64,000 nt of DNA from Spirulina sp. (GTDB lineage: Bacteria > Cyanobacteriota > Cyanobacteriia > Phormidesmidales > Phormidesmidaceae). Within the stretch, counting starts at the first letter, position 1, and the number at the start of each line of letters is the position of its first letter. The stretch covers positions 1-64,000 of the forward strand of contig JBIPSI010000026.1 in the NCBI GenBank assembly GCA_044070495.1. The letters are read 5' to 3'. Positions 1-64,000 of the stretch are shown here, one piece after another. Below the pieces are notes generated by a model. It was not told where the DNA came from. It saw nothing but the letters and a program-made list of their open reading frames with translations, and ran no database searches. The position numbers and the translations under genes are program-made.

Positions 1-165
<165 letters not shown>

Positions 166-218
166 TCCTCTGTGACCCGTCCATGAATCAGCTAGCGATA
201 AGCGATAATTGACTATGA

Positions 219-250
219 AAAGAGCGCTCCTCGCATGGGGGGCGCTTTTT
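219..250 (+). terminator. Intrinsic terminator after psbA
   Basis: AGAGCGCTCCTC-GCAT-GGGGGGCGCTTT hairpin running into T tract. Confidence 0.85.
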
Positions 251-385
251 GTGGCTCCCTCGCGGTATAAGGTGTTGGGTCATTGGCAGTTTCGATTTAA
301 GGACAGATGTTTCTCTGTCTGTCTTCCCTACCGAAACGGAGTGTCTGTGCTAGATTGGGCGTAATTAGCTGCAAAACCACTTCCC

Positions 386-1684
386 ATGACTATTGCAAAG
401 CGAGGACTGATGTTAGGTGCAACTGCTCTGGCTGTAGCTGCTATCACCGTCACCGGGGCTGGCATCCATCTGTCTCAAAGTAAAGCCTTCTTTGAGGAAA
501 GCCCAAAAGAGTTGATTGATGAGGTTTGGCAGCTTATTAATCGGAATTATGTAGATGCCACCTTTAACCAGGTTGACTGGGAGGCGGTGCGAACCGAGTA
601 CTTAGGTCGAGAGTATACCAATCAGGAAGAGGCCTACGTTGCTGTCCGAGAAATGTTGGAACGGCTTGAGGATCCCTATACTCGATTCATGGATCCTGAA
701 GAGTTCCGCAACATGCAGATTGATACCTCCGGGGAGTTAACCGGGGTCGGCATTCAAATCTCCCAGGACGAGGACACCAAGGAAATTGTCGTCGTTGCGC
801 CCATCGAAGATACGCCAGCCTTTGAGGCAGGGATTCGATCCAAGGATGTCATCTTAGAGATTGATGGCGAATCCACCGAGGGAATGGAACTGAATGATGC
901 GGTCAGCCTTATTCGGGGGCCCGTAGGCTCTGAGGTGATGCTGACGATCCGACGGGGGGAAGAAACCCTAGAGGTGCCCATCGTTCGAGCCCGCATTGAA
1001 ATTCATCCCGTACGCTACGATGTGCAGACAGGCCCGGAAGGCCCAGTCGGTTATATTCGGCTCACTCAGTTTAGTGCTAACGCCGCCACCGAAATGAGTG
1101 AAGCTATCCAGGATCTAGAGACTCAAAACGTGACGGGTTACATTCTAGATCTGCGCTCCAATCCCGGTGGTCTACTCTACGCCAGCATCGATATTGCTCA
1201 AATGTGGCTGAATGAGGGCACAATTGTTTCTACCGTTAATCGTCAGGGTGTTGTAGACGAAGAGGTAGCTAGCAACCGAGCGTTGACGACGCGACCTCTG
1301 GTGGTGCTAGTAGACGGCGGATCGGCCAGTGCTAGCGAGATTCTGTCTGGGGCACTGCAAGATAATCAGCGGGCGGTGCTTGTTGGTAGCCGCACCTTTG
1401 GTAAGGGACTGGTGCAGTCGGTGCGCAGCCTTGCCGATGGTTCTGGGGTGGCGGTAACGGTAGCCAAATACCTCACCCCCAGTGGTCGGGACATTAACAA
1501 ACACGGTATTGACCCCGATATCCCCATCGAACTGACGGAGGAACAGCGGGAACTCCTCGCCTCGGATCGAGAGTTGATTGGTACGGCGGATGATCCCCAG
1601 TATTCAGAGGCTCTGAACGTCCTTAGCCAGGAAATTCAAGAGGCTCGGCGGGGCAATAATGTAACCACCGCTCCAGCAAATTAG
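386..1684 (+). CDS. Carboxyl-terminal processing protease, S41A family (CtpC-like paralogue by N-terminus)
   Basis: Signal peptide, PDZ (GVGIQI), DLRSNPGG, SASASEI catalytic Ser, TFGKG catalytic Lys. Confidence 0.93.
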   Translation: MTIAKRGLMLGATALAVAAITVTGAGIHLSQSKAFFEESPKELIDEVWQLINRNYVDATFNQVDWEAVRTEYLGREYTNQEEAYVAVREMLERLEDPYTRFMDPEEFRNMQIDTSGELTGVGIQISQDEDTKEIVVVAPIEDTPAFEAGIRSKDVILEIDGESTEGMELNDAVSLIRGPVGSEVMLTIRRGEETLEVPIVRARIEIHPVRYDVQTGPEGPVGYIRLTQFSANAATEMSEAIQDLETQNVTGYILDLRSNPGGLLYASIDIAQMWLNEGTIVSTVNRQGVVDEEVASNRALTTRPLVVLVDGGSASASEILSGALQDNQRAVLVGSRTFGKGLVQSVRSLADGSGVAVTVAKYLTPSGRDINKHGIDPDIPIELTEEQRELLASDRELIGTADDPQYSEALNVLSQEIQEARRGNNVTTAPAN

Positions 1685-1851
1685 CCGCTTAATGCTAACG
1701 TCATGATCGCGGGAACCATCGGCTCGGCGATGGCTAGATCAGGAATCTTCTAGGGGCATTCCTGGGAGAGGATGCGTCCAGACCTGCATCCCTTTGCCAC
1801 GGCTTTGAGTGGTTGTTGGGCGGATTGATAACTGTTTTGGCTAGGTGAGCG

Positions 1852-2094
1852 ATGAGTTCGGTATTGGATGGCGTTGATTCTCAGGTGGTGCTGCTCATTG
1901 CGGCGGTTGTGGTCGTGGTGCTGGGTTTCCGGCTGATTTTCCAGATTTTCAGGGTGGGAGCCGGGTCGATTTTGGGCATTGTGGCGATTATTTTAGGCTT
2001 GCAATATCTATTTGGCATTGCGCCCAAGCAGCTTTGGTTTGAGATCGGCCACCTGCCCCAGATGGCGATGCGTTTTTTCCAGAGCTTGGCTTAA
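1852..2094 (+). CDS. Small hypothetical membrane protein
   Basis: 80 aa, two hydrophobic segments, fills intergenic gap. Confidence 0.7.
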   Translation: MSSVLDGVDSQVVLLIAAVVVVVLGFRLIFQIFRVGAGSILGIVAIILGLQYLFGIAPKQLWFEIGHLPQMAMRFFQSLA

Positions 2095-2186
2095 CGGGTC
2101 TTGGGCGAACTTCGGATCATGCCCCGGTACGCTATGTTGGGGGCGGTTGTGGTTAGCCCACGCCTGTTGCAGATATTTCCAGCGTT

Positions 2187-3827
2187 GTGATCGATCTCAC
2201 CCTTGCATCCCAAGTCGCTGTCCTGCCATCCCTGCTGGGCAGTTTGTTGACCGATGCCACGGATTTGGCCATTGAGCGCAACCTCAAAGCCTTTTTGCCC
2301 GTGCTGCTAGTGGCCCTAAGTGCGGCTAGCTTGCCCCGGATTTTTCCGCCCCTGCGGCAAGTGCCCTACACCCTGCTGCTGGTCGTTGTGGGGTTGGGGC
2401 TGGCCCTGGTGGAGGTGCGGCTGATTGACCTATCGCCGGGGATGATTCTCCTCATTTTTCTGCCGCCCATTCTGTTTGAGGCGGCCTGGAAAATGAAGTG
2501 GCCGGACTTGCGCCAGCAGATCGTCCCTAGCAGTTTGTTTGCCATTGGCAGCGTGCCCGTGTCGATTTTGGGCATTGGCTGGGCTTTGCACCACTGGATG
2601 CAGGTCCCCTGGACGACGGCCCTGCTGACGGGGGCCTGTCTGGCGGCCACGGATTCGGCCTCGGTGTTGGGGGTGTTTCGCGCAGTGGGGGCGGGGCAAC
2701 GGCTGACGACACTCCTGGAAGGGGAAAGCCTGTTCAACGATGGCGCTGCCGTGGTGGCCTTTAGCGTGCTGCTAGAGCAGGCCATTGATCCCCAGCCCAT
2801 CGACCTCACGACCACCCTGGTGCAGTTTCTGATTGTCAGCAGCATTGGCCTGGGGGTGGGCGGACTAATTGGCACCGCTGTGGCCCTGCTCACCCAGCGC
2901 TACGATCTGGCCTGGGTGGAGCAATCCCTCAGTTTGGTGACCGCCTACGGGGCTTACCTACTGGCGGAGGACTTCGGCGGATCGGGGGTGATTGCCGTGG
3001 TGGCGGCGGGCTTGGTGATTGGCAACCTGGGCCTAGTGCCGGGAACGCGCCCCCAAAAGCGCCCCACCATGGTGGAATTTTGGGAGTTCACGATTTTTTT
3101 GGTCAACTCCATTGTGTTTCTGCTGCTGGGGGATCAGGTATTGTTTCCCTACTTCATTGAGCACATTGGCACTAGCGTGGTGGCCATCATCGCCGTAGTG
3201 CTGTCCCGCGCCGTGGCCATTTTTGGCTTCAGTGCCCTGAGTGGACTGATCACCCGATCCCCCATCCCCTGGGCCGAGCAAACGGTGTTGTGGTGGGTGG
3301 GGTTGCGGGGTTCCGTGGCCATTGCCCTGGCCCTCAGCATTCCCGATTTAGTGACGGATCGGCAGCAAATTATCTCCAATTCCTTTGGCGTTGTTTTGTT
3401 TACCCTGCTGGTTCAAGGGCTGACCACCAAACCGCTGCTGGATGGCCTCCACCTACTGGATCGGCAAAAGTACCAGACTCAATACCTAGAACGACTGGCC
3501 CAACGGATGGCCCTAGAACGCATTCAGCAGTACCTCAGCCTGCCCCAAACCCAGACCCAACTGGGGGCCGAGACCTGCGTAGCCGAACTACAAACCGTTA
3601 CCCAGCGCCTAGAACAAATTACCCAGGACATCGACCAACTCCAGACGGATTATCCCGATCTCGACGCCTTGGTGGAACAGAAACACCAGAACCAGCTTCA
3701 GGCCATCGAAGCCGCCACCTATAATCAACTCATCCAAGAGGGCTGGCTCCAAAAAGCTCCTCCGTCGGCACTGTCCTGGATCCACAGCCCCTTTCTCGAT
3801 CCGAAACAGTCGCAGGGAACGTCGTAA
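2187..3827 (+). CDS. Na+/H+ antiporter, CPA1/NhaP family
   Basis: FLPPILFEAA, AATD, EGESLFNDG, GLRGSV motifs; about 12 TM segments and soluble C-tail. Confidence 0.92.
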   Translation: MIDLTLASQVAVLPSLLGSLLTDATDLAIERNLKAFLPVLLVALSAASLPRIFPPLRQVPYTLLLVVVGLGLALVEVRLIDLSPGMILLIFLPPILFEAAWKMKWPDLRQQIVPSSLFAIGSVPVSILGIGWALHHWMQVPWTTALLTGACLAATDSASVLGVFRAVGAGQRLTTLLEGESLFNDGAAVVAFSVLLEQAIDPQPIDLTTTLVQFLIVSSIGLGVGGLIGTAVALLTQRYDLAWVEQSLSLVTAYGAYLLAEDFGGSGVIAVVAAGLVIGNLGLVPGTRPQKRPTMVEFWEFTIFLVNSIVFLLLGDQVLFPYFIEHIGTSVVAIIAVVLSRAVAIFGFSALSGLITRSPIPWAEQTVLWWVGLRGSVAIALALSIPDLVTDRQQIISNSFGVVLFTLLVQGLTTKPLLDGLHLLDRQKYQTQYLERLAQRMALERIQQYLSLPQTQTQLGAETCVAELQTVTQRLEQITQDIDQLQTDYPDLDALVEQKHQNQLQAIEAATYNQLIQEGWLQKAPPSALSWIHSPFLDPKQSQGTS

Positions 3828-3905
3828 GTCGATGTCATCCTCAATCCGGTTTGCTTGCCTCCGGTATGGCTGTAGTCCGTTTGGTTGAGGCGTTTCTCCT
3901 TTAAA

Positions 3906-4021
3906 GGTTAGAACGTTGGACGGTTGGAGGGTTAGAGCGTTGGAAGGTTAGAACGTTGGACGGTTAGAACGTTGGACGGTTGGAGGGTTAGAGCGTTGGA
4001 AGGTTGGAAGGTTGGAGGGTT
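3906..4021. repeat. Tandem octamer array, 14.5 units of (G/C)GTT(A/G)GA(A/C/G)
   Basis: ggttagaa cgttggac ggttggag ggttagag cgttggaa ... read directly. Confidence 0.95.
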
Positions 4022-4061
4022 GTCTGAATGTCCTGACCTAAGTGGCTATGGCTATATCAAC

Positions 4062-4084
4062 GGGCGAGAAGACTTGGCCCCTAC
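4062..4084 (-). repeat. GTAG-family REP copy (degenerate)
   Basis: gggcgagaagacttggcccctac, reverse complement of consensus GTAGGGGCRAGGTCTCCTCGCCC. Confidence 0.75.
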
Positions 4085-4146
4085 CTTTGGCGGGTTGAGA
4101 ATCGGGGTTATGTCCTTCGGATTTACGATAAATCTATGGCTCTGAG

Positions 4147-5331
4147 CTAGGATTCTGCCCGTTCGTTGGCGGTCATGGGAGACATTTCGGCGGTCACCAA
4201 CACCCGTTCCGCTGTATCTTGGCGACGGCTACGCAGGGCGTCTAGGGCTTCTTTAACCACCACGGCGGCGGGTACGGCCACAATCACCCCAAGCAGACCA
4301 CCCACCCTGGCCCCCGACAGAATGGCAATGAACACCCAAAAGGGATTGAGGCCCGTGACGCTGCCCAGCACCCTGGGGGCTAGGCCGTTTTCCACCACCT
4401 GCTGCACAATCACCGAGCCAATCAGCATGGGGATGGCGATTTTAATATCCCGCAAGGCCACCAGCAGCGTGGTGAGCACGACGCCCACGGTGCCGCCAAA
4501 GGGGATTAGGGCCAGCAGACCCACGGTGAGGCCAAACAGCGACCCAAAGGGCACATTAATTAGGCTGTAGATCACCGTTAGGGCAGCCCCCAGGCAACTG
4601 GCGACAATGAGCTGACCTAAAAAGTAGTTGCGAAAGCTAGACCGCAGGGTTTCCGAAAAGGGCCGCTGAACGGGGGTGGGCAGCAGCCCAACCAGACTGC
4701 CCCACACCTCTTCGCCGTGTTGCAGCAGGTAAAAGGTGAGCACCACCGTCAGCACCACATCCAGCAGTTTGTTGGCGGTGAAGAAGGCGACATTGAGGGT
4801 GAGGTTGAGGGCTTCCCCGGCAATGGTTTGAATTTCCCGCCGCAGTCGATCCGTGGTTTGGGTAATCAGGCCATCCAGGTTAACGGGCCAGCCCCACTCG
4901 GCAAATTTGCTGTCTAGCATCATTAATTGCACCTTGCCGGAGTCGAACCATTCCGGCAAGCGGCCCACCAGTTGCTGGCCCTGATCGACCACAAAGGGCA
5001 CCACCGTTAGCGCTAGGGCGGCAAACCCCACCAGGGCAAAGATCAACACTAGCACCGCCGCCAAGCCCCGCTTCAGACCCGCCCGTTCCAGGCTAGCCAT
5101 GGGATAACTAAGCAGGAAAGCTAGCAGGGCCGCAATCAACACCGTGACCGCAATGGAGCGAAAATAGCCAAAAATGATGGAAATAGCCCAGATATTTAGC
5201 ACCAGCAGCGGCGTAGCCAGCATCACCGCCGCCGACTGGGCAACGGGGTTCAGCTGACTCCACCAGCGGGTTAACCAACTTCGGGTTTCAGGCAACGGGG
5301 CAGCGGCAGAGGGGTTGTCCGTCTGAATCAT
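4147..5331 (-). CDS. AI-2E/PerM family transporter
   Basis: Multi-TM, LIPFGG and GLNPFWVFIAILSGARVGGLLG motifs; start moved to ATG at 5331. Confidence 0.88.
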   Translation of the reverse strand: MIQTDNPSAAAPLPETRSWLTRWWSQLNPVAQSAAVMLATPLLVLNIWAISIIFGYFRSIAVTVLIAALLAFLLSYPMASLERAGLKRGLAAVLVLIFALVGFAALALTVVPFVVDQGQQLVGRLPEWFDSGKVQLMMLDSKFAEWGWPVNLDGLITQTTDRLRREIQTIAGEALNLTLNVAFFTANKLLDVVLTVVLTFYLLQHGEEVWGSLVGLLPTPVQRPFSETLRSSFRNYFLGQLIVASCLGAALTVIYSLINVPFGSLFGLTVGLLALIPFGGTVGVVLTTLLVALRDIKIAIPMLIGSVIVQQVVENGLAPRVLGSVTGLNPFWVFIAILSGARVGGLLGVIVAVPAAVVVKEALDALRSRRQDTAERVLVTAEMSPMTANERAES

Positions 5332-5648
5332 GGTGGCCACGCAGGGGACGATGAAGGGGTGCAGACTTATCCTAAGCTTAGACTTCAGGAAAACCAAGGA
5401 GATGTTGACCTCGGTTCCGTTGGGTCGCCTGCGGCGGTTGGCACGGATCCCTACTCTCATCGTCTAGGAAACCGAACCTGTCCTAGACGGTGGGTTTGTT
5501 ACGCTTGAGCTAGTGCAATGGACTACCCTATAGATTCTGAGCGTGGATTGGAAAGCGTACAGGAGAATGGGGGAAATTCCCCCTGCTGACTCGCGATCTA
5601 CTACAGTCAACGGCTGCTAGTAGTTGACTTGAGCTTTCGTTTACCCAA

Positions 5649-5704
5649 TTAAGTTCGCCAGATTCAATTCGCTAGCTTAAGTTCGTTAGATTCAATTCAT
5701 TAGA
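5649..5704 (+). repeat. Four tandem 14-bp repeats in the dnaJ-like leader
   Basis: ttaagttcgccaga ttcaattcgctagc ttaagttcgttaga ttcaattcattaga. Confidence 0.85.
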
Positions 5705-5739
5705 GTTAGACCCATCATTCGCAGGTTAGGAGGACGATT

Positions 5740-6735
5740 ATGGCGGCTACTGGCTTCAAAGACTACTACGCCGTATTAGGGGTCGGTAGAACCGCCGGGG
5801 TGGATGAGATTAAGCAATCCTTTCGGAAATTGGCCCGCAAGTATCACCCCGACGTGAACCCTGGCGACAAAAATGCCGAGGCCCGCTTCAAAGAGGTGAG
5901 CGAAGCCTATGAGGTGCTGTCTGACCCCGATAAACGCAAGAAATACGACCAGTTTGGCCAATATTGGCAGCAGGCCGAGCGGGCTGGGTCCGGGGCCGGG
6001 GCGGGCTACGGCACTCCTGGCGACTTTGGCGGCTTTGATTTCAGCAACTACGGCAGCTTCGACGAATTTATTAACGAACTGCTGGGCCGTTTTGGCAACT
6101 CAGCGGCGGGTGGCTCCCGCACCCGTAGCTATCCCTACGGCAGCCCCAGCGGGTTTGGTGGCCCTGGGGCTGGGTTTGACCCCACCATGGCCTCCCAGTC
6201 CTTCGACCAAGAGGCCAACATTAGCCTAAGCTTCAGCGAAGCCTTCCACGGCACCCAAAAACGTCTGCGCATCGGCAGCGACGAGGTGGAGGTACGGATT
6301 CCCCCCGGTGCCAAGCAGGGCAGCAAGGTGCGCCTGAAGGGCAAGGGCCAGATGAACCCCTACAGCAAACAGCGGGGCGATGTGTACTTAGTGGTGCAGC
6401 TCACCCCCCACGCCCTGTTCAAATTTGAGGGGGACAACCTCGTCTGCGACTTGCCCATCACCCCCGACGAGGCCGTACTGGGCGGCAAAATTGACGTACC
6501 CACCCCCGATGGCCCCGTCACCATGAACCTACCCGCTGGCATCAAATCTGGCCAAACCCTGCGCCTGCGCGGCAAGGGCTGGCCCAGCCCCAAGGGCAAC
6601 CGGGGCGATCAGTTGGTGACCGTGGTGATCACGCCCCCCAGCCAACTCAGCGATGACCTCCGCCATCTCTACGAAAAAATCCGTGACCTGCGCCAAGATA
6701 CCCCCCGCCAAGCCCTGACGAATACGCGCCTGTAG
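5740..6735 (+). CDS. DnaJ class B / CbpA-like co-chaperone
   Basis: J domain with HPD, G/F-rich linker, C-terminal domain, no zinc finger; AGGAGG RBS. Confidence 0.93.
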
Positions 6736-6782
6736 CGGTAGGGCTGTCGTGAAAGCACCCTGCCGGACTAGAAGACCGTTAT

Positions 6783-6850
6783 AGAAACCCGGTTTCTACG
6801 CTTGGAAAGACCAGATCCCGTGGGCGCACCGACAAAGAAACCGGGTTTCT
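6783..6850. repeat. 68-bp element bounded by AGAAACC(C/G)GGTTTCT palindromes, copy 1
   Basis: 59/68 identical to 30598..30665 by manual alignment. Confidence 0.9.
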
Positions 6851-6870
6851 CTGAGGACTAAACCGATACC

Positions 6871-8256
6871 CTAGATCGGTCCTTGCCATGATAGGACTTG
6901 TTCCGCCGCGCTATTCCCCAAGGAACGTAGGGCGGTGATTTCCAGTTGGGCGTAGGTGCCAGGACGCAGGGATCGGGCATCAATGGGAAGTTGTCCTAGG
7001 GCTAACTCAAATCGATTATTGGTCAACGACACCACCTCTGACGGCAGGATGCCCTCGTAGGCGGTGGTGTAGCGGGGGCGGCGGCTATCCCCTAGGTTGT
7101 CAGTGGTGGTTCTCAGGGTGACGCGAAATTGGGTCTCCACAAAGGCCGATTCACCGCCCAAATCCAGCACAACCGCCCGCAGATTGGGGCCTTGGCCCTG
7201 GGTGCCGCCCCAGGCCAACCGAGTGACATCCTGGCGACGGGCAGCTCGGTTGATCGTGAGCGTCATCCCGGTGCCTTCGGTTTGGGTGCGGTAGTCGGCC
7301 CATAGGTCGTCCGAAAACGTGGCGGCTAGGGTACCATCGGGCTGAATTTCAGCGGTGACGTTTTCTGCCGCAAATAGGCTAATGGGCCTTGCCGCCTGCC
7401 AGTTGAGCCGCACCGTGCCCGCCACCCGTCCGGTGTAGACCTGGTAGCTGTCTCGCACCTGCGAACCGATGGCCAGCAGGGCGTTGGCCCCAGAACGGGT
7501 TTCCCACAGGTTGCGCGAAAGGGCGAGAGGCTGGGCGGCAAAGGTGGTCAATTGTGCGGATTGAGAGGGGTTTTCCGGCTGTAGCGGATCAAGCTGATTT
7601 ACCAGCCAGAGTTGACCATCCTCTCCGGCACGACCATCGGGGCCGGGGCGTCCCTGGGCACCATCCCGTCCGTCACGGCACCGATAGCGGTGGGTTTGGC
7701 AGCGATAGTCGCTCTGGCCTGGAGTGCCTGTACAGGTTTGCCGCTCCCACCGATACACCCGGCAGCGACAGCCCAGGGTACCCCGTCCGCCCCGTCCGCC
7801 CCGTCCGCCTGGGCCGCCCACGGAGGTAACCGAAAGGCGCTGAAGCTGCGCTAAATCGCGGTAGTAAACGGTTAAATTGCCGCCGCTGCCCCCATCGCCC
7901 CCCCGTCCGCCGCTGCCCCCATCGCCACCGTGGGCGGCTTGCAGGTCGTGGGCCACATCCCTGGGCTGGCTCTCGCAGCGGGGACGATACCCCGCATCTC
8001 CGTCTTCTCCTTGCTCCCCCGCTGTCCCAGAGAGCATGAAGTTGGCTGGGTTGCCATCCGCAATCACATTGGCGGCGGTACCCGGTTGTCCATCTTGCCC
8101 TGGGCGTCCCTCCTGTCCGGCCTCGCCATGGCGGCCAAATAGCCGGGTTTCGTTGGCCCAGGCGATCATGGAGCAACCGCTGAGGCTGGGCAGGGATAAC
8201 GCCACAGCCCCCCCGATTAGGATCGTGGGTAAAGCCAGTGCAAACGCCCGTTTCAC
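6871..8256 (-). CDS. Gly-X-X repeat (collagen-like/glycine-rich) putative lipoprotein
   Basis: GTG start at 8256 with GGAGGA RBS, signal peptide ending LSGC, five short Gly-X-X tracts, Cys-rich insert. Confidence 0.8.
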   Translation of the reverse strand: MKRAFALALPTILIGGAVALSLPSLSGCSMIAWANETRLFGRHGEAGQEGRPGQDGQPGTAANVIADGNPANFMLSGTAGEQGEDGDAGYRPRCESQPRDVAHDLQAAHGGDGGSGGRGGDGGSGGNLTVYYRDLAQLQRLSVTSVGGPGGRGGRGGRGTLGCRCRVYRWERQTCTGTPGQSDYRCQTHRYRCRDGRDGAQGRPGPDGRAGEDGQLWLVNQLDPLQPENPSQSAQLTTFAAQPLALSRNLWETRSGANALLAIGSQVRDSYQVYTGRVAGTVRLNWQAARPISLFAAENVTAEIQPDGTLAATFSDDLWADYRTQTEGTGMTLTINRAARRQDVTRLAWGGTQGQGPNLRAVVLDLGGESAFVETQFRVTLRTTTDNLGDSRRPRYTTAYEGILPSEVVSLTNNRFELALGQLPIDARSLRPGTYAQLEITALRSLGNSAAEQVLSWQGPI

Positions 8257-8555
8257 AGGGAATCCTCCGGTTGATACAGGTGGCTCTATGCTACCCAGAC
8301 CGCCCCCGTGATGATGGAAGACTGTGCCAGATTCCTGGGCTATCCTAGGCCAACAGTTGGCACCATCCCCCCAGGAAGGTACAGCAATGACCACGACCAT
8401 CCTGGGAATTGCCGCCGTGTTTGATGTCCCCCAATAACGGCGGCACCCTAGCTCAGATAGCGGATCCAAAATCGGATGTGCTCTAACAATAGATTTTCAT
8501 CCTTGGGGGTGCCCCTAGTGAGTCAGGGACAGACGCTTGCGGATCCCCGCATGGT

Positions 8556-9143
8556 TTAGGACACCTCCTGAAGTTCCTGGGTGGCTTGGGCGGCGAGGGC
8601 TTTTTCCTTATCCAGCCTGCGTTTGCGGGCATAGAGCTGAATCGTTGCCGCCATGAACACCACTAGGCCGACCACAAGCCAGGTGGTGGCTCCGGTGGGG
8701 AAGCTGTTTTTGAAAATCACCAGCATCACAATCACCACCAGCAGCAGGGTAGGAGCTTCGTTCAAGGCTCGCAATTTCTGGCCAGACCACTGGCACTCGC
8801 CCCGCTGAAGCTGGCGCATCAGCCGACCGCAATAGAAGTGGTAGGCCAGCAGCAGCCCAACTAGGCCCAGCTTGATGTGCATCCAGCCATCTTTCAGGTA
8901 CTCCGGCATTTGCACCAGCAAACCCACGGCCATGGCCACCGTCACCACCATGCCGGGGGTGGTAATGATGTTGTAGAGCCGCCGCTCCATCAGTGCGTAC
9001 TGGTTCTTGAGGATGCTTTGGGCAGGTTCCGGCTCGGCCTCGGCTTCAACGTGGTAGATAAACAGGCGCACCAGGTAAAACAACCCCGCAAACCAGACGA
9101 CGACGCCAATAATGTGAAACGCTTTGAACCAGTAGTAGGCCAT
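8556..9143 (-). CDS. hemJ: Protoporphyrinogen IX oxidase HemJ
   Basis: WFKAFHIIGVVVWFAGLFYLVRLFIYH, MERRLY, RALNEAP. Confidence 0.95.
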   Translation of the reverse strand: MAYYWFKAFHIIGVVVWFAGLFYLVRLFIYHVEAEAEPEPAQSILKNQYALMERRLYNIITTPGMVVTVAMAVGLLVQMPEYLKDGWMHIKLGLVGLLLAYHFYCGRLMRQLQRGECQWSGQKLRALNEAPTLLLVVIVMLVIFKNSFPTGATTWLVVGLVVFMAATIQLYARKRRLDKEKALAAQATQELQEVS

Positions 9144-9428
9144 AGGACTCTTTAAAACTTGTGCGGCAAGGGTTGGAAAAATTGAGATGTCATCCTTGGG
9201 CTAGGACGCCGCATACCCAAGCCCTAACCTAGAGGCCAAGAACAGCTTGGTTAGGGTGAATATTGCGAACCGTTAAGCCCGTTTTTCATTGTTATGCAGA
9301 GGCCAACCCCTGGGAAGGAACCTGCGATGGTTCTTAACGTTTGGGCCATCCCCCTCCCCAGGATAGGCATAGCGCTGGCCCTGGGCCTGATCCTATGATC
9401 GGGGGCGTCCCTTACCTGTTGGAGCCCG

Positions 9429-10028
9429 ATGGCTTACGAATTAGCTCCCTTGCCCTACGCCTACGATGCCCTAGCGCCCCACATCTCGAAAAGCACCCTA
9501 GAGTTCCACCACGACAAGCACCATGCCGCCTACGTGAACAACTACAACAAGGCCGTAGCGGGTACCCCCCACGACAGCCAACCCATTGAAGCGGTGATCA
9601 CAGCCATTGCCGGGGATGCCTCGATGCAGGGGGTATTTAACAATGCCGCCCAAGCCTGGAACCACACTTTTTACTGGAACTCCATCAAGCCCGGTGGCGG
9701 CGGTGCCCCTACGGGGGAACTGGCCCAAAAAATTGAGGCCGACTTCGGTGGCTACGACCAGTTTGTGGAAGCCTTCAAAACCGCTGGGGCTACCCAGTTC
9801 GGCAGCGGTTGGGCCTGGTTGGTGCTGGAGAACGGCACCCTAAAAGTGACCAAAACCGCCAACGCCGATAACCCCCTCACCGCTGGCCAAGTGCCCCTGA
9901 TTACCATGGATGTGTGGGAACACGCCTACTATTTGGACTACCAAAACCGCCGTCCCGACTACATCGACACCTTCCTTAAGCACCTAGTGAACTGGGACTT
10001 TGCCGCCCAGAACTTCGCCAGCGCCTAG
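9429..10028 (+). CDS. sodB: Fe superoxide dismutase
   Basis: HHDKHH, NNAAQAWNH (Fe-type), FGSGWAWL, DVWEHAYY. Confidence 0.95.
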   Translation: MAYELAPLPYAYDALAPHISKSTLEFHHDKHHAAYVNNYNKAVAGTPHDSQPIEAVITAIAGDASMQGVFNNAAQAWNHTFYWNSIKPGGGGAPTGELAQKIEADFGGYDQFVEAFKTAGATQFGSGWAWLVLENGTLKVTKTANADNPLTAGQVPLITMDVWEHAYYLDYQNRRPDYIDTFLKHLVNWDFAAQNFASA

Positions 10029-10043
10029 AAGATCGGCACAGCA

Positions 10044-10113
10044 AGCAACCCGGTTTTTGGGTCAAAAGAGCTCAGCCCTGCCGATGGCGCGACACCCCAA
10101 AAGCCGGGTTTTT
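10044..10113. repeat. Degenerate copy of the double-palindrome element
   Basis: agcaacccggttttt ... aaaagccgggttttt just after sodB. Confidence 0.7.
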
Positions 10114-10213
10114 AGCGAAAATCCGAATTCCATACGTGCCGTTAGGGGATGGGTGGTGGCCTATTTCCCTTTTCTTTGCCATAACGAAGTCAGCCCTCTC
10201 TCCCAAGGCCTCC

Positions 10214-10444
10214 ATGCTGTTTGCCGACCCCGACTACCCCCATGTGGTGATGTCCTTTGCCTATCGCGGTTTTTGGTTAGAGATTGACCAAAGCGAAGAT
10301 CAAGGTCTGCCGCTGTTTGCCGTGTGGGCCACCTACGACCGGGGCTGTGCCGTGGCGGTGCCCGGTGTCTACAGCCGCCGCGAAGCCATCTACAAAGCCA
10401 AACGCTGGGTCGATCAGCGCCTCAAAACCCAGCCGCCCGCCTGA
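10214..10444 (+). CDS. Small hypothetical protein
   Basis: MLFADPDYPHVVMSFAYRGFWLEID...; globular-looking 76 aa from ATG at 10214. Confidence 0.7.
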   Translation: MLFADPDYPHVVMSFAYRGFWLEIDQSEDQGLPLFAVWATYDRGCAVAVPGVYSRREAIYKAKRWVDQRLKTQPPA

Positions 10445-10571
10445 CTCTCCCTATTTTCCCGTACGGGCGCACCGCTGTGCGCCCCAACCCTTGCGGTGCG
10501 CCCTAACCCTTCAAGCCTCGCCTGCCCCAACGCGCTAGCATACGAGCATCCCGTCGCGACCTGTTCTGCCC

Positions 10572-10925
10572 ATGCCGACCTGCCCCCGCTGTCAGGCCAC
10601 CCTTGAAGCCACGGCCCTTCAATGTCCCCGGTGCCAGCTTGTGCTCAAGGCCCACGGGCATCCCGGCATTCCCCTCCATCGGGCCGAGATGGGCGATACG
10701 CTTTGCTCCACCTGCCGCTACCATGCCGACGATAGCTGTAATTTTCCCCAGCGGCCCCAGGCCCAAACCTGCACCCTCTACCGTTCCTTGCAGGAGGATG
10801 CCCTGGACGACCTAACCCCCACGCGGCGGGAAGTGATGGGGCGATGGTGGCGTCGTTACCAAGGGCTGGGCTGGGTGCTGGGGCTGGTGTTGATTAGTCT
10901 GGTTGTGGTGCTGCTGCAACGGTAG
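10572..10925 (+). CDS. Zinc-ribbon/Cys-rich protein with C-terminal TM helix
   Basis: CPRC x2, CSTC, further Cys, hydrophobic tail. Confidence 0.8.
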   Translation: MPTCPRCQATLEATALQCPRCQLVLKAHGHPGIPLHRAEMGDTLCSTCRYHADDSCNFPQRPQAQTCTLYRSLQEDALDDLTPTRREVMGRWWRRYQGLGWVLGLVLISLVVVLLQR

Positions 10926-11039
10926 ATCCTGGTGTTGCGGCATCCTATTACAGTTCCGCCATAGTCCTCTCGTTTGGGGCTGGGGTTCGCTAGCCTTGGG
11001 ACAAAATACTGTGCAAAACTCTGTGCCAAGGTCGTCGCT

Positions 11040-12020
11040 ATGACCAATTCCGCTGCTGAGAGTTCCAATCGGGTCTATGCCAAGCCCACGGAGGGGCATA
11101 TCTCCCTGGGGCGAGGGGTGCGCCAGGTCTTGTTTTGGGGGCCGATGATTGTGCTGCTGGCCCTGTTGCTGGCGATTCTGCCGCCGCGAGGGCGGGGGGT
11201 GGGCTTGGCGGGGGGTGGCGTGGTGGCTGTTTTGTGGGCCGTCTTGGTGGGTGGGGTGCGGGTGGCGGCGGAATGGGAGCGGGGCGTGATTTTGCAACTG
11301 GGTAAGCTCCAGGATGTGCGTGGCCCTGGGATTTTCTATGTGGTGCCCGTGCTGGAGGCGGTGCAGTTCATCGACACGCGCACCCTGGTAATTAACATTC
11401 CTCGCCAAAAGGTGATCACCCGCGACAATGTGCCCGCCGAGATTGATAGCGCCCTCTTTTTTCGGGTCAACGATGCCCAAAAGGCGGTGGCCTCGATTCA
11501 GGATTTTCGCTTTGCGGTGTCGCAACATGCCCAAGCCGCCCTGCGCGATGTGGTGGGGGGCTTATCCTTGGATGAACTGCTGTCTGAGCGAGAGCAAATT
11601 CAGCAGCAGATTGGGGCCATTGTGGAAGCCCAGGCGCGGGAATGGGGTCTGCACATCGATGCCATTCGCCTGCAAGACATCGAACTGCCGGAAGATCTGA
11701 AGCGGATGATGTCGCGCCAAGCCTCGGCGGAACGGGAAAAACGGGCTACCATCACCAAGGCCGAAGGGGATCGTCTCGCTGCCCACAGCCTTGCCCAAGC
11801 CGCCGCCATCATGGCCCGCAACCCCATTGCCCTAGAACTTCGTACCCTGCAAAGCATCGACGGCCTAGGGGCCAGCCCCTCGAACACGGTGCTGCTGTTC
11901 CCGGTGCAGATTGCCCAGGCCCTTTCCTCTCTGCAAACCCATCATCCAGGAACCCCCGATTTTGAGGGATCCCCCCCTTCCCCCGCCGACGATGCGCCTT
12001 CGTTGCATCCTCCAGCCTGA
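11040..12020 (+). CDS. SPFH/stomatin (slipin) family protein
   Basis: WERGVILQLGK, ITRDNV, QASAEREKRA, ALELRTLQ; start moved to ATG at 11040. Confidence 0.92.
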   Translation: MTNSAAESSNRVYAKPTEGHISLGRGVRQVLFWGPMIVLLALLLAILPPRGRGVGLAGGGVVAVLWAVLVGGVRVAAEWERGVILQLGKLQDVRGPGIFYVVPVLEAVQFIDTRTLVINIPRQKVITRDNVPAEIDSALFFRVNDAQKAVASIQDFRFAVSQHAQAALRDVVGGLSLDELLSEREQIQQQIGAIVEAQAREWGLHIDAIRLQDIELPEDLKRMMSRQASAEREKRATITKAEGDRLAAHSLAQAAAIMARNPIALELRTLQSIDGLGASPSNTVLLFPVQIAQALSSLQTHHPGTPDFEGSPPSPADDAPSLHPPA

Positions 12021-12206
12021 GGGGTTACCCCCGGGTTAGAAGGATAAGGAACCCTTCCCAACGAGAACCTATTCAACGGCAGGGGAATGGGTTGGGAGGC
12101 TTGGGAGATGGGGTTCGGATTGATCCTGTCAGCCCTAAGCCTTGGGGGGGATGTTGATAGGATTTAGCTATGCTCAGATCTGTCCAGTACTGACACACCC
12201 TACGCC

Positions 12207-14246
12207 ATGGCCAAGCTGAAGAAGAATCTTGCCAAGTTCACCGGATCGGGGTTTGGCCAAGCCAGCCTAGCCCAGGAAATACAGCGGCTAGAAGGCTTGA
12301 TGCGCAAGGAGAAATGGCCAGAGGCGATGCTTCTGGTGGACACCCTGACCCAGCAGTTTCCCCAGTCTAAACAGGTGTGGCAGCACTTGGCCGTTGTCAG
12401 CATGGAACTGGACGACCGGATCAGCCACCAGCGGGCCATGGAAAAACTGACGGCCCTAGCCCCCACCAATGCCGATTATTTCTTCGCCCTAGGGGCAGAC
12501 TGCATGGTCAATATCCATCCGCTGCTGGCGCTGCAATCCTTCCGCCAGGGGGTGGCCCTCAACCCCAACCACGAAATCGCCGCAGAGGCCCAGCGCATCA
12601 TCACCTCCCTAGAGCCGATGATGGAAGAGGCGCTAACCGAGATGGGCTTGACCGAAGCGGACGATCTGGAGATCGCGGTGCTACACGAACGCAGCCAAGC
12701 CTGTGTGGAACGGGGCGACTACGAGGATGCGCGGATGGCTGCCCTAGCGGTGCTGGAGCGACAGCCCAACTTTCTGCCTGCTCAAAATAACCTGTCCCTC
12801 ACGTTTTGGGCCGAGGGGGATGTGGACTCGGCCATCGCCCAAGCCCAAGGCGTGATTGATCAGCAGCCGGATAATATCCACGCCCTGGCCAACCTCGTGC
12901 GGTTCTACACCCTAACCCAGCGCCCCGACCAAGCCCGACCCTACGCGGATCGGATGCGAGTTAGCCATGCCGCCGCCTGGGATGGCTGGACTAAGAAAGC
13001 CGAAGCCCTGACCCTACTCGCCGACGATGAAAGCCTAGTAGCGCTATTTGAGGACTTTTTGGCCCAGGGGGGCGACAATCTGGACGAGACTCCAGCGGTG
13101 GACAGTGATGAGGCTAACCCTGAACAGGAGCCTGACGAGGCTCCCATGCCTCGCCCCAGCCTGATGTTTTATCACTGGGTGGCGGTGGCCCTAGCCCGCA
13201 CCGGGAAAGATAACCAAGCGAAAGCCCTGTGGAAAAAGATTTTGACCCACGATCCTAATCTGGAACTGGCCAAGACCAACCTGGCGGATCTGCGTCGGCC
13301 CGTGGGTCAGCGCCATGGGGCTTGGCCGATCTCCTGGGAACAATGGCTGCTTCCGCCCACTCTGAATGCATTTCGGCAGGTCATTGCTCCGGCGCGGCAG
13401 GCCCGTCAGGGGCAACGTTTGATCTCCGGGTTAGAGCAGTTTCTAGACCACCATCCCAACTTTGTGGCCATGCTGCCGCGCATTGCCGAACGGGGTGGGC
13501 CAGTGGGCCAACAGTTTCTCGTGCTCACCGCCGAGCAGGTGAAACATCCCGGTCTATTGGCGGTACTCAAGGATTTTGCCCTGGGCCAAAACGGCTCCGA
13601 CGAACTGCGCTACAAAGCCGCCACGTTGGTCGCCCAGGCAAGGCTAATCGACAAAGCCAACGTCACCCTGTGGCTCAAGGGGGCCTGGACAACCACCACC
13701 CTGATCGCCTTTGAAATCCACGATGAAAAGCTCTATAACCACAGCAAGCGGGTGGAACGGTGGCTAGGGCAGGCTGTTTCTCTGATGCGACAACGAACCC
13801 CAGCGGCGGCCCAACAGGCCGAAGACCTGCTGCAAAAAGCCATTGCCGCCGAGCCAGAGGCTCCCGATTTGCTCAATAACCTCGCCGCCGCCTACGAATT
13901 GCGAGGGCGTCATCAGGAGTCCAACGCCTTGATTGACCAAATTCACCAGCGTTTCCCTGACTATGTGATGGCCGCCATGGCTAAGGCCAAACGACACATG
14001 GAGGAGGGCGACCTTGATGCAGCGGAGGCTATTTTGAATAGCTTTATGGCCCAGGATCGCTTCCATCTCGGTGAATTCAGCGCCTTTTGTGACACCCAGA
14101 TCGATCTGCTACTGGCCAAAAACAGGCCCGATGGAGCCCGCCAATGGCTGAACATCTGGGAGCAAACCGATCCCGATAGCCCCCGCCTAACGATGGCTCA
14201 GCTCAAGCTAGAAGCCTACTCCGCCAAGCCCAGGTTAGAGCTGTAG
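12207..14246 (+). CDS. Tetratricopeptide repeat protein
   Basis: Repeated TPR-like helical units (PAQNNL, PDNIHALANL, PDLLNNLA). Confidence 0.82.
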   Translation: MAKLKKNLAKFTGSGFGQASLAQEIQRLEGLMRKEKWPEAMLLVDTLTQQFPQSKQVWQHLAVVSMELDDRISHQRAMEKLTALAPTNADYFFALGADCMVNIHPLLALQSFRQGVALNPNHEIAAEAQRIITSLEPMMEEALTEMGLTEADDLEIAVLHERSQACVERGDYEDARMAALAVLERQPNFLPAQNNLSLTFWAEGDVDSAIAQAQGVIDQQPDNIHALANLVRFYTLTQRPDQARPYADRMRVSHAAAWDGWTKKAEALTLLADDESLVALFEDFLAQGGDNLDETPAVDSDEANPEQEPDEAPMPRPSLMFYHWVAVALARTGKDNQAKALWKKILTHDPNLELAKTNLADLRRPVGQRHGAWPISWEQWLLPPTLNAFRQVIAPARQARQGQRLISGLEQFLDHHPNFVAMLPRIAERGGPVGQQFLVLTAEQVKHPGLLAVLKDFALGQNGSDELRYKAATLVAQARLIDKANVTLWLKGAWTTTTLIAFEIHDEKLYNHSKRVERWLGQAVSLMRQRTPAAAQQAEDLLQKAIAAEPEAPDLLNNLAAAYELRGRHQESNALIDQIHQRFPDYVMAAMAKAKRHMEEGDLDAAEAILNSFMAQDRFHLGEFSAFCDTQIDLLLAKNRPDGARQWLNIWEQTDPDSPRLTMAQLKLEAYSAKPRLEL

Positions 14247-14280
14247 CCCCTAGACTGAGCGGAGCACCTAGACCCCGTCG

Positions 14281-17229
14281 TTACTCGCTGTCGCCGTAGG
14301 CTTCCATGCCAATGCAGGAGCACACCAGGTTGCGATCCCCGTAGGCTTGGTCAATCCGGTTCACGGCAGGCCAGAATTTGGCGTTGCGGCAGAATTCCGT
14401 CGGGAATACCGCTTGCTGACGGCTGTAGGGACGATCCCAGTCAGACACCAGATCCGCCGCCGTGTGGGGGGCGTTTTTCAGCAGGTTATTGTCCCGATCC
14501 GATTCCCCGGTTTCGATGGCCCGAATCTCCTCACGGATGGCGATCATCGCGTCACAAAACCGATCCAGTTCGGCCTTGGATTCGCTTTCTGTGGGTTCCA
14601 CCATCAGCGTCCCCGCCACGGGCCAGGACATGGTGGGGGGATGGAAGCCGTAGTCAATCAGGCGCTTAGCTACGTCCTCCACGCCAATGTCGGCGGACTT
14701 TTTGAAGGGGCGCACATCCAGAATGCACTCGTGGGCAACGCGACCATTCTGCCCCGTATAGAGAATGTCGTAGTGGCCCTCTAGGCGCTTGGCGATGTAG
14801 TTGGCGTTGAGGATGGCGACCTCGGTAGCCCGTTTCAGGCCCAGCGGCCCCATCATGGCAATGTACATCCAAGAAATCGGCAAAATGCTAGCGCTGCCCC
14901 AGGGCGCAGAGGTCACCGCCCCAATCCCCTGTTCACCGCCGACCCCATGCACCAGGCTATGTCCCGGCAGATAGGGCACTAGGTGGGCCTTGACCCCAAT
15001 CGGGCCAACCCCTGGGCCACCGCCGCCGTGGGGGATACAGAAGGTTTTGTGCAGGTTGAGGTGGCACACATCCGCGCCAAAATCCGCCGGACGGCAGAGG
15101 CCCACCTGGGCGTTCATATTGGCCCCATCCATATAGACTTGGCCACCGTGGCTGTGGATAATCTCGCAAATGCGGGCAATTTCCGCCTCAAATACGCCGT
15201 GGGTGGAGGGATAGGTCACCATCAGCGCCGCTAGGTTATCGCTGTGCTTCGTTGCTTTGGCCTCCAGGTCGGCGACATCGATGTTGCCCTCCTCATCGCA
15301 GGCCACAGGCACAACCTTCATCCCCGCCATCACCGCACTGGCCGGGTTGGTGCCGTGGGCCGATTGGGGAATCAAACACACATTCCGGTGGGTATCCCCC
15401 CGCTGTTGGTGGTATTCGCGAATCACCAGCAGTCCGGTGTATTCGCCCTGCGCTCCGGCGTTGGGTTGCAGAGACACGCCATCAAATCCGGTGATCTCCG
15501 ACAGCCAGGTTTCCAAATCCGTGAACAACTGCCGATAGCCCTGGGCCTGTTCCACCGGGGCAAAGGGATGAATTTGGCCAAAATCTGGCCAGGTAACGGG
15601 GATCATCTCCGCCGTGGCGTTCAACTTCATGGTGCAAGACCCTAAGGGAATCATCGCCGTCGCCAGGGAGAGATCCTTGGCTTGCAGACGATGCAGGTAC
15701 CGCAGCATCTCGGTTTCGCTGTGGTAGCGGTTGAAGGTGGGGTGGGTGAGGTAGGGGCTGGTGCGGGAGTGGGGGGTGGGGAGTGGGGTGGTGGGGTGGT
15801 GGGGGGGTGGGGGGGTGGGGTGGGTTCCGGTAAAGACGGTGATGAGGTCTTGGAGATCCTGATCGGTGACGGTTTCATCGAGGGCGATGATTAGGGTTTC
15901 GCTATCCACCCCACGCAGGTTGATGCGGTGGGCGGTGGCGCGTTGCAGAATGGCGGCTTGGTGAGAGCCAACGGTGACGCGCAGGGTGTCGAAATAGGGT
16001 TCGTGGCCGAGGGTGAATCCGGCTGCGGTCAGGGCTTGGGCTAGGGTTTGGGTTTGCTGATGGATGCGGTGGGCGATGGCCTTCAGTCCCTCCGGCCCGT
16101 GGTAGACCGCATACATACTGGCCATGATCGCTAGCAAGACCTGGGCGGTGCAGATGTTGCTGGTGGCGGCATCGCGGCGGATGTGTTGCTCGCGGGTTTG
16201 CAGGGCGAGGCGCAGGGCCGGGGCACCGTAGCTGTCTTTAGAAACGCCCACCAAACGACCGGGCAGCTTGCGGGCAAAGGTATTGCGGGTGGCAAAAAAG
16301 GCAGCATGGGGGCCACCATAGCCCAGGGGCACACCAAAACGCTGGCTGTTGCCGACCACAATATCCGCCCCAAATTCCCCAGGGGGACGCAGTAGGGTGA
16401 GGCTGAGCAGGTCGGCGGCGACGGTGGCTAGGGCATTGACGCCGTGGGCCTGGGCGATGAATGCTTCGTAGTCGTAGATGGCCCCATCGGTGGCGGGGTA
16501 TTGCAGCAGTACGCCAAAGACGGGGGTGGCAAAGTCGAAGGTTCGATGATCCCCAACGACCACATCAATGCCCAAGGGAATGGCGCGGGTTCTCACCACA
16601 TCAATGGTTTGGGGGTGGCATGCTTCGGATACCCAGAAGGTCGTCGCGTCCTTTTTCTTACGGGCGTTAAAGGCCAGGGTCATCGCTTCCGCCGCCGCCG
16701 TGCCCTCATCCAGCAGGGAGGCATTGGCGATTTCCATCCCGGTCAAGTCGGTGATCAGGGTTTGGTAGTTCAGCAGCGCCTCTAGGCGACCCTGGGAAAT
16801 CTCCGGCTGGTAGGGGGTGTATTGGGTATACCAACCGGGATTTTCGAGCACGTTGCGCTGAATGATGCCGGGGGTGAGGGTGTTGGCATAGCCCAGGCCC
16901 AGGTACGACCGCCACACCTGGTTCTGGCTGGACAGGGTTTTCAGTTTGGCCAAGGCCGCTGCCTCATCCAAGCCCTTGGGCAAATCGAGATCCTGCTGAA
17001 GCCGAATCGCCGCCGGAACCGTCGCTTCAATCAATTCCTCCAGGGAGCCGTAGCCCAAGGCCGCCAGCATCGTCGCCTGTTCCGCCGCCGTTGACCCCAG
17101 GTGCCGCGCCACAAAGGGGCTGAGGGGTTTCTCCAGGCTAGGCATGGCTTGACCATTCGTCGCCTTGGCCCAATCAGTTGGAACAGATAAAGGAGAAACG
17201 GTGCTCGGTTCAGAGAAGGCTTGCGTCAT
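14281..17229 (-). CDS. gcvP: Glycine dehydrogenase (decarboxylating), P protein
   Basis: [35 protein letters not shown] lysine, GDRNLVCSC. Confidence 0.98.
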
Positions 17230-17439
17230 ACCCGTTGCGACTCGCTTGTAAATAAACTATCCAGGCTGGAATAGCGCCCATCCTAGCGCCTTTGGCAACC
17301 TAGTTGTTTATATTTTGAAACAAACCCGCCTGTTTTGGAAACGAGCAACCGTTGATAGCGACATTTCGATGGCGATGTTCAGATCAGCAACCAAGGCTAC
17401 GGCCAGGTTCCATGCCGCCGATTGAACTGAGTAAACTAA

Positions 17440-17570
17440 GAGGACGTTTGAAAAGCTGAAGCATGTCCCAAGTTATACCGATGAGGTCAGCCTCAGTCGT
17501 CAAAAATCCCGTAGATTTGCACCGATCTAGCGACCAACCGCACCTGAAGCAACCCTTTTCAAACGCCCTC
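17440..17570. mobile_element. 131-bp MITE with 16-bp terminal inverted repeats and TAA direct repeats
   Basis: TAA|GAGGACGTTTGAAAAG ... CTTTTCAAACGCCCTC|TAA, one mismatch between ends. Confidence 0.8.
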
Positions 17571-17819
17571 TAAGCTAGGTTAATTGAATTGACCAACTTG
17601 AATGATATCGATTAAATCCCTTGGCTAATGCGCTTTAAAATTTTTGGATAGTTTTCCAGTCCCCTAGGACATCGCGCCCAGAAAAAATGTGGGATAAACA
17701 TGGCAGATTTTTTGAGTTTTTGAAAACGGCATTTTTAGCTCGTCAAGCTTTTTAGAAGCACCTTAAACTCCAGCAGGACTACGCTGGAGTCTGCTGTCTG
17801 ACTGCCCTCACAATTCAAT

Positions 17820-18146
17820 CTAGCGTAACCGCACCGCTGTGCCGCTGGCGGCGACCATCAGCATGGTGCCCCCGTTGTCGATGGAGATAGATTCGTAGTC
17901 GATGTCTACGGCGATGATGGCATCAGCTCCAAGGGATTGTGCGGCCTGGATCATTTCTTTAATCGCCATTTCACGGGCCTGACGAAGGGATTTTTCGTAG
18001 GCCCCAGAACGGCCCCCAACCACGTCGCGAATGCCTGCAAAAAAGTCTTTGAAAATGTTAGCGCCTAAAATAGCTTCGCCGTTGACGACACCACAGTACT
18101 GAATCACCTGACGACCGTCAACATTGGGGCCTGTGGTTACAATCAT
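17820..18146 (-). CDS. YbjQ/UPF0145 family protein
   Basis: [28 protein letters not shown]; start moved to ATG at 18146. Confidence 0.92.
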
Positions 18147-18260
18147 ACTACCTACTCTCCTGTAAATCTTAGTTCGTGGGCGGCGAACCTTGCCTAGATC
18201 CAATATAGCCTCTGGGGTTGGCTTGATAGAGTTGGCTTGGCCGATGGGAACAATGCTGCC

Positions 18261-18626
18261 CTAAATCCACTCGAGTTCTAATGCAGGCATCAGGCGCTGT
18301 AGATTCCTGAGGGATCGCTTTTGCCAGATAATAGTCTCCGAGCCTTTTAACATTAAGGTCGTTTCAGATTGGGCACGAGCTTTAATGACAAAGCGCGAGA
18401 GAATACTAATACCAGAACTATTGAGAAACTCAAGCTGACCTAGGTTTAATATTAGTTTAGATGGAGCACTATCTAAAGCTGCATTAAGCAGATTGATGAC
18501 TGACTTAAAGTCTTCAATACTAGGCAAGCTAAGTGATCCCTCAAAGAATATTGTTGAGGTCGAGGCATCGTAGCGAACGACATATTCTTCGCCATGAATA
18601 TCCTGAAGGTTCGCTTGAGTTTCCAT
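18261..18626 (-). CDS. STAS-like/SiaC-like phospho-acceptor protein (Slr1659-like)
   Basis: LNLGQLEFLNSSGISIL anti-anti-sigma-type motif; WQKRSLRNLQRLMP tail. Confidence 0.8.
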   Translation of the reverse strand: METQANLQDIHGEEYVVRYDASTSTIFFEGSLSLPSIEDFKSVINLLNAALDSAPSKLILNLGQLEFLNSSGISILSRFVIKARAQSETTLMLKGSETIIWQKRSLRNLQRLMPALELEWI

Positions 18627-18687
18627 ACAATTGCCAATGTCTATTTAACTGAAATTTTCCTGACCTAAGATTGTCTTAAGGGGTGAT

Positions 18688-19278
18688 CTAAATTTGAAGC
18701 TGTACTTTCGTAGTCACGCTGACCCCCAGGCCCTCAATGGGGCATAACTGCCAGCCTACTTGCGCCGCGTAATCATTAACAATAGTGAGAATGCCGAGGC
18801 CAGAACCCTGGGAATTCTCATCCTGCGCTTGTTGTTCAATCTGCTGAATATAAAGTTCACTGGGATCACAAGACAGCAGGGTTTGAATAAATTCTCGGAG
18901 CTGACCTTCGGTGGTGGCATCAACCTGATTTTTAGTCAAAAAGACTAGCTTGTCAGGATACAGTTGTAGAGTGAGCATGACAGCCTCCGTGGAGGATGAA
19001 TTGCTGAATTTCATAGCATTTTCTAGCAGTTCATTGGCGATAAAGGTAATGATGCCCATGAGTTCAGACTTGGGATCGTTCATGCCAGCCGGATGGCCTT
19101 CACCGGGGAAAAAGGTTGAGAAATAATCTGCCAAAAAATTGGCTGATAGTCGATTGGTGCGCCAGCGCTCTCGCAGGGGGATAGAACTAGGAGAAAAAAC
19201 AATGCTCAAATACTCGCGGCTGACGATAGCTTCGTCTTGAAAATCACCAAAGGTTTGAACTGTTAATGTCTGACTCAT
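18688..19278 (-). CDS. HATPase-fold anti-sigma/SiaB-like kinase (Slr1658-like)
   Basis: NELLENAMKF N-box and GSGLGILT G-box, no HisKA domain; start moved to ATG at 19278. Confidence 0.8.
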   Translation of the reverse strand: MSQTLTVQTFGDFQDEAIVSREYLSIVFSPSSIPLRERWRTNRLSANFLADYFSTFFPGEGHPAGMNDPKSELMGIITFIANELLENAMKFSNSSSTEAVMLTLQLYPDKLVFLTKNQVDATTEGQLREFIQTLLSCDPSELYIQQIEQQAQDENSQGSGLGILTIVNDYAAQVGWQLCPIEGLGVSVTTKVQLQI

Positions 19279-19297
19279 ACGCGGTTCCACAAGTTTA

Positions 19298-21433
19298 TTA
19301 TTTTTGCTTAAGCACAACTAGCGTAAGGTCATCACGCAGGGCTTGGTCTCCAATGTACTGGTGAACATCGGCAATGACGGCTTTCCGAATGTCGCTGGAA
19401 GATTGTTTGAGATGATCTTTAACAATCTTTAATAGCCGCTCTATTCCATACTGCTGCTTGTGAATATTGATAGCCTCCGTAATACCATCGGTGTATAGGA
19501 CTACAATATCACCGGGAGCTAGGTGAATCTGCATTGAATGAATGAAAGGCTGAATATTCTCCTCCAAGGCTAGGGGAAAGCCTAGATCAAAGGTATCAAT
19601 CTGCTCAATTTCGCCATTGGATCGCACGACAATCACATCTTCATGTTGTCCGCTTAACCGTAGCTTGCCGTCTGCATAATCCAGCAGCATCAGGGTTAGG
19701 TTTTTGGCAGACTTCATCCGTTGGATATTGTCATGAAGGGTACGGTTCAAGGTGTCAAAAAACTTAACCGGATCGGATTCATCATGGGTTTGCAGGGTAC
19801 GGACGGCGGTTTGGGTCATCAGCATCACTAGGCCACTCTCCAGCCCGTGCCCTGTTACGTCGCCGATACCAATTTTGATTTTGCCGTTGTGACGTAGCAC
19901 ATCGTAGTAGTCGCCCCCAACTTCATCGGCGGGCTGCATAAATCCGGCAATGTCGAGTTCACTAATTTGGGCCAGTTCCTTCTCCCGTGGCAAAATCATT
20001 TTCTGAATTTGTTTAGCCACCGCGAGTTCTGCCCCCATACGCAGATTTTCAGATTGCAACTGCTGGTTAAGGGCAATAATTTTATCGTTGGCCGCCTGAA
20101 GCTCTCCCGTGCGTTCTTCTACGCGCTGCTCCAGTTCTTTATTGGCAGTTTCTAGGGCCGTAAACGCTTGCCGAAGCTGTTGGGCCATTCGGTTAAAAGA
20201 CTGAGCTAAGCCATCGAGTTCACCGATATTTTGATGATCAATGTGCTGATCAAGCTGACCATCGGCAATGGCTTGGGAGGCTTGGTTAATCTGTAAAATG
20301 GGTTTTGAAATGCGATGGGCTGTGAATAGTCCTAGGGCCGTTGCTAAACCCAAAGCACCCAAGCTTAGCAAAATCGTATTGCGGGTATTAGCATTAATTT
20401 GAGCCATGAAGTCGCTTTCGGGCACCGCCACCACGATTAACCAATCCAGCCCTCGCTGATCTTGAAAGGGCGCAACTTGTACAAACTCTCGCTGGCCATC
20501 CACCACAAAACTAAGCTGCTGTACCGATTGAATGTCGTCGAGATCGCCAAAGTAATCCAACAGAAATCGGGCGGTGTTGCGGACTAATGGATTTTGGCTT
20601 TCGGTGGCGGCAATGCGTTCCGTGGCTTCTCCTTCTCCGCGAAGCAGCGCTTCTTCTTGGGCCGTGGAACTAGAGACTAGCAGCCCCGAACGCTCGATCA
20701 CAAAGGTTTCGCCCGACTCCCCTACCTGCAACCGACCGAGAAATTGATCCATCTCAACAGAGAGCAGAAAATCTGTAGCACAGACACCTTTTAACACGCC
20801 CGTAGCATCATAAATGGGCTGACTAGCGGTGATCACGGGAACTAGGGCATCAAAATCAAGATAAATATCGCTCCAGGTAGCGGTTTTAGCGACCTTTGCC
20901 GCTTCGTACCAAGGACGTAATCGGGGATCGTAGGGCTTTTGGCCAATTTCGTGAATAGGGCCAATGTTGCCTTCTTCGTCCAATCGCTGATAATGCATCA
21001 GATAGTTTGTCGCTGGACTGCTGTGCTGCAACTGCAAGGCTAGGGTAGCATCGTTAGCGCGACCCACGCTTAAAAATGTGCCATCGACCTCGCCACCGCA
21101 ATAGACTAAATTGGTGGTAGGAAAGGTCTTAGACTGCTGCCAGAAGGGATAGGAATCTTCAAGCTGCGTGAGAATAATTTCGCCACGGCCAAAGGAGGCG
21201 GAATTGATTTGGTTAATGAGAAAGGGAACCTCAATATAGTCTCTGAGTTGTTGTTCAATGCGGGCCGTTAGCTCATTTCGGAGTTGAGCCGCGACATCAT
21301 TGACGGCACGGTTGCCATTGCGAAAGGAAAGATACCCCACCAGGCCAACCGCACCCACAATTTGCAGCACGAAGGGAATAATAAGCAGCAATCTAAGGGA
21401 AATACTGCGGCTTGACTGGCGTTTTTGCGACAT
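19298..21433 (-). CDS. Membrane sensor PP2C/SpoIIE phosphatase (TM-dCache-TM-HAMP-PP2C)
   Basis: YDPRLRPWY Cache motif, ELDGLAQSFNRM HAMP, EVGGDYYD, GDVTGHG, YTDGITE, DDLTL; start moved to 21433. Confidence 0.93.
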   Translation of the reverse strand: MSQKRQSSRSISLRLLLIIPFVLQIVGAVGLVGYLSFRNGNRAVNDVAAQLRNELTARIEQQLRDYIEVPFLINQINSASFGRGEIILTQLEDSYPFWQQSKTFPTTNLVYCGGEVDGTFLSVGRANDATLALQLQHSSPATNYLMHYQRLDEEGNIGPIHEIGQKPYDPRLRPWYEAAKVAKTATWSDIYLDFDALVPVITASQPIYDATGVLKGVCATDFLLSVEMDQFLGRLQVGESGETFVIERSGLLVSSSTAQEEALLRGEGEATERIAATESQNPLVRNTARFLLDYFGDLDDIQSVQQLSFVVDGQREFVQVAPFQDQRGLDWLIVVAVPESDFMAQINANTRNTILLSLGALGLATALGLFTAHRISKPILQINQASQAIADGQLDQHIDHQNIGELDGLAQSFNRMAQQLRQAFTALETANKELEQRVEERTGELQAANDKIIALNQQLQSENLRMGAELAVAKQIQKMILPREKELAQISELDIAGFMQPADEVGGDYYDVLRHNGKIKIGIGDVTGHGLESGLVMLMTQTAVRTLQTHDESDPVKFFDTLNRTLHDNIQRMKSAKNLTLMLLDYADGKLRLSGQHEDVIVVRSNGEIEQIDTFDLGFPLALEENIQPFIHSMQIHLAPGDIVVLYTDGITEAINIHKQQYGIERLLKIVKDHLKQSSSDIRKAVIADVHQYIGDQALRDDLTLVVLKQK

Positions 21434-21732
21434 AGAAATGGCGAGGCTGGGGTAAGACTCTCTCAAGGGGGGAGAGATAGGATTCAAGTAAGAAGAATTT
21501 TTCTGCCTAGGGCAGACTGGGGCGGGTGATCCCTATTTTAGGGCATTTCCCAGACAAACACGACTATTCTACCCTGTGCCCTGGGTCGTGGGGGATCGCT
21601 GGGAAGTATGGCCAGGGGCCGTTTAGAGCCGGGGAAGGGTGCAAGGTTAGAGACTGTCGGTGTATGCTGAAACTATGGCATCAGGCCGACCTAACCTTGT
21701 CCTCAAAATTTTCCTATTTCCCGACTCAACCT

Positions 21733-22590
21733 ATGACGAACAGCCAGTCGCCGCAGGACTTTGAACGGCAAGTCAGTGCTTTACAGGTTGAGAAAGAACA
21801 GCTTGAACGTCAACTCCATGATTTAGAATCGATTATTCAAATTATGGCGGATCATGGCAGTTTCATTGAGACGGAACTGCAAACGATGAACAAACGGCTA
21901 CAGCTTGAAATTCGAGAACGACAACAGGCTGAGGCTCGATTGCAAATGTTGGTGGCGGCCATTTCTCAGCGCAATGTTGACTTGGAAATTATTCTGGATA
22001 CCCTGCGCGAACATGGGGATGCTATTCATGATCAATGGCAGGCTAAGGTCAAAGAAGCCAAGCATATGGCCGGGGTGGATAGCTTAACGCAAATTCCTAA
22101 CCGCCGCCGCTTTGACGAGTATCTTAAAAAACAGTGGCAAGTGATGGCCAAACGACAGTTGCCACTGGCATTAATCCTGGCTGATATTGACTATTTCAAG
22201 CAATACAACGATACCTATGGTCACCTTTTAGGGGATAGCTGCTTGACGTATATTGCCCAGGCTCTTCAAGGTAGTATTAACCGTGAGCATGATCTGGTTG
22301 CTCGCTATGGCGGTGAAGAATTTGCCATTATTTTGCCCAACACGAATTTATCGGGCGCAATTACGATTGCCAAGCGCATCCAAACGCAGGTTGGGCAACT
22401 TCAATTGCCCCATGCTAGTTCCTTGGTTAGCCACTACATTACCCTGAGTATGGGTGTGGTGAGCCTAATTCCGAGGAGGGATCAATTGTCCCAGGATTTA
22501 ATTGCCGCTACGGATCAATTGCTCTATCGGGCTAAGCAAGCGGGCCGTAATCAAATGGCCTACGACGATGAGGTCATTATTGATATCTGA
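21733..22590 (+). CDS. Diguanylate cyclase with N-terminal coiled coil
   Basis: DSLTQIPNRR, DIDYFK, REHD I-site, YGGEEF; start moved to ATG at 21733. Confidence 0.92.
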   Translation: MTNSQSPQDFERQVSALQVEKEQLERQLHDLESIIQIMADHGSFIETELQTMNKRLQLEIRERQQAEARLQMLVAAISQRNVDLEIILDTLREHGDAIHDQWQAKVKEAKHMAGVDSLTQIPNRRRFDEYLKKQWQVMAKRQLPLALILADIDYFKQYNDTYGHLLGDSCLTYIAQALQGSINREHDLVARYGGEEFAIILPNTNLSGAITIAKRIQTQVGQLQLPHASSLVSHYITLSMGVVSLIPRRDQLSQDLIAATDQLLYRAKQAGRNQMAYDDEVIIDI

Positions 22591-22676
22591 TCCACACAAG
22601 GATGGGATATTAGGGCGATCATGCCCAAGTAGAAAACCCATAGAGAATCCCTAGACTACCCCTCAATCCTCCTCCG

Positions 22677-23546
22677 CTATTCCACCATTCGCATACTCAA
22701 ATCGAGCCAAGGGGCGCGGGTGATGGGGGCGCTGCTGGAGATAAAATCTACCCCGGTTTCGGCAATGGGGCGTAGGGTATCTAGGGTGACATTGCCGGAG
22801 GCTTCGATTTTGATGCGGGGATTGGCCTGCCGAATGGTTTGCACCGCTACGGCCATTAAATTGGGGGGCATGTTATCTAGCATGATGATATCTACCCCGC
22901 AATCTAGGGCCTCTTTCACCTGGGCTAAATCGGAGGTTTCGACTTCGATGTTGAGAGTGTAGGGGATGGTTTTTCTCACCTGATCCACCGCCGCCCGAAT
23001 GCCCCCCGCTGCGGCAATGTGGTTGTCTTTAATCATCACCGCATCGTCCAACCCCAGACGATGGTTGCAGGCCCCGCCCACACGGGTGGCGTATTTTTCT
23101 AGCAGGCGCAGACCAGGGGTGGTTTTGCGGGTGTCTACAAACTGGGTAGGATAGTTCGCCAGGGCATCCACATACTGCCGAGTTGCCGTGGCAATGCCGC
23201 TCAGTCGCATGGCCACATTCAGGGCCACCCGTTCCCCCATCAGCAGAGTAGCGAGCGATCCCCGCAGCCTAGCCACCACGGTTCCCGGTTCACAAAACAC
23301 CCCCTCAGGGACTTGGGGATCAAAGCCCGACTCTGGATCCAGCAAATAAAACACCCGTGCGGCAATCGGTAAACCCGCCACGATCCCCGGAGCCTTGGCC
23401 ACCCAGATCGCTTCCCCCGGTTGCCGCGCCAAGTCCCCCAGCCCCGCCGTAGACCAATCCCCTCGGCCAATGTCCTCTTGCAGCCAGCTTTGTAGAGGGG
23501 GATCCAGGAGAATGGCGGGCAGGGAAAGGGGTAAATCGGCGGGCAT
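22677..23546 (-). CDS. nadC: Quinolinate phosphoribosyltransferase
   Basis: DTRKTTPGLR, NHRLGLDD, IKDNH, IMLDNM, EASG. Confidence 0.97.
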   Translation of the reverse strand: MPADLPLSLPAILLDPPLQSWLQEDIGRGDWSTAGLGDLARQPGEAIWVAKAPGIVAGLPIAARVFYLLDPESGFDPQVPEGVFCEPGTVVARLRGSLATLLMGERVALNVAMRLSGIATATRQYVDALANYPTQFVDTRKTTPGLRLLEKYATRVGGACNHRLGLDDAVMIKDNHIAAAGGIRAAVDQVRKTIPYTLNIEVETSDLAQVKEALDCGVDIIMLDNMPPNLMAVAVQTIRQANPRIKIEASGNVTLDTLRPIAETGVDFISSSAPITRAPWLDLSMRMVE

Positions 23547-23614
23547 AACGTAATTTTTTCTTTACGAAGGGTGAATTGCTACCACAGCCGAAAAGACTGT
23601 GTTACCTTAACCAC

Positions 23615-23896
23615 TAATGCTGACAAGACCAGCAGGAGAACCCTTGAGATTGTACCCTTTAGTCCTTCAGGAGGTGATGCCCATGCAAGAGAGTAGTAAA
23701 CGTATGGGTCTTCAGGTTAACGAAAGCCGGCTGTGCACCGGGGCCGTTCTCTAAGACTCAGTGTTCGCCTAGCGAACTAAGCTTCTGAAGCTGGCTGATA
23801 AGGGTTCCTCCCGGCAGTCAGGTTTAACCGAAGATCCAGCTAGACCGCCCTCGCCTTTGAAGAGTTTCTCTTCCCTAGGCAGGGCGGATAGTTTTT
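23615..23896 (+). ncRNA. Candidate sRNA or micro-ORF transcript
   Basis: Possible extended -10 TGtTACCTT (23600-23608), AGGAGGTGA then ATG (23683..23754, 23 aa), long terminal hairpin plus T run. Confidence 0.5.
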
Positions 23897-23940
23897 GGGG
23901 ATGCTTTAGGATCAGGGGGTTGAACTACGGAATCTCCACT

Positions 23941-24222
23941 ATGGCTACCCTATTAACAACTGAAGCCATTCAAGCCAAGCTTACCCAACTGCCCGACTGG
24001 AACCTCAACGGCAAGACGATTACCTGCACCCGCACCTTCAAAAATTTCATTGCGGCGGTGGATTTTGTGAACCGTCTGGTGGAACCCGCTGAGGCGGCAG
24101 GCCATCACCCCGACCTCTCCATTTCCTACAACAAGGTCGTGATCGAACTGAGCACCCACGATGCGGGTGGGCTGACAGAAAAAGATTTTGCCCTCGCCCA
24201 AACCATCTCAGCGATTGATTAA
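23941..24222 (+). CDS. Pterin-4-alpha-carbinolamine dehydratase
   Basis: AEAAGHHPD, THDAGGLTEKDF; start at ATG 23941. Confidence 0.93.
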   Translation: MATLLTTEAIQAKLTQLPDWNLNGKTITCTRTFKNFIAAVDFVNRLVEPAEAAGHHPDLSISYNKVVIELSTHDAGGLTEKDFALAQTISAID

Positions 24223-24235
24223 CCTGTACCACAAG

Positions 24236-24297
24236 ATCCCAGGGTTCTTGAGCGAGGGTAAAGACTTAGGGCTGGCCCAGCATCAGAACCCTGGGAT
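24236..24297. repeat. 13-bp perfect inverted repeat between convergent genes
   Basis: atcccagggttct (24236-24248) / agaaccctgggat (24285-24297). Confidence 0.85.
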
Positions 24298-24360
24298 TTG
24301 TCTTGGCGAGTAGGTCAACTTTGGATTTGTGCTCTCCTAGGGTGGCAGGGCGAAGAGGCA

Positions 24361-24383
24361 GGGCGAGGAAACCTCACCCCTAC
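24361..24383 (-). repeat. GTAG-family REP copy
   Basis: gggcgaggaaacctcacccctac. Confidence 0.8.
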
Positions 24384-24419
24384 GGTATTCTTAGGTTTGG
24401 AATCCGGGGATCGCAGTTT

Positions 24420-25076
24420 TTACCAGTCGCCGGACATCACCGCTAGGGTGTCTCCGGCCAGGGTCATCAGGGTGATGGGCAGGGATGGGCCTTGCTCTTG
24501 ACGAGGAAACTGCACGAGTTGAAGCCCAGATTCGGCGGGTTCTACGGTAATCACATAGTGATTCTGTTGCCACTGCACCCCCACCAATCGATGGTGCATC
24601 AGCCAGACCTCGGCGAGGTAGCCCTGGTTGATGGCCTCCGGTTGGTTGCCCTCATAGCAGGCCCAGGTTTGATCCACCACCGTCCACAACCCCGATAGAT
24701 ACAGGGGATCGGTGCGGGCGCTGAGGCCGTAGGTGGTGAAGGAAAAAATCTCGTGGCTCCACCAATCTTTGGCCACGCTCAGCAGCGGCTCGGACTGTAG
24801 GGCAGCGCCGTACTGGGGAATGGTTTGCAGATGTTTTTGCTGGGTTTGGGTGGAGGGCCGTTGCCAATCGGGCAGATCTAGGCAAACCTCTACCGGCAGC
24901 GCATTCTCTGAAAACTGGGGATTAACAAACTGGGGATCAACGGATTGCGCTTGGGCCACCGATGGAGGGATGGCGGACAGAGGAAGCGATTGATTCAAAC
25001 CTCCCGCCGTACCCAAAACCGCAGCCGTCATTAACGCTAAGGAAAATGGTCGAGTTATGGTCTCAAAAATAGCCAT
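24420..25076 (-). CDS. Exported hypothetical protein
   Basis: Signal peptide-like N-terminus with AQA; no family recognised. Confidence 0.75.
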   Translation of the reverse strand: MAIFETITRPFSLALMTAAVLGTAGGLNQSLPLSAIPPSVAQAQSVDPQFVNPQFSENALPVEVCLDLPDWQRPSTQTQQKHLQTIPQYGAALQSEPLLSVAKDWWSHEIFSFTTYGLSARTDPLYLSGLWTVVDQTWACYEGNQPEAINQGYLAEVWLMHHRLVGVQWQQNHYVITVEPAESGLQLVQFPRQEQGPSLPITLMTLAGDTLAVMSGDW

Positions 25077-25391
25077 TGATTGGAGTTGCTTAGGGAGTTA
25101 ACTATAGAAATGGAGGGGTAGAGCATCCGTTGGCAAACGAGCCTTGATCGGATAGAACGATCAACGCTAACCCAAGGGGCTAGACTATCTCTGGAGTGAA
25201 GCTACTAAAAGCAAGGCCAAGGGTGACTTGACCCTAACCCGCTGACGGTGAATCTGTAGCGTTCAAAACGACCGATACCGCCGTGGCCTCAGCTTCAAAG
25301 GCAAACGCTATGTATCGCAGACGAACTATGCAAAACCAAACTATGGGCTTGTTCTAGCGTCGGCTACCCATCGCTGATGGCGATTTCCGGT

Positions 25392-25480
25392 GAGCAATTC
25401 ATCCATTAGGAGAGAGCCTCCCAACTCCTAGCCAAGCTTGCCCTAGAATCGCTTCCTAGGCGGCGGCTACGGCATTGCTC
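25392..25480 (-). ncRNA. Candidate structured cis-regulatory RNA
   Basis: Four nested or adjacent stems closed by GAGCAAT/ATTGCTC, upstream of 24420..25076; strand inferred. Confidence 0.45.
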
Positions 25481-25616
25481 GTTGGTAAATCAATACAATA
25501 CTAAGATAGCGGTTTCGGTTCAAAATTTACGCCTCTGGGGAGTATTTTTTGGAGATTTTTTAGAATTTACTGGGCGGCCCTAAACCATGACCGTGGGCCG
25601 TTATGATCCCCGTCGC

Positions 25617-26720
25617 CTAAACAACGCTCGCTTCAGGCAAAATCAGCATGGCATCGCCAAAGGAGTAGAACCGATAGGCCTCTTGGATGGCGGTGTCGTA
25701 GAGGCTGAGCAGGCGCTCGCGACCAATCAGGGCACTAACTAGCATCATCAGGCTGGATCCGGGCAGGTGGAAATTGGTAATCAGGCCATCAATCACCCGA
25801 AACTGGTAGCCCGGATAGATATAGAGATTGGTTTTGCCATGGAGCGGTGCTAGCGATCCCCCTTGGGCGGCCCCTTCTAGGGCACGCACCACGGTGGTGC
25901 CCACAGCAATCACCCGTCCGCCGTTGGCCTTGGTGGCCAGGATTTTCTCCACGGTGTCGGCAGGAAGGTCAATCCATTCGCCGTGCATTTTGTGTTCGAG
26001 GATGTTCTCAGCTTCCACGGGCCGAAAGGTGCCCACCCCCACATGGAGGGTCAACTGGGCACGGGCGATCCCCCGTTGGTCTAGCCCCTCGAAGACCTGG
26101 GGGGTGAAATGCAGTCCGGCGGTGGGTGCGGCGACGGCTCCGGGCGTTTCGGCATAGATGGTTTGGTATTGCTCTGGGGAGGCGGTGGTGTCGGTGATGT
26201 AGGGGGGTAGGGGGACATTACCCAACCGCTCGAACAGGGCATAGAGGGATTCCCCTGGAGTCGGATTTTCACCCACCTCAAACCGCAGCAGGCGACCATT
26301 GGTGTCGGCATCGGTTTCCAAAACGTAGGCGATGAGTGCTGGCTTTTCCGGGTTTTCGCCAAAGTGGATGATCGCCCCCGGCTTCAGGCGACGACCGGGT
26401 TTGACTAGGGCCAGCCATTGGTGATGGCCCTTTTCCTCCAGCAAAAAGACTTCGACCTTAGCTCCCTCTGGTTTGTACCCTAGCAGCCGAGCGGGGATCA
26501 CTTGGGTATTGTTCACCACCAGCAGATCCCCCGGTTGCAGCAGGTTGGGGAGATCATAGAAATGCTGATGGCGGTAACTGGTGCGGGAATCGACCACCAA
26601 CAGCCTCGACCTATCCCTTGGGGTGACAGGGTTTTGGGCAATGCGCTCCGGCGGCAAATGGTATTGATAGGCGGCGAGGGTGTAGTCGGCGGCGGCGATA
26701 TCGGGGTTTTGGGCGGACAT
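25617..26720 (-). CDS. queA: SAM:tRNA ribosyltransferase-isomerase
   Basis: [43 protein letters not shown]. Confidence 0.97.
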
Positions 26721-26832
26721 AGGTCAGGAAGGTTGGGTGTATCCACCCAGTGCAGGACGGGGGGAATGCCCCTAACGGGAACTGTATCAAGACGCAACAA
26801 TAGAAATGTAGCACCTGGTCAAAGGTCATCCG

Positions 26833-27222
26833 ATGGAATACACCTACTATCTCGCGAACGCTAGTCTGACCCTCCGAGTGGTCGAGCATTTGCTGGGCAC
26901 TCCCAGGCTACCCCTCGAATTTATGACGGTGATCCACCAGATTGACGGCTGGGTGATCCGCATCAAAATGAACGACAGCATTTGCGCCGACGACTCCGAA
27001 GATTTTCGAGCCTACATGAACGAACTGGGCATTGCCTACGATCCCGGTATCCGCGTTCGCATGGCTCTGTGGGGGCTAGAAACGGGCCAGTCTCCGGTAG
27101 ATGTGATGCGCCGCTACCAGGTGGCCATCGTGTCCCACGGTCGGCCTGATCGCGATGAAATTGAAGCTTTCCGCCGCCAGTTTGTGATGGGGCTGGGCTA
27201 TTGCCCCGAAACCCTGGCCTAG
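26833..27222 (+). CDS. Hypothetical protein of cyanobacterial type
   Basis: MEYTYYLANASLTLRVVE...GLGYCPETLA; clean ORF with typical codon pattern. Confidence 0.8.
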   Translation: MEYTYYLANASLTLRVVEHLLGTPRLPLEFMTVIHQIDGWVIRIKMNDSICADDSEDFRAYMNELGIAYDPGIRVRMALWGLETGQSPVDVMRRYQVAIVSHGRPDRDEIEAFRRQFVMGLGYCPETLA

Positions 27223-27350
27223 GGTTCCTGATGTTGAGTGCCCCTACCCTGGTGTGATGATCTAGATTCAAGAATTCTGCATTAGCTGAATGAGCAGCAT
27301 GAACTGAATTCACAAGTTTGTCCGGTTCAACCATGATGCAATCTCCGCAG

Positions 27351-27377
27351 AGGACGGTCTTAGGACTGTCCTTTTTT
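27351..27377 (+). terminator. Intrinsic terminator
   Basis: AGGACGGTC-TTAG-GACTGTCCT then T run. Confidence 0.8.
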
Positions 27378-27407
27378 ATGGGATGGCATTGGATCGGGTT
27401 GGGAGTT

Positions 27408-27683
27408 TTAAGGAAACTTTCGATAGATATCTCGACGATGTCGAACACGCATAAATTCGATAGTGCAGCTTTTGTTATCGATCTTCATGCCAACTCGACA
27501 CAGTCCAAATCGTGCCTTTTAATAATCATTGGAGCCGACTAACTTTTCTAATTTCCCTGTCCCAAATGGATTTTCTTGTACCGAAGTGCCGAAGACAAAA
27601 GCTTCTATGATCTTACGTGAAGACTCTGGAACTTTGGCAAGTTCCTTGTAAAAGGTCTTGGTATACCGAACCTGCCAAACCAT
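27408..27683 (-). pseudogene. RelE/ParE family toxin with in-frame nonsense codon
   Basis: Manual translation MVWQVRYTKTFYKELAKVP...KLEKLVGSNDY*KARFGLCRVGMKID...RVRHRRDIYRKFP*; TAA at codon 55 (27521-27519). Confidence 0.85.
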
Positions 27684-27979
27684 CAGGACTCCTCAGCCAG
27701 AAAGGCACGATAGATCTCCATGCCTTCGGCTTTTTCATAGAATTCATCCCCTTCTACGGCTTCGATTAGATCAGCAAAGGCTTCATCTTCCATCCAGTCC
27801 AGCAAGGTTTGGGGCGTTGTATTTAACAAATCAGCTAGGGTAAAAACGGAAAGCTTAGGCTGATCCTCAAAAAACAAAACTCCCGGCAGGGCTTTTTGTT
27901 CAATAAACTTTAGCAGTAGAGCAGGTTCTGTGCCTAAAAGCGTTGCTGAGGTATTGAGGTCTAGGGTTAAAACTGGCAT
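27683..27979 (-). CDS. Putative type II antitoxin
   Basis: 98 aa, acidic C-terminus, TGATG overlap with the toxin start. Confidence 0.7.
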   Translation of the reverse strand: MPVLTLDLNTSATLLGTEPALLLKFIEQKALPGVLFFEDQPKLSVFTLADLLNTTPQTLLDWMEDEAFADLIEAVEGDEFYEKAEGMEIYRAFLAEES

Positions 27980-28163
27980 ATAACGCCTCGATCCGTAGGG
28001 TGTGTTGATGGAATTCTATACCTCCATGGTACGAACAATGTCAGACTGGAGCCAGGGGGCTAGAGCCAAATCGCCGATTGAAAGCCTACCTTGGAGAATG
28101 ACTAGGATCGTAGCGAATGGTATACCGGAGTTCCGCCAGTCCGGGGCCGAGGTTGGGGCTTCA

Positions 28164-28799
28164 TCAGGCGGCGACGGGCTGGCTGGCACATTGACCGAGA
28201 CGCTGCAAAATACTCAGCACGGCATAGAGGTCGTTACCCTGTTTGCGTAGGGTAAATTCATCGGATAAAGCATAGCGGGGATCCTCCCCTCTGACCAGTT
28301 TGATGAAGATAAAGTGGCTACCATTGGTTACTAAACCAAAGGCGGGCCTGGAATCCTGGGGCTGAGCGAACAGATAGGCGAGGGCTTGGGGGAGCGCCAC
28401 CCTCACATCAAGCCCCTGGCGCTTCGACTCAACCACCGTGACCCACAGGGTTTGATGCAAAATCAGCACATCAATGCGACCCCGAGCCAGGTCGTCCCCG
28501 TCGGGGATCGTCACCTCAATGGGTTCCTCGGCCCTAGGCAAAAAGGGAGGACGGCACAACCCCGCCAAGGACAGCAACGGAGCCAGCACCACCAGCTTAA
28601 CGATCTCCTCGTGGAGAGGGTGCTTGGCCAAGGCCAAAAAATCCGCTTTGACCTGATCAAGCCACTGCCGATCCGCCACCGCCAGATTCGGCATCACCGA
28701 TTGCCACTCTGGGAAAAAGTGAGGATCCTCCACTTGGCGTAGGCCAAACGTGGCTTCTACCTCCGCGAGGCTGAGGGACTTGGCAGGCAGTACCGTCAT
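28164..28799 (-). CDS. PD-(D/E)XK nuclease-like protein (HsdR N-terminal-like)
   Basis: GRIDVL, VESKR, PQALAY, GLVTNG motifs. Confidence 0.82.
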   Translation of the reverse strand: MTVLPAKSLSLAEVEATFGLRQVEDPHFFPEWQSVMPNLAVADRQWLDQVKADFLALAKHPLHEEIVKLVVLAPLLSLAGLCRPPFLPRAEEPIEVTIPDGDDLARGRIDVLILHQTLWVTVVESKRQGLDVRVALPQALAYLFAQPQDSRPAFGLVTNGSHFIFIKLVRGEDPRYALSDEFTLRKQGNDLYAVLSILQRLGQCASQPVAA

Positions 28800-28978
28800 G
28801 ACATTGAGGAAACGCTAGGTCTGATCATAGCCCTCGGGGCAATGGGTGGCTGAAAAATGGTACGGACATCCCATTCGCCCAGAATAGCGACAGGTGACCT
28901 GGCAACCATCGATGAAAAATTGACAGCCGCCCAAAAAATTCGTTTGATGAGCACATTCTCTATCTTCCACCATCTGCC

Positions 28979-30559
28979 ATGGCTGCTGCTTCCGTTCAAT
29001 CGGGTCGAGGGGTGATTGCGGCGGGGCATCCGCTGACGGCTGAATCTGGGGCCGAGATGCTGCGCCAGGGAGGGAATGCCTTTGATGCGGCGGTGGCGGC
29101 GGCGTTTACGGCCTGCATTACCGAGTCGATTTTGACCTCGCTGGCGGGGGGAGGCTTTTTGTTGGCCCACACCGCCGAGGGCGAAAACCGCCTGTTCGAC
29201 TTTTTTTGCCAAACGCCCCGGCACAAAATTCCCGCCGACCAGCTTCAGTTTTTCCCGATCCAGGCCAACTTTGGCGACACGGTGCAAGAGTTTCACATTG
29301 GCCTGGGTTCCGTGGCGGTACCGGGAACCTTGGCCGGATTGTTGACGGTGCATGAACAACTCGGACGCTTGCCCCTCAAAACCATCGTGGCTCCGGCTCA
29401 ACACTGGGCGACTAAGGGGATTACGGTTAACGGGTTCCAAGCCTACTGTTACCAGCTTTTGGCCCCCATCCTCACCGCCACCCCCGCCGCCCAAGCGATC
29501 TATGCGCCCAAGGGCACCCTACTCCAGCAAGGCGAGGTGTTTGGCCTGCCAGACTTTGCCGCCCTGCTCGATCAGATTGTAGATCAGGGTGCCGAGATAC
29601 TGTACGACGGGCCGCTGGCCGACCAGATTATCCACGCCTGCGAAGCCCAGGGCGGTTATTTAAGGCGGGATGATCTGAGGCAGTACCAGGTGATTGAGCG
29701 CCAACCCTTGGCGATCCCCTACCGGGATGCGCTGCTGCTGACCAACCCACCCCCCAGTTCCGGCGGGGCGTTGATTGCCTTTGCGCTAGAACTCTTGGCC
29801 ACCGCCGATCTTGCCGACCACGGCAGCCCCCGCCATGTGGCCACCCTGCGCGAAGTCATGCGCCTCACCAACCTAGCCCGCCAGGATGGCTACGATGCCC
29901 ACCTCTATCGGACGGACGTTTTAGAGGAGTTTCTCGGTTCCCAGCACCTTGCGCCCTATCGCCAGCAGCTTATCGATGCCATGGGATCCACCGCCTGCAA
30001 CAAGTGGGGCAGCACCACCCACATCAGCGTTATTGATGGCGAGGGCAACGCCGTCAGCATGACCACCTCCAACGGCGAAGGCTCGGCCTACGTGATCCCC
30101 GGCACCGGGGTGATGCTGAACAACATGCTGGGGGAAGAAGACCTCAACCCCAACGGCTTTCACCAGTGGCAGCCCAACCAGCGGATTTCGTCGATGATGG
30201 CTCCCACGATGGTTTTAGAGCAGGGCAAGCCTCGGCTGGTGTTGGGGTCGGGCGGGTCGAACCGGATTCGCACCGCCATTTTGCAGGTGGTTTCTAACGT
30301 GCTGGACTTTGGCATGGATATCGAAGCCGCCGTCACCGCCCCCCGCATTCATTGGGAACGGGGTGCCTTTCATTTAGAACCGGGCTACGACCGCGAGATC
30401 CTTGCACATCAGGGCATTGGCATCGAAGACGACTGTACCTGGTGGCAAGCGCCCAATATGTTTTTTGGCGGTGTCCATGCGGTGGCTCGGTCTGAGTCGG
30501 GGGAATTTTCTGGCATTGGCGATGCCCGCCGCAGTGGGGCCTGGGTGGCGGTGGAATAG
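28979..30559 (+). CDS. ggt: Gamma-glutamyltransferase family protein
   Basis: GGNAFDAAVA, PPPSSGG, STTHISVID nucleophile Thr, SSMMAPT, GSGGS. Confidence 0.93.
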   Translation: MAAASVQSGRGVIAAGHPLTAESGAEMLRQGGNAFDAAVAAAFTACITESILTSLAGGGFLLAHTAEGENRLFDFFCQTPRHKIPADQLQFFPIQANFGDTVQEFHIGLGSVAVPGTLAGLLTVHEQLGRLPLKTIVAPAQHWATKGITVNGFQAYCYQLLAPILTATPAAQAIYAPKGTLLQQGEVFGLPDFAALLDQIVDQGAEILYDGPLADQIIHACEAQGGYLRRDDLRQYQVIERQPLAIPYRDALLLTNPPPSSGGALIAFALELLATADLADHGSPRHVATLREVMRLTNLARQDGYDAHLYRTDVLEEFLGSQHLAPYRQQLIDAMGSTACNKWGSTTHISVIDGEGNAVSMTTSNGEGSAYVIPGTGVMLNNMLGEEDLNPNGFHQWQPNQRISSMMAPTMVLEQGKPRLVLGSGGSNRIRTAILQVVSNVLDFGMDIEAAVTAPRIHWERGAFHLEPGYDREILAHQGIGIEDDCTWWQAPNMFFGGVHAVARSESGEFSGIGDARRSGAWVAVE

Positions 30560-30597
30560 GTAAATTCCAACGTCCAAAGCCTCCAAAACGCCGGTAC

Positions 30598-30665
30598 AGA
30601 AACCCGGTTTCTACTCTTGAAAAGGCCAAATCTCGTAGGTACACCGACGAAGAAACCGGGTTTCT
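30598..30665. repeat. 68-bp double-palindrome element, copy 2
   Basis: agaaacccggtttct-38 nt-agaaaccgggtttct. Confidence 0.9.
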
Positions 30666-30685
30666 CTCAAGCCTGACCCGATGCC

Positions 30686-31720
30686 CTAGGCCAAGGGATC
30701 GGTGGGGTCAAGGGTAAGGGAAACCCCATTGAGAAGAAATTCCCCGCCAAGGCCATGGCCCGTGCCAGCGCAGGGCGGACAGGTAAAGGCCATGGGAGCC
30801 TGGGTTCTGGGGTGGGTAAAGGTGAGGTGATGGGCCTGGAGCCAGTAGCCGAGATCCCCTGGCACGGGGATCGCCTGTTCTGCCAAGGACGCTGGGATTT
30901 TGGGTAGGCCACCGATGCCGTAGAGGGGATCACCCAGCAGGGGATAGCCCACCGCCGCCAGGTGAATGCGGATTTGGTGGGGTCGTCCGGTGCGAATGGT
31001 GACCTCTACCAGGTTAGCCACCGGGGATCGCTGGAGGACGCGGCCCTGGCTGAGGGCAAAACGCCCCTGGGAGCTGGCGGCATAGACCTGGCCCAGCAGA
31101 GGATGATCCACGGGGCCGATGGGGGTCGTTATGGTGAAGGCGTCGGGCAGATCCCCCGGTGCGGCCAGGGCGCGATAGGTTTTGACGATGTGGTGGGGCG
31201 CTTGGGGATCCTGGGCGGTGGCGGTGTCTTGCCGCAGTTGGTGGCTCAGCACGGATCGCGCTAGGGGCGACCGGGCTAGCAGCATTAACCCAGAGGTGCC
31301 CCGCCCCAGGCGATGGATGGGAGTCGGCGTCTGGTGGGGATAGCGCACCTGCAACTGATGGAGCAGGGTGTGGGTCAGAAAATTTCCTCCCGGTAGCACG
31401 GGCAGGCCGCTGGGTTTGACAATTACCAGCAGGTCGGCATCTTCGTAGATCACGTCAAAACTGAGGGGCACCGGGGGTTCGGCCCAGGGCGGACGGTGAT
31501 ACTCCAAGCGATCCCCTGCTGCCAAAACTAGGTTGGACTGAAGTACCTCCCCATTGCGATGAATCTGTCCTAATTCCAACCGCTCGGCCCACTCCTCCAA
31601 GCTGGAATGGCGGTAGCGTTCGCCATAGTAGACCAGCACCGAAACCCCAGCCTGAGCCGCCGCAATCCGGTCTTGGTAGACCCAACCTTGGTTAAAATTA
31701 GCGTCGCTAACGTCGGTCAT
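30686..31720 (-). CDS. RluA family pseudouridine synthase
   Basis: KPSGLPV, HRLGRGTSG, TGRPHQIRIH, GDPLYG. Confidence 0.9.
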   Translation of the reverse strand: MTDVSDANFNQGWVYQDRIAAAQAGVSVLVYYGERYRHSSLEEWAERLELGQIHRNGEVLQSNLVLAAGDRLEYHRPPWAEPPVPLSFDVIYEDADLLVIVKPSGLPVLPGGNFLTHTLLHQLQVRYPHQTPTPIHRLGRGTSGLMLLARSPLARSVLSHQLRQDTATAQDPQAPHHIVKTYRALAAPGDLPDAFTITTPIGPVDHPLLGQVYAASSQGRFALSQGRVLQRSPVANLVEVTIRTGRPHQIRIHLAAVGYPLLGDPLYGIGGLPKIPASLAEQAIPVPGDLGYWLQAHHLTFTHPRTQAPMAFTCPPCAGTGHGLGGEFLLNGVSLTLDPTDPLA

Positions 31721-32427
31721 CCCAGCCGTTTTACCCGTTCCTTGGCCTCTTGACGCTGCTGGCGGGCCATGCGGAAGAGTTCTTGCCCGGTGTGCAGGTA
31801 GGAGGGTTCGTAACTGTAGGTGAAGCGCTCAATTTCCTCTAGGCCGTCTTCCAGTTGGCCGAGGCAGTGGTAAATATCGGCGGCTACTCCGGCGGTGCTG
31901 GCGGGGTTGGCCATGGATTGAAACTTGGTTTTGGCCTGGTCTAGCCAGGTGCCGCACTGCTCTAGGTAGGCTTGGAACGCTTCCATCAGCTCGTCGTCGA
32001 AGGGGTCGGCGGAAAGCTTGCGGACTTCGGTTTTGAGGGGAGACAGAATCTTGCCAATCAGCCGATCCACCGGGCCGTAGACCAGTTTCAACCAGGCATC
32101 TTCCTGGGCCTCGGAGGACTGGCTGGCCTGCCGATGACGTTTGTAGGCGGCCTGCATATCGGCAGTGCGTTGGGTGCGCTGCTGGGCAGTTTCCTCGCGG
32201 CTGGCCCCCGATAGCCCCTGGCGTTCGCGGTCGTACCGCACCCGACGGGCGGGGTCGCCAATCACCTCGTAGGCGCTGTTGATGCGGGCAATGTGGTCGT
32301 GGGAGGCCGTATCGGTTTGGCTGTCGGGATGGAACTGCTTGGCCAAACGACGATAGGCCCGTTTGATTTCCGCCTGGGTCGCCGCTTCGTGAACTTCGAG
32401 GATTTGGTAGTGGGTTTGCTGTGCCAT
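31717..32427 (-). CDS. J-domain protein (class C)
   Basis: N-terminal J domain with HPD; 4-bp overlap with the RluA-like gene. Confidence 0.9.
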   Translation of the reverse strand: MAQQTHYQILEVHEAATQAEIKRAYRRLAKQFHPDSQTDTASHDHIARINSAYEVIGDPARRVRYDRERQGLSGASREETAQQRTQRTADMQAAYKRHRQASQSSEAQEDAWLKLVYGPVDRLIGKILSPLKTEVRKLSADPFDDELMEAFQAYLEQCGTWLDQAKTKFQSMANPASTAGVAADIYHCLGQLEDGLEEIERFTYSYEPSYLHTGQELFRMARQQRQEAKERVKRLG

Positions 32428-32541
32428 AGGGCCATTGTAAAAGAGGCTCTGGGAGAAGAAAAGGACAGGGCTTTAGGTGGGGTTGTCCGAAATCAGCTCC
32501 CTTAGCGATGATGATTAGACTAGCCCTTTACCCTGAAAGCC

Positions 32542-33144
32542 ATGACCCGCCTGCCCCTGCCCCTGCGCCCCCTGATGGCTGCGACCCTAGCCCTGTCCCT
32601 GGCCACCGCCTGCACCCCCGCCTCCAACTCCAATCAGCCCACTGCCCCCGAATCCGGTGCTGAACAGGGGGTTGATCCTGACCAAGCCATGGCCCTCGCC
32701 CTAACGGGGGAAGGTTTGTTTTTGGTGGAAGTGGAAACCGGATCCACCACCCTGCTGCCCTTTGGCATGGAAATGGCCACCGTCCAATCTGCTGTGGCCG
32801 ACCTGTTGGGCAATCCAGAGACCGTGAGCGCCAATGAGGAATGTCCTGGCGACCCCTTTGTCAGTGCCCTATGGGCCGATGGCCTGGTGCTGAATGCCGA
32901 CGGAGAAGCGTTTGTGGGCTGGTCGGTGCGGCCTGAGATGGGTAGCGATCAATTCACCACCCTGGCGGGGGTGGGCGTAGGATCGAGTCGCCAAGATTTG
33001 GAGGCGGTCTATACCGTTGAGGTGTTTGAGAGCACCCTCGGCACCGAATTCATCGCCGGAGAACTGGCGGGTCTTTTGTCTGATCCCGCTGCCGACGCTG
33101 AAATCACCAACTTCTGGGCCGGGACGGTGTGTGTTTTCCGGTAG
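32542..33144 (+). CDS. Putative lipoprotein
   Basis: Lipobox-like LATAC, acidic body. Confidence 0.75.
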   Translation: MTRLPLPLRPLMAATLALSLATACTPASNSNQPTAPESGAEQGVDPDQAMALALTGEGLFLVEVETGSTTLLPFGMEMATVQSAVADLLGNPETVSANEECPGDPFVSALWADGLVLNADGEAFVGWSVRPEMGSDQFTTLAGVGVGSSRQDLEAVYTVEVFESTLGTEFIAGELAGLLSDPAADAEITNFWAGTVCVFR

Positions 33145-33178
33145 GACGCTCCCCCCAGTCAACACCCCGGAAAATACC

Positions 33179-33817
33179 CTAGCGAATGGCCCCAAGGGTG
33201 TTTTTCCAGCTCAGTTCTTTGCCTAGGATGCGTAGGGCCTTTTGCTCGTCGTCGCTGAAGAGATGGCTGTCTACTAAGTCGGCCAAAACCTGCTGGGCCA
33301 GTTGGGAGGCAAACAGCCCCCCGGATCGTAGCAAGTGGCTGTAGTAGCTGAATTGCGATTGGCCCTCGGCGCTGCGGTGAAACTGGTAAATTTCGGTGTC
33401 AGTCATTTTGTAAACGGCGGTGTTAGCGGGCACCACCACGCGGGGAATACCGTGGAAGCCGTAGCGCCCTTGATCGCCCTCCACAAAGTTGCCGACCAAG
33501 ACGGTACCCAGCAGAGTGCGGGTTTCCTGCACTAGGTCGGGGGTAAACAGCGGGTCGGGTTCGCTGGAGAGTCGGGGGCCATTGTTGAGAAACAGCGGGT
33601 TAAACAGTTGGGAGTTGTAGACCAGGCCCACAGCCCAGTGGCGGCTGTCGTTGTCGAAGCTAACAAATTGGCCAAAGCCGCAGTCTTCTGGACAGGGTGG
33701 GCTGACCACATCCTGGGCATCGTCTACCTGCACCACATAGTCGCAGTGGGAGTTGGACTTCACGACTTTGCCAATGCGGCAACGACTCACCTGGGAAAAA
33801 AGATCCATAGGCTCCAA
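33179..33817 (-). CDS. HAS-barrel-like protein
   Basis: IGKVVKSNSHCDYVVQV and FGQFV...AVGLVYN resemble HAS-barrel proteins (recalled). Confidence 0.65.
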   Translation of the reverse strand: MEPMDLFSQVSRCRIGKVVKSNSHCDYVVQVDDAQDVVSPPCPEDCGFGQFVSFDNDSRHWAVGLVYNSQLFNPLFLNNGPRLSSEPDPLFTPDLVQETRTLLGTVLVGNFVEGDQGRYGFHGIPRVVVPANTAVYKMTDTEIYQFHRSAEGQSQFSYYSHLLRSGGLFASQLAQQVLADLVDSHLFSDDEQKALRILGKELSWKNTLGAIR

Positions 33818-34072
33818 CCATTGGGACGGGGTTGGTCACCATTCTAGGAGAAATAGGGCCTTCCCCTGCCCTCGGAGTCGGGGAAGGCTGGCCTCGCAGA
33901 CGGGATGGGCCTATCCGTATCTTCACGGATTTTTCGCCCCTCAGAGCAAACTGACCATCCCCGGTAGGAAAATAGAAAATAGTTTTGTTTTGTAATCCCT
34001 CCATCCCCCAGCGGGAGGAGATGGTCATACTAACGGAGGGAGCTTTGGCTTCCCCGGACTGTCCCCTATGCT

Positions 34073-36928
34073 ATGTCCATGAATTCCACCCTGCCAAAGC
34101 TGTCTCCAGAGGCAATTCTCGACCTTGTGGCTGAGATGACCCTTCAAAGCCAGCGGGGCATGGCGGCGTCAGAAATTATACAGCGTGCAGCCACCCAGAC
34201 GAGGGAAAGCCTCCAGGCGGATCGCGTCTTAATCTATCGGTTTTCGGCCCAGGCCGAGTCCACATCCACCGTTGTCTTTGAAGCCGCTACCCCAGCCATC
34301 CCCTCCCTACTGGGGCAGCGGGTGATGGATCCCCTGGCGGGATCCGCGTGGCGACCCTACTATCAACGGCGACAGTCCGTGGCCCTAGCCGACCCAGACG
34401 GGGTGCTCTCTCCCGAAGACATCGCCCAGTGGCAGCGATTGCAGATTCGTTCCGCCCTCGCCGCCCCCCTTTTTTTGGGAAAAGATCTATGGGGGCTGTG
34501 GGTCGTACAGCACAGCCATCAACCCCACCCTTGGCACCCCCTAGAAATCCAGTTCCTAGAGCACGTCGCTCTCCATGGCGGGAATTGGGTATCTCAGTTA
34601 GACAGCACCGCCGCCCCCGCTAGGCCATCCGACCGTGGGCCGCAAGCCCTAGAAACCGCTGAGGCCACACAACGGGTCGAAAGCCGCTGGCAGTCTGCCC
34701 TAGAGGGGGCTGGGGCTGGGGTGTGGGACTGGAATATGCACACCAACCAGGTCTTCTATTCACGCCAGTGGAAGGCCCATCTGGGCTACACCGAGGCCGA
34801 GGTGGGAACAGATTTTACCGAGTGGGACAGCCGCGTGCATCCCGAGGATAAGGCCCGCACCTATGCGGCCCTAGAGGATCACATCCAGGGCCACACCGAG
34901 CACTACCAAAGCGAGCACCGCCTCCGCTGCAAAGACGGCAGCTATAAATGGATGCTGGATCGGGGCCAGGTGATTGAACGCACCCCAGAGGGCCAGCCCC
35001 AACGCATGATTGGCATTAACCACGACATCACCGACCACAAGCGCATTGAATCGGCCCTGCGCCAAAGCGAAGAAGCCCTGCGGGAAAGCCGCAACAAATA
35101 CCAAACCCTCTTTGAAACGCTACCCCTCGGCATTGCCATCACCGATGCCCAGGGCCAATTGTTGGAAGCTAACCCAGCCTCCGAACAGTTGCTAGGACTT
35201 AGCATTAGCGAACAAACCACCCGCACCTACGATGCCCCCGATTGGCAGATCATCCGCCCCGACGGTAGCCCCATGCCCGCCTCGGAGTACGCCAGCGTAC
35301 GCGCCCTGAAGGAAAACTGCTTTATCAACGATGTGGAAATGGGCATTGTGCGGCCCGATGGCAACGTCACTTGGATCAGCGTCAGCGCCGCCCCTATTCC
35401 CCTGGAACAGTATGGGGTGGCCATTGGCTACGTGGATATCACGATCCGCAAACAATTGGAGCAGTCCCTGGCCCACGATATTCAGGAACGGCTGCATACC
35501 GAAGCCCAGTTGCGTCTGCACAGTGCGGCCCTAGAAGCCTGTGCCGATGCCGTGGTAATTACCGATGTGCAGGGTCGGGTGGAATGGGCAAACCCCGCCT
35601 TTACCGCCATCACCCGATACACCTTGGCCGATGCGGTGGGCAAAAACCCACGGGAACTGGTGAAGTCGGGCCAGCATTCTGAGCATTTTTATCAGCAACT
35701 TTGGAAAACTATTTTGTCAGGCCAGTGCTGGCGAGGGGAAATGATTAACCGCCGTAAAGACGGCAGCCTTTACCATGAATCTTCCACCATCACCCCTGTG
35801 TTCAACACCGAGGGTAAAATCCAACATTTCATTGCCATAAAGCAGGACATTTCAGAACGAAAATTAATTGAATTGACCCTGCGGCAGCAATCTGAACGGG
35901 AGCGCATGATTCAGGTCATTACCCACCGCATTCGTCAAACCCTAGATTTGAATCAAATCTTGGAAACCACCGTAGATGAAGTTTGTCATTTTTTGGATGT
36001 AGATCGAGTCATTATTTATCGTTTTAATTCTGATAAACGCCGTATCGTCATTGCAGAGTCTGTCGCCCATCCCTGGCCCTCTGCCCTTGGCTTTGAAATG
36101 CCAGAGGCCTACTTCTTTGAGCTAGAAAATAGCCTGCTCTACCAGGGCTATATTGAGGCTATTGATGACGTGAATAAGGCGACCCTTCAGCCCTGTCATC
36201 ACCAAGTGTTAACCGACCTTCAGGTGCAGGCTAAACTCATGGTTCCCCTCTGGCAAGGGGAGGCAATTTGGGGCATGATGGTGGCCCATCAGTGTCGATC
36301 TCCACGGGTGTGGCAACCCCTAGATCGAGGCTGTTTAATGCAGCTTTCGGTGCAGGTGGAAATCGCTATTCATCAGTCGGAGCTGTATCACCAACTGGAG
36401 CAGGCCAACCAAGAACTCGAACAGCTCGCAACCCAGGATGGTCTTACCCAAATTGCTAATCGCCGCACCTTTAATCGAGTGCTAGAGCGGGAATGGGAAC
36501 GGATGCAGCGGGATCAAAAACCCCTTTCGCTACTGTTGATTGATGTGGATCATTTCAAGCACTACAACGACCACTATGGCCACCAGGCAGGTGATCACTG
36601 CCTCTACCAAGTCGCCCAAGTTTTAAAGCAATCGGCCCAGCGTCCGGCGGATTTGGTGGCCCGCTATGGTGGCGAAGAATTTGCTGTTTTGCTACCCCAA
36701 ACCGATACCAGAGGCGCTATTGAAGTAGCCCAGACCATCCAACGCCTCCTTCACGACCTAGCTGTTGAGCATCGCTATTCCCCCATCAGCCTCCAAGTGA
36801 CCGTCAGCATAGGGCTGGGCACCATCATTCCCAGTTCCACCGCATCTATGGATGAGTGGGTTTACCACACCGACCAAGCCCTCTATGCCGCCAAGGCCCA
36901 AGGTCGCAACAGCTATGTTCAGGCTTAG
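34073..36928 (+). CDS. GAF-PAS-PAS-PAS-GAF-GGDEF diguanylate cyclase
   Basis: DRVLIYRF and DRVIIYRF GAFs, VHPED PAS, RPAD I-site, YGGEEF. Confidence 0.93.
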   Translation: MSMNSTLPKLSPEAILDLVAEMTLQSQRGMAASEIIQRAATQTRESLQADRVLIYRFSAQAESTSTVVFEAATPAIPSLLGQRVMDPLAGSAWRPYYQRRQSVALADPDGVLSPEDIAQWQRLQIRSALAAPLFLGKDLWGLWVVQHSHQPHPWHPLEIQFLEHVALHGGNWVSQLDSTAAPARPSDRGPQALETAEATQRVESRWQSALEGAGAGVWDWNMHTNQVFYSRQWKAHLGYTEAEVGTDFTEWDSRVHPEDKARTYAALEDHIQGHTEHYQSEHRLRCKDGSYKWMLDRGQVIERTPEGQPQRMIGINHDITDHKRIESALRQSEEALRESRNKYQTLFETLPLGIAITDAQGQLLEANPASEQLLGLSISEQTTRTYDAPDWQIIRPDGSPMPASEYASVRALKENCFINDVEMGIVRPDGNVTWISVSAAPIPLEQYGVAIGYVDITIRKQLEQSLAHDIQERLHTEAQLRLHSAALEACADAVVITDVQGRVEWANPAFTAITRYTLADAVGKNPRELVKSGQHSEHFYQQLWKTILSGQCWRGEMINRRKDGSLYHESSTITPVFNTEGKIQHFIAIKQDISERKLIELTLRQQSERERMIQVITHRIRQTLDLNQILETTVDEVCHFLDVDRVIIYRFNSDKRRIVIAESVAHPWPSALGFEMPEAYFFELENSLLYQGYIEAIDDVNKATLQPCHHQVLTDLQVQAKLMVPLWQGEAIWGMMVAHQCRSPRVWQPLDRGCLMQLSVQVEIAIHQSELYHQLEQANQELEQLATQDGLTQIANRRTFNRVLEREWERMQRDQKPLSLLLIDVDHFKHYNDHYGHQAGDHCLYQVAQVLKQSAQRPADLVARYGGEEFAVLLPQTDTRGAIEVAQTIQRLLHDLAVEHRYSPISLQVTVSIGLGTIIPSSTASMDEWVYHTDQALYAAKAQGRNSYVQA

Positions 36929-37151
36929 ACGACCATCGCCCTGCCACCCTCCGACACCTAGCCCATCGTGCGCGGCCCAGCCTGTTTAGATGACCTAGGG
37001 CAGATCCGCTGATCGGGCCAATTTAGCGGTAACGATTCTTCTCAAGGCAACCAATCGCGACGATTCCAGCATCCGCCATGGATCGCGATAATTCTTCAAC
37101 GGCCTGCTGAATAGGGATTCCAACCCTTACGGCCTTGGCGCTCAGACTAGC

Positions 37152-37233
37152 TTGACACAAAACTTAATATTTTTCTATTGAGAATCATTCCGATTTGTGG
37201 TGAGATGGGCTTGTTGAATTTAGTTCTCAATAA
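37152..37233 (+). promoter_or_regulatory. isiA promoter with Fur-box-like sites
   Basis: TTGACA at 37152; ATTGAGAATCATTCCGAT (37177-37194) and TTGAATTTAGTTCTCAAT (37214-37231); isiAB is Fur-repressed in cyanobacteria. Confidence 0.65.
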
Positions 37234-37276
37234 GCCCTGGCTAAACTGAGGGCCGTTGCCATAGGATGTCTTCATC

Positions 37277-38302
37277 ATGCAAACCTACGGAAATACTGAC
37301 GTTACCTACGACTGGTGGGCCGGAAACGCCCGCTTTGCAAACCTTTCGGGCCTATTCATTGCGGCCCATGTCGCCCAAGCTGCCCTAATTGCCCTCTGGG
37401 CCGGGGCCTTCACCCTGTACGAACTCTCTTGGTTTGATCCGGCCCTACCCCTGGGCGAACAGGGGTTAATCCTGCTGCCTCACCTGGCCACCTTGGGTCT
37501 GGGAATTGGCGATGGTGGCCTGATTGTGGATACCGAACCCTACTTTGTGGTGGGGGTGGTGCACCTGATTTCCTCGGCAGTGCTGGGGGCGGGGGCGTTG
37601 TTCCACACCGTTAAAGCCCCCGCCGACCTCAAGCAAGCCGAGGGCTGGGCGCGGCGCTTCCATTTCGAGTGGGAAAACCCAGCCCAATTAGGAATGATTC
37701 TCGGTCATCACCTGTTGTTTTTGGGGGCAGGGGCGCTGCTTCTCGTCGCCAAAGCCACCACCTGGGGCGGGTTGTACGATGCCACTCAGCAAACCGTGCG
37801 CCTAGTGCAGCCCACCCTCGATCCCTGGGTGATCTACGGCTACCAAACCCACTTTGCCAGCATTAGCAGCCTGGAGGATTTGGTCGGTGGACACCTCTAT
37901 GTGGGCGTTCTGCTGCTGGCTGGGGGCCTCTGGCACATTCTGGTGCCGCCGATGAAGTGGGCCAAAAACCTGCTGATGTTCTCCGGCGAGGCGATTTTGT
38001 CCTATTCCCTAGGGGGCATTGCCCTGGCGGGTTTCGTAGCCGCCTACTTCTGTGCCGTTAACACCTTGGCCTACCCCGTGGAATTTTACGGCCCGCCGCT
38101 GACGGTCAAACTCGGCATCATGCCCTACTTTGCTGACACCGTGGTTCTGCCGCTAAATGCCCACACCTCCCGCTGTTGGCTGGCCAATGCCCACTTCATC
38201 CTGGCCTTCCTGTTTTTGCAAGGGCACCTGTGGCACGCCCTGCGAGCTATTGGATTCGACTTCCGGCGCGTTGAACAAGCCCTGAGCGCCATCGAATCCT
38301 AA
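37277..38302 (+). CDS. isiA: Iron-stress chlorophyll-binding protein IsiA (CP43')
   Basis: MQTYGN...[22 protein letters not shown]; 341 aa, lacks the large CP43 loop. Confidence 0.93.
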
Positions 38303-38420
38303 TCCCGTTGGATCCGTTCTCCTCTCTCTCTCTTTGGGGGGCATTTATAGGCTCCAACATCCTGCCCCCCTTTTCTCTTCCTTTGATGTTTTAGATACAG
38401 TCATTCAGGTCGTCAAACTA

Positions 38421-38933
38421 ATGAGTAAAATTGGTCTTTTCTACGGCACCCAAACCGGAAACACCGAAACCCTAGCCCAGGCCATCCAAGCCGAATTTGG
38501 TGGCGATAGCGTTGTCACACTCCACGACATTGCCAACGCCAGTACCGATGATTTTGCGGACTATAGCTGCTTAATTGTGGGCTGTCCTACTTGGAATATC
38601 GGCGAACTCCAGGCCGACTGGGAAGGCTTTTATGACGAGCTAGACGAGATTGACTTTAGCGATAAAAACGTGGCCTACTTCGGTGCTGGCGATCAAATTG
38701 GCTATGCCGATAACTTCCAAGATGCTATGGGTATTCTGGCCGAAAAAATTAGCTCTCTCGGCGGCACCACCGTCGGACAATGGCCCACAGACGGCTACGA
38801 CTTTAACGAATCCAAAGCCGTGAAAAATGGTAAATTTGTTGGCCTTGCCCTAGACGAAGACAATCAGCCCGAACTCACCAAAACCCGAATTTCTACCTGG
38901 GTAGCCCAAGTCAAAACCGCCTTTGGTATCTAG
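38421..38933 (+). CDS. isiB: Long-chain flavodoxin
   Basis: GTQTGNTE, PTWNIGELQADW, GLALDEDNQ; start at ATG 38421. Confidence 0.95.
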   Translation: MSKIGLFYGTQTGNTETLAQAIQAEFGGDSVVTLHDIANASTDDFADYSCLIVGCPTWNIGELQADWEGFYDELDEIDFSDKNVAYFGAGDQIGYADNFQDAMGILAEKISSLGGTTVGQWPTDGYDFNESKAVKNGKFVGLALDEDNQPELTKTRISTWVAQVKTAFGI

Positions 38934-38971
38934 TTATCAACCCATTAGGAATTGGGGATATCCAATACACA

Positions 38972-39144
38972 ATTGGAGATACATAATATAGCGGATTTCA
39001 CTTGGATAAAGTCCATGGAGATGATCCCCCCTGCCCCCCTTACTAAGGGGGGTGCAGAGTGAAATCTAGACCGCTAGGCCCTGGGGGGATCTAGAACCCA
39101 GCAACGGTATATCTCACGCTATCGAGAACCGCTACATCTCCAAT
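38972..39144. repeat. Nested inverted-repeat (MITE-like) element
   Basis: attggagat/atctccaat, tagcgg/ccgcta, gatcccccc/ggggggatc and CCCCCCTT-ACT-AAGGGGGG. Confidence 0.6.
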
Positions 39145-39150
39145 GTCTAC

Positions 39151-39208
39151 CCCATCAACCCATCAACCCGTCAACCCCATCAACCCGTAGGGGCAAGGTC
39201 TCCTCGCT
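39151..39208 (+). repeat. Four CCC(A/G)TCAA octamers running into a GTAG-family REP (39187..39208)
   Basis: cccatcaa cccatcaa cccgtcaa ccccatcaa ccc gtaggggcaaggtctcctcgct. Confidence 0.85.
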
Positions 39209-39337
39209 CTGCCACTCCCAACGCAGACTATCAATACCCTAGGGACGCAATCTTCTCACCTTTCCCATCCGATTCTATATGCCCTGATTGACCCGCTCTT
39301 TTTGACGACTTTCCTCCCTAACCCAAAGCCCATTCCT

Positions 39338-40096
39338 ATGCTCCAATCCACCCAGCCCGAAGCCCTTTGGCTCAACGTTAGCCCTAGTTTTCAGCGGTTT
39401 GATCAAGCGCTTTTAAAAGTGCTGGCCCGCCACATTGATATTTCCCACTGGGCCTATCGCCAAACCCCCGACGAACCCAGTTCCCTGGCCGTCGCCCTAG
39501 ATTTGCTGCACGATTTTATGGCAGACCAAACCAGCCCCCTGCACCTAATTGGCCACGGCACGAGCGGACTGGTGGGTTTGCTCTATGCCCGTCAATGCCC
39601 GGAGCGGGTGCGTTCCCTCACCCTGCTTTCCGTGGGCGTGAACCCCATGGTGGATTGGCAAGCCCATTACTATGCCCAACTCGAAGCCCTGCCCTGTTCC
39701 CGTCAGCGGGTGTTGGCGCAGATGGCTTATACCCTGTTTGGCCACCAGGCTCGCCCCTTGGTGAGCGGCTGGGTGCGATTGCTGGAGCAGGATTTGGCCC
39801 ATTCCCCCTCGCCCCATTCCCTTTGGAAGCGCCCCAGTTCCTTTCCTGGCCAGGTGCCCGTACCGATGATGGTGTGCGGCAGTGGGGATGATGCGGTGGT
39901 GGATCCGGCCCAAATTCAAGGCTGGCAACCCTGGCTAAAACCGGGGGATCGGCTATGGCAATGCCCCGGTGGGCGACACTTCTTTCATGCTTCCCATCCC
40001 GAAGCCGTGGCCCAGGAGGTACTGAAATTTTGGCAAGTTCCCACCGCCCTTCTACCCCAAGACATCTTTTGTCTCGCTAGTCTGCGCGATGCCTAG
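39338..40096 (+). CDS. Alpha/beta hydrolase fold protein (IsiC-like by position)
   Basis: LIGHGTSG elbow, GRHFFH; follows isiAB. Confidence 0.8.
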   Translation: MLQSTQPEALWLNVSPSFQRFDQALLKVLARHIDISHWAYRQTPDEPSSLAVALDLLHDFMADQTSPLHLIGHGTSGLVGLLYARQCPERVRSLTLLSVGVNPMVDWQAHYYAQLEALPCSRQRVLAQMAYTLFGHQARPLVSGWVRLLEQDLAHSPSPHSLWKRPSSFPGQVPVPMMVCGSGDDAVVDPAQIQGWQPWLKPGDRLWQCPGGRHFFHASHPEAVAQEVLKFWQVPTALLPQDIFCLASLRDA

Positions 40097-40121
40097 AACA
40101 AGTCATCATCCCCAAGCCTCC

Positions 40122-40186
40122 AGAACCCCGGTGTTTAGGCTTGATGACCAGGGATTTCAGGCCAGCGCAGTAGAAACCGGGGTTTT
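40122..40186. repeat. Degenerate copy of the double-palindrome element
   Basis: agaaccccggtgttt ... agaaaccggggtttt. Confidence 0.65.
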
Positions 40187-40332
40187 AGCCCATGGCACGC
40201 ACCCGCCCAATCTCGGAAACATTCATCAGGATGTAGCCGCAAACGAGCGAGATCCCCGTTACCAAGGCGAATCTGCTGATTCAATGGCACCATGGAAACA
40301 GCGTCATTGCCATGAAAAAAGGGACATAACGA

Positions 40333-41001
40333 ATGGTTCGGTTGCGTCAGGTGTTGATAGGAATTTGTCTGTTGGGGATCATGGCGTGGATGTGGGATGC
40401 CCTGCCCTACTACGCCACCGCCGATTCCCTATCCAATCAGCCCCCCTCTACCGCAGATGCCGCCGTCGAAGACGCCTTGGCCACCGCCACCTTTGCCGGG
40501 GGCTGTTTTTGGTGCATGGAAAAACCCTTTGATGCCCTAGAAGGTGTGGTCGCGACGACCTCTGGTTACACGGGTGGCACCGTCGAAAATCCCAGCTACG
40601 AGCAGGTTTCCGCTGGCGGGACGGGCCATGTGGAAGCCGTGCAAGTCACCTATGATCCGGCCCAGGTCACCTACGATGCTCTGCTGTCGGTGTTTTGGCA
40701 GAACGTAGATCCCCTAGACAACCGGGGCCAGTTTTGCGACAAGGGCAGCCAATATCGGGCCAAAATCTTCGTGCAAACCGATCAAGAGCGCCAGCTTGCC
40801 GAGGACTCTAAGCAAGCCCTAGCCAGCCGCTTTGGCAACCAGCCCATTGCCACCGTCATCGAACCCGCCCAGTCCTTCTATGCCGCCGAAGACTACCACC
40901 AGGACTACTACCTCAAACATCCCGTGCGCTACAACTTTTACCGGACGGCCTGCGGTCGCGATAAGCGCCTAGCCGAGGTTTGGGGGACAACAGCCCACTA
41001 A
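40333..41001 (+). CDS. msrA: Peptide methionine sulfoxide reductase A with signal/anchor peptide
   Basis: AGGCFWCME, GHVEAV, AEDYHQDYY. Confidence 0.95.
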   Translation: MVRLRQVLIGICLLGIMAWMWDALPYYATADSLSNQPPSTADAAVEDALATATFAGGCFWCMEKPFDALEGVVATTSGYTGGTVENPSYEQVSAGGTGHVEAVQVTYDPAQVTYDALLSVFWQNVDPLDNRGQFCDKGSQYRAKIFVQTDQERQLAEDSKQALASRFGNQPIATVIEPAQSFYAAEDYHQDYYLKHPVRYNFYRTACGRDKRLAEVWGTTAH

Positions 41002-41117
41002 CGCGACGACTTGGGAACCATAGCATTAGAAGGGCAAGGGAAACCTTCCCCTGCTGAGGGTTGGGGTGGCCATTGGGGGAATGGGATTCGGGGGTGATAT
41101 TGGGCTTTCCATCCTGG

Positions 41118-41690
41118 CTACCACTGGCGGGGGGTAAAGGTACCGTCGTTGAGAATTACCACGCTATCCCCAGACTGGGCCAGCACAAACAGCCCCTGGC
41201 GGTAGGCATAGCGAGCTACGGCATCGGGTACCACCATCCCGGCCACGGCTCCCATGGCGTTGACATCAGCATAGCGGGGCATCAGCCGCTTAAATTTACT
41301 CAGTCGTTCTAGGTGTTCGTTGACGTGGGTTTCCGTAAGCTTGCTTTTGACTTCGACCAGCACCGCCTCCGTGGTATTCACCACTAGTAGGTCGATTTCA
41401 ATGCCCTCATTGCCGCGCTGCACCGAGACCCCATCATGGAACTCGTGGACGGCGATACCCCGTTCTTGAAACAGCCGCACCACCGCCGGACGCACCTGCC
41501 ATTCCACAAACTCGCCCAAGCGGTTACCCAGCTTGCCCAGTTGCTCATTTAAATGCTGGTTTTGCTGTTTGATGATCCGCCGAGTTTCCTCAAGCTGACG
41601 ATCCGTTTCCTGGAACCGCCGTTCGGTTTCCTTTTGGGCCTCTGCTAATTCGCCCAACAAACGCCAGACATCATCCGCCGTAGTGGCCAT
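41118..41690 (-). CDS. Coiled-coil plus PD-(D/E)XK protein (DUF3782-like)
   Basis: QKETERRFQETDRQ coil, GNRLGEFVE, EIDLL, VEVKSKL. Confidence 0.82.
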   Translation of the reverse strand: MATTADDVWRLLGELAEAQKETERRFQETDRQLEETRRIIKQQNQHLNEQLGKLGNRLGEFVEWQVRPAVVRLFQERGIAVHEFHDGVSVQRGNEGIEIDLLVVNTTEAVLVEVKSKLTETHVNEHLERLSKFKRLMPRYADVNAMGAVAGMVVPDAVARYAYRQGLFVLAQSGDSVVILNDGTFTPRQW

Positions 41691-41852
41691 AGGCTTGTCT
41701 CTGATCGGTCAGTATCGGTGTACTCCTATGCTAGCACTGCCCCCAAGCTATCGATCCGTCCTTGCCCTGGTGATCAAAGCCTTGCTTTCAGAGACGGCTA
41801 GGCTCTAGTGCCCCTCAATTCTAGTGACTGTTGACCCTAGTGTCCCTTAATT

Positions 41853-42353
41853 CTAGCGACCGTTGATCTGGTCACCGATGCGCTGGTAGAGGTCGGCATC
41901 TTGGTCGGATTGCTCTAGGATTTCGTTGAATCGATCCACTGAAAGTCCAGTTTTTTCAATGGCTTGAGCCATGGTTTCTTCGGCCCCTTGGCGCAGGGTC
42001 GCAATACGTCCGATGGCGGATTCAAATTTTTGGGCGATCTCGGCGTCGGCGGGGGGCGCATTGTCTTCGAGGGACTTTTCAGCCAGGGCGTTGAATTCAT
42101 CCACCGTTAGCCCTTCGGTTTCTACGGCGTCAGCCATTTTGTCCTCGGCTTCGCTCCGAATGGTTTGGATGGATTGATAGGCCTTGGCAAATTTCTTGAT
42201 GTCGCCAGCGGGTACCGGAGTGGCTTCCAACAGGTGGGGCGTGCTGAAGGCGGGGGCAAGGGCGACGGGTAGGCCAGCGGCTTGGGCCATGCTGGGATAG
42301 ATACCTAGGCTAAGGGCAACACCTAATACCAGTGCAAGGAGAAATCTGACCAT
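41853..42353 (-). CDS. Exported DUF4168-like protein
   Basis: Signal peptide with AQA; duplicated GLTVDEFN / GLSVDRFN motif; start uncertain. Confidence 0.75.
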   Translation of the reverse strand: MVRFLLALVLGVALSLGIYPSMAQAAGLPVALAPAFSTPHLLEATPVPAGDIKKFAKAYQSIQTIRSEAEDKMADAVETEGLTVDEFNALAEKSLEDNAPPADAEIAQKFESAIGRIATLRQGAEETMAQAIEKTGLSVDRFNEILEQSDQDADLYQRIGDQINGR

Positions 42354-42709
42354 GGCTGACATCCTAATAAAACGGATTGAACAAGGGTGTAAGGGTGGCG
42401 CAGCGTAAAGCATTGGGTCATTGGGCTTATCGGTTACCCGCATCGCCAGGAGCATTAACCGTGGCCTGATCCACTTTGCCAAGGTCAGCCTAGCGCGAAA
42501 GCCGAACTCGATCAAAGGGTGGGGTGTTGGAGCCGAGGCCCGTTTCCAGGGGGCGACAATGGCCCTAATGGTTGACCTAATGGTTTAAACGTGAAGCAGG
42601 GGGCGGCGGCGGGTTCGCGGTGGAGGGATTGCGGAGGGATGGGTCACGGCGGCGGCCCCCAGACGGTCTAGACTCGTAACGTGACCTGTGAGTTGTTTTG
42701 TCTACAAAT

Positions 42710-42766
42710 CCGTCATCTGCAACGCGTCATCTGTCACCCGTTGTCTGCAACTCCGTCACTTGTAAC
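42710..42766 (+). repeat. Four degenerate 14-15 bp tandem repeats in the murQ leader
   Basis: ccgtcatctgcaac gcgtcatctgtcac ccgttgtctgcaac tccgtcacttgtaac. Confidence 0.75.
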
Positions 42767-42789
42767 CCATCTTCTATTGTCTTGGCGAG

Positions 42790-43728
42790 ATGTCTACTTC
42801 TCCTTCCCCAGTCACCAGCCCCACAGATCGAGGGCACTTGCTCACCGAACAGGCTAACCCCCGCAGTGCCCAGTTGGATCAACTCAGCCCGCTGGAACTG
42901 GTGGATTTGTTTAACCAAGAGGATCACCGTACCGTGGCGGCCATTGCAGCGGCCCGCGAACCCCTAGCCCAGGCCATTGAGGTCATTACGTCGGCCCTGC
43001 ACCAAGGGGGCAAGCTGTACTACATTGGGGCAGGTACCAGCGGTCGGTTGGGGGTGTTGGATGCGGCGGAATGTCCGCCCACCTTTTGCACCCCGCCGGA
43101 ACTGGTGCAGGGCATTTTGGCGGGAGGCCCCGCCGCCTTGATCAGAAGTTCTGAGGGCCTAGAGGACATCTTTGAGGATGGCGAAGCGGCCATGGCGGAT
43201 CGTCACGTTAACGCCCTGGATGTGGTGGTGGGCATCACCGCTGGAGGCACGACGCCCTACGTCAAAGGTGCCCTCCATGCGGCCCGTCAGCGAGGGGCCA
43301 AAACCATCTTCATCGCCTGCGTACCCGCCGACCAAGCCCCCGCCCAGGTGGATATTGATATTCGCCTGCTGGTGGGGCCAGAACTGCTGGCTGGATCAAC
43401 CCGGCTGAAGGCGGGCACCGTGACCAAAATGGCGCTGAACATTCTGTCCACCGGAGCGATGGTGCGCCTGGGCAAGGTCTACGGCAACCGCATGGTGGAT
43501 GTAGCCGTGACCAACAGCAAACTACGAGATCGCGCCCTGCGGATTCTCTGCGACCTCACAGATCTGGATCGCACCGCCGCCGCTGACCTGCTGGATCGCA
43601 GTGGACAACAGGTCAAACTAGCCCTGATGATGCACCTCGGCCAGCTTGAGGCCGATGCCGCCCAGCAACAGCTCACCGCCCACCAAGGGCAACTCCGACA
43701 GGCCTTAGCGGCCCTGGGGCGAGACTAG
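42790..43728 (+). CDS. murQ: N-acetylmuramic acid 6-phosphate etherase
   Basis: GAGTSGRLGVLDAAECPPTF, GSTRLKAGT, GKVYGNRMVDV. Confidence 0.97.
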   Translation: MSTSPSPVTSPTDRGHLLTEQANPRSAQLDQLSPLELVDLFNQEDHRTVAAIAAAREPLAQAIEVITSALHQGGKLYYIGAGTSGRLGVLDAAECPPTFCTPPELVQGILAGGPAALIRSSEGLEDIFEDGEAAMADRHVNALDVVVGITAGGTTPYVKGALHAARQRGAKTIFIACVPADQAPAQVDIDIRLLVGPELLAGSTRLKAGTVTKMALNILSTGAMVRLGKVYGNRMVDVAVTNSKLRDRALRILCDLTDLDRTAAADLLDRSGQQVKLALMMHLGQLEADAAQQQLTAHQGQLRQALAALGRD

Positions 43729-44808
43729 CTAGCCAAGATAGCTAACGAGGGCTTGCAGTTTCTCCCAAGCGGCTCCGCTAGCCAGAATCTCCTGAGCTAG
43801 GGTTACCCCCTGGGAAATCTCATCCGCGAGGGACGCACCCTTCACCACTTCACCCACCTTTAGCGCCAAAGCTGCATTCAGCGCTACCACATCCCGTTGG
43901 GCCGGGGTGCCTTTCCCCTGCAACACCGCTGTCAAAATGGCGACATTATCCTCTAAATCCCCTCCCTGCAAGGCACTGAGGGGAGCCTGGGTCAGGCCAA
44001 ATTCCTGGGGATCAAGCACCGCTGTCGTCACCGTGTTCCCCGATACGATGGCGAGATCGGTTTTATCGCCCAAACCCGCCTCATCCAGCCGTTCGCGCCC
44101 GTGCAGCACCACCGCCTGGGGAATACCGAGCTGGCTGAGGGCATTGGCCATGGTCGTCACCACCGCCGGATCGTACACGCCAATCACCTGGCCCGTGGGT
44201 TGCAGCGGGTTCACCAACGGCCCCAGCAAGTTAAACACCGTCCGCACCTTCAGGGTGCTGCGTAACGGAGCCACCGCCTTCATGGCCGGATGCCAGCCCC
44301 GCGCAAACAAAAAGGTAATGCCCACCTCATCTAGGGCCGTTGTCACCCGTTCGGGATGGGCTTCTAGGTGAACCCCCAGCGCTTCCAGTACATCGGCAGA
44401 CCCCACCTTGCTAGAGGCCGAACGGTTGCCGTGCTTAGCCACCCGTAGGCCAGCCGCCGCCGCCACAAAGGCCACCGCCGTTGAAATATTAAAGGTGTGC
44501 GATCCATCGCCGCCGGTGCCGCAGGTGTCGATACAAGGACTGGGATGGACAATCTTGGCCTCACCGCCTAGGGATTGCCCCTGCAATACCCGCGCCATGC
44601 CTGCCAGTTCCTCGGCAGATACGCCCTTGCTTTGCAACGCCGCCAACAACGCCCCCGACATCACCTCCGGAATGCTTGCACTCAGCCAGCCCCGCATTAA
44701 CCCCTCTGATTCTGGCTCACTGAGGGATTCTCGCTGGATCAAGCGCTGGAGCAGGGCAGACCAATCTTGGGTTTCGGTGGCTAGGGTCACGGTAGGCAGT
44801 CCAAACAC
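43729..44808 (-). CDS. trpD: Anthranilate phosphoribosyltransferase
   Basis: [29 protein letters not shown]; start uncertain. Confidence 0.97.
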
Positions 44809-44999
44809 AGCATCCCAGCCTTTAGGGATGGCCGAGGGATGGCCACAGGCGGGGTATAGACAATGTATCAGAAGGGGTTAGGGATTAGGGATGAGACCCC
44901 TAGTGCGCGGCCAGTTTGCCAAAATCTACAGAGTTGTCCTGACTTAGCCCCCCTCCCTCTGCAAAGACTACCTAGCACTCGCTTGGGGAAATTCGGGGC

Positions 45000-46271
45000 A
45001 TGGATACCTGCGTTATGGCTGCGCAACTGTTGGCCCAGTGTTTGAATGGGGAGATGAGCACGAACAGGGTGGCAATCGCGCCACCGGAGATGGCCCCTGA
45101 CCGGGTCGATCCAGCGAGTTCCCCATCCGTTTCCCCATCGGTTTCTGCAACGGTGGATGCGCCCACCTTAGACTGTGTGGCCTGGGGTGGAACGCCCAAG
45201 CCCAAGGATAACGGAGAGACCAACGGCTGCACCGTCGCCGCCCGCCCTGACCCACCCGCCACGGGGCTACCCCCATCCCTCCCCCTCCACGCTGCCCCCA
45301 TCGCTGTCGAACCACCGCCATCACCGCCCCTGGTTGCCGCTGCCCCTACGCCATCTGCGAACCCCTTACCCCCCATCCCGGCACCGATCCAACCCACCCT
45401 AGCGACTCCATCCCCCGCCTTGGCCTGGGCGGCGGGGTCAAATTCCGCCGTCAGAACCGATTCAGCGATCAGGCCAGATCCAGGCGTTAGGATGGAGGGG
45501 ATACGTCTGCCGCGTGATCGTTCTCCTGGCCTAGGTGCTCCGGCCATCAGCGATCCCTGGCCCACCAGCGGTAGTCGGCCCAGCAACGGCAACCAAATGT
45601 ATGCCCTGCGGCGGGCCTCGTTGCAGGCGGGGCAAATGTATACCCGTGCCAATCCCCAGCGCTACCAAAATCAGTGGCAACGCACCACCGCCAGCCCTAC
45701 CCACCAAGATTGGCAAGCCCTGCTACAACGGGAGGCCACGGTGATGGCCCAGGCCCAGGGTCGCAACCGCCTAACGGTGATCGTGGGGGATTCCCTCGCC
45801 CTGTGGATGCCCCCGGAAGCCCTGCCCCAGAATCGGTTTTGGCTAAACCAAAGCATTTCCGGCGAAACCACGAGTCACATGCTCCGCCGTCTGCACTATT
45901 TCGCCAATGCCCGCCCCGATACGATTCACATCATGGCGGGCATCAATGACCTTAAACAGGGCGCTTCCGAGGACTCGGTGGTGCGGAATCTTCAGCAGAT
46001 GGTGCGGCAACTGCGCCAACAGCACCCCCAGGCCCAGATTGTGGTGCATTCCATTTTGCCCACCCGCTGGGAAAGCCTACCCAGTGACCGAATTCAGCGG
46101 GTGAATGGTCGGTTGGCCCAACTGGCCCACCAGCCAGGGGTGAGCTTTGTGGATTTGCAGACTTCCTTTGCCGACAACCAGGGCCAACTGCGACGCGAAC
46201 TCACCACCGATGGACTGCACCTCAGTCGCCAGGGCTATGCCGTGTGGCGAACCGCTTTGGTAAGCTATTGA
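45000..46271 (+). CDS. SGNH/GDSL hydrolase with Pro-rich N-terminal region
   Basis: GDSL, GINDL, DGLHL. Confidence 0.88.
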   Translation: MDTCVMAAQLLAQCLNGEMSTNRVAIAPPEMAPDRVDPASSPSVSPSVSATVDAPTLDCVAWGGTPKPKDNGETNGCTVAARPDPPATGLPPSLPLHAAPIAVEPPPSPPLVAAAPTPSANPLPPIPAPIQPTLATPSPALAWAAGSNSAVRTDSAIRPDPGVRMEGIRLPRDRSPGLGAPAISDPWPTSGSRPSNGNQMYALRRASLQAGQMYTRANPQRYQNQWQRTTASPTHQDWQALLQREATVMAQAQGRNRLTVIVGDSLALWMPPEALPQNRFWLNQSISGETTSHMLRRLHYFANARPDTIHIMAGINDLKQGASEDSVVRNLQQMVRQLRQQHPQAQIVVHSILPTRWESLPSDRIQRVNGRLAQLAHQPGVSFVDLQTSFADNQGQLRRELTTDGLHLSRQGYAVWRTALVSY

Positions 46272-46359
46272 AACCTTGCACCCTGGGCTAGGGAATTGCC
46301 CTTGACTTGGCCCATCGACGGTGTGGATACGGGAAATTGCCCCCGGATGGAGCTTGCCC

Positions 46360-47193
46360 ATGGATATTGTTGCCATTGTCGTTAGTGCCCTAATGGCCCT
46401 TGTGGCCCCCGCCGGGGTGGTGCTCGATACCCTCGCCGCCGATTCCCTGCGTCGTCAGGTGGCGGAGGTGGATGACCTCTATGTGCGTATTGATAACGTC
46501 CCCAACTACCAGATCATCAACGGACGGGTTGATCAAGCCCGTGTGGCGGCGCGGGGGGTCTATCCTCGCCAACTGCCCGACCTGCGTATTGCGGCTATCG
46601 ATCTCGAAACCGACACGGTGGCGGTGGATGTGGGAGCCTTGCAGCGGGGCCAGCTCAAGCTCAATGCCCCGGCCCAGGCGGCCCTGCGGTTAAGGATTCA
46701 GGCCAGCGACATCAATACCTTTCTGGCCTCGCCCCAGGTACAAACTTGGCTGAATACCCTTCAGTTCAGCCTGCCAGGGGAAGCGGGGGATCGAACCCAG
46801 CAACGCTACGGCCTCGCCAACCCCACCCTAGAATTTCTAGAAGGGGATCGCTTGCGATTGGTGGTGGATTTGGAGGATCGGGTGCTGGCCGAAACCATCC
46901 CCATCACCCTGGAAACTGGGGTGGCGGTGGTGAATGGCCATCGGTTTGAGCTAGTTCAGCCTCGCCTAGAGATTGAAGGGGAATTGGCCCCGCCAGAACT
47001 GGTGACCAGCTTTGCCGATGGGGCTAGCCAAGAATTTTCCCTGCGGCGACTGGAGGAATGGGGACTCACGTCACGCATTTTGGCCTTTAATGTGCGGGAC
47101 AACGAACTCGATATTGCCCTCTTTGCCCGCCTCGAACCCGACTCGCCGTTTTTACAACGACAGACGTTACAGCCATCGTCGTTACAGCCATAA
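46360..47193 (+). CDS. DUF2993/LmeA-like protein
   Basis: N-terminal hydrophobic helix and beta-rich body; family from recall. Confidence 0.7.
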   Translation: MDIVAIVVSALMALVAPAGVVLDTLAADSLRRQVAEVDDLYVRIDNVPNYQIINGRVDQARVAARGVYPRQLPDLRIAAIDLETDTVAVDVGALQRGQLKLNAPAQAALRLRIQASDINTFLASPQVQTWLNTLQFSLPGEAGDRTQQRYGLANPTLEFLEGDRLRLVVDLEDRVLAETIPITLETGVAVVNGHRFELVQPRLEIEGELAPPELVTSFADGASQEFSLRRLEEWGLTSRILAFNVRDNELDIALFARLEPDSPFLQRQTLQPSSLQP

Positions 47194-47307
47194 ACCTGTC
47201 GCGACCAACTTTACCGCAATAGACAGAGGCCCAAGCTGTCCCATCTGCGCCATAATTTGGGCGAATTTGATCTAGCCTGACAGTGTGATCTCATTTGGGA
47301 GGCCCCC

Positions 47308-47997
47308 ATGGACTACAAAGACAAACTGCGTCGCATTCCCCTTGGAGTGGCTGCGGGGCTGGCAACCCTGGTGCTAGCATCTGGCGGTTCGGTGGCTTGG
47401 TTCACCTGGCGATCTCTGAACCCGGTGCCTCCCGTGGCCGAGTTTCCGCCCCTAGAGGTCACCCCCACCCAGCCCGATCAAACCCTACCGCCCCAAACGG
47501 ATCCCGCCACCGATCCGACGGTGCCCCAGGTGTCCCAGGGCGAACCCAGCGCCCCCGCCACCGAGCAAACCGGGCAAATCTTTTGGCTGAAGGACGAGGG
47601 CGGACAACTGCAACTGGTACCCGAAGCCATCACCGTCGCCGGAGATCTCTCCCCCGATGCCCAGGTAAAAGCCGCCTTTGACAGCCTGCTCGCCAAAACG
47701 GGCGACGCCGAGCAAGACGCCTTCACCACCATCCCCGAACAAACCCAACTGCTGGCCGCCACCGTAGAAGAGGACGGCATTCACGTCGATCTCTCGGCCA
47801 ACTTCACCAGCGGCGGGGGTAGCGCTTCCATGACCGGACGCCTCGGCCAAGTGATCTACACCGCCACCGCCTTCGACCCCGCCGCCCCAGTGTGGATTTC
47901 CGTGGATGGCCAACCCCTCACCCTCCTCGGTGGCGAAGGGCTGGAAGTGAGCCAACCCATGACCCGCGACGACTTTAACCAAGGCTTTGGCTTCTAG
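47308..47997 (+). CDS. GerMN domain protein
   Basis: TM anchor, HVDLSANFTSGGGSASM, QVIYTAT. Confidence 0.88.
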   Translation: MDYKDKLRRIPLGVAAGLATLVLASGGSVAWFTWRSLNPVPPVAEFPPLEVTPTQPDQTLPPQTDPATDPTVPQVSQGEPSAPATEQTGQIFWLKDEGGQLQLVPEAITVAGDLSPDAQVKAAFDSLLAKTGDAEQDAFTTIPEQTQLLAATVEEDGIHVDLSANFTSGGGSASMTGRLGQVIYTATAFDPAAPVWISVDGQPLTLLGGEGLEVSQPMTRDDFNQGFGF

Positions 47998-49117
47998 ATC
48001 GCCGTCCCCTCCCTTTGCGGCAGGGATACCCCCCACCCTCTCCCTTCAAGGGTGTTTGGCCCAAGCCCTCTCCCCCGTGGTGGCCAGGGCGATGTCCGCT
48101 TGCGGGTACGACTCCCCATTTCCCCCCTCGACGGAACGCGCCGCTCCACTGCCCCCCCTACGCTTCAGTCGAGATCGGCAGGATATCGCCTACCTCTATC
48201 GCCCCAGTCTCATCCATCCCAGCATCACCCACCCCGATACAGACCATCCCAGCGCCAAATCGGGGGCCATCCCCGCTGACCTCACCGCCGCCCTAGTGTC
48301 CCAATGGGCCGATTTATTCCCTGATAATCCCACCAAAAACGTAGGGGCAGGGTCTCCCTACCCAACCACACCGAGGGCAGACAACCCAGATTTAGCCATA
48401 GATTCCCCTAACCAAGCTTCCCTAGCCCCAGACTCCTTGATTCTTGCCGATTGGGAAACTTACCTGAGCACCCACACCACCGCCCATGCCCTCCCCAGCG
48501 GACAACTGCTGCTGCGCCCCACCGCCACCGCCCTAGGCACCTGGCTTTGGGTCTTTACCCACACCTGCCCACCACCGCCCACCCCCACGGACTCAGCCCC
48601 GATCCCCTTTCCCCAAAAGCAAGCCCCCCTAGCCGAAGCCCTGCACCTGTCTTCCCTGGCGCTGCTGCAATACACCCACATGCGCTGCCACCAGTTGGTC
48701 CAGCGTTCCCTGACTCTATCCCCAAGTCCACCCCTATTCACCGACCCAGACCTAGCCAAGGGTTTGGCCCTGGCCCTGAGTCAACCCACGGGGCGGCGGC
48801 TTCTGCGTTCCTTGGTGACCCTTGTGGATCACCTAGCGATGGGTCATGGCACCGATGAGCCAGCCCCAAATGAGCGGCCTTCGCCTATCACCCCATCCAC
48901 AGATTCTCCAGGCACAACCAACCCTGTCCCGCCCCCAGCCCTAAATCAGGGGTTTCTCAAGGGCTATCACCTGTGTGAATCGGTGGATCAGTGGCTACGG
49001 GAAATTGTGGGGCATTCCGAGGATCCAGCCACTCTACTCCTGCTGCAAGGAATTTCCCTAGGCTTAGCTCACCTGCTTCAGGGGTGGCTTCAGGCTACAG
49101 CCCCCGTCCAGCTTTAG
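47987..49117 (+). CDS. Divergent protein with DALR anticodon-binding-like motifs
   Basis: LQYTHMRCHQLV and terminal APVQL resemble the ArgRS DALR domain; start uncertain. Confidence 0.5.
   Translation: MASRSPSPPFAAGIPPTLSLQGCLAQALSPVVARAMSACGYDSPFPPSTERAAPLPPLRFSRDRQDIAYLYRPSLIHPSITHPDTDHPSAKSGAIPADLTAALVSQWADLFPDNPTKNVGAGSPYPTTPRADNPDLAIDSPNQASLAPDSLILADWETYLSTHTTAHALPSGQLLLRPTATALGTWLWVFTHTCPPPPTPTDSAPIPFPQKQAPLAEALHLSSLALLQYTHMRCHQLVQRSLTLSPSPPLFTDPDLAKGLALALSQPTGRRLLRSLVTLVDHLAMGHGTDEPAPNERPSPITPSTDSPGTTNPVPPPALNQGFLKGYHLCESVDQWLREIVGHSEDPATLLLLQGISLGLAHLLQGWLQATAPVQL
48341..48363 (+). repeat. GTAG-family REP copy inside an ORF
   Basis: gtaggggcagggtctccctaccc. Confidence 0.7.
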
Positions 49118-49257
49118 GTTCGCGGTTATGGCAATGGAAGACGGCCATCTATTGATTAACCTATTCCCTTAAAGGGAGCTAGGGTCATAAGAAATCCTGG
49201 TTGAAAATGGCTGTAATTGGGATGACATCGCTGAAAACCTTAACTATAATAAAGAAC

Positions 49258-49321
49258 GTGTGAGGAGCGAACCAGAGGAGATGCCGAGACGAAACACGGC
49301 CAGTCGTCGGCATCTCTTTTG
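49258..49321 (+). ncRNA. yfr2: Yfr2-like ncRNA
   Basis: TATAAT at 49245-49250, 5' GTGTGAGGAG, loop GAAACACGG in GAGATGCCGA/TCGGCATCTC stem, T tail; motifs match my recall of Yfr2. Confidence 0.72.
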
Positions 49322-49401
49322 TTTTAAATACTTTTTCCTACCATCCCCTTCAACAGGTAGGAGCTATGAAGAACTTATAGGTCAACAGTAGTGGTGCAGG
49401 T

Positions 49402-49575
49402 GTAGGTTGGGTGCAGCGGAGCGGAACCCAACAACCTAGGAGATTTCTAGGAAAGAAGATCCCTGCTTTAGGCGGGGACCATAGCCACCGTAGGGTGGGC
49501 ACTGCCCACTATGAGGGAGAACGTTTTCCAGAAATCTCCTAAGGTTTGGGTGGGCGAGGAGACCTCGCCCCCTAC
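49402..49575. repeat. Mosaic of three GTAG REP types and a TA-flanked inverted-repeat element
   Basis: REPs at 49402-49432, 49490-49509, 49552-49575; TA|GGAGATTTCT ... AGAAATCTCC|TA at 49439-49539. Confidence 0.8.
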
Positions 49576-49608
49576 AGGTGATTAGACGGGTGGAGGATCG
49601 GGGGCAGA

Positions 49609-51153
49609 TTATCCATGGGGCGTTTGCAGGCAGCGGATGGCCTCTAGCATTCCACGGGCTTTGTTGAGGGTTTCTTGGTACTCGCTTTGGGGTACGGAAT
49701 CGGCCACCAGACCTGCCCCAGCCTGGACGCTGACGGTGTGTCCACCATCGGGTTTGGCCTGCACAATCATGGTGCGAATGGTGATGGCGGTATTGAGTTG
49801 GCCCTCGAAGTCGTAGTAGCCGTAGACACCGGAGTAGGGGCCACGGCGGCAGGGTTCCAGGTCGTGGATAATCTGCATGGCGCGAATTTTCGGCGCACCG
49901 CTGACGGTACCCGCCGGGAAGCAAGCCTTGAGCAAATCCCAGGCGGTTTTGCTGGGTTCCAGTTCTCCCACCACGTTGCTGACGATGTGCATGACGTGGG
50001 AGTAGCGTTCCACCACCATCAGTTCATCCACCCGTACGGTGCCGCTGGTGCAGACGCGGCCTAGGTCGTTGCGGCCCAAATCCACCAGCATGACGTGTTC
50101 GGCGATTTCCTTGGGGTCGGCCAGCAGGTCTTCTTCGTAGGCTTTGTCTGCGGCGGCGGTTTTGCCCCTGGGGCGCGTTCCGGCAATGGGGCGCACGGTG
50201 GCAATGCGGGGAGACTCTGGCCCATTATCCAGGGTGGCCTTTACCATCACTTCCGGGCTGGAGCCGATGATCTGCCAGTCTTGGAAATTGAAGTAGGCCA
50301 TGTAGGGAGAGGGGTTGATCTGCCGCAGGGAGCGGTACAGATCGAAGGGTTGCCCCCCATATTCCGTGGACAGCCGCTGGGAAATGACGACCTGGAAAAT
50401 GTCTCCGGCCTGGATGTGCTCCTTGGCCCGATCCACACAGGCACAGAATTCTTCGGGGGTGCGGTTGCTGGTAAAAGCCAAGGGTTCCTCGCCGCGATGT
50501 CCTGGCGGTGCCCAGGGTAAGCGTCCTTGCTTTTCCGACAAGGGCAACGTGAGTTTTTCGACGAGTTGACCCACCCGACCACAGGCTTCTTCGTAGGCTG
50601 CACGGGGATCGCGGCTGGAATCTCGCAGGTCGGCATAGGCAATGGCCCACACCTTGCGCTGCACCTGGTCAAAAATTAGCAAACTATCCACCTGCATCCA
50701 CAGGCCGTCGGGTAACTCATCCTCGGTGGCGGGATAGACGGGCACAGTGGGTTCAATCCAGCGGATCAGTTCGTAGCCCCAAAAGCCAAACAGGCCACCA
50801 ATACCGGAGGGCAGGGCCGGAATTTTGACCGGATGGTAGGGGGCGAGGCAGTCCGCCAAAATCTCGAAGGGGTTGCCCTCAAAGCGGTTCACGGTGCCGT
50901 CTCGGTGGGTTTGGGTGGAGACTTCGCCCCGGCTTTCCATCACCCACAGCGGGTCGCAGCCGAGGAAACTATAGCGGCCCAGGGTTTCGCCCCCCTCCAC
51001 CGACTCCAGCAAAAAGCTGTAGGGTTGCCCCGCACAGACCTTATACCAGGCCGAAACGGGGGTATCCAAATCCGCCAACCACTCTTGGTAGACCGGAACA
51101 AAGTTACCCTGGCTGGCGTAGGTCTGAAACTGCTCGAAGGACGGGGAGATCAT
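49609..51153 (-). CDS. trpE: Anthranilate synthase component I
   Basis: LLESVEGG, NPSPYM, PIAGTRPRG, EHVMLVDLGRND, GTVSGAPK. Confidence 0.97.
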   Translation of the reverse strand: MISPSFEQFQTYASQGNFVPVYQEWLADLDTPVSAWYKVCAGQPYSFLLESVEGGETLGRYSFLGCDPLWVMESRGEVSTQTHRDGTVNRFEGNPFEILADCLAPYHPVKIPALPSGIGGLFGFWGYELIRWIEPTVPVYPATEDELPDGLWMQVDSLLIFDQVQRKVWAIAYADLRDSSRDPRAAYEEACGRVGQLVEKLTLPLSEKQGRLPWAPPGHRGEEPLAFTSNRTPEEFCACVDRAKEHIQAGDIFQVVISQRLSTEYGGQPFDLYRSLRQINPSPYMAYFNFQDWQIIGSSPEVMVKATLDNGPESPRIATVRPIAGTRPRGKTAAADKAYEEDLLADPKEIAEHVMLVDLGRNDLGRVCTSGTVRVDELMVVERYSHVMHIVSNVVGELEPSKTAWDLLKACFPAGTVSGAPKIRAMQIIHDLEPCRRGPYSGVYGYYDFEGQLNTAITIRTMIVQAKPDGGHTVSVQAGAGLVADSVPQSEYQETLNKARGMLEAIRCLQTPHG

Positions 51154-51299
51154 GGGGCTATTCTACAAACCGAGAAAAGTAAAAAGGGCATAGCGTTGCC
51201 ATGCCCCAGGTATCAGGATATAGATGTTTGCAACAGAGAGAACAACCAAAAGGAGTAGACCATTACTGCGAAAGCAACGATTACGGTCAGCGACCGAAT

Positions 51300-51728
51300 C
51301 TAGACTTCGTAGGGGGCCTTGCCGCTGAATTTGACGGTGGCCGGATCGGGGTTGGAACCGATGTTGCGAGCCACGCTGCCCACGGCGGTACGGCCTTCGT
51401 TCACCTTCTCAGGGAAGACGCCATCGGCGGGGTGCAGATATTGGGTCTCGCCGCTGGGATAGATGCGGTAGATCTTGAAATCTTCAATTTTGGGCTTGAA
51501 CTTGGTGCGAAGCTGGGTGCCTAGGGCAAGACACTGCTCTTTGCGGGCCAGATACAGAAGGTTTTCCCCTTCATTCATCATGGCCGCGCCACCCGTGGGC
51601 ATTTCAAAAACCTGCTTCTTAGAGCTGGTCCAGGTGATGGCGTATTTTTCCTCAACCTGAGCCTTGGTCAGAAGGCCGCCGGTGCTGCCCCCGAAAATAG
51701 GTGTTTGACCTGTAAGCGTTTCAGTCAT
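51300..51728 (-). CDS. psaD: Photosystem I subunit II
   Basis: [39 protein letters not shown]. Confidence 0.99.
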
Positions 51729-52059
51729 GAATTCCTATCTCTCAACCGTTTGTTGGGAATCCTATCATCGCGACCCTAGACAGTAATACCAATTGTTGAG
51801 GAAGTGTAACAGTTCTTCAGAGAAACCTGGGCTTTCTTCACCCTGGGATCCCTCAAACCACCGCCACAGAACCCATCTAGAACGGGTAAACGCTGTGGGT
51901 CAGGAATTTTCACCCTATCTAGGACGACCCTTTGCAGACCCCCCAAGATGACCCAGGGAACGGCCACGCCGACGCTAGCAGAAACACGCTCTACCGATTG
52001 CTGTCAAGGATTTACGCCATCGCTGGGGAACCGCTTGTCAACGCCTTGTACAGAGACGC

Positions 52060-52707
52060 TTACATCACCCCAAACAACGTAGCGGCCCGTTCACCAATGG
52101 CGTGCAGATTCCGGAGAAGATCGTGGCGGATGTGGCGTTCTAGCAGGCCAGCGGGCATGGCACGGGGCGGACAAATCAGCAGGTCGTAGCCCAGGCGAGT
52201 ACGGGGGGCCGTCGCACTGGCCAAGGGTGAGAGCGTCCATTGGCCCTCAAACTGGCGAAAATCCCCTTCCACCATGGTAAAACGCAGTTCATGGGGGAAA
52301 TTCTCCACCGTATCCAGCACCACACGGGCACAGAACCGCACATTCAGCAAAGACTGGGCACCCACTTGCTCTAGGCGAATACCACCCTCAGGGTGACGGA
52401 GGCGGCGGCTCTGGACAAGGTTGGGAATAAACTCGGCCAGATTATCGTAGTCGGTGAGAATCTGCCAAAGCTGCTCGACGGTGAAGGGCAAATCGGTAAT
52501 GGCGTGGATGCGGCGCTGACGACCCGCTAGCTTTTCAGTGTGGATGGCAATGCCGCCCTCAATGCGGTCTTCAATCTCGTCATCCTCAGCCTGATCTTCC
52601 CCCTCGTCCCAGTCGTCCTGCAAGGCTAGGGCATCGTCAACGGCCCAGCTACTCGCCTCCAAGGGCGCACCTTCAGACAAGGATCGGTTGTGGAAATCGG
52701 TGGTCAT
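52060..52707 (-). CDS. SRPBCC/polyketide cyclase-dehydrase family protein
   Basis: WQILTDYDNLAEFIPNL, MVEGDFRQFEGQW. Confidence 0.88.
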   Translation of the reverse strand: MTTDFHNRSLSEGAPLEASSWAVDDALALQDDWDEGEDQAEDDEIEDRIEGGIAIHTEKLAGRQRRIHAITDLPFTVEQLWQILTDYDNLAEFIPNLVQSRRLRHPEGGIRLEQVGAQSLLNVRFCARVVLDTVENFPHELRFTMVEGDFRQFEGQWTLSPLASATAPRTRLGYDLLICPPRAMPAGLLERHIRHDLLRNLHAIGERAATLFGVM

Positions 52708-52879
52708 GGCATCGATCAGGATTTCTTTGCCCAGAATACCAGCAAAGTTTGCCCGCAGAGCCGCCCCACCCTAGATACCTCGTCCTTAGAAGGAGAGCGA
52801 GGCTAGCTGTACGCGAAAGGGATGGCCTCTGAAGGGGCCATTTAGACTCAATCCGGCTTGCTCACCCCCTGATGTCGGC

Positions 52880-52902
52880 GGGCGAGGAGACCTCGCCCCT
52901 AC
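52880..52902 (-). repeat. GTAG-family REP copy (perfect)
   Basis: gggcgaggagacctcgcccctac. Confidence 0.9.
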
Positions 52903-52955
52903 TACGGCTAGGCTTGGGGGTCGGGGTTGTGGATGCAGATTGGGGATGACTGGGC

Positions 52956-54320
52956 CTAGGCGGTGGGCTGATGGCGGCGGAAACCCAAGGAAAAGCAGGT
53001 CTGCCAGAGTTGTTCGCCCAGGGGTTGGCTGGTCGCCGTAATGGTGCCATCGATCTGCTCCATCAGCCCCCGTACCAAGGCCAGCCCCGTGCCCGTACCG
53101 GGAATAGCGTCCTTGGTGGCGTTGCGGCCCCGGCGGAATTTCTCGAAGATATGGGGCAATTCGTCGGCGTGGATGCCAGCCCCCACATTGCTAAGCTGCA
53201 CCGTGGCCTGGGTATCGGCCTCGGCAGGCTTGGCGAGGGTTAGGGTGATGGTGCTGCCCGGAGCAGCGTACTTGCGGGCGTTGGTTAGCAGCTCTTGCAT
53301 TGCCCTCGTTAGGTGGCTGGCGGAGGCCAAAATTCGCACTGGCTCCTGGGGCAGGGTCAGCACTAGAGACAACTGCGCCGCCGCTAGGGATTCCTGGGAC
53401 TCCTTGGCCAGGGTGGTGAGCACCTGCACCAAGTCCACGGGCATGAGGCAGGTGCGGTTGGCCCCGGTATCCACGGTTTGCAGCATCAGCAGGTCGTTGA
53501 CCAGATTGGTTTCGCGGCTGCACTGCTGCTCCAAAATATCGAGGTACATGGCCGCTCGCTCTGGGGTGAGGTCGGGCCGCCGCAGCATCCGAATGGCCAG
53601 CATCATGCTAGTGAGGGGGGTGCGCAGTTCGTGGTTGAGGGTGCTGAGAAAGTCTTCCTTGAGGTAGTTCAGGTAGCGCAGTTGCTCGTTGCACTGCTGG
53701 GTCTGCTGCTGGAGGTGGTGTTGGTGCAGGGCAATGGCGACCACACTCGCTAGGTTCACAGCGAGGGATTCCTCGATGGTCAAACTTGGGTGGCTGCGAT
53801 GATTCAGCCATACCACAACCCCTTCGCAGTCGGGGGCGGCGGTGATGGCCATGGAACGATAGACCTGGAGACCCGCTAGGGCACTAGCCTCTAGCTCGTT
53901 CTCTGGAAGGATCGACAGCAGACCATCGCGCCAGGGCAGACGGGTAGCGGTGAGTTGGGGGCTAGCAAACTGTTGGATGAGACCGCCAGCCACGCGATGC
54001 TGTAGGGCCGCCTGGGGAGAACTGCCCAGGGTGGGTAGCTGACAAAGCTGTACCGGAGAGCTACTTTGCCAAAGGGTGTAGGTCGTGCGGTTGGTGGGGG
54101 CATGGTGCCATAGCAGCAGACAAGCCTCGGCCCCAAGCTGAGAACCCAGCACCTCGGTAATTTGGTGCAGGGTGTAGGGCGTATTGAGGGTGGCGGTAAG
54201 GGTGTGCAGCAGTTGGCACGCGATGTGTTGGGTGTCGGCGGAACTGCTGGTGGCTGGAGGTATGCGCTCATCCCCGGCTGGTCGCACTGAAAACAAGACG
54301 GGGGGGTGATCAGATGCCAT
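52956..54320 (-). CDS. Sensor histidine kinase (degenerate GAF-like, HisKA, HATPase)
   Basis: HELRTPLTS, ELLTNARKY, GTGTGLAL. Confidence 0.92.
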   Translation of the reverse strand: MASDHPPVLFSVRPAGDERIPPATSSSADTQHIACQLLHTLTATLNTPYTLHQITEVLGSQLGAEACLLLWHHAPTNRTTYTLWQSSSPVQLCQLPTLGSSPQAALQHRVAGGLIQQFASPQLTATRLPWRDGLLSILPENELEASALAGLQVYRSMAITAAPDCEGVVVWLNHRSHPSLTIEESLAVNLASVVAIALHQHHLQQQTQQCNEQLRYLNYLKEDFLSTLNHELRTPLTSMMLAIRMLRRPDLTPERAAMYLDILEQQCSRETNLVNDLLMLQTVDTGANRTCLMPVDLVQVLTTLAKESQESLAAAQLSLVLTLPQEPVRILASASHLTRAMQELLTNARKYAAPGSTITLTLAKPAEADTQATVQLSNVGAGIHADELPHIFEKFRRGRNATKDAIPGTGTGLALVRGLMEQIDGTITATSQPLGEQLWQTCFSLGFRRHQPTA

Positions 54321-54651
54321 GGCCCTAGGGATGAACGACTGCCCTGAATCCTTAGCCAGGGGGAGAGAATCCTGTGAGTTGAGGTTTTTTCTTCCCCCTG
54401 ACTACCTATAGCCTAATGGCTGCCTCCCATAGCGGTATCCGTAATATTGCCAATTTTTGAGGGCCTCCTGTTTTGAGATCCTGCGCATTTCCCGGATCCC
54501 TTGGGTAAAAGCCTTACATAGCAACCGCTGCTCCTAGGGCAACCTACAGATGGCCTGCCCTAGTCCCGGAAGGCAGGCGGAGGGCACCCAGAGCAGGATG
54601 CCACAGAAGCCTTGCCGCGTTGGCAAATCAGTGGGTTATTTCTGCCTCAGC

Positions 54652-56157
54652 CTACTGGCCCTGGGATTGTTGGCCCTGGGATTGTTGGCCCTGGATCTGA
54701 CTTTGAAACTGGGCTTTGGAGTTGACGGAACGCACCACCCAGGTGTCTTTACTGCCGCCCCCCTGGGAGGAGTTGACCACGAGGGATCCCCGTTTTAGGG
54801 CCACGCGGGTGAGACCACCGGGGTTCACGTAAATATCCTGGCCGTAGAGGATATAGGGACGCAGGTCTACATGACAGCCCTCAAAGCCGCCGTCGATTAA
54901 GGTGGGGACGCGGGAGAGGCAGAGGGTGGGCTGGGCGATATAACCCCTGGGGTTGGCGCGAATGCGGTCGGCAAATTCCAGGCGTTGGTCTTCGCTGGCG
55001 TGGGGGCCAACCAACATGCCATAGCCACCGGAGGCATTGGTAGCCTTGACCACCAGCTTGTCTAAGTTGCTGAGAACGTGGGCTTGCTGGGTGGGGTCTT
55101 CGCACAAAAAGGTGGGCACGTTGGGGATGATTTGGTCTTCGTCGAGGTAGTAGCGGATCATTTGGGGCACGTAGGCGTAGACCAGTTTGTCATCGGCCAC
55201 GCCCGTCCCTAGGGCATTGGCAATGGCCACCCGTCCGGCGCGATAGACCTCCATCAGCCCTGGCACCCCCAGCAGGGAGTCGGGGCGGAAGGCTTGGGGG
55301 TCGATAAAGTCGTCGTCGATGCGGCGGTAGACCACATCCACCCGCTCTAGGCCCTTGGTGGTGCGCATTTTTAGGTAGCCGTCAGACACGACGAGATCGC
55401 GTCCTTCCACCAGTTCTGCCCCAATTTGCTGGGCCAGGAAGGAATGCTCGAAGTAGGCGGAGTTGTACATACCGGGGGTGAGCACCGCCACGCGAGGGGT
55501 GATCAGGGTTTCAGGGGCGAGGTTGAGTAACGTTTCCAAGAGCTGGCTGGCATAGTCGTCTACGGCGGCAATCTCCATGGCCGAGAAGAGGTGGGGGAAG
55601 GTGGTCTTCATCACCCGCCGATTTTCCAGCACGTAGGACACACCGGAGGGACAGCGCATGTTGTCCTCCAAGACGTACCAGGTGCCGTCTTTGTCGCGCA
55701 CCAAATCCGTTCCGGTGATATGACACCAAATGTTGTTGGGCGGTTGCAGGCCCATGCAGGGTTCCAGAAAGCCCGGTGCGCTCTCGACCACATGGCGCGG
55801 AATCACCCCATCGTTGAGGATTTTTTGGTCGTTATAGACATCATGAAGAAAGCAGTTAATGGCTTGGATACGCTGCTTTAGTCCCTTTTCTAGCCATTCC
55901 CACTCGTGACCAGGAACAATACGGGGAATCACATCGAAGGGAAAGATGCGCTCGGTGCCCTGGGTGTCGCTGTAGACATTGAAGGTGACGCCCAGCTTAA
56001 ACAGGGTCTTCTGGACGGCCTGCTGCCGCTGCTGCAACTCGACTAAGGACATGGCGTTCACCCGATGGATCAATAGCTCAGCTTCGGGGCGGGGCTGGCC
56101 CTGGCCCACAAAGAGCTCGTCGTAGAAGTCACCGGGGTTGTAGGCGTCAAAGAGCAC
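54652..56157 (-). CDS. Circularly permuted ATP-grasp type 2 protein
   Basis: VLEDNMRCPSGVSY, NSAYFEH, VYRRIDD, VNSSQGGGSKDTWV. Confidence 0.93.
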   Translation of the reverse strand: MLFDAYNPGDFYDELFVGQGQPRPEAELLIHRVNAMSLVELQQRQQAVQKTLFKLGVTFNVYSDTQGTERIFPFDVIPRIVPGHEWEWLEKGLKQRIQAINCFLHDVYNDQKILNDGVIPRHVVESAPGFLEPCMGLQPPNNIWCHITGTDLVRDKDGTWYVLEDNMRCPSGVSYVLENRRVMKTTFPHLFSAMEIAAVDDYASQLLETLLNLAPETLITPRVAVLTPGMYNSAYFEHSFLAQQIGAELVEGRDLVVSDGYLKMRTTKGLERVDVVYRRIDDDFIDPQAFRPDSLLGVPGLMEVYRAGRVAIANALGTGVADDKLVYAYVPQMIRYYLDEDQIIPNVPTFLCEDPTQQAHVLSNLDKLVVKATNASGGYGMLVGPHASEDQRLEFADRIRANPRGYIAQPTLCLSRVPTLIDGGFEGCHVDLRPYILYGQDIYVNPGGLTRVALKRGSLVVNSSQGGGSKDTWVVRSVNSKAQFQSQIQGQQSQGQQSQGQ

Positions 56158-56321
56158 AGGTGCAGCCTCCCAAGGGGTAGATAGCGAGGGGATAGCACGC
56201 TGAGGCCATCACCCACCGTTCAACGGTACGCTGAGCAAAAGGCGATTCCGTCAGCGATTACACAATAGTTTTCATCTTTACTGGGTGACCTATCCCTCAG
56301 GCTGTAGCTTAGGTTACGACT

Positions 56322-57152
56322 TTAGGCCGCCACGAAGCTCGTCCAGGCTCGATAGAAGAAAAATAGCGCGAAAAAGGCAAGCAGGGCACGAAACATTAGA
56401 GTCACGATGGGATCCGGCAATTTTGGCAAGTAGCGGGTACTGCCCTGCACCCCGACTAGGCCCCCCAGACCTAACAAAACCCCGGTGAGACCCACCACAT
56501 TGCCCTGGAGCGTATGCCAACCGGAGGCGGAAAGGGCGGTGATTACAATCGCGCCCAAGCTGGTTTGGATGGCGGCTTTAATATTCTCTCGCAGCAGCAA
56601 AATTTGCAGCGGCACCATCACCACACCGCCGCCCACCCCAAAGAGTCCCGCCAAAAATCCGGCAATGCCGCCAATCAGCATCCGGGCTAGGACAGGGTTC
56701 ATCGGTGGGGATGCGGTCGAAGTTGCGGCTGGAGTTACGGTCGGGTTGGGATCATCGGCAGAATGAACACCTTGCCGCGTCGCCTGGGCAACGACCCGCT
56801 TTTTGATGCCAATTAAGTAGAGGTTGATCAGCAAGAAAAGACCAAAAATCCCCAATAGCACATACTCCGGAATATGGCTGGCTAGGGCCGTCCCCACAAA
56901 GGCCGTGACCACCGAGGGCAACCCTAGCAGCAGCACGTTGTTGAGGTTCAGGAAGCCCATGCGCCAATTTTGCAGGCTGCCCCCCAAGGAGATGATCAAT
57001 ATCGCCAGGGTGCTAGTTCCCACCGCCTGCACCGCCGATAACCCCAGAGCTACCATCACGGGCACCATCACCGTGCCGCCGCCAATGCCCAAAAACCCTG
57101 CCAGCACCCCCGCAAAGATACCCACGGCCAAAAGCAGGATAACGTCGCCCAC
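56322..57152 (-). CDS. TauE/SafE sulfite exporter family protein
   Basis: Duplicated GFLGIGGG / GLFGVGGG, AVGTS / AIQTS. Confidence 0.9.
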   Translation of the reverse strand: MGDVILLLAVGIFAGVLAGFLGIGGGTVMVPVMVALGLSAVQAVGTSTLAILIISLGGSLQNWRMGFLNLNNVLLLGLPSVVTAFVGTALASHIPEYVLLGIFGLFLLINLYLIGIKKRVVAQATRQGVHSADDPNPTVTPAATSTASPPMNPVLARMLIGGIAGFLAGLFGVGGGVVMVPLQILLLRENIKAAIQTSLGAIVITALSASGWHTLQGNVVGLTGVLLGLGGLVGVQGSTRYLPKLPDPIVTLMFRALLAFFALFFFYRAWTSFVAA

Positions 57153-57370
57153 AAAGTCCCCCGTCTCGATTGATGACGATGATGTTTAGATGCCTATTGG
57201 TGGCCTTACCGGCCCTCTTCGATAGGCGATAACTGCAAACGAAACCGTCTGCTTAGCCTTCACACCATACCAATTCTGTGATTCAGGGGGGCAACGGAGA
57301 AAAAGTGAAGACAAACCGAGCGGAGCCTTGGAGCAGAGATGGATAGGATTACCCTGGAGGTAGCGGCTGC

Positions 57371-57646
57371 TTAGTTTTTAGGATCGCCGCTGTCCTTGCC
57401 ATCTTTGCCCCCCACAAACCGATGGGAAACCGTTTCGGGCTGAATGGCGGATAGAATAGTGTGGCCTGAATCGGTAATAATCACGGCACGGGTGCGGCGG
57501 CCATAGGTAGCGTCTACCAGTTGTCCCCGCTCGCGGGCATCGCTAATGATGCGCTTGATGGGGGCCGATTCGGGGCTGACGATGGCAATTACTCGATTGG
57601 CGGACACAATATTGCCGAAGCCGATATTGATGAGCTTGATGTCCAT
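57371..57646 (-). CDS. remA: DUF370/RemA family protein
   Basis: [39 protein letters not shown]. Confidence 0.92.
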
Positions 57647-58041
57647 AATGAATAGGTGGTGGGGGCAATGAACCGGGGGCAGACCACAGGGGCGCTAAAG
57701 CTAGGCTAGGAACGGGGCGCTAAGGCTAGGCTTTAGCGGGCATTGTCGGACAAAGCCGTCTATTATGCCTAGAATTTAGCCTATTGCTCATACTAACGAA
57801 TTGCCAGGGAGCCGGGGGAAATATCCGGCTAAATTTCAGAATTTCGTCGATTTCGTAGGATGGACTACATATTTCCTTCCGAGACTAGGGATTAGCCCAC
57901 GAAAGCGAGCCTTTTCCCAAGGCAACATCCCTATCCCCATTGCAAAATCGTTGACCTTACCTGTCTGCCAGATTAGGACGGGCCGGGGCCGGGGACTTCC
58001 GCCTCTGCCGTCCCCCTATCCCTGCCATGCCGAGGAATCCC

Positions 58042-59793
58042 ATGCAACCCGTTGACTTCACAACCCTCATGGCCGTCTGCCACGACCTACGGGCCAATTG
58101 GGTGCCCGCCCGCTGCGAACAGGTGGTGCAGTGCAACACGACAACCCTCGCCATCGCCCTCCGCACCTTGGACCGCCGGGGTTGGCTGACGGTGTCTTGG
58201 CATCCCCAGGCGGCGCGGTTGCACCTGGGCGAGGCTCCCCCCAAGGGGCCGGATACCTTCACCTTTAGCCAGCAGCTCAAGCACCAGTTAAATCAATTGG
58301 CGCTGGTGGCCATTGAATCGGTGGCTCCTTGGGAACGGGTGCTGGACTTGCAGTTTGGCCGCCGCCCCGGCGATCCGCCCCAGTGGCATCTGTATGTGGA
58401 AATTATGGGCAAGTACAGCAACGTGATTTTGGCCAACGACCAGAATCAAATCGTCACCGCCGCCCACCAGGTCAGCGATCAACAGTCGCGGGTGCGACCG
58501 ATTCAAACCGGGGATCCCTACGTGCTCCCCCCGGCGATGATGAACACCCTGCCCAACCTGAAGGAATCCCAAACAAGCTGGCAGGAACGGGTGACTCTAG
58601 TGCCCAGCACCCTCAAAAAAATGCTGATGCAGAGCTATGGCGGCCTCAGTTCGGCCCTGGTGGCGACCTTGGTGGGGGCGGCGCAACTCAGCCCCAACCA
58701 ACCCGCTGAGGAACTGACCCAGGCCGATTGGGATCGATTATTTACGGTGTGGCAACGCTGGCTGATGACCCTGGAGAAGGGGCAGTTTTTTCCTGGCCGC
58801 ACCACCACGGGGTACACGGTGCTAGATTGGAATGCCCTCGCCCCCGTCGATGACCTCCACGATCTACTCAACGACTACTACCGCGATGAACTGAATCGAC
58901 AGCAGTTTGACCGTTTGAGGAATCAGCTTCAGCAAAAACTGAAGGGCCACCTAGAAAAGCTGGGTCAAAAGGCCGACACCTTCCGCCAGCGGTTGGATCA
59001 ATCTGCCCAGGCCGAAGACCTGCGGCAACAGGCTGATTTACTGATGACCTACAGCCACCAGTGGCAACCCGGTCTAACCGCCATGACCCTGGCGGACTTT
59101 GAAACGGGCGCACCCGTCACTATCCCCATCGACCCCGACAAAACCGCCATTCAGCAGGCCCAGCGCCTCTACAAACAGCACCAAAAACTAAAGCGGGCTA
59201 AGGACAAGGTGTTGCCCCTACTGAACGACGTGGAGGCCGAACTGAACTACCTCGAACAGGTAGACGACGCCCTGGGCCAGATTGCCAGCTACGGCGAACC
59301 CACCGACCTAGAAGCCCTCACCGATATTCGCGACGAACTGGTGCAGCAGGGCTACCTTGCCTCCCCCGACTATCGCCCCAATGATCGCCGCAACCCCACC
59401 GACGCCTTTCGCCAGTTGCAAAGCCCTAGCGGTCTGGCGGTGCTGGTGGGCCGCAACAATCGCCAAAACGACCTGCTGATTTCCACCGTCGCCACCGACT
59501 ACGACCTTTGGTTTCACACCCAGGAAATCCCCGGTAGCCACGTGCTGCTGCGCCTGGGGGCAGGCCAAGTGCCCAGCGAAACCGACCTGCAATTTGTGGC
59601 CGATATCGCCGCCTACTTTAGCCGCGCCCGCCAATCCGACCAGGTACCCGTCATCTATACCCAGCCCCGCCATGTCTATAAGCCCAAGGGTGCCCGCCCC
59701 GGCATGGTAATTTACAAACACGAAACCGTTCTGTGGGGCCAACCCCAACGCCTGCGTCAGTCGCCGCCCACCTCGGTTGCTGGCCAACCCTAG
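58042..59793 (+). CDS. NFACT family protein (RqcH/FbpA)
   Basis: ERV, EIMGKYSN, VGRNNRQND, WFHTQEIPGSHV, KPKGARPG; start at ATG 58042 after GAGGA. Confidence 0.93.
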   Translation: MQPVDFTTLMAVCHDLRANWVPARCEQVVQCNTTTLAIALRTLDRRGWLTVSWHPQAARLHLGEAPPKGPDTFTFSQQLKHQLNQLALVAIESVAPWERVLDLQFGRRPGDPPQWHLYVEIMGKYSNVILANDQNQIVTAAHQVSDQQSRVRPIQTGDPYVLPPAMMNTLPNLKESQTSWQERVTLVPSTLKKMLMQSYGGLSSALVATLVGAAQLSPNQPAEELTQADWDRLFTVWQRWLMTLEKGQFFPGRTTTGYTVLDWNALAPVDDLHDLLNDYYRDELNRQQFDRLRNQLQQKLKGHLEKLGQKADTFRQRLDQSAQAEDLRQQADLLMTYSHQWQPGLTAMTLADFETGAPVTIPIDPDKTAIQQAQRLYKQHQKLKRAKDKVLPLLNDVEAELNYLEQVDDALGQIASYGEPTDLEALTDIRDELVQQGYLASPDYRPNDRRNPTDAFRQLQSPSGLAVLVGRNNRQNDLLISTVATDYDLWFHTQEIPGSHVLLRLGAGQVPSETDLQFVADIAAYFSRARQSDQVPVIYTQPRHVYKPKGARPGMVIYKHETVLWGQPQRLRQSPPTSVAGQP

Positions 59794-60006
59794 GGGCCGT
59801 CATCCAACACACTCAAACCCTGATCTTGCCGTTGACCTGAACAGATGGAGTGCCTAATAACCCTGAATTTCATCCCATTAATAACGCGGCCTAGGGCGGG
59901 ATTATTCGACTAAGTACATTTGCTCATCAGCCTAGGTTATCGAACCCGGACATATTGACTAGAGATTTTGTAAAGAGAAATCTGTACTTGTTGTTACAAT
60001 AGAAGA

Positions 60007-60139
60007 CGGAGGAGATGAGAGCCCTCCCACGGAAGCTACCCTTAGCGCATAGGCTTTGAGGCGGTTTCCTCCAAATTGAGAGAACAACATAGGTATTCAA
60101 GATTACCTGCGTCGGCTTCGAGAGAAGCCGATTTTTTTT
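60007..60139 (+). ncRNA. Candidate sRNA, PsrR1(SyR1)-like
   Basis: Extended -10 TGtTACAAT (59992-60000), loop ACATAGGT, terminator GTCGGCTTC/GAAGCCGAT plus T8; about 132 nt. Confidence 0.55.
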
Positions 60140-60214
60140 CAGTGTAGCAATGCGTTAATCGTGCGTGATACCGCATCCGAATTCCATCACCCCGACGCCC
60201 AACCCCGTCAAACC

Positions 60215-60237
60215 GTAGGGGCAAGGTCTCCTCGCCC
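60215..60237 (+). repeat. GTAG-family REP copy
   Basis: gtaggggcaaggtctcctcgccc. Confidence 0.88.
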
Positions 60238-60374
60238 AACTCAACCGTGGGTAAGCCCTCAGGATTTAGGATGAGACAACGCCATGGCTGGGTGGAGGAG
60301 TCAGGCCGAGCGAGCACTGACCAAGCAGAGTGGGCATAATTAAGGCGAGTCAATTCTAGAGCGGCCCCTGCACC

Positions 60375-61355
60375 ATGCCCTCCCCCTCCTTACCCGCCGA
60401 GCCTGTCCCGCTTTCTCTCCCCACGTTGTCGGTGATTGTGCCCATCTACAACGGCGAAGCCGATTTACCCGACCTGCTAGATCGGCTGATGGCCCAAACC
60501 TACCCCGCCGACCGAGTGGACTATTGGCTGGTGGACAACGGCAGCCAAGACCACACCCCGGATTTGTTAAAGACCGCTGCGGCCCAGGCCGACGAACGGG
60601 GAATCCGGCTTCAGCCCTTGACCTATCGCGATATTCAAAGCTCCTACGCCGCCCGCAATGCCGGAATTGCCGCTGCCACCGGGGAAATTCTGGCCTTCAC
60701 CGATGCCGACTGCCACCCCGAACCCACCTGGCTGGAGGAACTGGTGAAACCCTTGACCGATCCAGCCATTGGCCTAGTGGCCGGAGGGATTCATGCTTTC
60801 CCCAGTCAGCATTGGCTAGAGCGCTACGCCGAACGCCAGGGCACCCTTTCTCAGGAAAACACCCTGAATCATGCTTTTTTGCCCTATGGCCAAACGGCAA
60901 ATTTGGCAGTACGGGCCGAGATTTTTCGACAAGTCGGCCTGTTTCGGCCCCACCTCACCACCGGGGGCGATGCCGATATCTGCTGGCGCATTCAGCAACA
61001 AACGCCCTGGAAACTGGCCTCGGCCCCTGAAGCCATCGTCTACCATCGCCACCGCCGCACCCTGGAGGAACTGCGCCGCCAGTGGTATCGCTATGGTTGC
61101 TCGAACCGTTATTTGCATGATTTGCATGGGATTGACCTCATGCGTCCCCTCACCGCCGGAGAACTTCGCTATCGCCTGCTGCGCTGGGGTTTGAAGGAAT
61201 TTCCCAAGGCGGGCCTTAAATCCCTGACAGGCCAAGCCACCGGACTAGATTTGGTGATTACACCCCTCGATCTATGGTGTACCCACGCCCGCAGCCAAGG
61301 TCAGCAACAGGCCCAACTTTCCCCCCAAGCCCGTGATATTGCTTACCTGCCCTAA
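60375..61355 (+). CDS. Glycosyltransferase family 2
   Basis: SVIVPIYN, VDNGSQD, FTDADC. Confidence 0.92.
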   Translation: MPSPSLPAEPVPLSLPTLSVIVPIYNGEADLPDLLDRLMAQTYPADRVDYWLVDNGSQDHTPDLLKTAAAQADERGIRLQPLTYRDIQSSYAARNAGIAAATGEILAFTDADCHPEPTWLEELVKPLTDPAIGLVAGGIHAFPSQHWLERYAERQGTLSQENTLNHAFLPYGQTANLAVRAEIFRQVGLFRPHLTTGGDADICWRIQQQTPWKLASAPEAIVYHRHRRTLEELRRQWYRYGCSNRYLHDLHGIDLMRPLTAGELRYRLLRWGLKEFPKAGLKSLTGQATGLDLVITPLDLWCTHARSQGQQQAQLSPQARDIAYLP

Positions 61356-61400
61356 TCCCCCGATTGGGCGGAAATCTCTGATTCTGCTGACATCCTGTGT

Positions 61401-61423
61401 GGGTGGGGTAACCCCGCCCCTAC
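61401..61423 (-). repeat. GTAG-family REP variant
   Basis: gggtggggtaaccccgcccctac. Confidence 0.75.
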
Positions 61424-61456
61424 CGAATCCCTCAAGCACCAACCCCAATTTTCCCC

Positions 61457-62668
61457 ATGCGCCTTTTAATGATTTCCGCCACGTTCCCTTACCCGCCCAC
61501 CCTGGGGGGAACTCAAATCCGCACGTTCTACCTGCTGAAGCACCTGGCCCAGCGCCATGCCGTGACCCTTGTAACCCAAACCTCGCCGGAGGTGAGCGAA
61601 GCAGATGTGGTGGCTCTGGGCGGGTATGTGGACAAGCTGGTGTGTTTTCCCAAACCCAATCCCGCTGATTTGAAGCGAGGGACGATGGGCAAAATCAGCC
61701 GTTTTGCCAACTTTTTGGCCACGGGCACGCCCCCTAGCACCACCTACCTGATGGTGCCGGAGATGCAAGCCTGGGTTGAGGACTGGGTGACGAGCGGCCA
61801 GTGCGATGCCATTACCTGCGAACACAGCGTTAATGAGGGCTTTGTGCGGCCCAGCTATCGGCAGCGGGTGGGCAAGGTGGTGGTGGATATCCACAGTTCC
61901 CTCTACGGCACGTTGTTGAACCAGCTTGAAACGGGCACCGCCGAAAAGCCCTGGCGGGATCGCCTGAATTTGGGCCTGATGCGCCGCTACGAAGGGCAGT
62001 ACGTGAAAAAGTTTTCTGACCTGGTGATTACCACCGAGGAAGATCGCCGCTTTTTTGAACCCATCGCGGGCCAAACACCCCTCCATGTGGTGCCCAACGG
62101 GGTGGATTTGGAGGCGTTTCCCTACCGCAGCGCTGACCCCGGTGGCCATAGCCTGGTGTTTGTGGGAGCCATGGACTACATCGCCAATGTGGATACGGCC
62201 CAATACTTGGCGATGGAAATTCTGCCGCCCCTGCACCAGCGCTACCCAGAGGCCACCCTATACCTGGTGGGCAATAAGCCGACCCCCGCCGTGAATGCCC
62301 TGGCCAAAATTCCGGGGGTGGTGGTAACCGGGCGGGTGCCCTCGGTGGCGGACTACCTGCACCGGGCGACGGTGTGCGTGGTGCCGATGCGGATTGGCTT
62401 TGGCATTAAAAACAAAACCCTGGAAGCCATGGCGGCGGGGGTGCCCGTGGTGGCCAGTGATCGAGGCCTAGAAGGACTGGCCGTAGACCAACCCCAGCGG
62501 GCCTTGCGGGCGAATTCCACCGACGAGTATGTCGCCGCCATTGGCCAACTGTTCGATGATGCCGACCTGCGAGCCACCCTCTCCCAGCGGGGGCGCGAGT
62601 TGATTGAGGCGACCTTCACCTGGGAACGGGCTGGGGAAGCCTATGAGCGGGTGATCACAGCGGGATGA
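61457..62668 (+). CDS. Glycosyltransferase family 4
   Basis: VPNGVD, GIKNKTLEAMAAGVPVV, FTWE. Confidence 0.92.
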   Translation: MRLLMISATFPYPPTLGGTQIRTFYLLKHLAQRHAVTLVTQTSPEVSEADVVALGGYVDKLVCFPKPNPADLKRGTMGKISRFANFLATGTPPSTTYLMVPEMQAWVEDWVTSGQCDAITCEHSVNEGFVRPSYRQRVGKVVVDIHSSLYGTLLNQLETGTAEKPWRDRLNLGLMRRYEGQYVKKFSDLVITTEEDRRFFEPIAGQTPLHVVPNGVDLEAFPYRSADPGGHSLVFVGAMDYIANVDTAQYLAMEILPPLHQRYPEATLYLVGNKPTPAVNALAKIPGVVVTGRVPSVADYLHRATVCVVPMRIGFGIKNKTLEAMAAGVPVVASDRGLEGLAVDQPQRALRANSTDEYVAAIGQLFDDADLRATLSQRGRELIEATFTWERAGEAYERVITAG

Positions 62669-62719
62669 AATCTCCCCCAACCCGAACCCCGTAACCCTAA
62701 TTCACAGACTCCAGAAACC

Positions 62720-62742
62720 GTAGGGGCGGGGTCTCTCCGACC
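62720..62742 (+). repeat. GTAG-family REP copy (degenerate)
   Basis: gtaggggcggggtctctccgacc. Confidence 0.7.
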
Positions 62743-62773
62743 TGCCAAATCGGGGATAGTTAGGTACGTTGGC

Positions 62774-64000
62774 TTAACCCGTGCGTTGAACATAGAAAAA
62801 CGCCGCCTGGACGAGTCCAATCCCAAAGCCCAGGATGCCGCCTAGGTTAACAATGGCCTGCAATTCGCTGCGGACGATGCCCTGGATGGCCATTTCCAAA
62901 TCCCTGGGGGAGGTACCGCGCACTCGGTTGATGATCACCTGGTCGATGTTGAGGATGGGGATGATTTGGGCAACGAGGGATTCCAAATCCCGCTCTAGGT
63001 AGCGTTCCAGCACGAGGGCCAATTCTTCGCTGACGGGATCGAGGGATTGGGTAATCACCTGGGAATGCTGGAGGCGATTGATCAGTTGGGTGGCCAGCAT
63101 TTCCCAGTTGACGGAGTTGCCTAGCCCGGTGAGGAATTCTGGCCCCAGGGTGCGGATATAGGTTTGGACGGATTCCTTCAGGTTGCGGCGCATTTGGCGC
63201 ACGGTGGCCACGGGCAAGTTTTGTAGGGAAACCTGCTGAAGCCAGTCGCGCAGGCGTTTTTTGATCTGGAGGGCGGTGCTGAGTTCGGCGATGCGGGCAT
63301 TGCTGACCTCCCGTTCATCCAAACAGAAGGAACGCAGACGGCCTAGGGCATTGCGTACCCCAAATAGGTTGGCCACCACCCAGTAGGTGCCGCTGGTGCG
63401 CTCCCGAAAAATGGTGTCGATTACCTGAATGTTGCGGTCGGTGAGGAAGTCGATGATGAGCTGGCGCACCTTGTCGGGCGGAAACACCCCGGTCAGCAGC
63501 CAGGTGGCGATTTGATCGGCCTGCTCTGGGCTAAAGCGAAAGTCCACCAGCACTTGGTCAAACAGTTGATTGAGCTGGGGTTCCAAAAAGTCATCCCGCC
63601 TAGCCCACACCCGAATTAGTCGGGGCAGAGATTTGCCAAAGAGATCCTGCAAAATACTCCCCGCAATTTGGGCAGTACGAGCCTGGGTGCGGTCGCGAAC
63701 TTGATCCAGCGCCAACTCTAACAACCACTTAATCGCCGCCTGGGTGCGTTCGGTTTGCAGCAGCCGACGGGCCAGGTTTTGCAGTTCTTCCGGCGTCAGC
63801 AGCGACCCCATGATGGTGTCGGAAATGCGCTTAGCCAAGCGTTCTTGATTGCTCGGAATCAGCCCTGGGGTGAAGGGAACCCGCTGTTTGCCCACATACC
63901 ACGGGCGGTAGGGCCGAAACAGCATTTTGATGGCGATGTCATTGGTGAAATAGCCAATCACACCGCCCACCACCGGAGGGGCCACCAATAGCCAGAGATC
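62774..64000 (-). CDS. DUF445 family protein (5' partial)
   Basis: [36 protein letters not shown]; frame is open to the window edge. Confidence 0.9.

Follow-up and report, generated by a model that had tools for sequence, protein, structure and literature searches.

In the window, by which we mean the whole 64,000-nt stretch of DNA that was analysed, queA (25617-26720, minus strand; Pfam PF02547, E 3.7e-132) is followed on the same strand by the gene for an orphan protein of 218 aa (P0001; 24420-25076). A first-pass annotation had placed a structured RNA element on the minus strand of the 540-nt gap between these two genes, and both the length of the gap and its gene context were as it gave them. 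Every string that it listed was found on the minus strand at correct coordinates: an 89-nt element (25480-25392) that runs from GAGCAAT to ATTGCTC and has an AT-rich stretch directly upstream of it on that strand, and a CCATC-AGC-GATGG hairpin (25380-25368). The end of the element lies 316 nt upstream of the start codon of the 218-aa ORF, against the distance of about 315 nt reported originally. The orphan gene is further adjoined by the genes for pterin-4a-carbinolamine dehydratase (23857-24222, plus strand) and quinolinate phosphoribosyltransferase (22677-23546, minus strand), and with such neighbours it appears to be monocistronic.

The product had been called an exported protein, and its N-terminus does resemble a signal peptide, with a hydrophobic stretch and then an Ala-rich site, although this signal was recognized by eye only. 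The protein belongs to no Pfam or NCBIfam family, and its 122 homologues are all annotated as 'hypothetical'; two cysteines and an FTTYGLSAR block are invariant in the family. An AlphaFold2 model reached a pLDDT of 70 (mostly above 77 for residues 55-218, below 50 for residues 1-54). This model has no neighbours in the PDB (best Foldseek E 0.2; best VIA-align Z 2.3), and its best match in the ESM Atlas, at 0.88, falls under the lead threshold of 0.9. The protein gives no clue to what the leader upstream of its gene might sense. A protein collection holds the same protein as a 203-aa form (P0002) starting at residue 16, a difference that touches 25031-25076 of the minus strand; since all close relatives keep the initial codons, including the ATG at 25076, the longer, 218-aa start seems to be the correct one.

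Small reading frames of 20-33 aa are present in the gap. Two were considered as small proteins and rejected on alignments with relatives, a 27-aa frame being broken by a 1-nt deletion in G050 and a 24-aa frame on the plus strand lacking a start in G052. Judged by such frameshifted or startless ORFs in relatives, the leader region is non-coding. At the gathering score, Rfam 15 (4227 families) matched only IsrR and Cyano-1 in the whole window, both elsewhere than in the gap; these two mark the DNA as cyanobacterial. The Rfam check proposed in the first-pass annotation thus yields no known family here, even up to E 10, where 25000-25700 gave nothing except one GP_knot1 row of 19 bits, on the opposite strand and without meaning; known riboswitch classes are among the families without a match in that interval. 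Self-cleaving three-way-junction ribozymes (hammerhead-like) were rejected on the same search, with no Rfam model matching up to E 10, and 6S RNA (RF00013) was rejected as well, the genome's copy lying on another contig (96.5 bits) and the gap being without a match.

The promoter-like box and the leader

A promoter-like box (25518-25499, minus strand; core CGCTATCTTAGTA, which includes TATCTT) precedes the element and is 100% identical in the window's clade, where it also contains TTGAAC-17 nt-TATTGT. The box was not called in a scan for the sigma-70 consensus. We infer from its conservation, together with the positions at which RNA contigs stop, that it is a promoter, and transcription would then start at about 25488-25496. 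The predicted start zone (25481-25498, minus strand), near whose end the longest RNA contig stops (25482), also holds the 5' strand of an outer stem in which 25491-25484 pairs with 25388-25382, a stem found in the MFE, the centroid and the RNAalifold consensus. Adjoining the box upstream is an A-tract-rich region (25519-25559, minus strand; identity 0.82 in the clade), possibly an UP-like or activator site. A conserved block, mostly ATCCCAAAGAAGTGG, occurs about 45 nt upstream of the box in L037-L069, with an A-tract version in the window's clade; this block could be an activator or UP-like site.

All of the 12 box loci tested by tblastn are followed by a homologue of the 218-aa protein, while queA lies upstream of the box in only six of them, those nearest the window. 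Allowing up to 3 mismatches of 16, the box was found upstream of the homologous gene in 35 of the 80 genome_contigs loci, every one of them within the 39 closest (L031-L069), and the 41 more distant loci all lacked it; L057 and L059, where it stood 108 and 42 nt from the match, were set aside from the 35. The loci and the protein homologues bear names such as Nodosilinea, Leptolyngbya and Phormidium. By this synteny, the partner of the box is the downstream gene rather than queA. It is unique in its own genome, and its use as a regulon site was rejected (one exact copy and one with a single mismatch in the genome, with 7 matches for a reversed control). We also discarded hits of a family-wide box pattern (two or fewer mismatches) in three genomes outside the genus (G093, G098 and G132), which lack the leader and gene start that follow the boxes of the genus type; the reversed control of this pattern matched 22 of 173 genomes.

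The leader from box to start codon is always long, at 224-554 nt in 34 sequences and about 420 nt in the window. We compared the pairwise identity of its parts with that of spacers and codon positions among the four clade genomes. The box stood at 1.00 and was followed by the most conserved non-coding core of the leader, a 122-nt segment (25243-25364, minus strand) whose identity of 0.947 exceeds that of codon position 2 of the downstream gene. Lower values were found for the region just before the start codon (25077-25124, minus strand; 0.84), for the 89-nt element, hereafter the junction (0.82), and for a terminator-like hairpin (25203-25236, minus strand; 0.72); the neutral classes, spacers and codon position 3, gave 0.55-0.60 and 0.59-0.68. 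The aptamer of a riboswitch would be expected to be its most conserved part and to occur throughout the lineages that have the regulated gene; here the junction is surpassed by the core.

The core is recognizable in both sister lineages, and an nhmmer profile built on it hit only five of the 80 loci, with no similarity beyond the window's clade and these two sisters. Thermodynamically it is ordinary (z = +0.12), and the RNA of about 294 nt does no better than its shuffles (z = -0.65). Such strong conservation, combined with an ordinary folding energy, argues for sequence-specific recognition rather than a compact fold, and so the core points to recognition by a protein or by base pairing. Duplexes between the leader and the start codon region were no better than with shuffled start regions and had no conserved place. 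A segment of the junction, CUAGGAGUU (25411-25403, minus strand; CUAGGGGUU in the other five sequences), is a one-bulge complement of AACUCCCUA, which lies at 25100-25091 of the minus strand, 25-35 nt ahead of the AUG; in the two sisters that lack the junction, AACUCCCUA gives way to UUUCUAAG or GUUCUAAG.

The terminator-like feature consists of a hairpin at 25236-25212 and a short U tract, and was the sole terminator-like site in a scan of 24900-25800. A hairpin with a U run occupies the same leader position in all four of the clade leaders scanned (G000 and L031-L033); in the sister genomes G052 and G055 the clearest such arrangement lies about 45 nt before the gene instead. Leaders outside the window's clade showed no consistently placed terminator, and the idea of attenuation therefore rests on this clade and the two sister lineages. 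In L034, which has a G052-type leader, a G+C-rich stem of about 7 bp runs into UUUU some 45 nt ahead of the gene and looks like a textbook intrinsic terminator, and L035 has a comparable hairpin and U run; their position, in the interval between leader and start codon, is where an attenuator would sit. Another short hairpin, GGGC/GCCC with a C-rich loop UUCCCCCCACA, was observed in L037-L065 (alignment A5) some 110-140 nt past the box; a pattern search recovered it in 21 of 27 other Nodosilinea-type leaders, and its third pair is A-U in 4, G-C in 14, G-U in 1 and mismatched in 2. The window's own leader shows no obvious equivalent.

Fold and distribution of the three-way junction

The three-way junction drawn in the first-pass annotation (P1; P2 with an extension; P3) is also predicted as both MFE and centroid by ViennaRNA, with small differences in the middle arm. 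Its folding energy is statistically undistinguished, being no better than that of shuffled sequence: 65 of 200 dinucleotide shuffles fold as well as the 142-nt span (z = -0.47), 16 of 200 fold as well as the exact 89 nt (z = -1.36), and the opposite strand (z = -0.70) behaves similarly to the minus strand. The covariation that had been sought as support was not significant in the six available sequences, which are about 90% identical. For the 25 pairs as first drawn, 92.7% of positions are paired among the six homologues with no pair changed on both sides, values that 500 of 500 shuffles reach. A 30-pair structure refined by RNAalifold did better, with 96.1% paired (reached by 30 of 500 shuffles) and two pairs with compensatory changes (reached by 105 of 500).

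The closing stem P1 forms in five of the six sequences when the element is folded alone, and is missing from one MFE; its second pair is broken in five of the six. The CCATC/GATGG hairpin, of which the four counted pairs are 100% paired in the six sequences (with one change from U-A to U-G), faces a competing long-range stem in the alifold consensus. Substitutions avoid the stems, with 11 of 42 paired columns variable as compared with 24 of 47 unpaired, and most of the changes that do fall in stems of the junction still leave a pair. Taken with an identity above that of the neutral classes, this indicates that the fold is probably real and somewhat constrained within the clade, although six sequences cannot prove it.

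A BLAST search of 53 genus genomes (with the gap, and with 25200-25535) gave matches of full length in four genomes other than that of the window: G019 (91% identity), G005 (89%), G067 (88%) and G050 (88%). A covariance model of the junction (R1) found the same five of the 53. Four further, weak matches to this model, at 21.7-33 bits, were rejected, none of them belonging to an Rfam family: long ORFs contain two of them, a third overlaps an ORF end, and the fourth is a terminator-hairpin pair after a stop codon. A pattern scan of metagenomes gave seven stretches, five of them chance matches, and a metagenome contig (L116) supplied a sixth variant of the junction. In the phylogeny of the downstream protein, a single shallow clade (support 95/100) unites the rows that bear the junction.

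The sister lineages show what may stand in place of the junction. In G052, and independently in the metagenome contig L112, the box leads through a 6-bp hairpin to the core, without the junction; in G055 an unrelated branched insert of about 125 nt, closed by a similar stem, occupies the position. Both lineages nonetheless keep queA, the box, the core and the gene. The place of the junction is thus a variable 5' stem-loop position, and on this comparison the junction itself is young, clade-specific and dispensable for whatever the rest of the leader does.

Presence of the leader in RNA libraries

In four metatranscriptomes from four studies, short contigs from relatives together span 25178-25482. 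They correspond to 25206-25453 in X1, to 25243-25457 in X2, to 25243-25440 in X3, and to 25178-25340, 25244-25340 and 25311-25482 in X4; separate contigs over part of the coding region were also present in X3 and X4. Cover in an RNA library does not by itself prove transcription. However, the part of queA at 25617-25900 was uncovered save for one 35-nt piece flanked by unlike sequence, and because this adjacent and better conserved gene is missing, carry-over DNA is an unlikely source of the leader contigs (although the uncovered parts, in queA and at 25083-25177, are no evidence of silence). We conclude from this pattern of cover, which spans 25178-25482 without queA, that the junction lies within an RNA.

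Assembled contigs such as these cannot give ends, strand or level. Their extents do bear on the annotation's concern that transcription might begin downstream of the structure. This concern is not borne out, since the contigs reach 25482, across the whole element; they include the entire junction, and only 6-14 nt are left between their limit and the start that the box predicts. On the other side they end at 25178-25243, and their common stop at 25243 may have arisen in assembly, at a variable site. In a relative, a contig of the coding region continues for 60 nt or more beyond the ATG on its upstream side, which indicates that the gene and the final stretch of the leader share a transcript. 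Accordingly, the region has what a 5' leader should have, lying on the same strand as the gene, adjacent to it and linked to it across genomes, with co-transcription seen for the last 60 nt or more in this relative's contig.

Interpretation of the leader RNA

The whole region represents a genuine leader or small RNA, expressed, restricted to a lineage and absent from Rfam. To this extent the original description as an orphan cis-regulatory RNA or sRNA suits it, as it is non-coding, conserved, linked to one gene and present in RNA libraries. The label 'riboswitch-like' is a misfit for the junction, which is less conserved than other parts of the leader, confined to one clade, replaced in sister lineages and without significant covariation; it is not the sensing or conserved heart of the leader RNA. 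A limited full-text search of the literature found nothing on Nodosilinea, which is too narrow a basis for calling the RNA undescribed.

The reading that we favor, and to which we would give an even chance, is that the junction is a structured module, specific to its lineage, near the 5' end of a long non-coding leader running from the box into the gene. Transcription would begin from the genus-wide promoter-like box, some 10-15 nt upstream of the junction, and the RNA would run on into the orphan secreted-protein gene as the leader of its mRNA. The role of the junction would most likely be structural, for example in protecting or shaping the 5' end of the transcript, and regulatory information would more likely reside in the 122-nt core and the terminator-like hairpin. 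Premature termination or processing at this hairpin would let the first 290 nt or so build up as a discrete RNA, and read-through past it would yield the mRNA. Stem-loop stabilizers at the 5' terminus of bacterial mRNAs exist, of the type in the ompA 5' UTR. The junction resembles these in lying only a few nucleotides from where a long leader is predicted to begin, at a site whose length and sequence vary by lineage while its position is kept; it differs in being a branched 89-nt structure rather than a simple hairpin, and the likeness depends on a 5' end that is itself predicted.

Two other readings seem to us unlikely, to a similar degree. One, still a serious rival, takes the region as an independent trans-acting sRNA of about 290 nt, with the box as its promoter, 25236-25203 as its terminator, the junction as one of its domains and nothing beyond synteny to connect it to the gene. 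Such an sRNA would explain why the terminator-like hairpin with its U tract recurs in the four clade leaders scanned, why contigs are limited to 25178-25482 and stand apart from those of the coding region, and why the core is very conserved yet weakly structured, as expected of a base-pairing region; word depth is also higher over this part in X3 and X4, although depth cannot rank genes. It accounts less well for a box and long leader that are always co-oriented with, and adjacent to, the same gene whatever lies upstream, for the lack of a consistent terminator in other Nodosilinea-type leaders, and for the relative's mRNA contig, which starts at least 60 nt before the ATG, past the only nearby -10-like hexamer. 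The other reading, just as doubtful, is that the junction is a neutral or near-neutral insertion that folds as any G+C-rich 89-mer would. Its z-scores inside the range of shuffles, the insignificant covariation, the loss of one P1 pair in five of six sequences and of P1 altogether from one MFE, and the sisters that have lost or replaced the junction and retain leader and gene are all what such an insertion would show. Neutrality is hard to square with an identity of 0.82 where neutral classes of the same genomes have 0.55-0.68, or with substitutions that favor unpaired columns (24 of 47, as against 11 of 42 paired) and mostly keep pairs when they fall in stems.

Least likely of all, and in our judgement very improbable, is that the junction is a new riboswitch aptamer controlling the secreted-protein gene. 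Its three-way-junction topology at the 5' end of a long leader, the terminator-like hairpin downstream and its presence in RNA-library contigs, from which we take it to be transcribed, would all suit an aptamer. Nonetheless none of the 4227 Rfam families matches it, it belongs to the less conserved part of the leader, it is limited to five of the 53 genus genomes with no significant covariation, and sisters that keep the gene and the core have it deleted or replaced. Moreover, about 155 nt lie between it and the terminator-like hairpin, with no alternative pairing to connect them.

A broader possibility, tentative and on balance improbable, concerns the whole unit rather than the junction, namely that it is an undescribed cis-regulatory RNA of the Nodosilinea group, an attenuator whose terminated 5' part is also an abundant sRNA. 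In riboswitch and attenuator leaders the prematurely terminated 5' part can accumulate as a small RNA. The window's leader is similarly long, with a terminator-like hairpin upstream of the gene and its 5' part found as separate contigs in RNA libraries; it departs from those systems in having no known aptamer, no anti-terminator alternative that we could find, and a most conserved part that is weakly structured. Were the attenuator real, it would comprise the box and a fast-evolving leader with clade-specific cores, supplemented here by the junction and the terminator-like hairpin, and a ligand, protein or condition would through it control an orphan secreted protein of unknown fold.

Whichever reading holds, a tidy three-way junction upstream of a gene does not suffice for calling a riboswitch, and here it proves to be an evolutionarily labile part of the leader. 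An uncharacterized gene family of filamentous cyanobacteria has a conserved promoter-like box and an unusually long leader, and this leader, with its presence in RNA libraries, offers a testable entry to the regulation and function of the orphan secreted protein. The three versions of the leader, which carry the junction, a hairpin or another insert at the same position, amount to a natural experiment on 5'-proximal RNA modules.

The window's leader RNA is comparable to Cyano-1 and IsrR in being non-coding and of narrow cyanobacterial range, but has no sequence or structure match to either and is linked in cis to one gene family. The copies of these two RNAs in the window are an IsrR antisense RNA at 37670-37844 on the minus strand (75.9 bits, above the Rfam gathering score) and a Cyano-1 RNA at 49254-49323 on the plus strand (41.3 bits, barely over its cutoff of 41).
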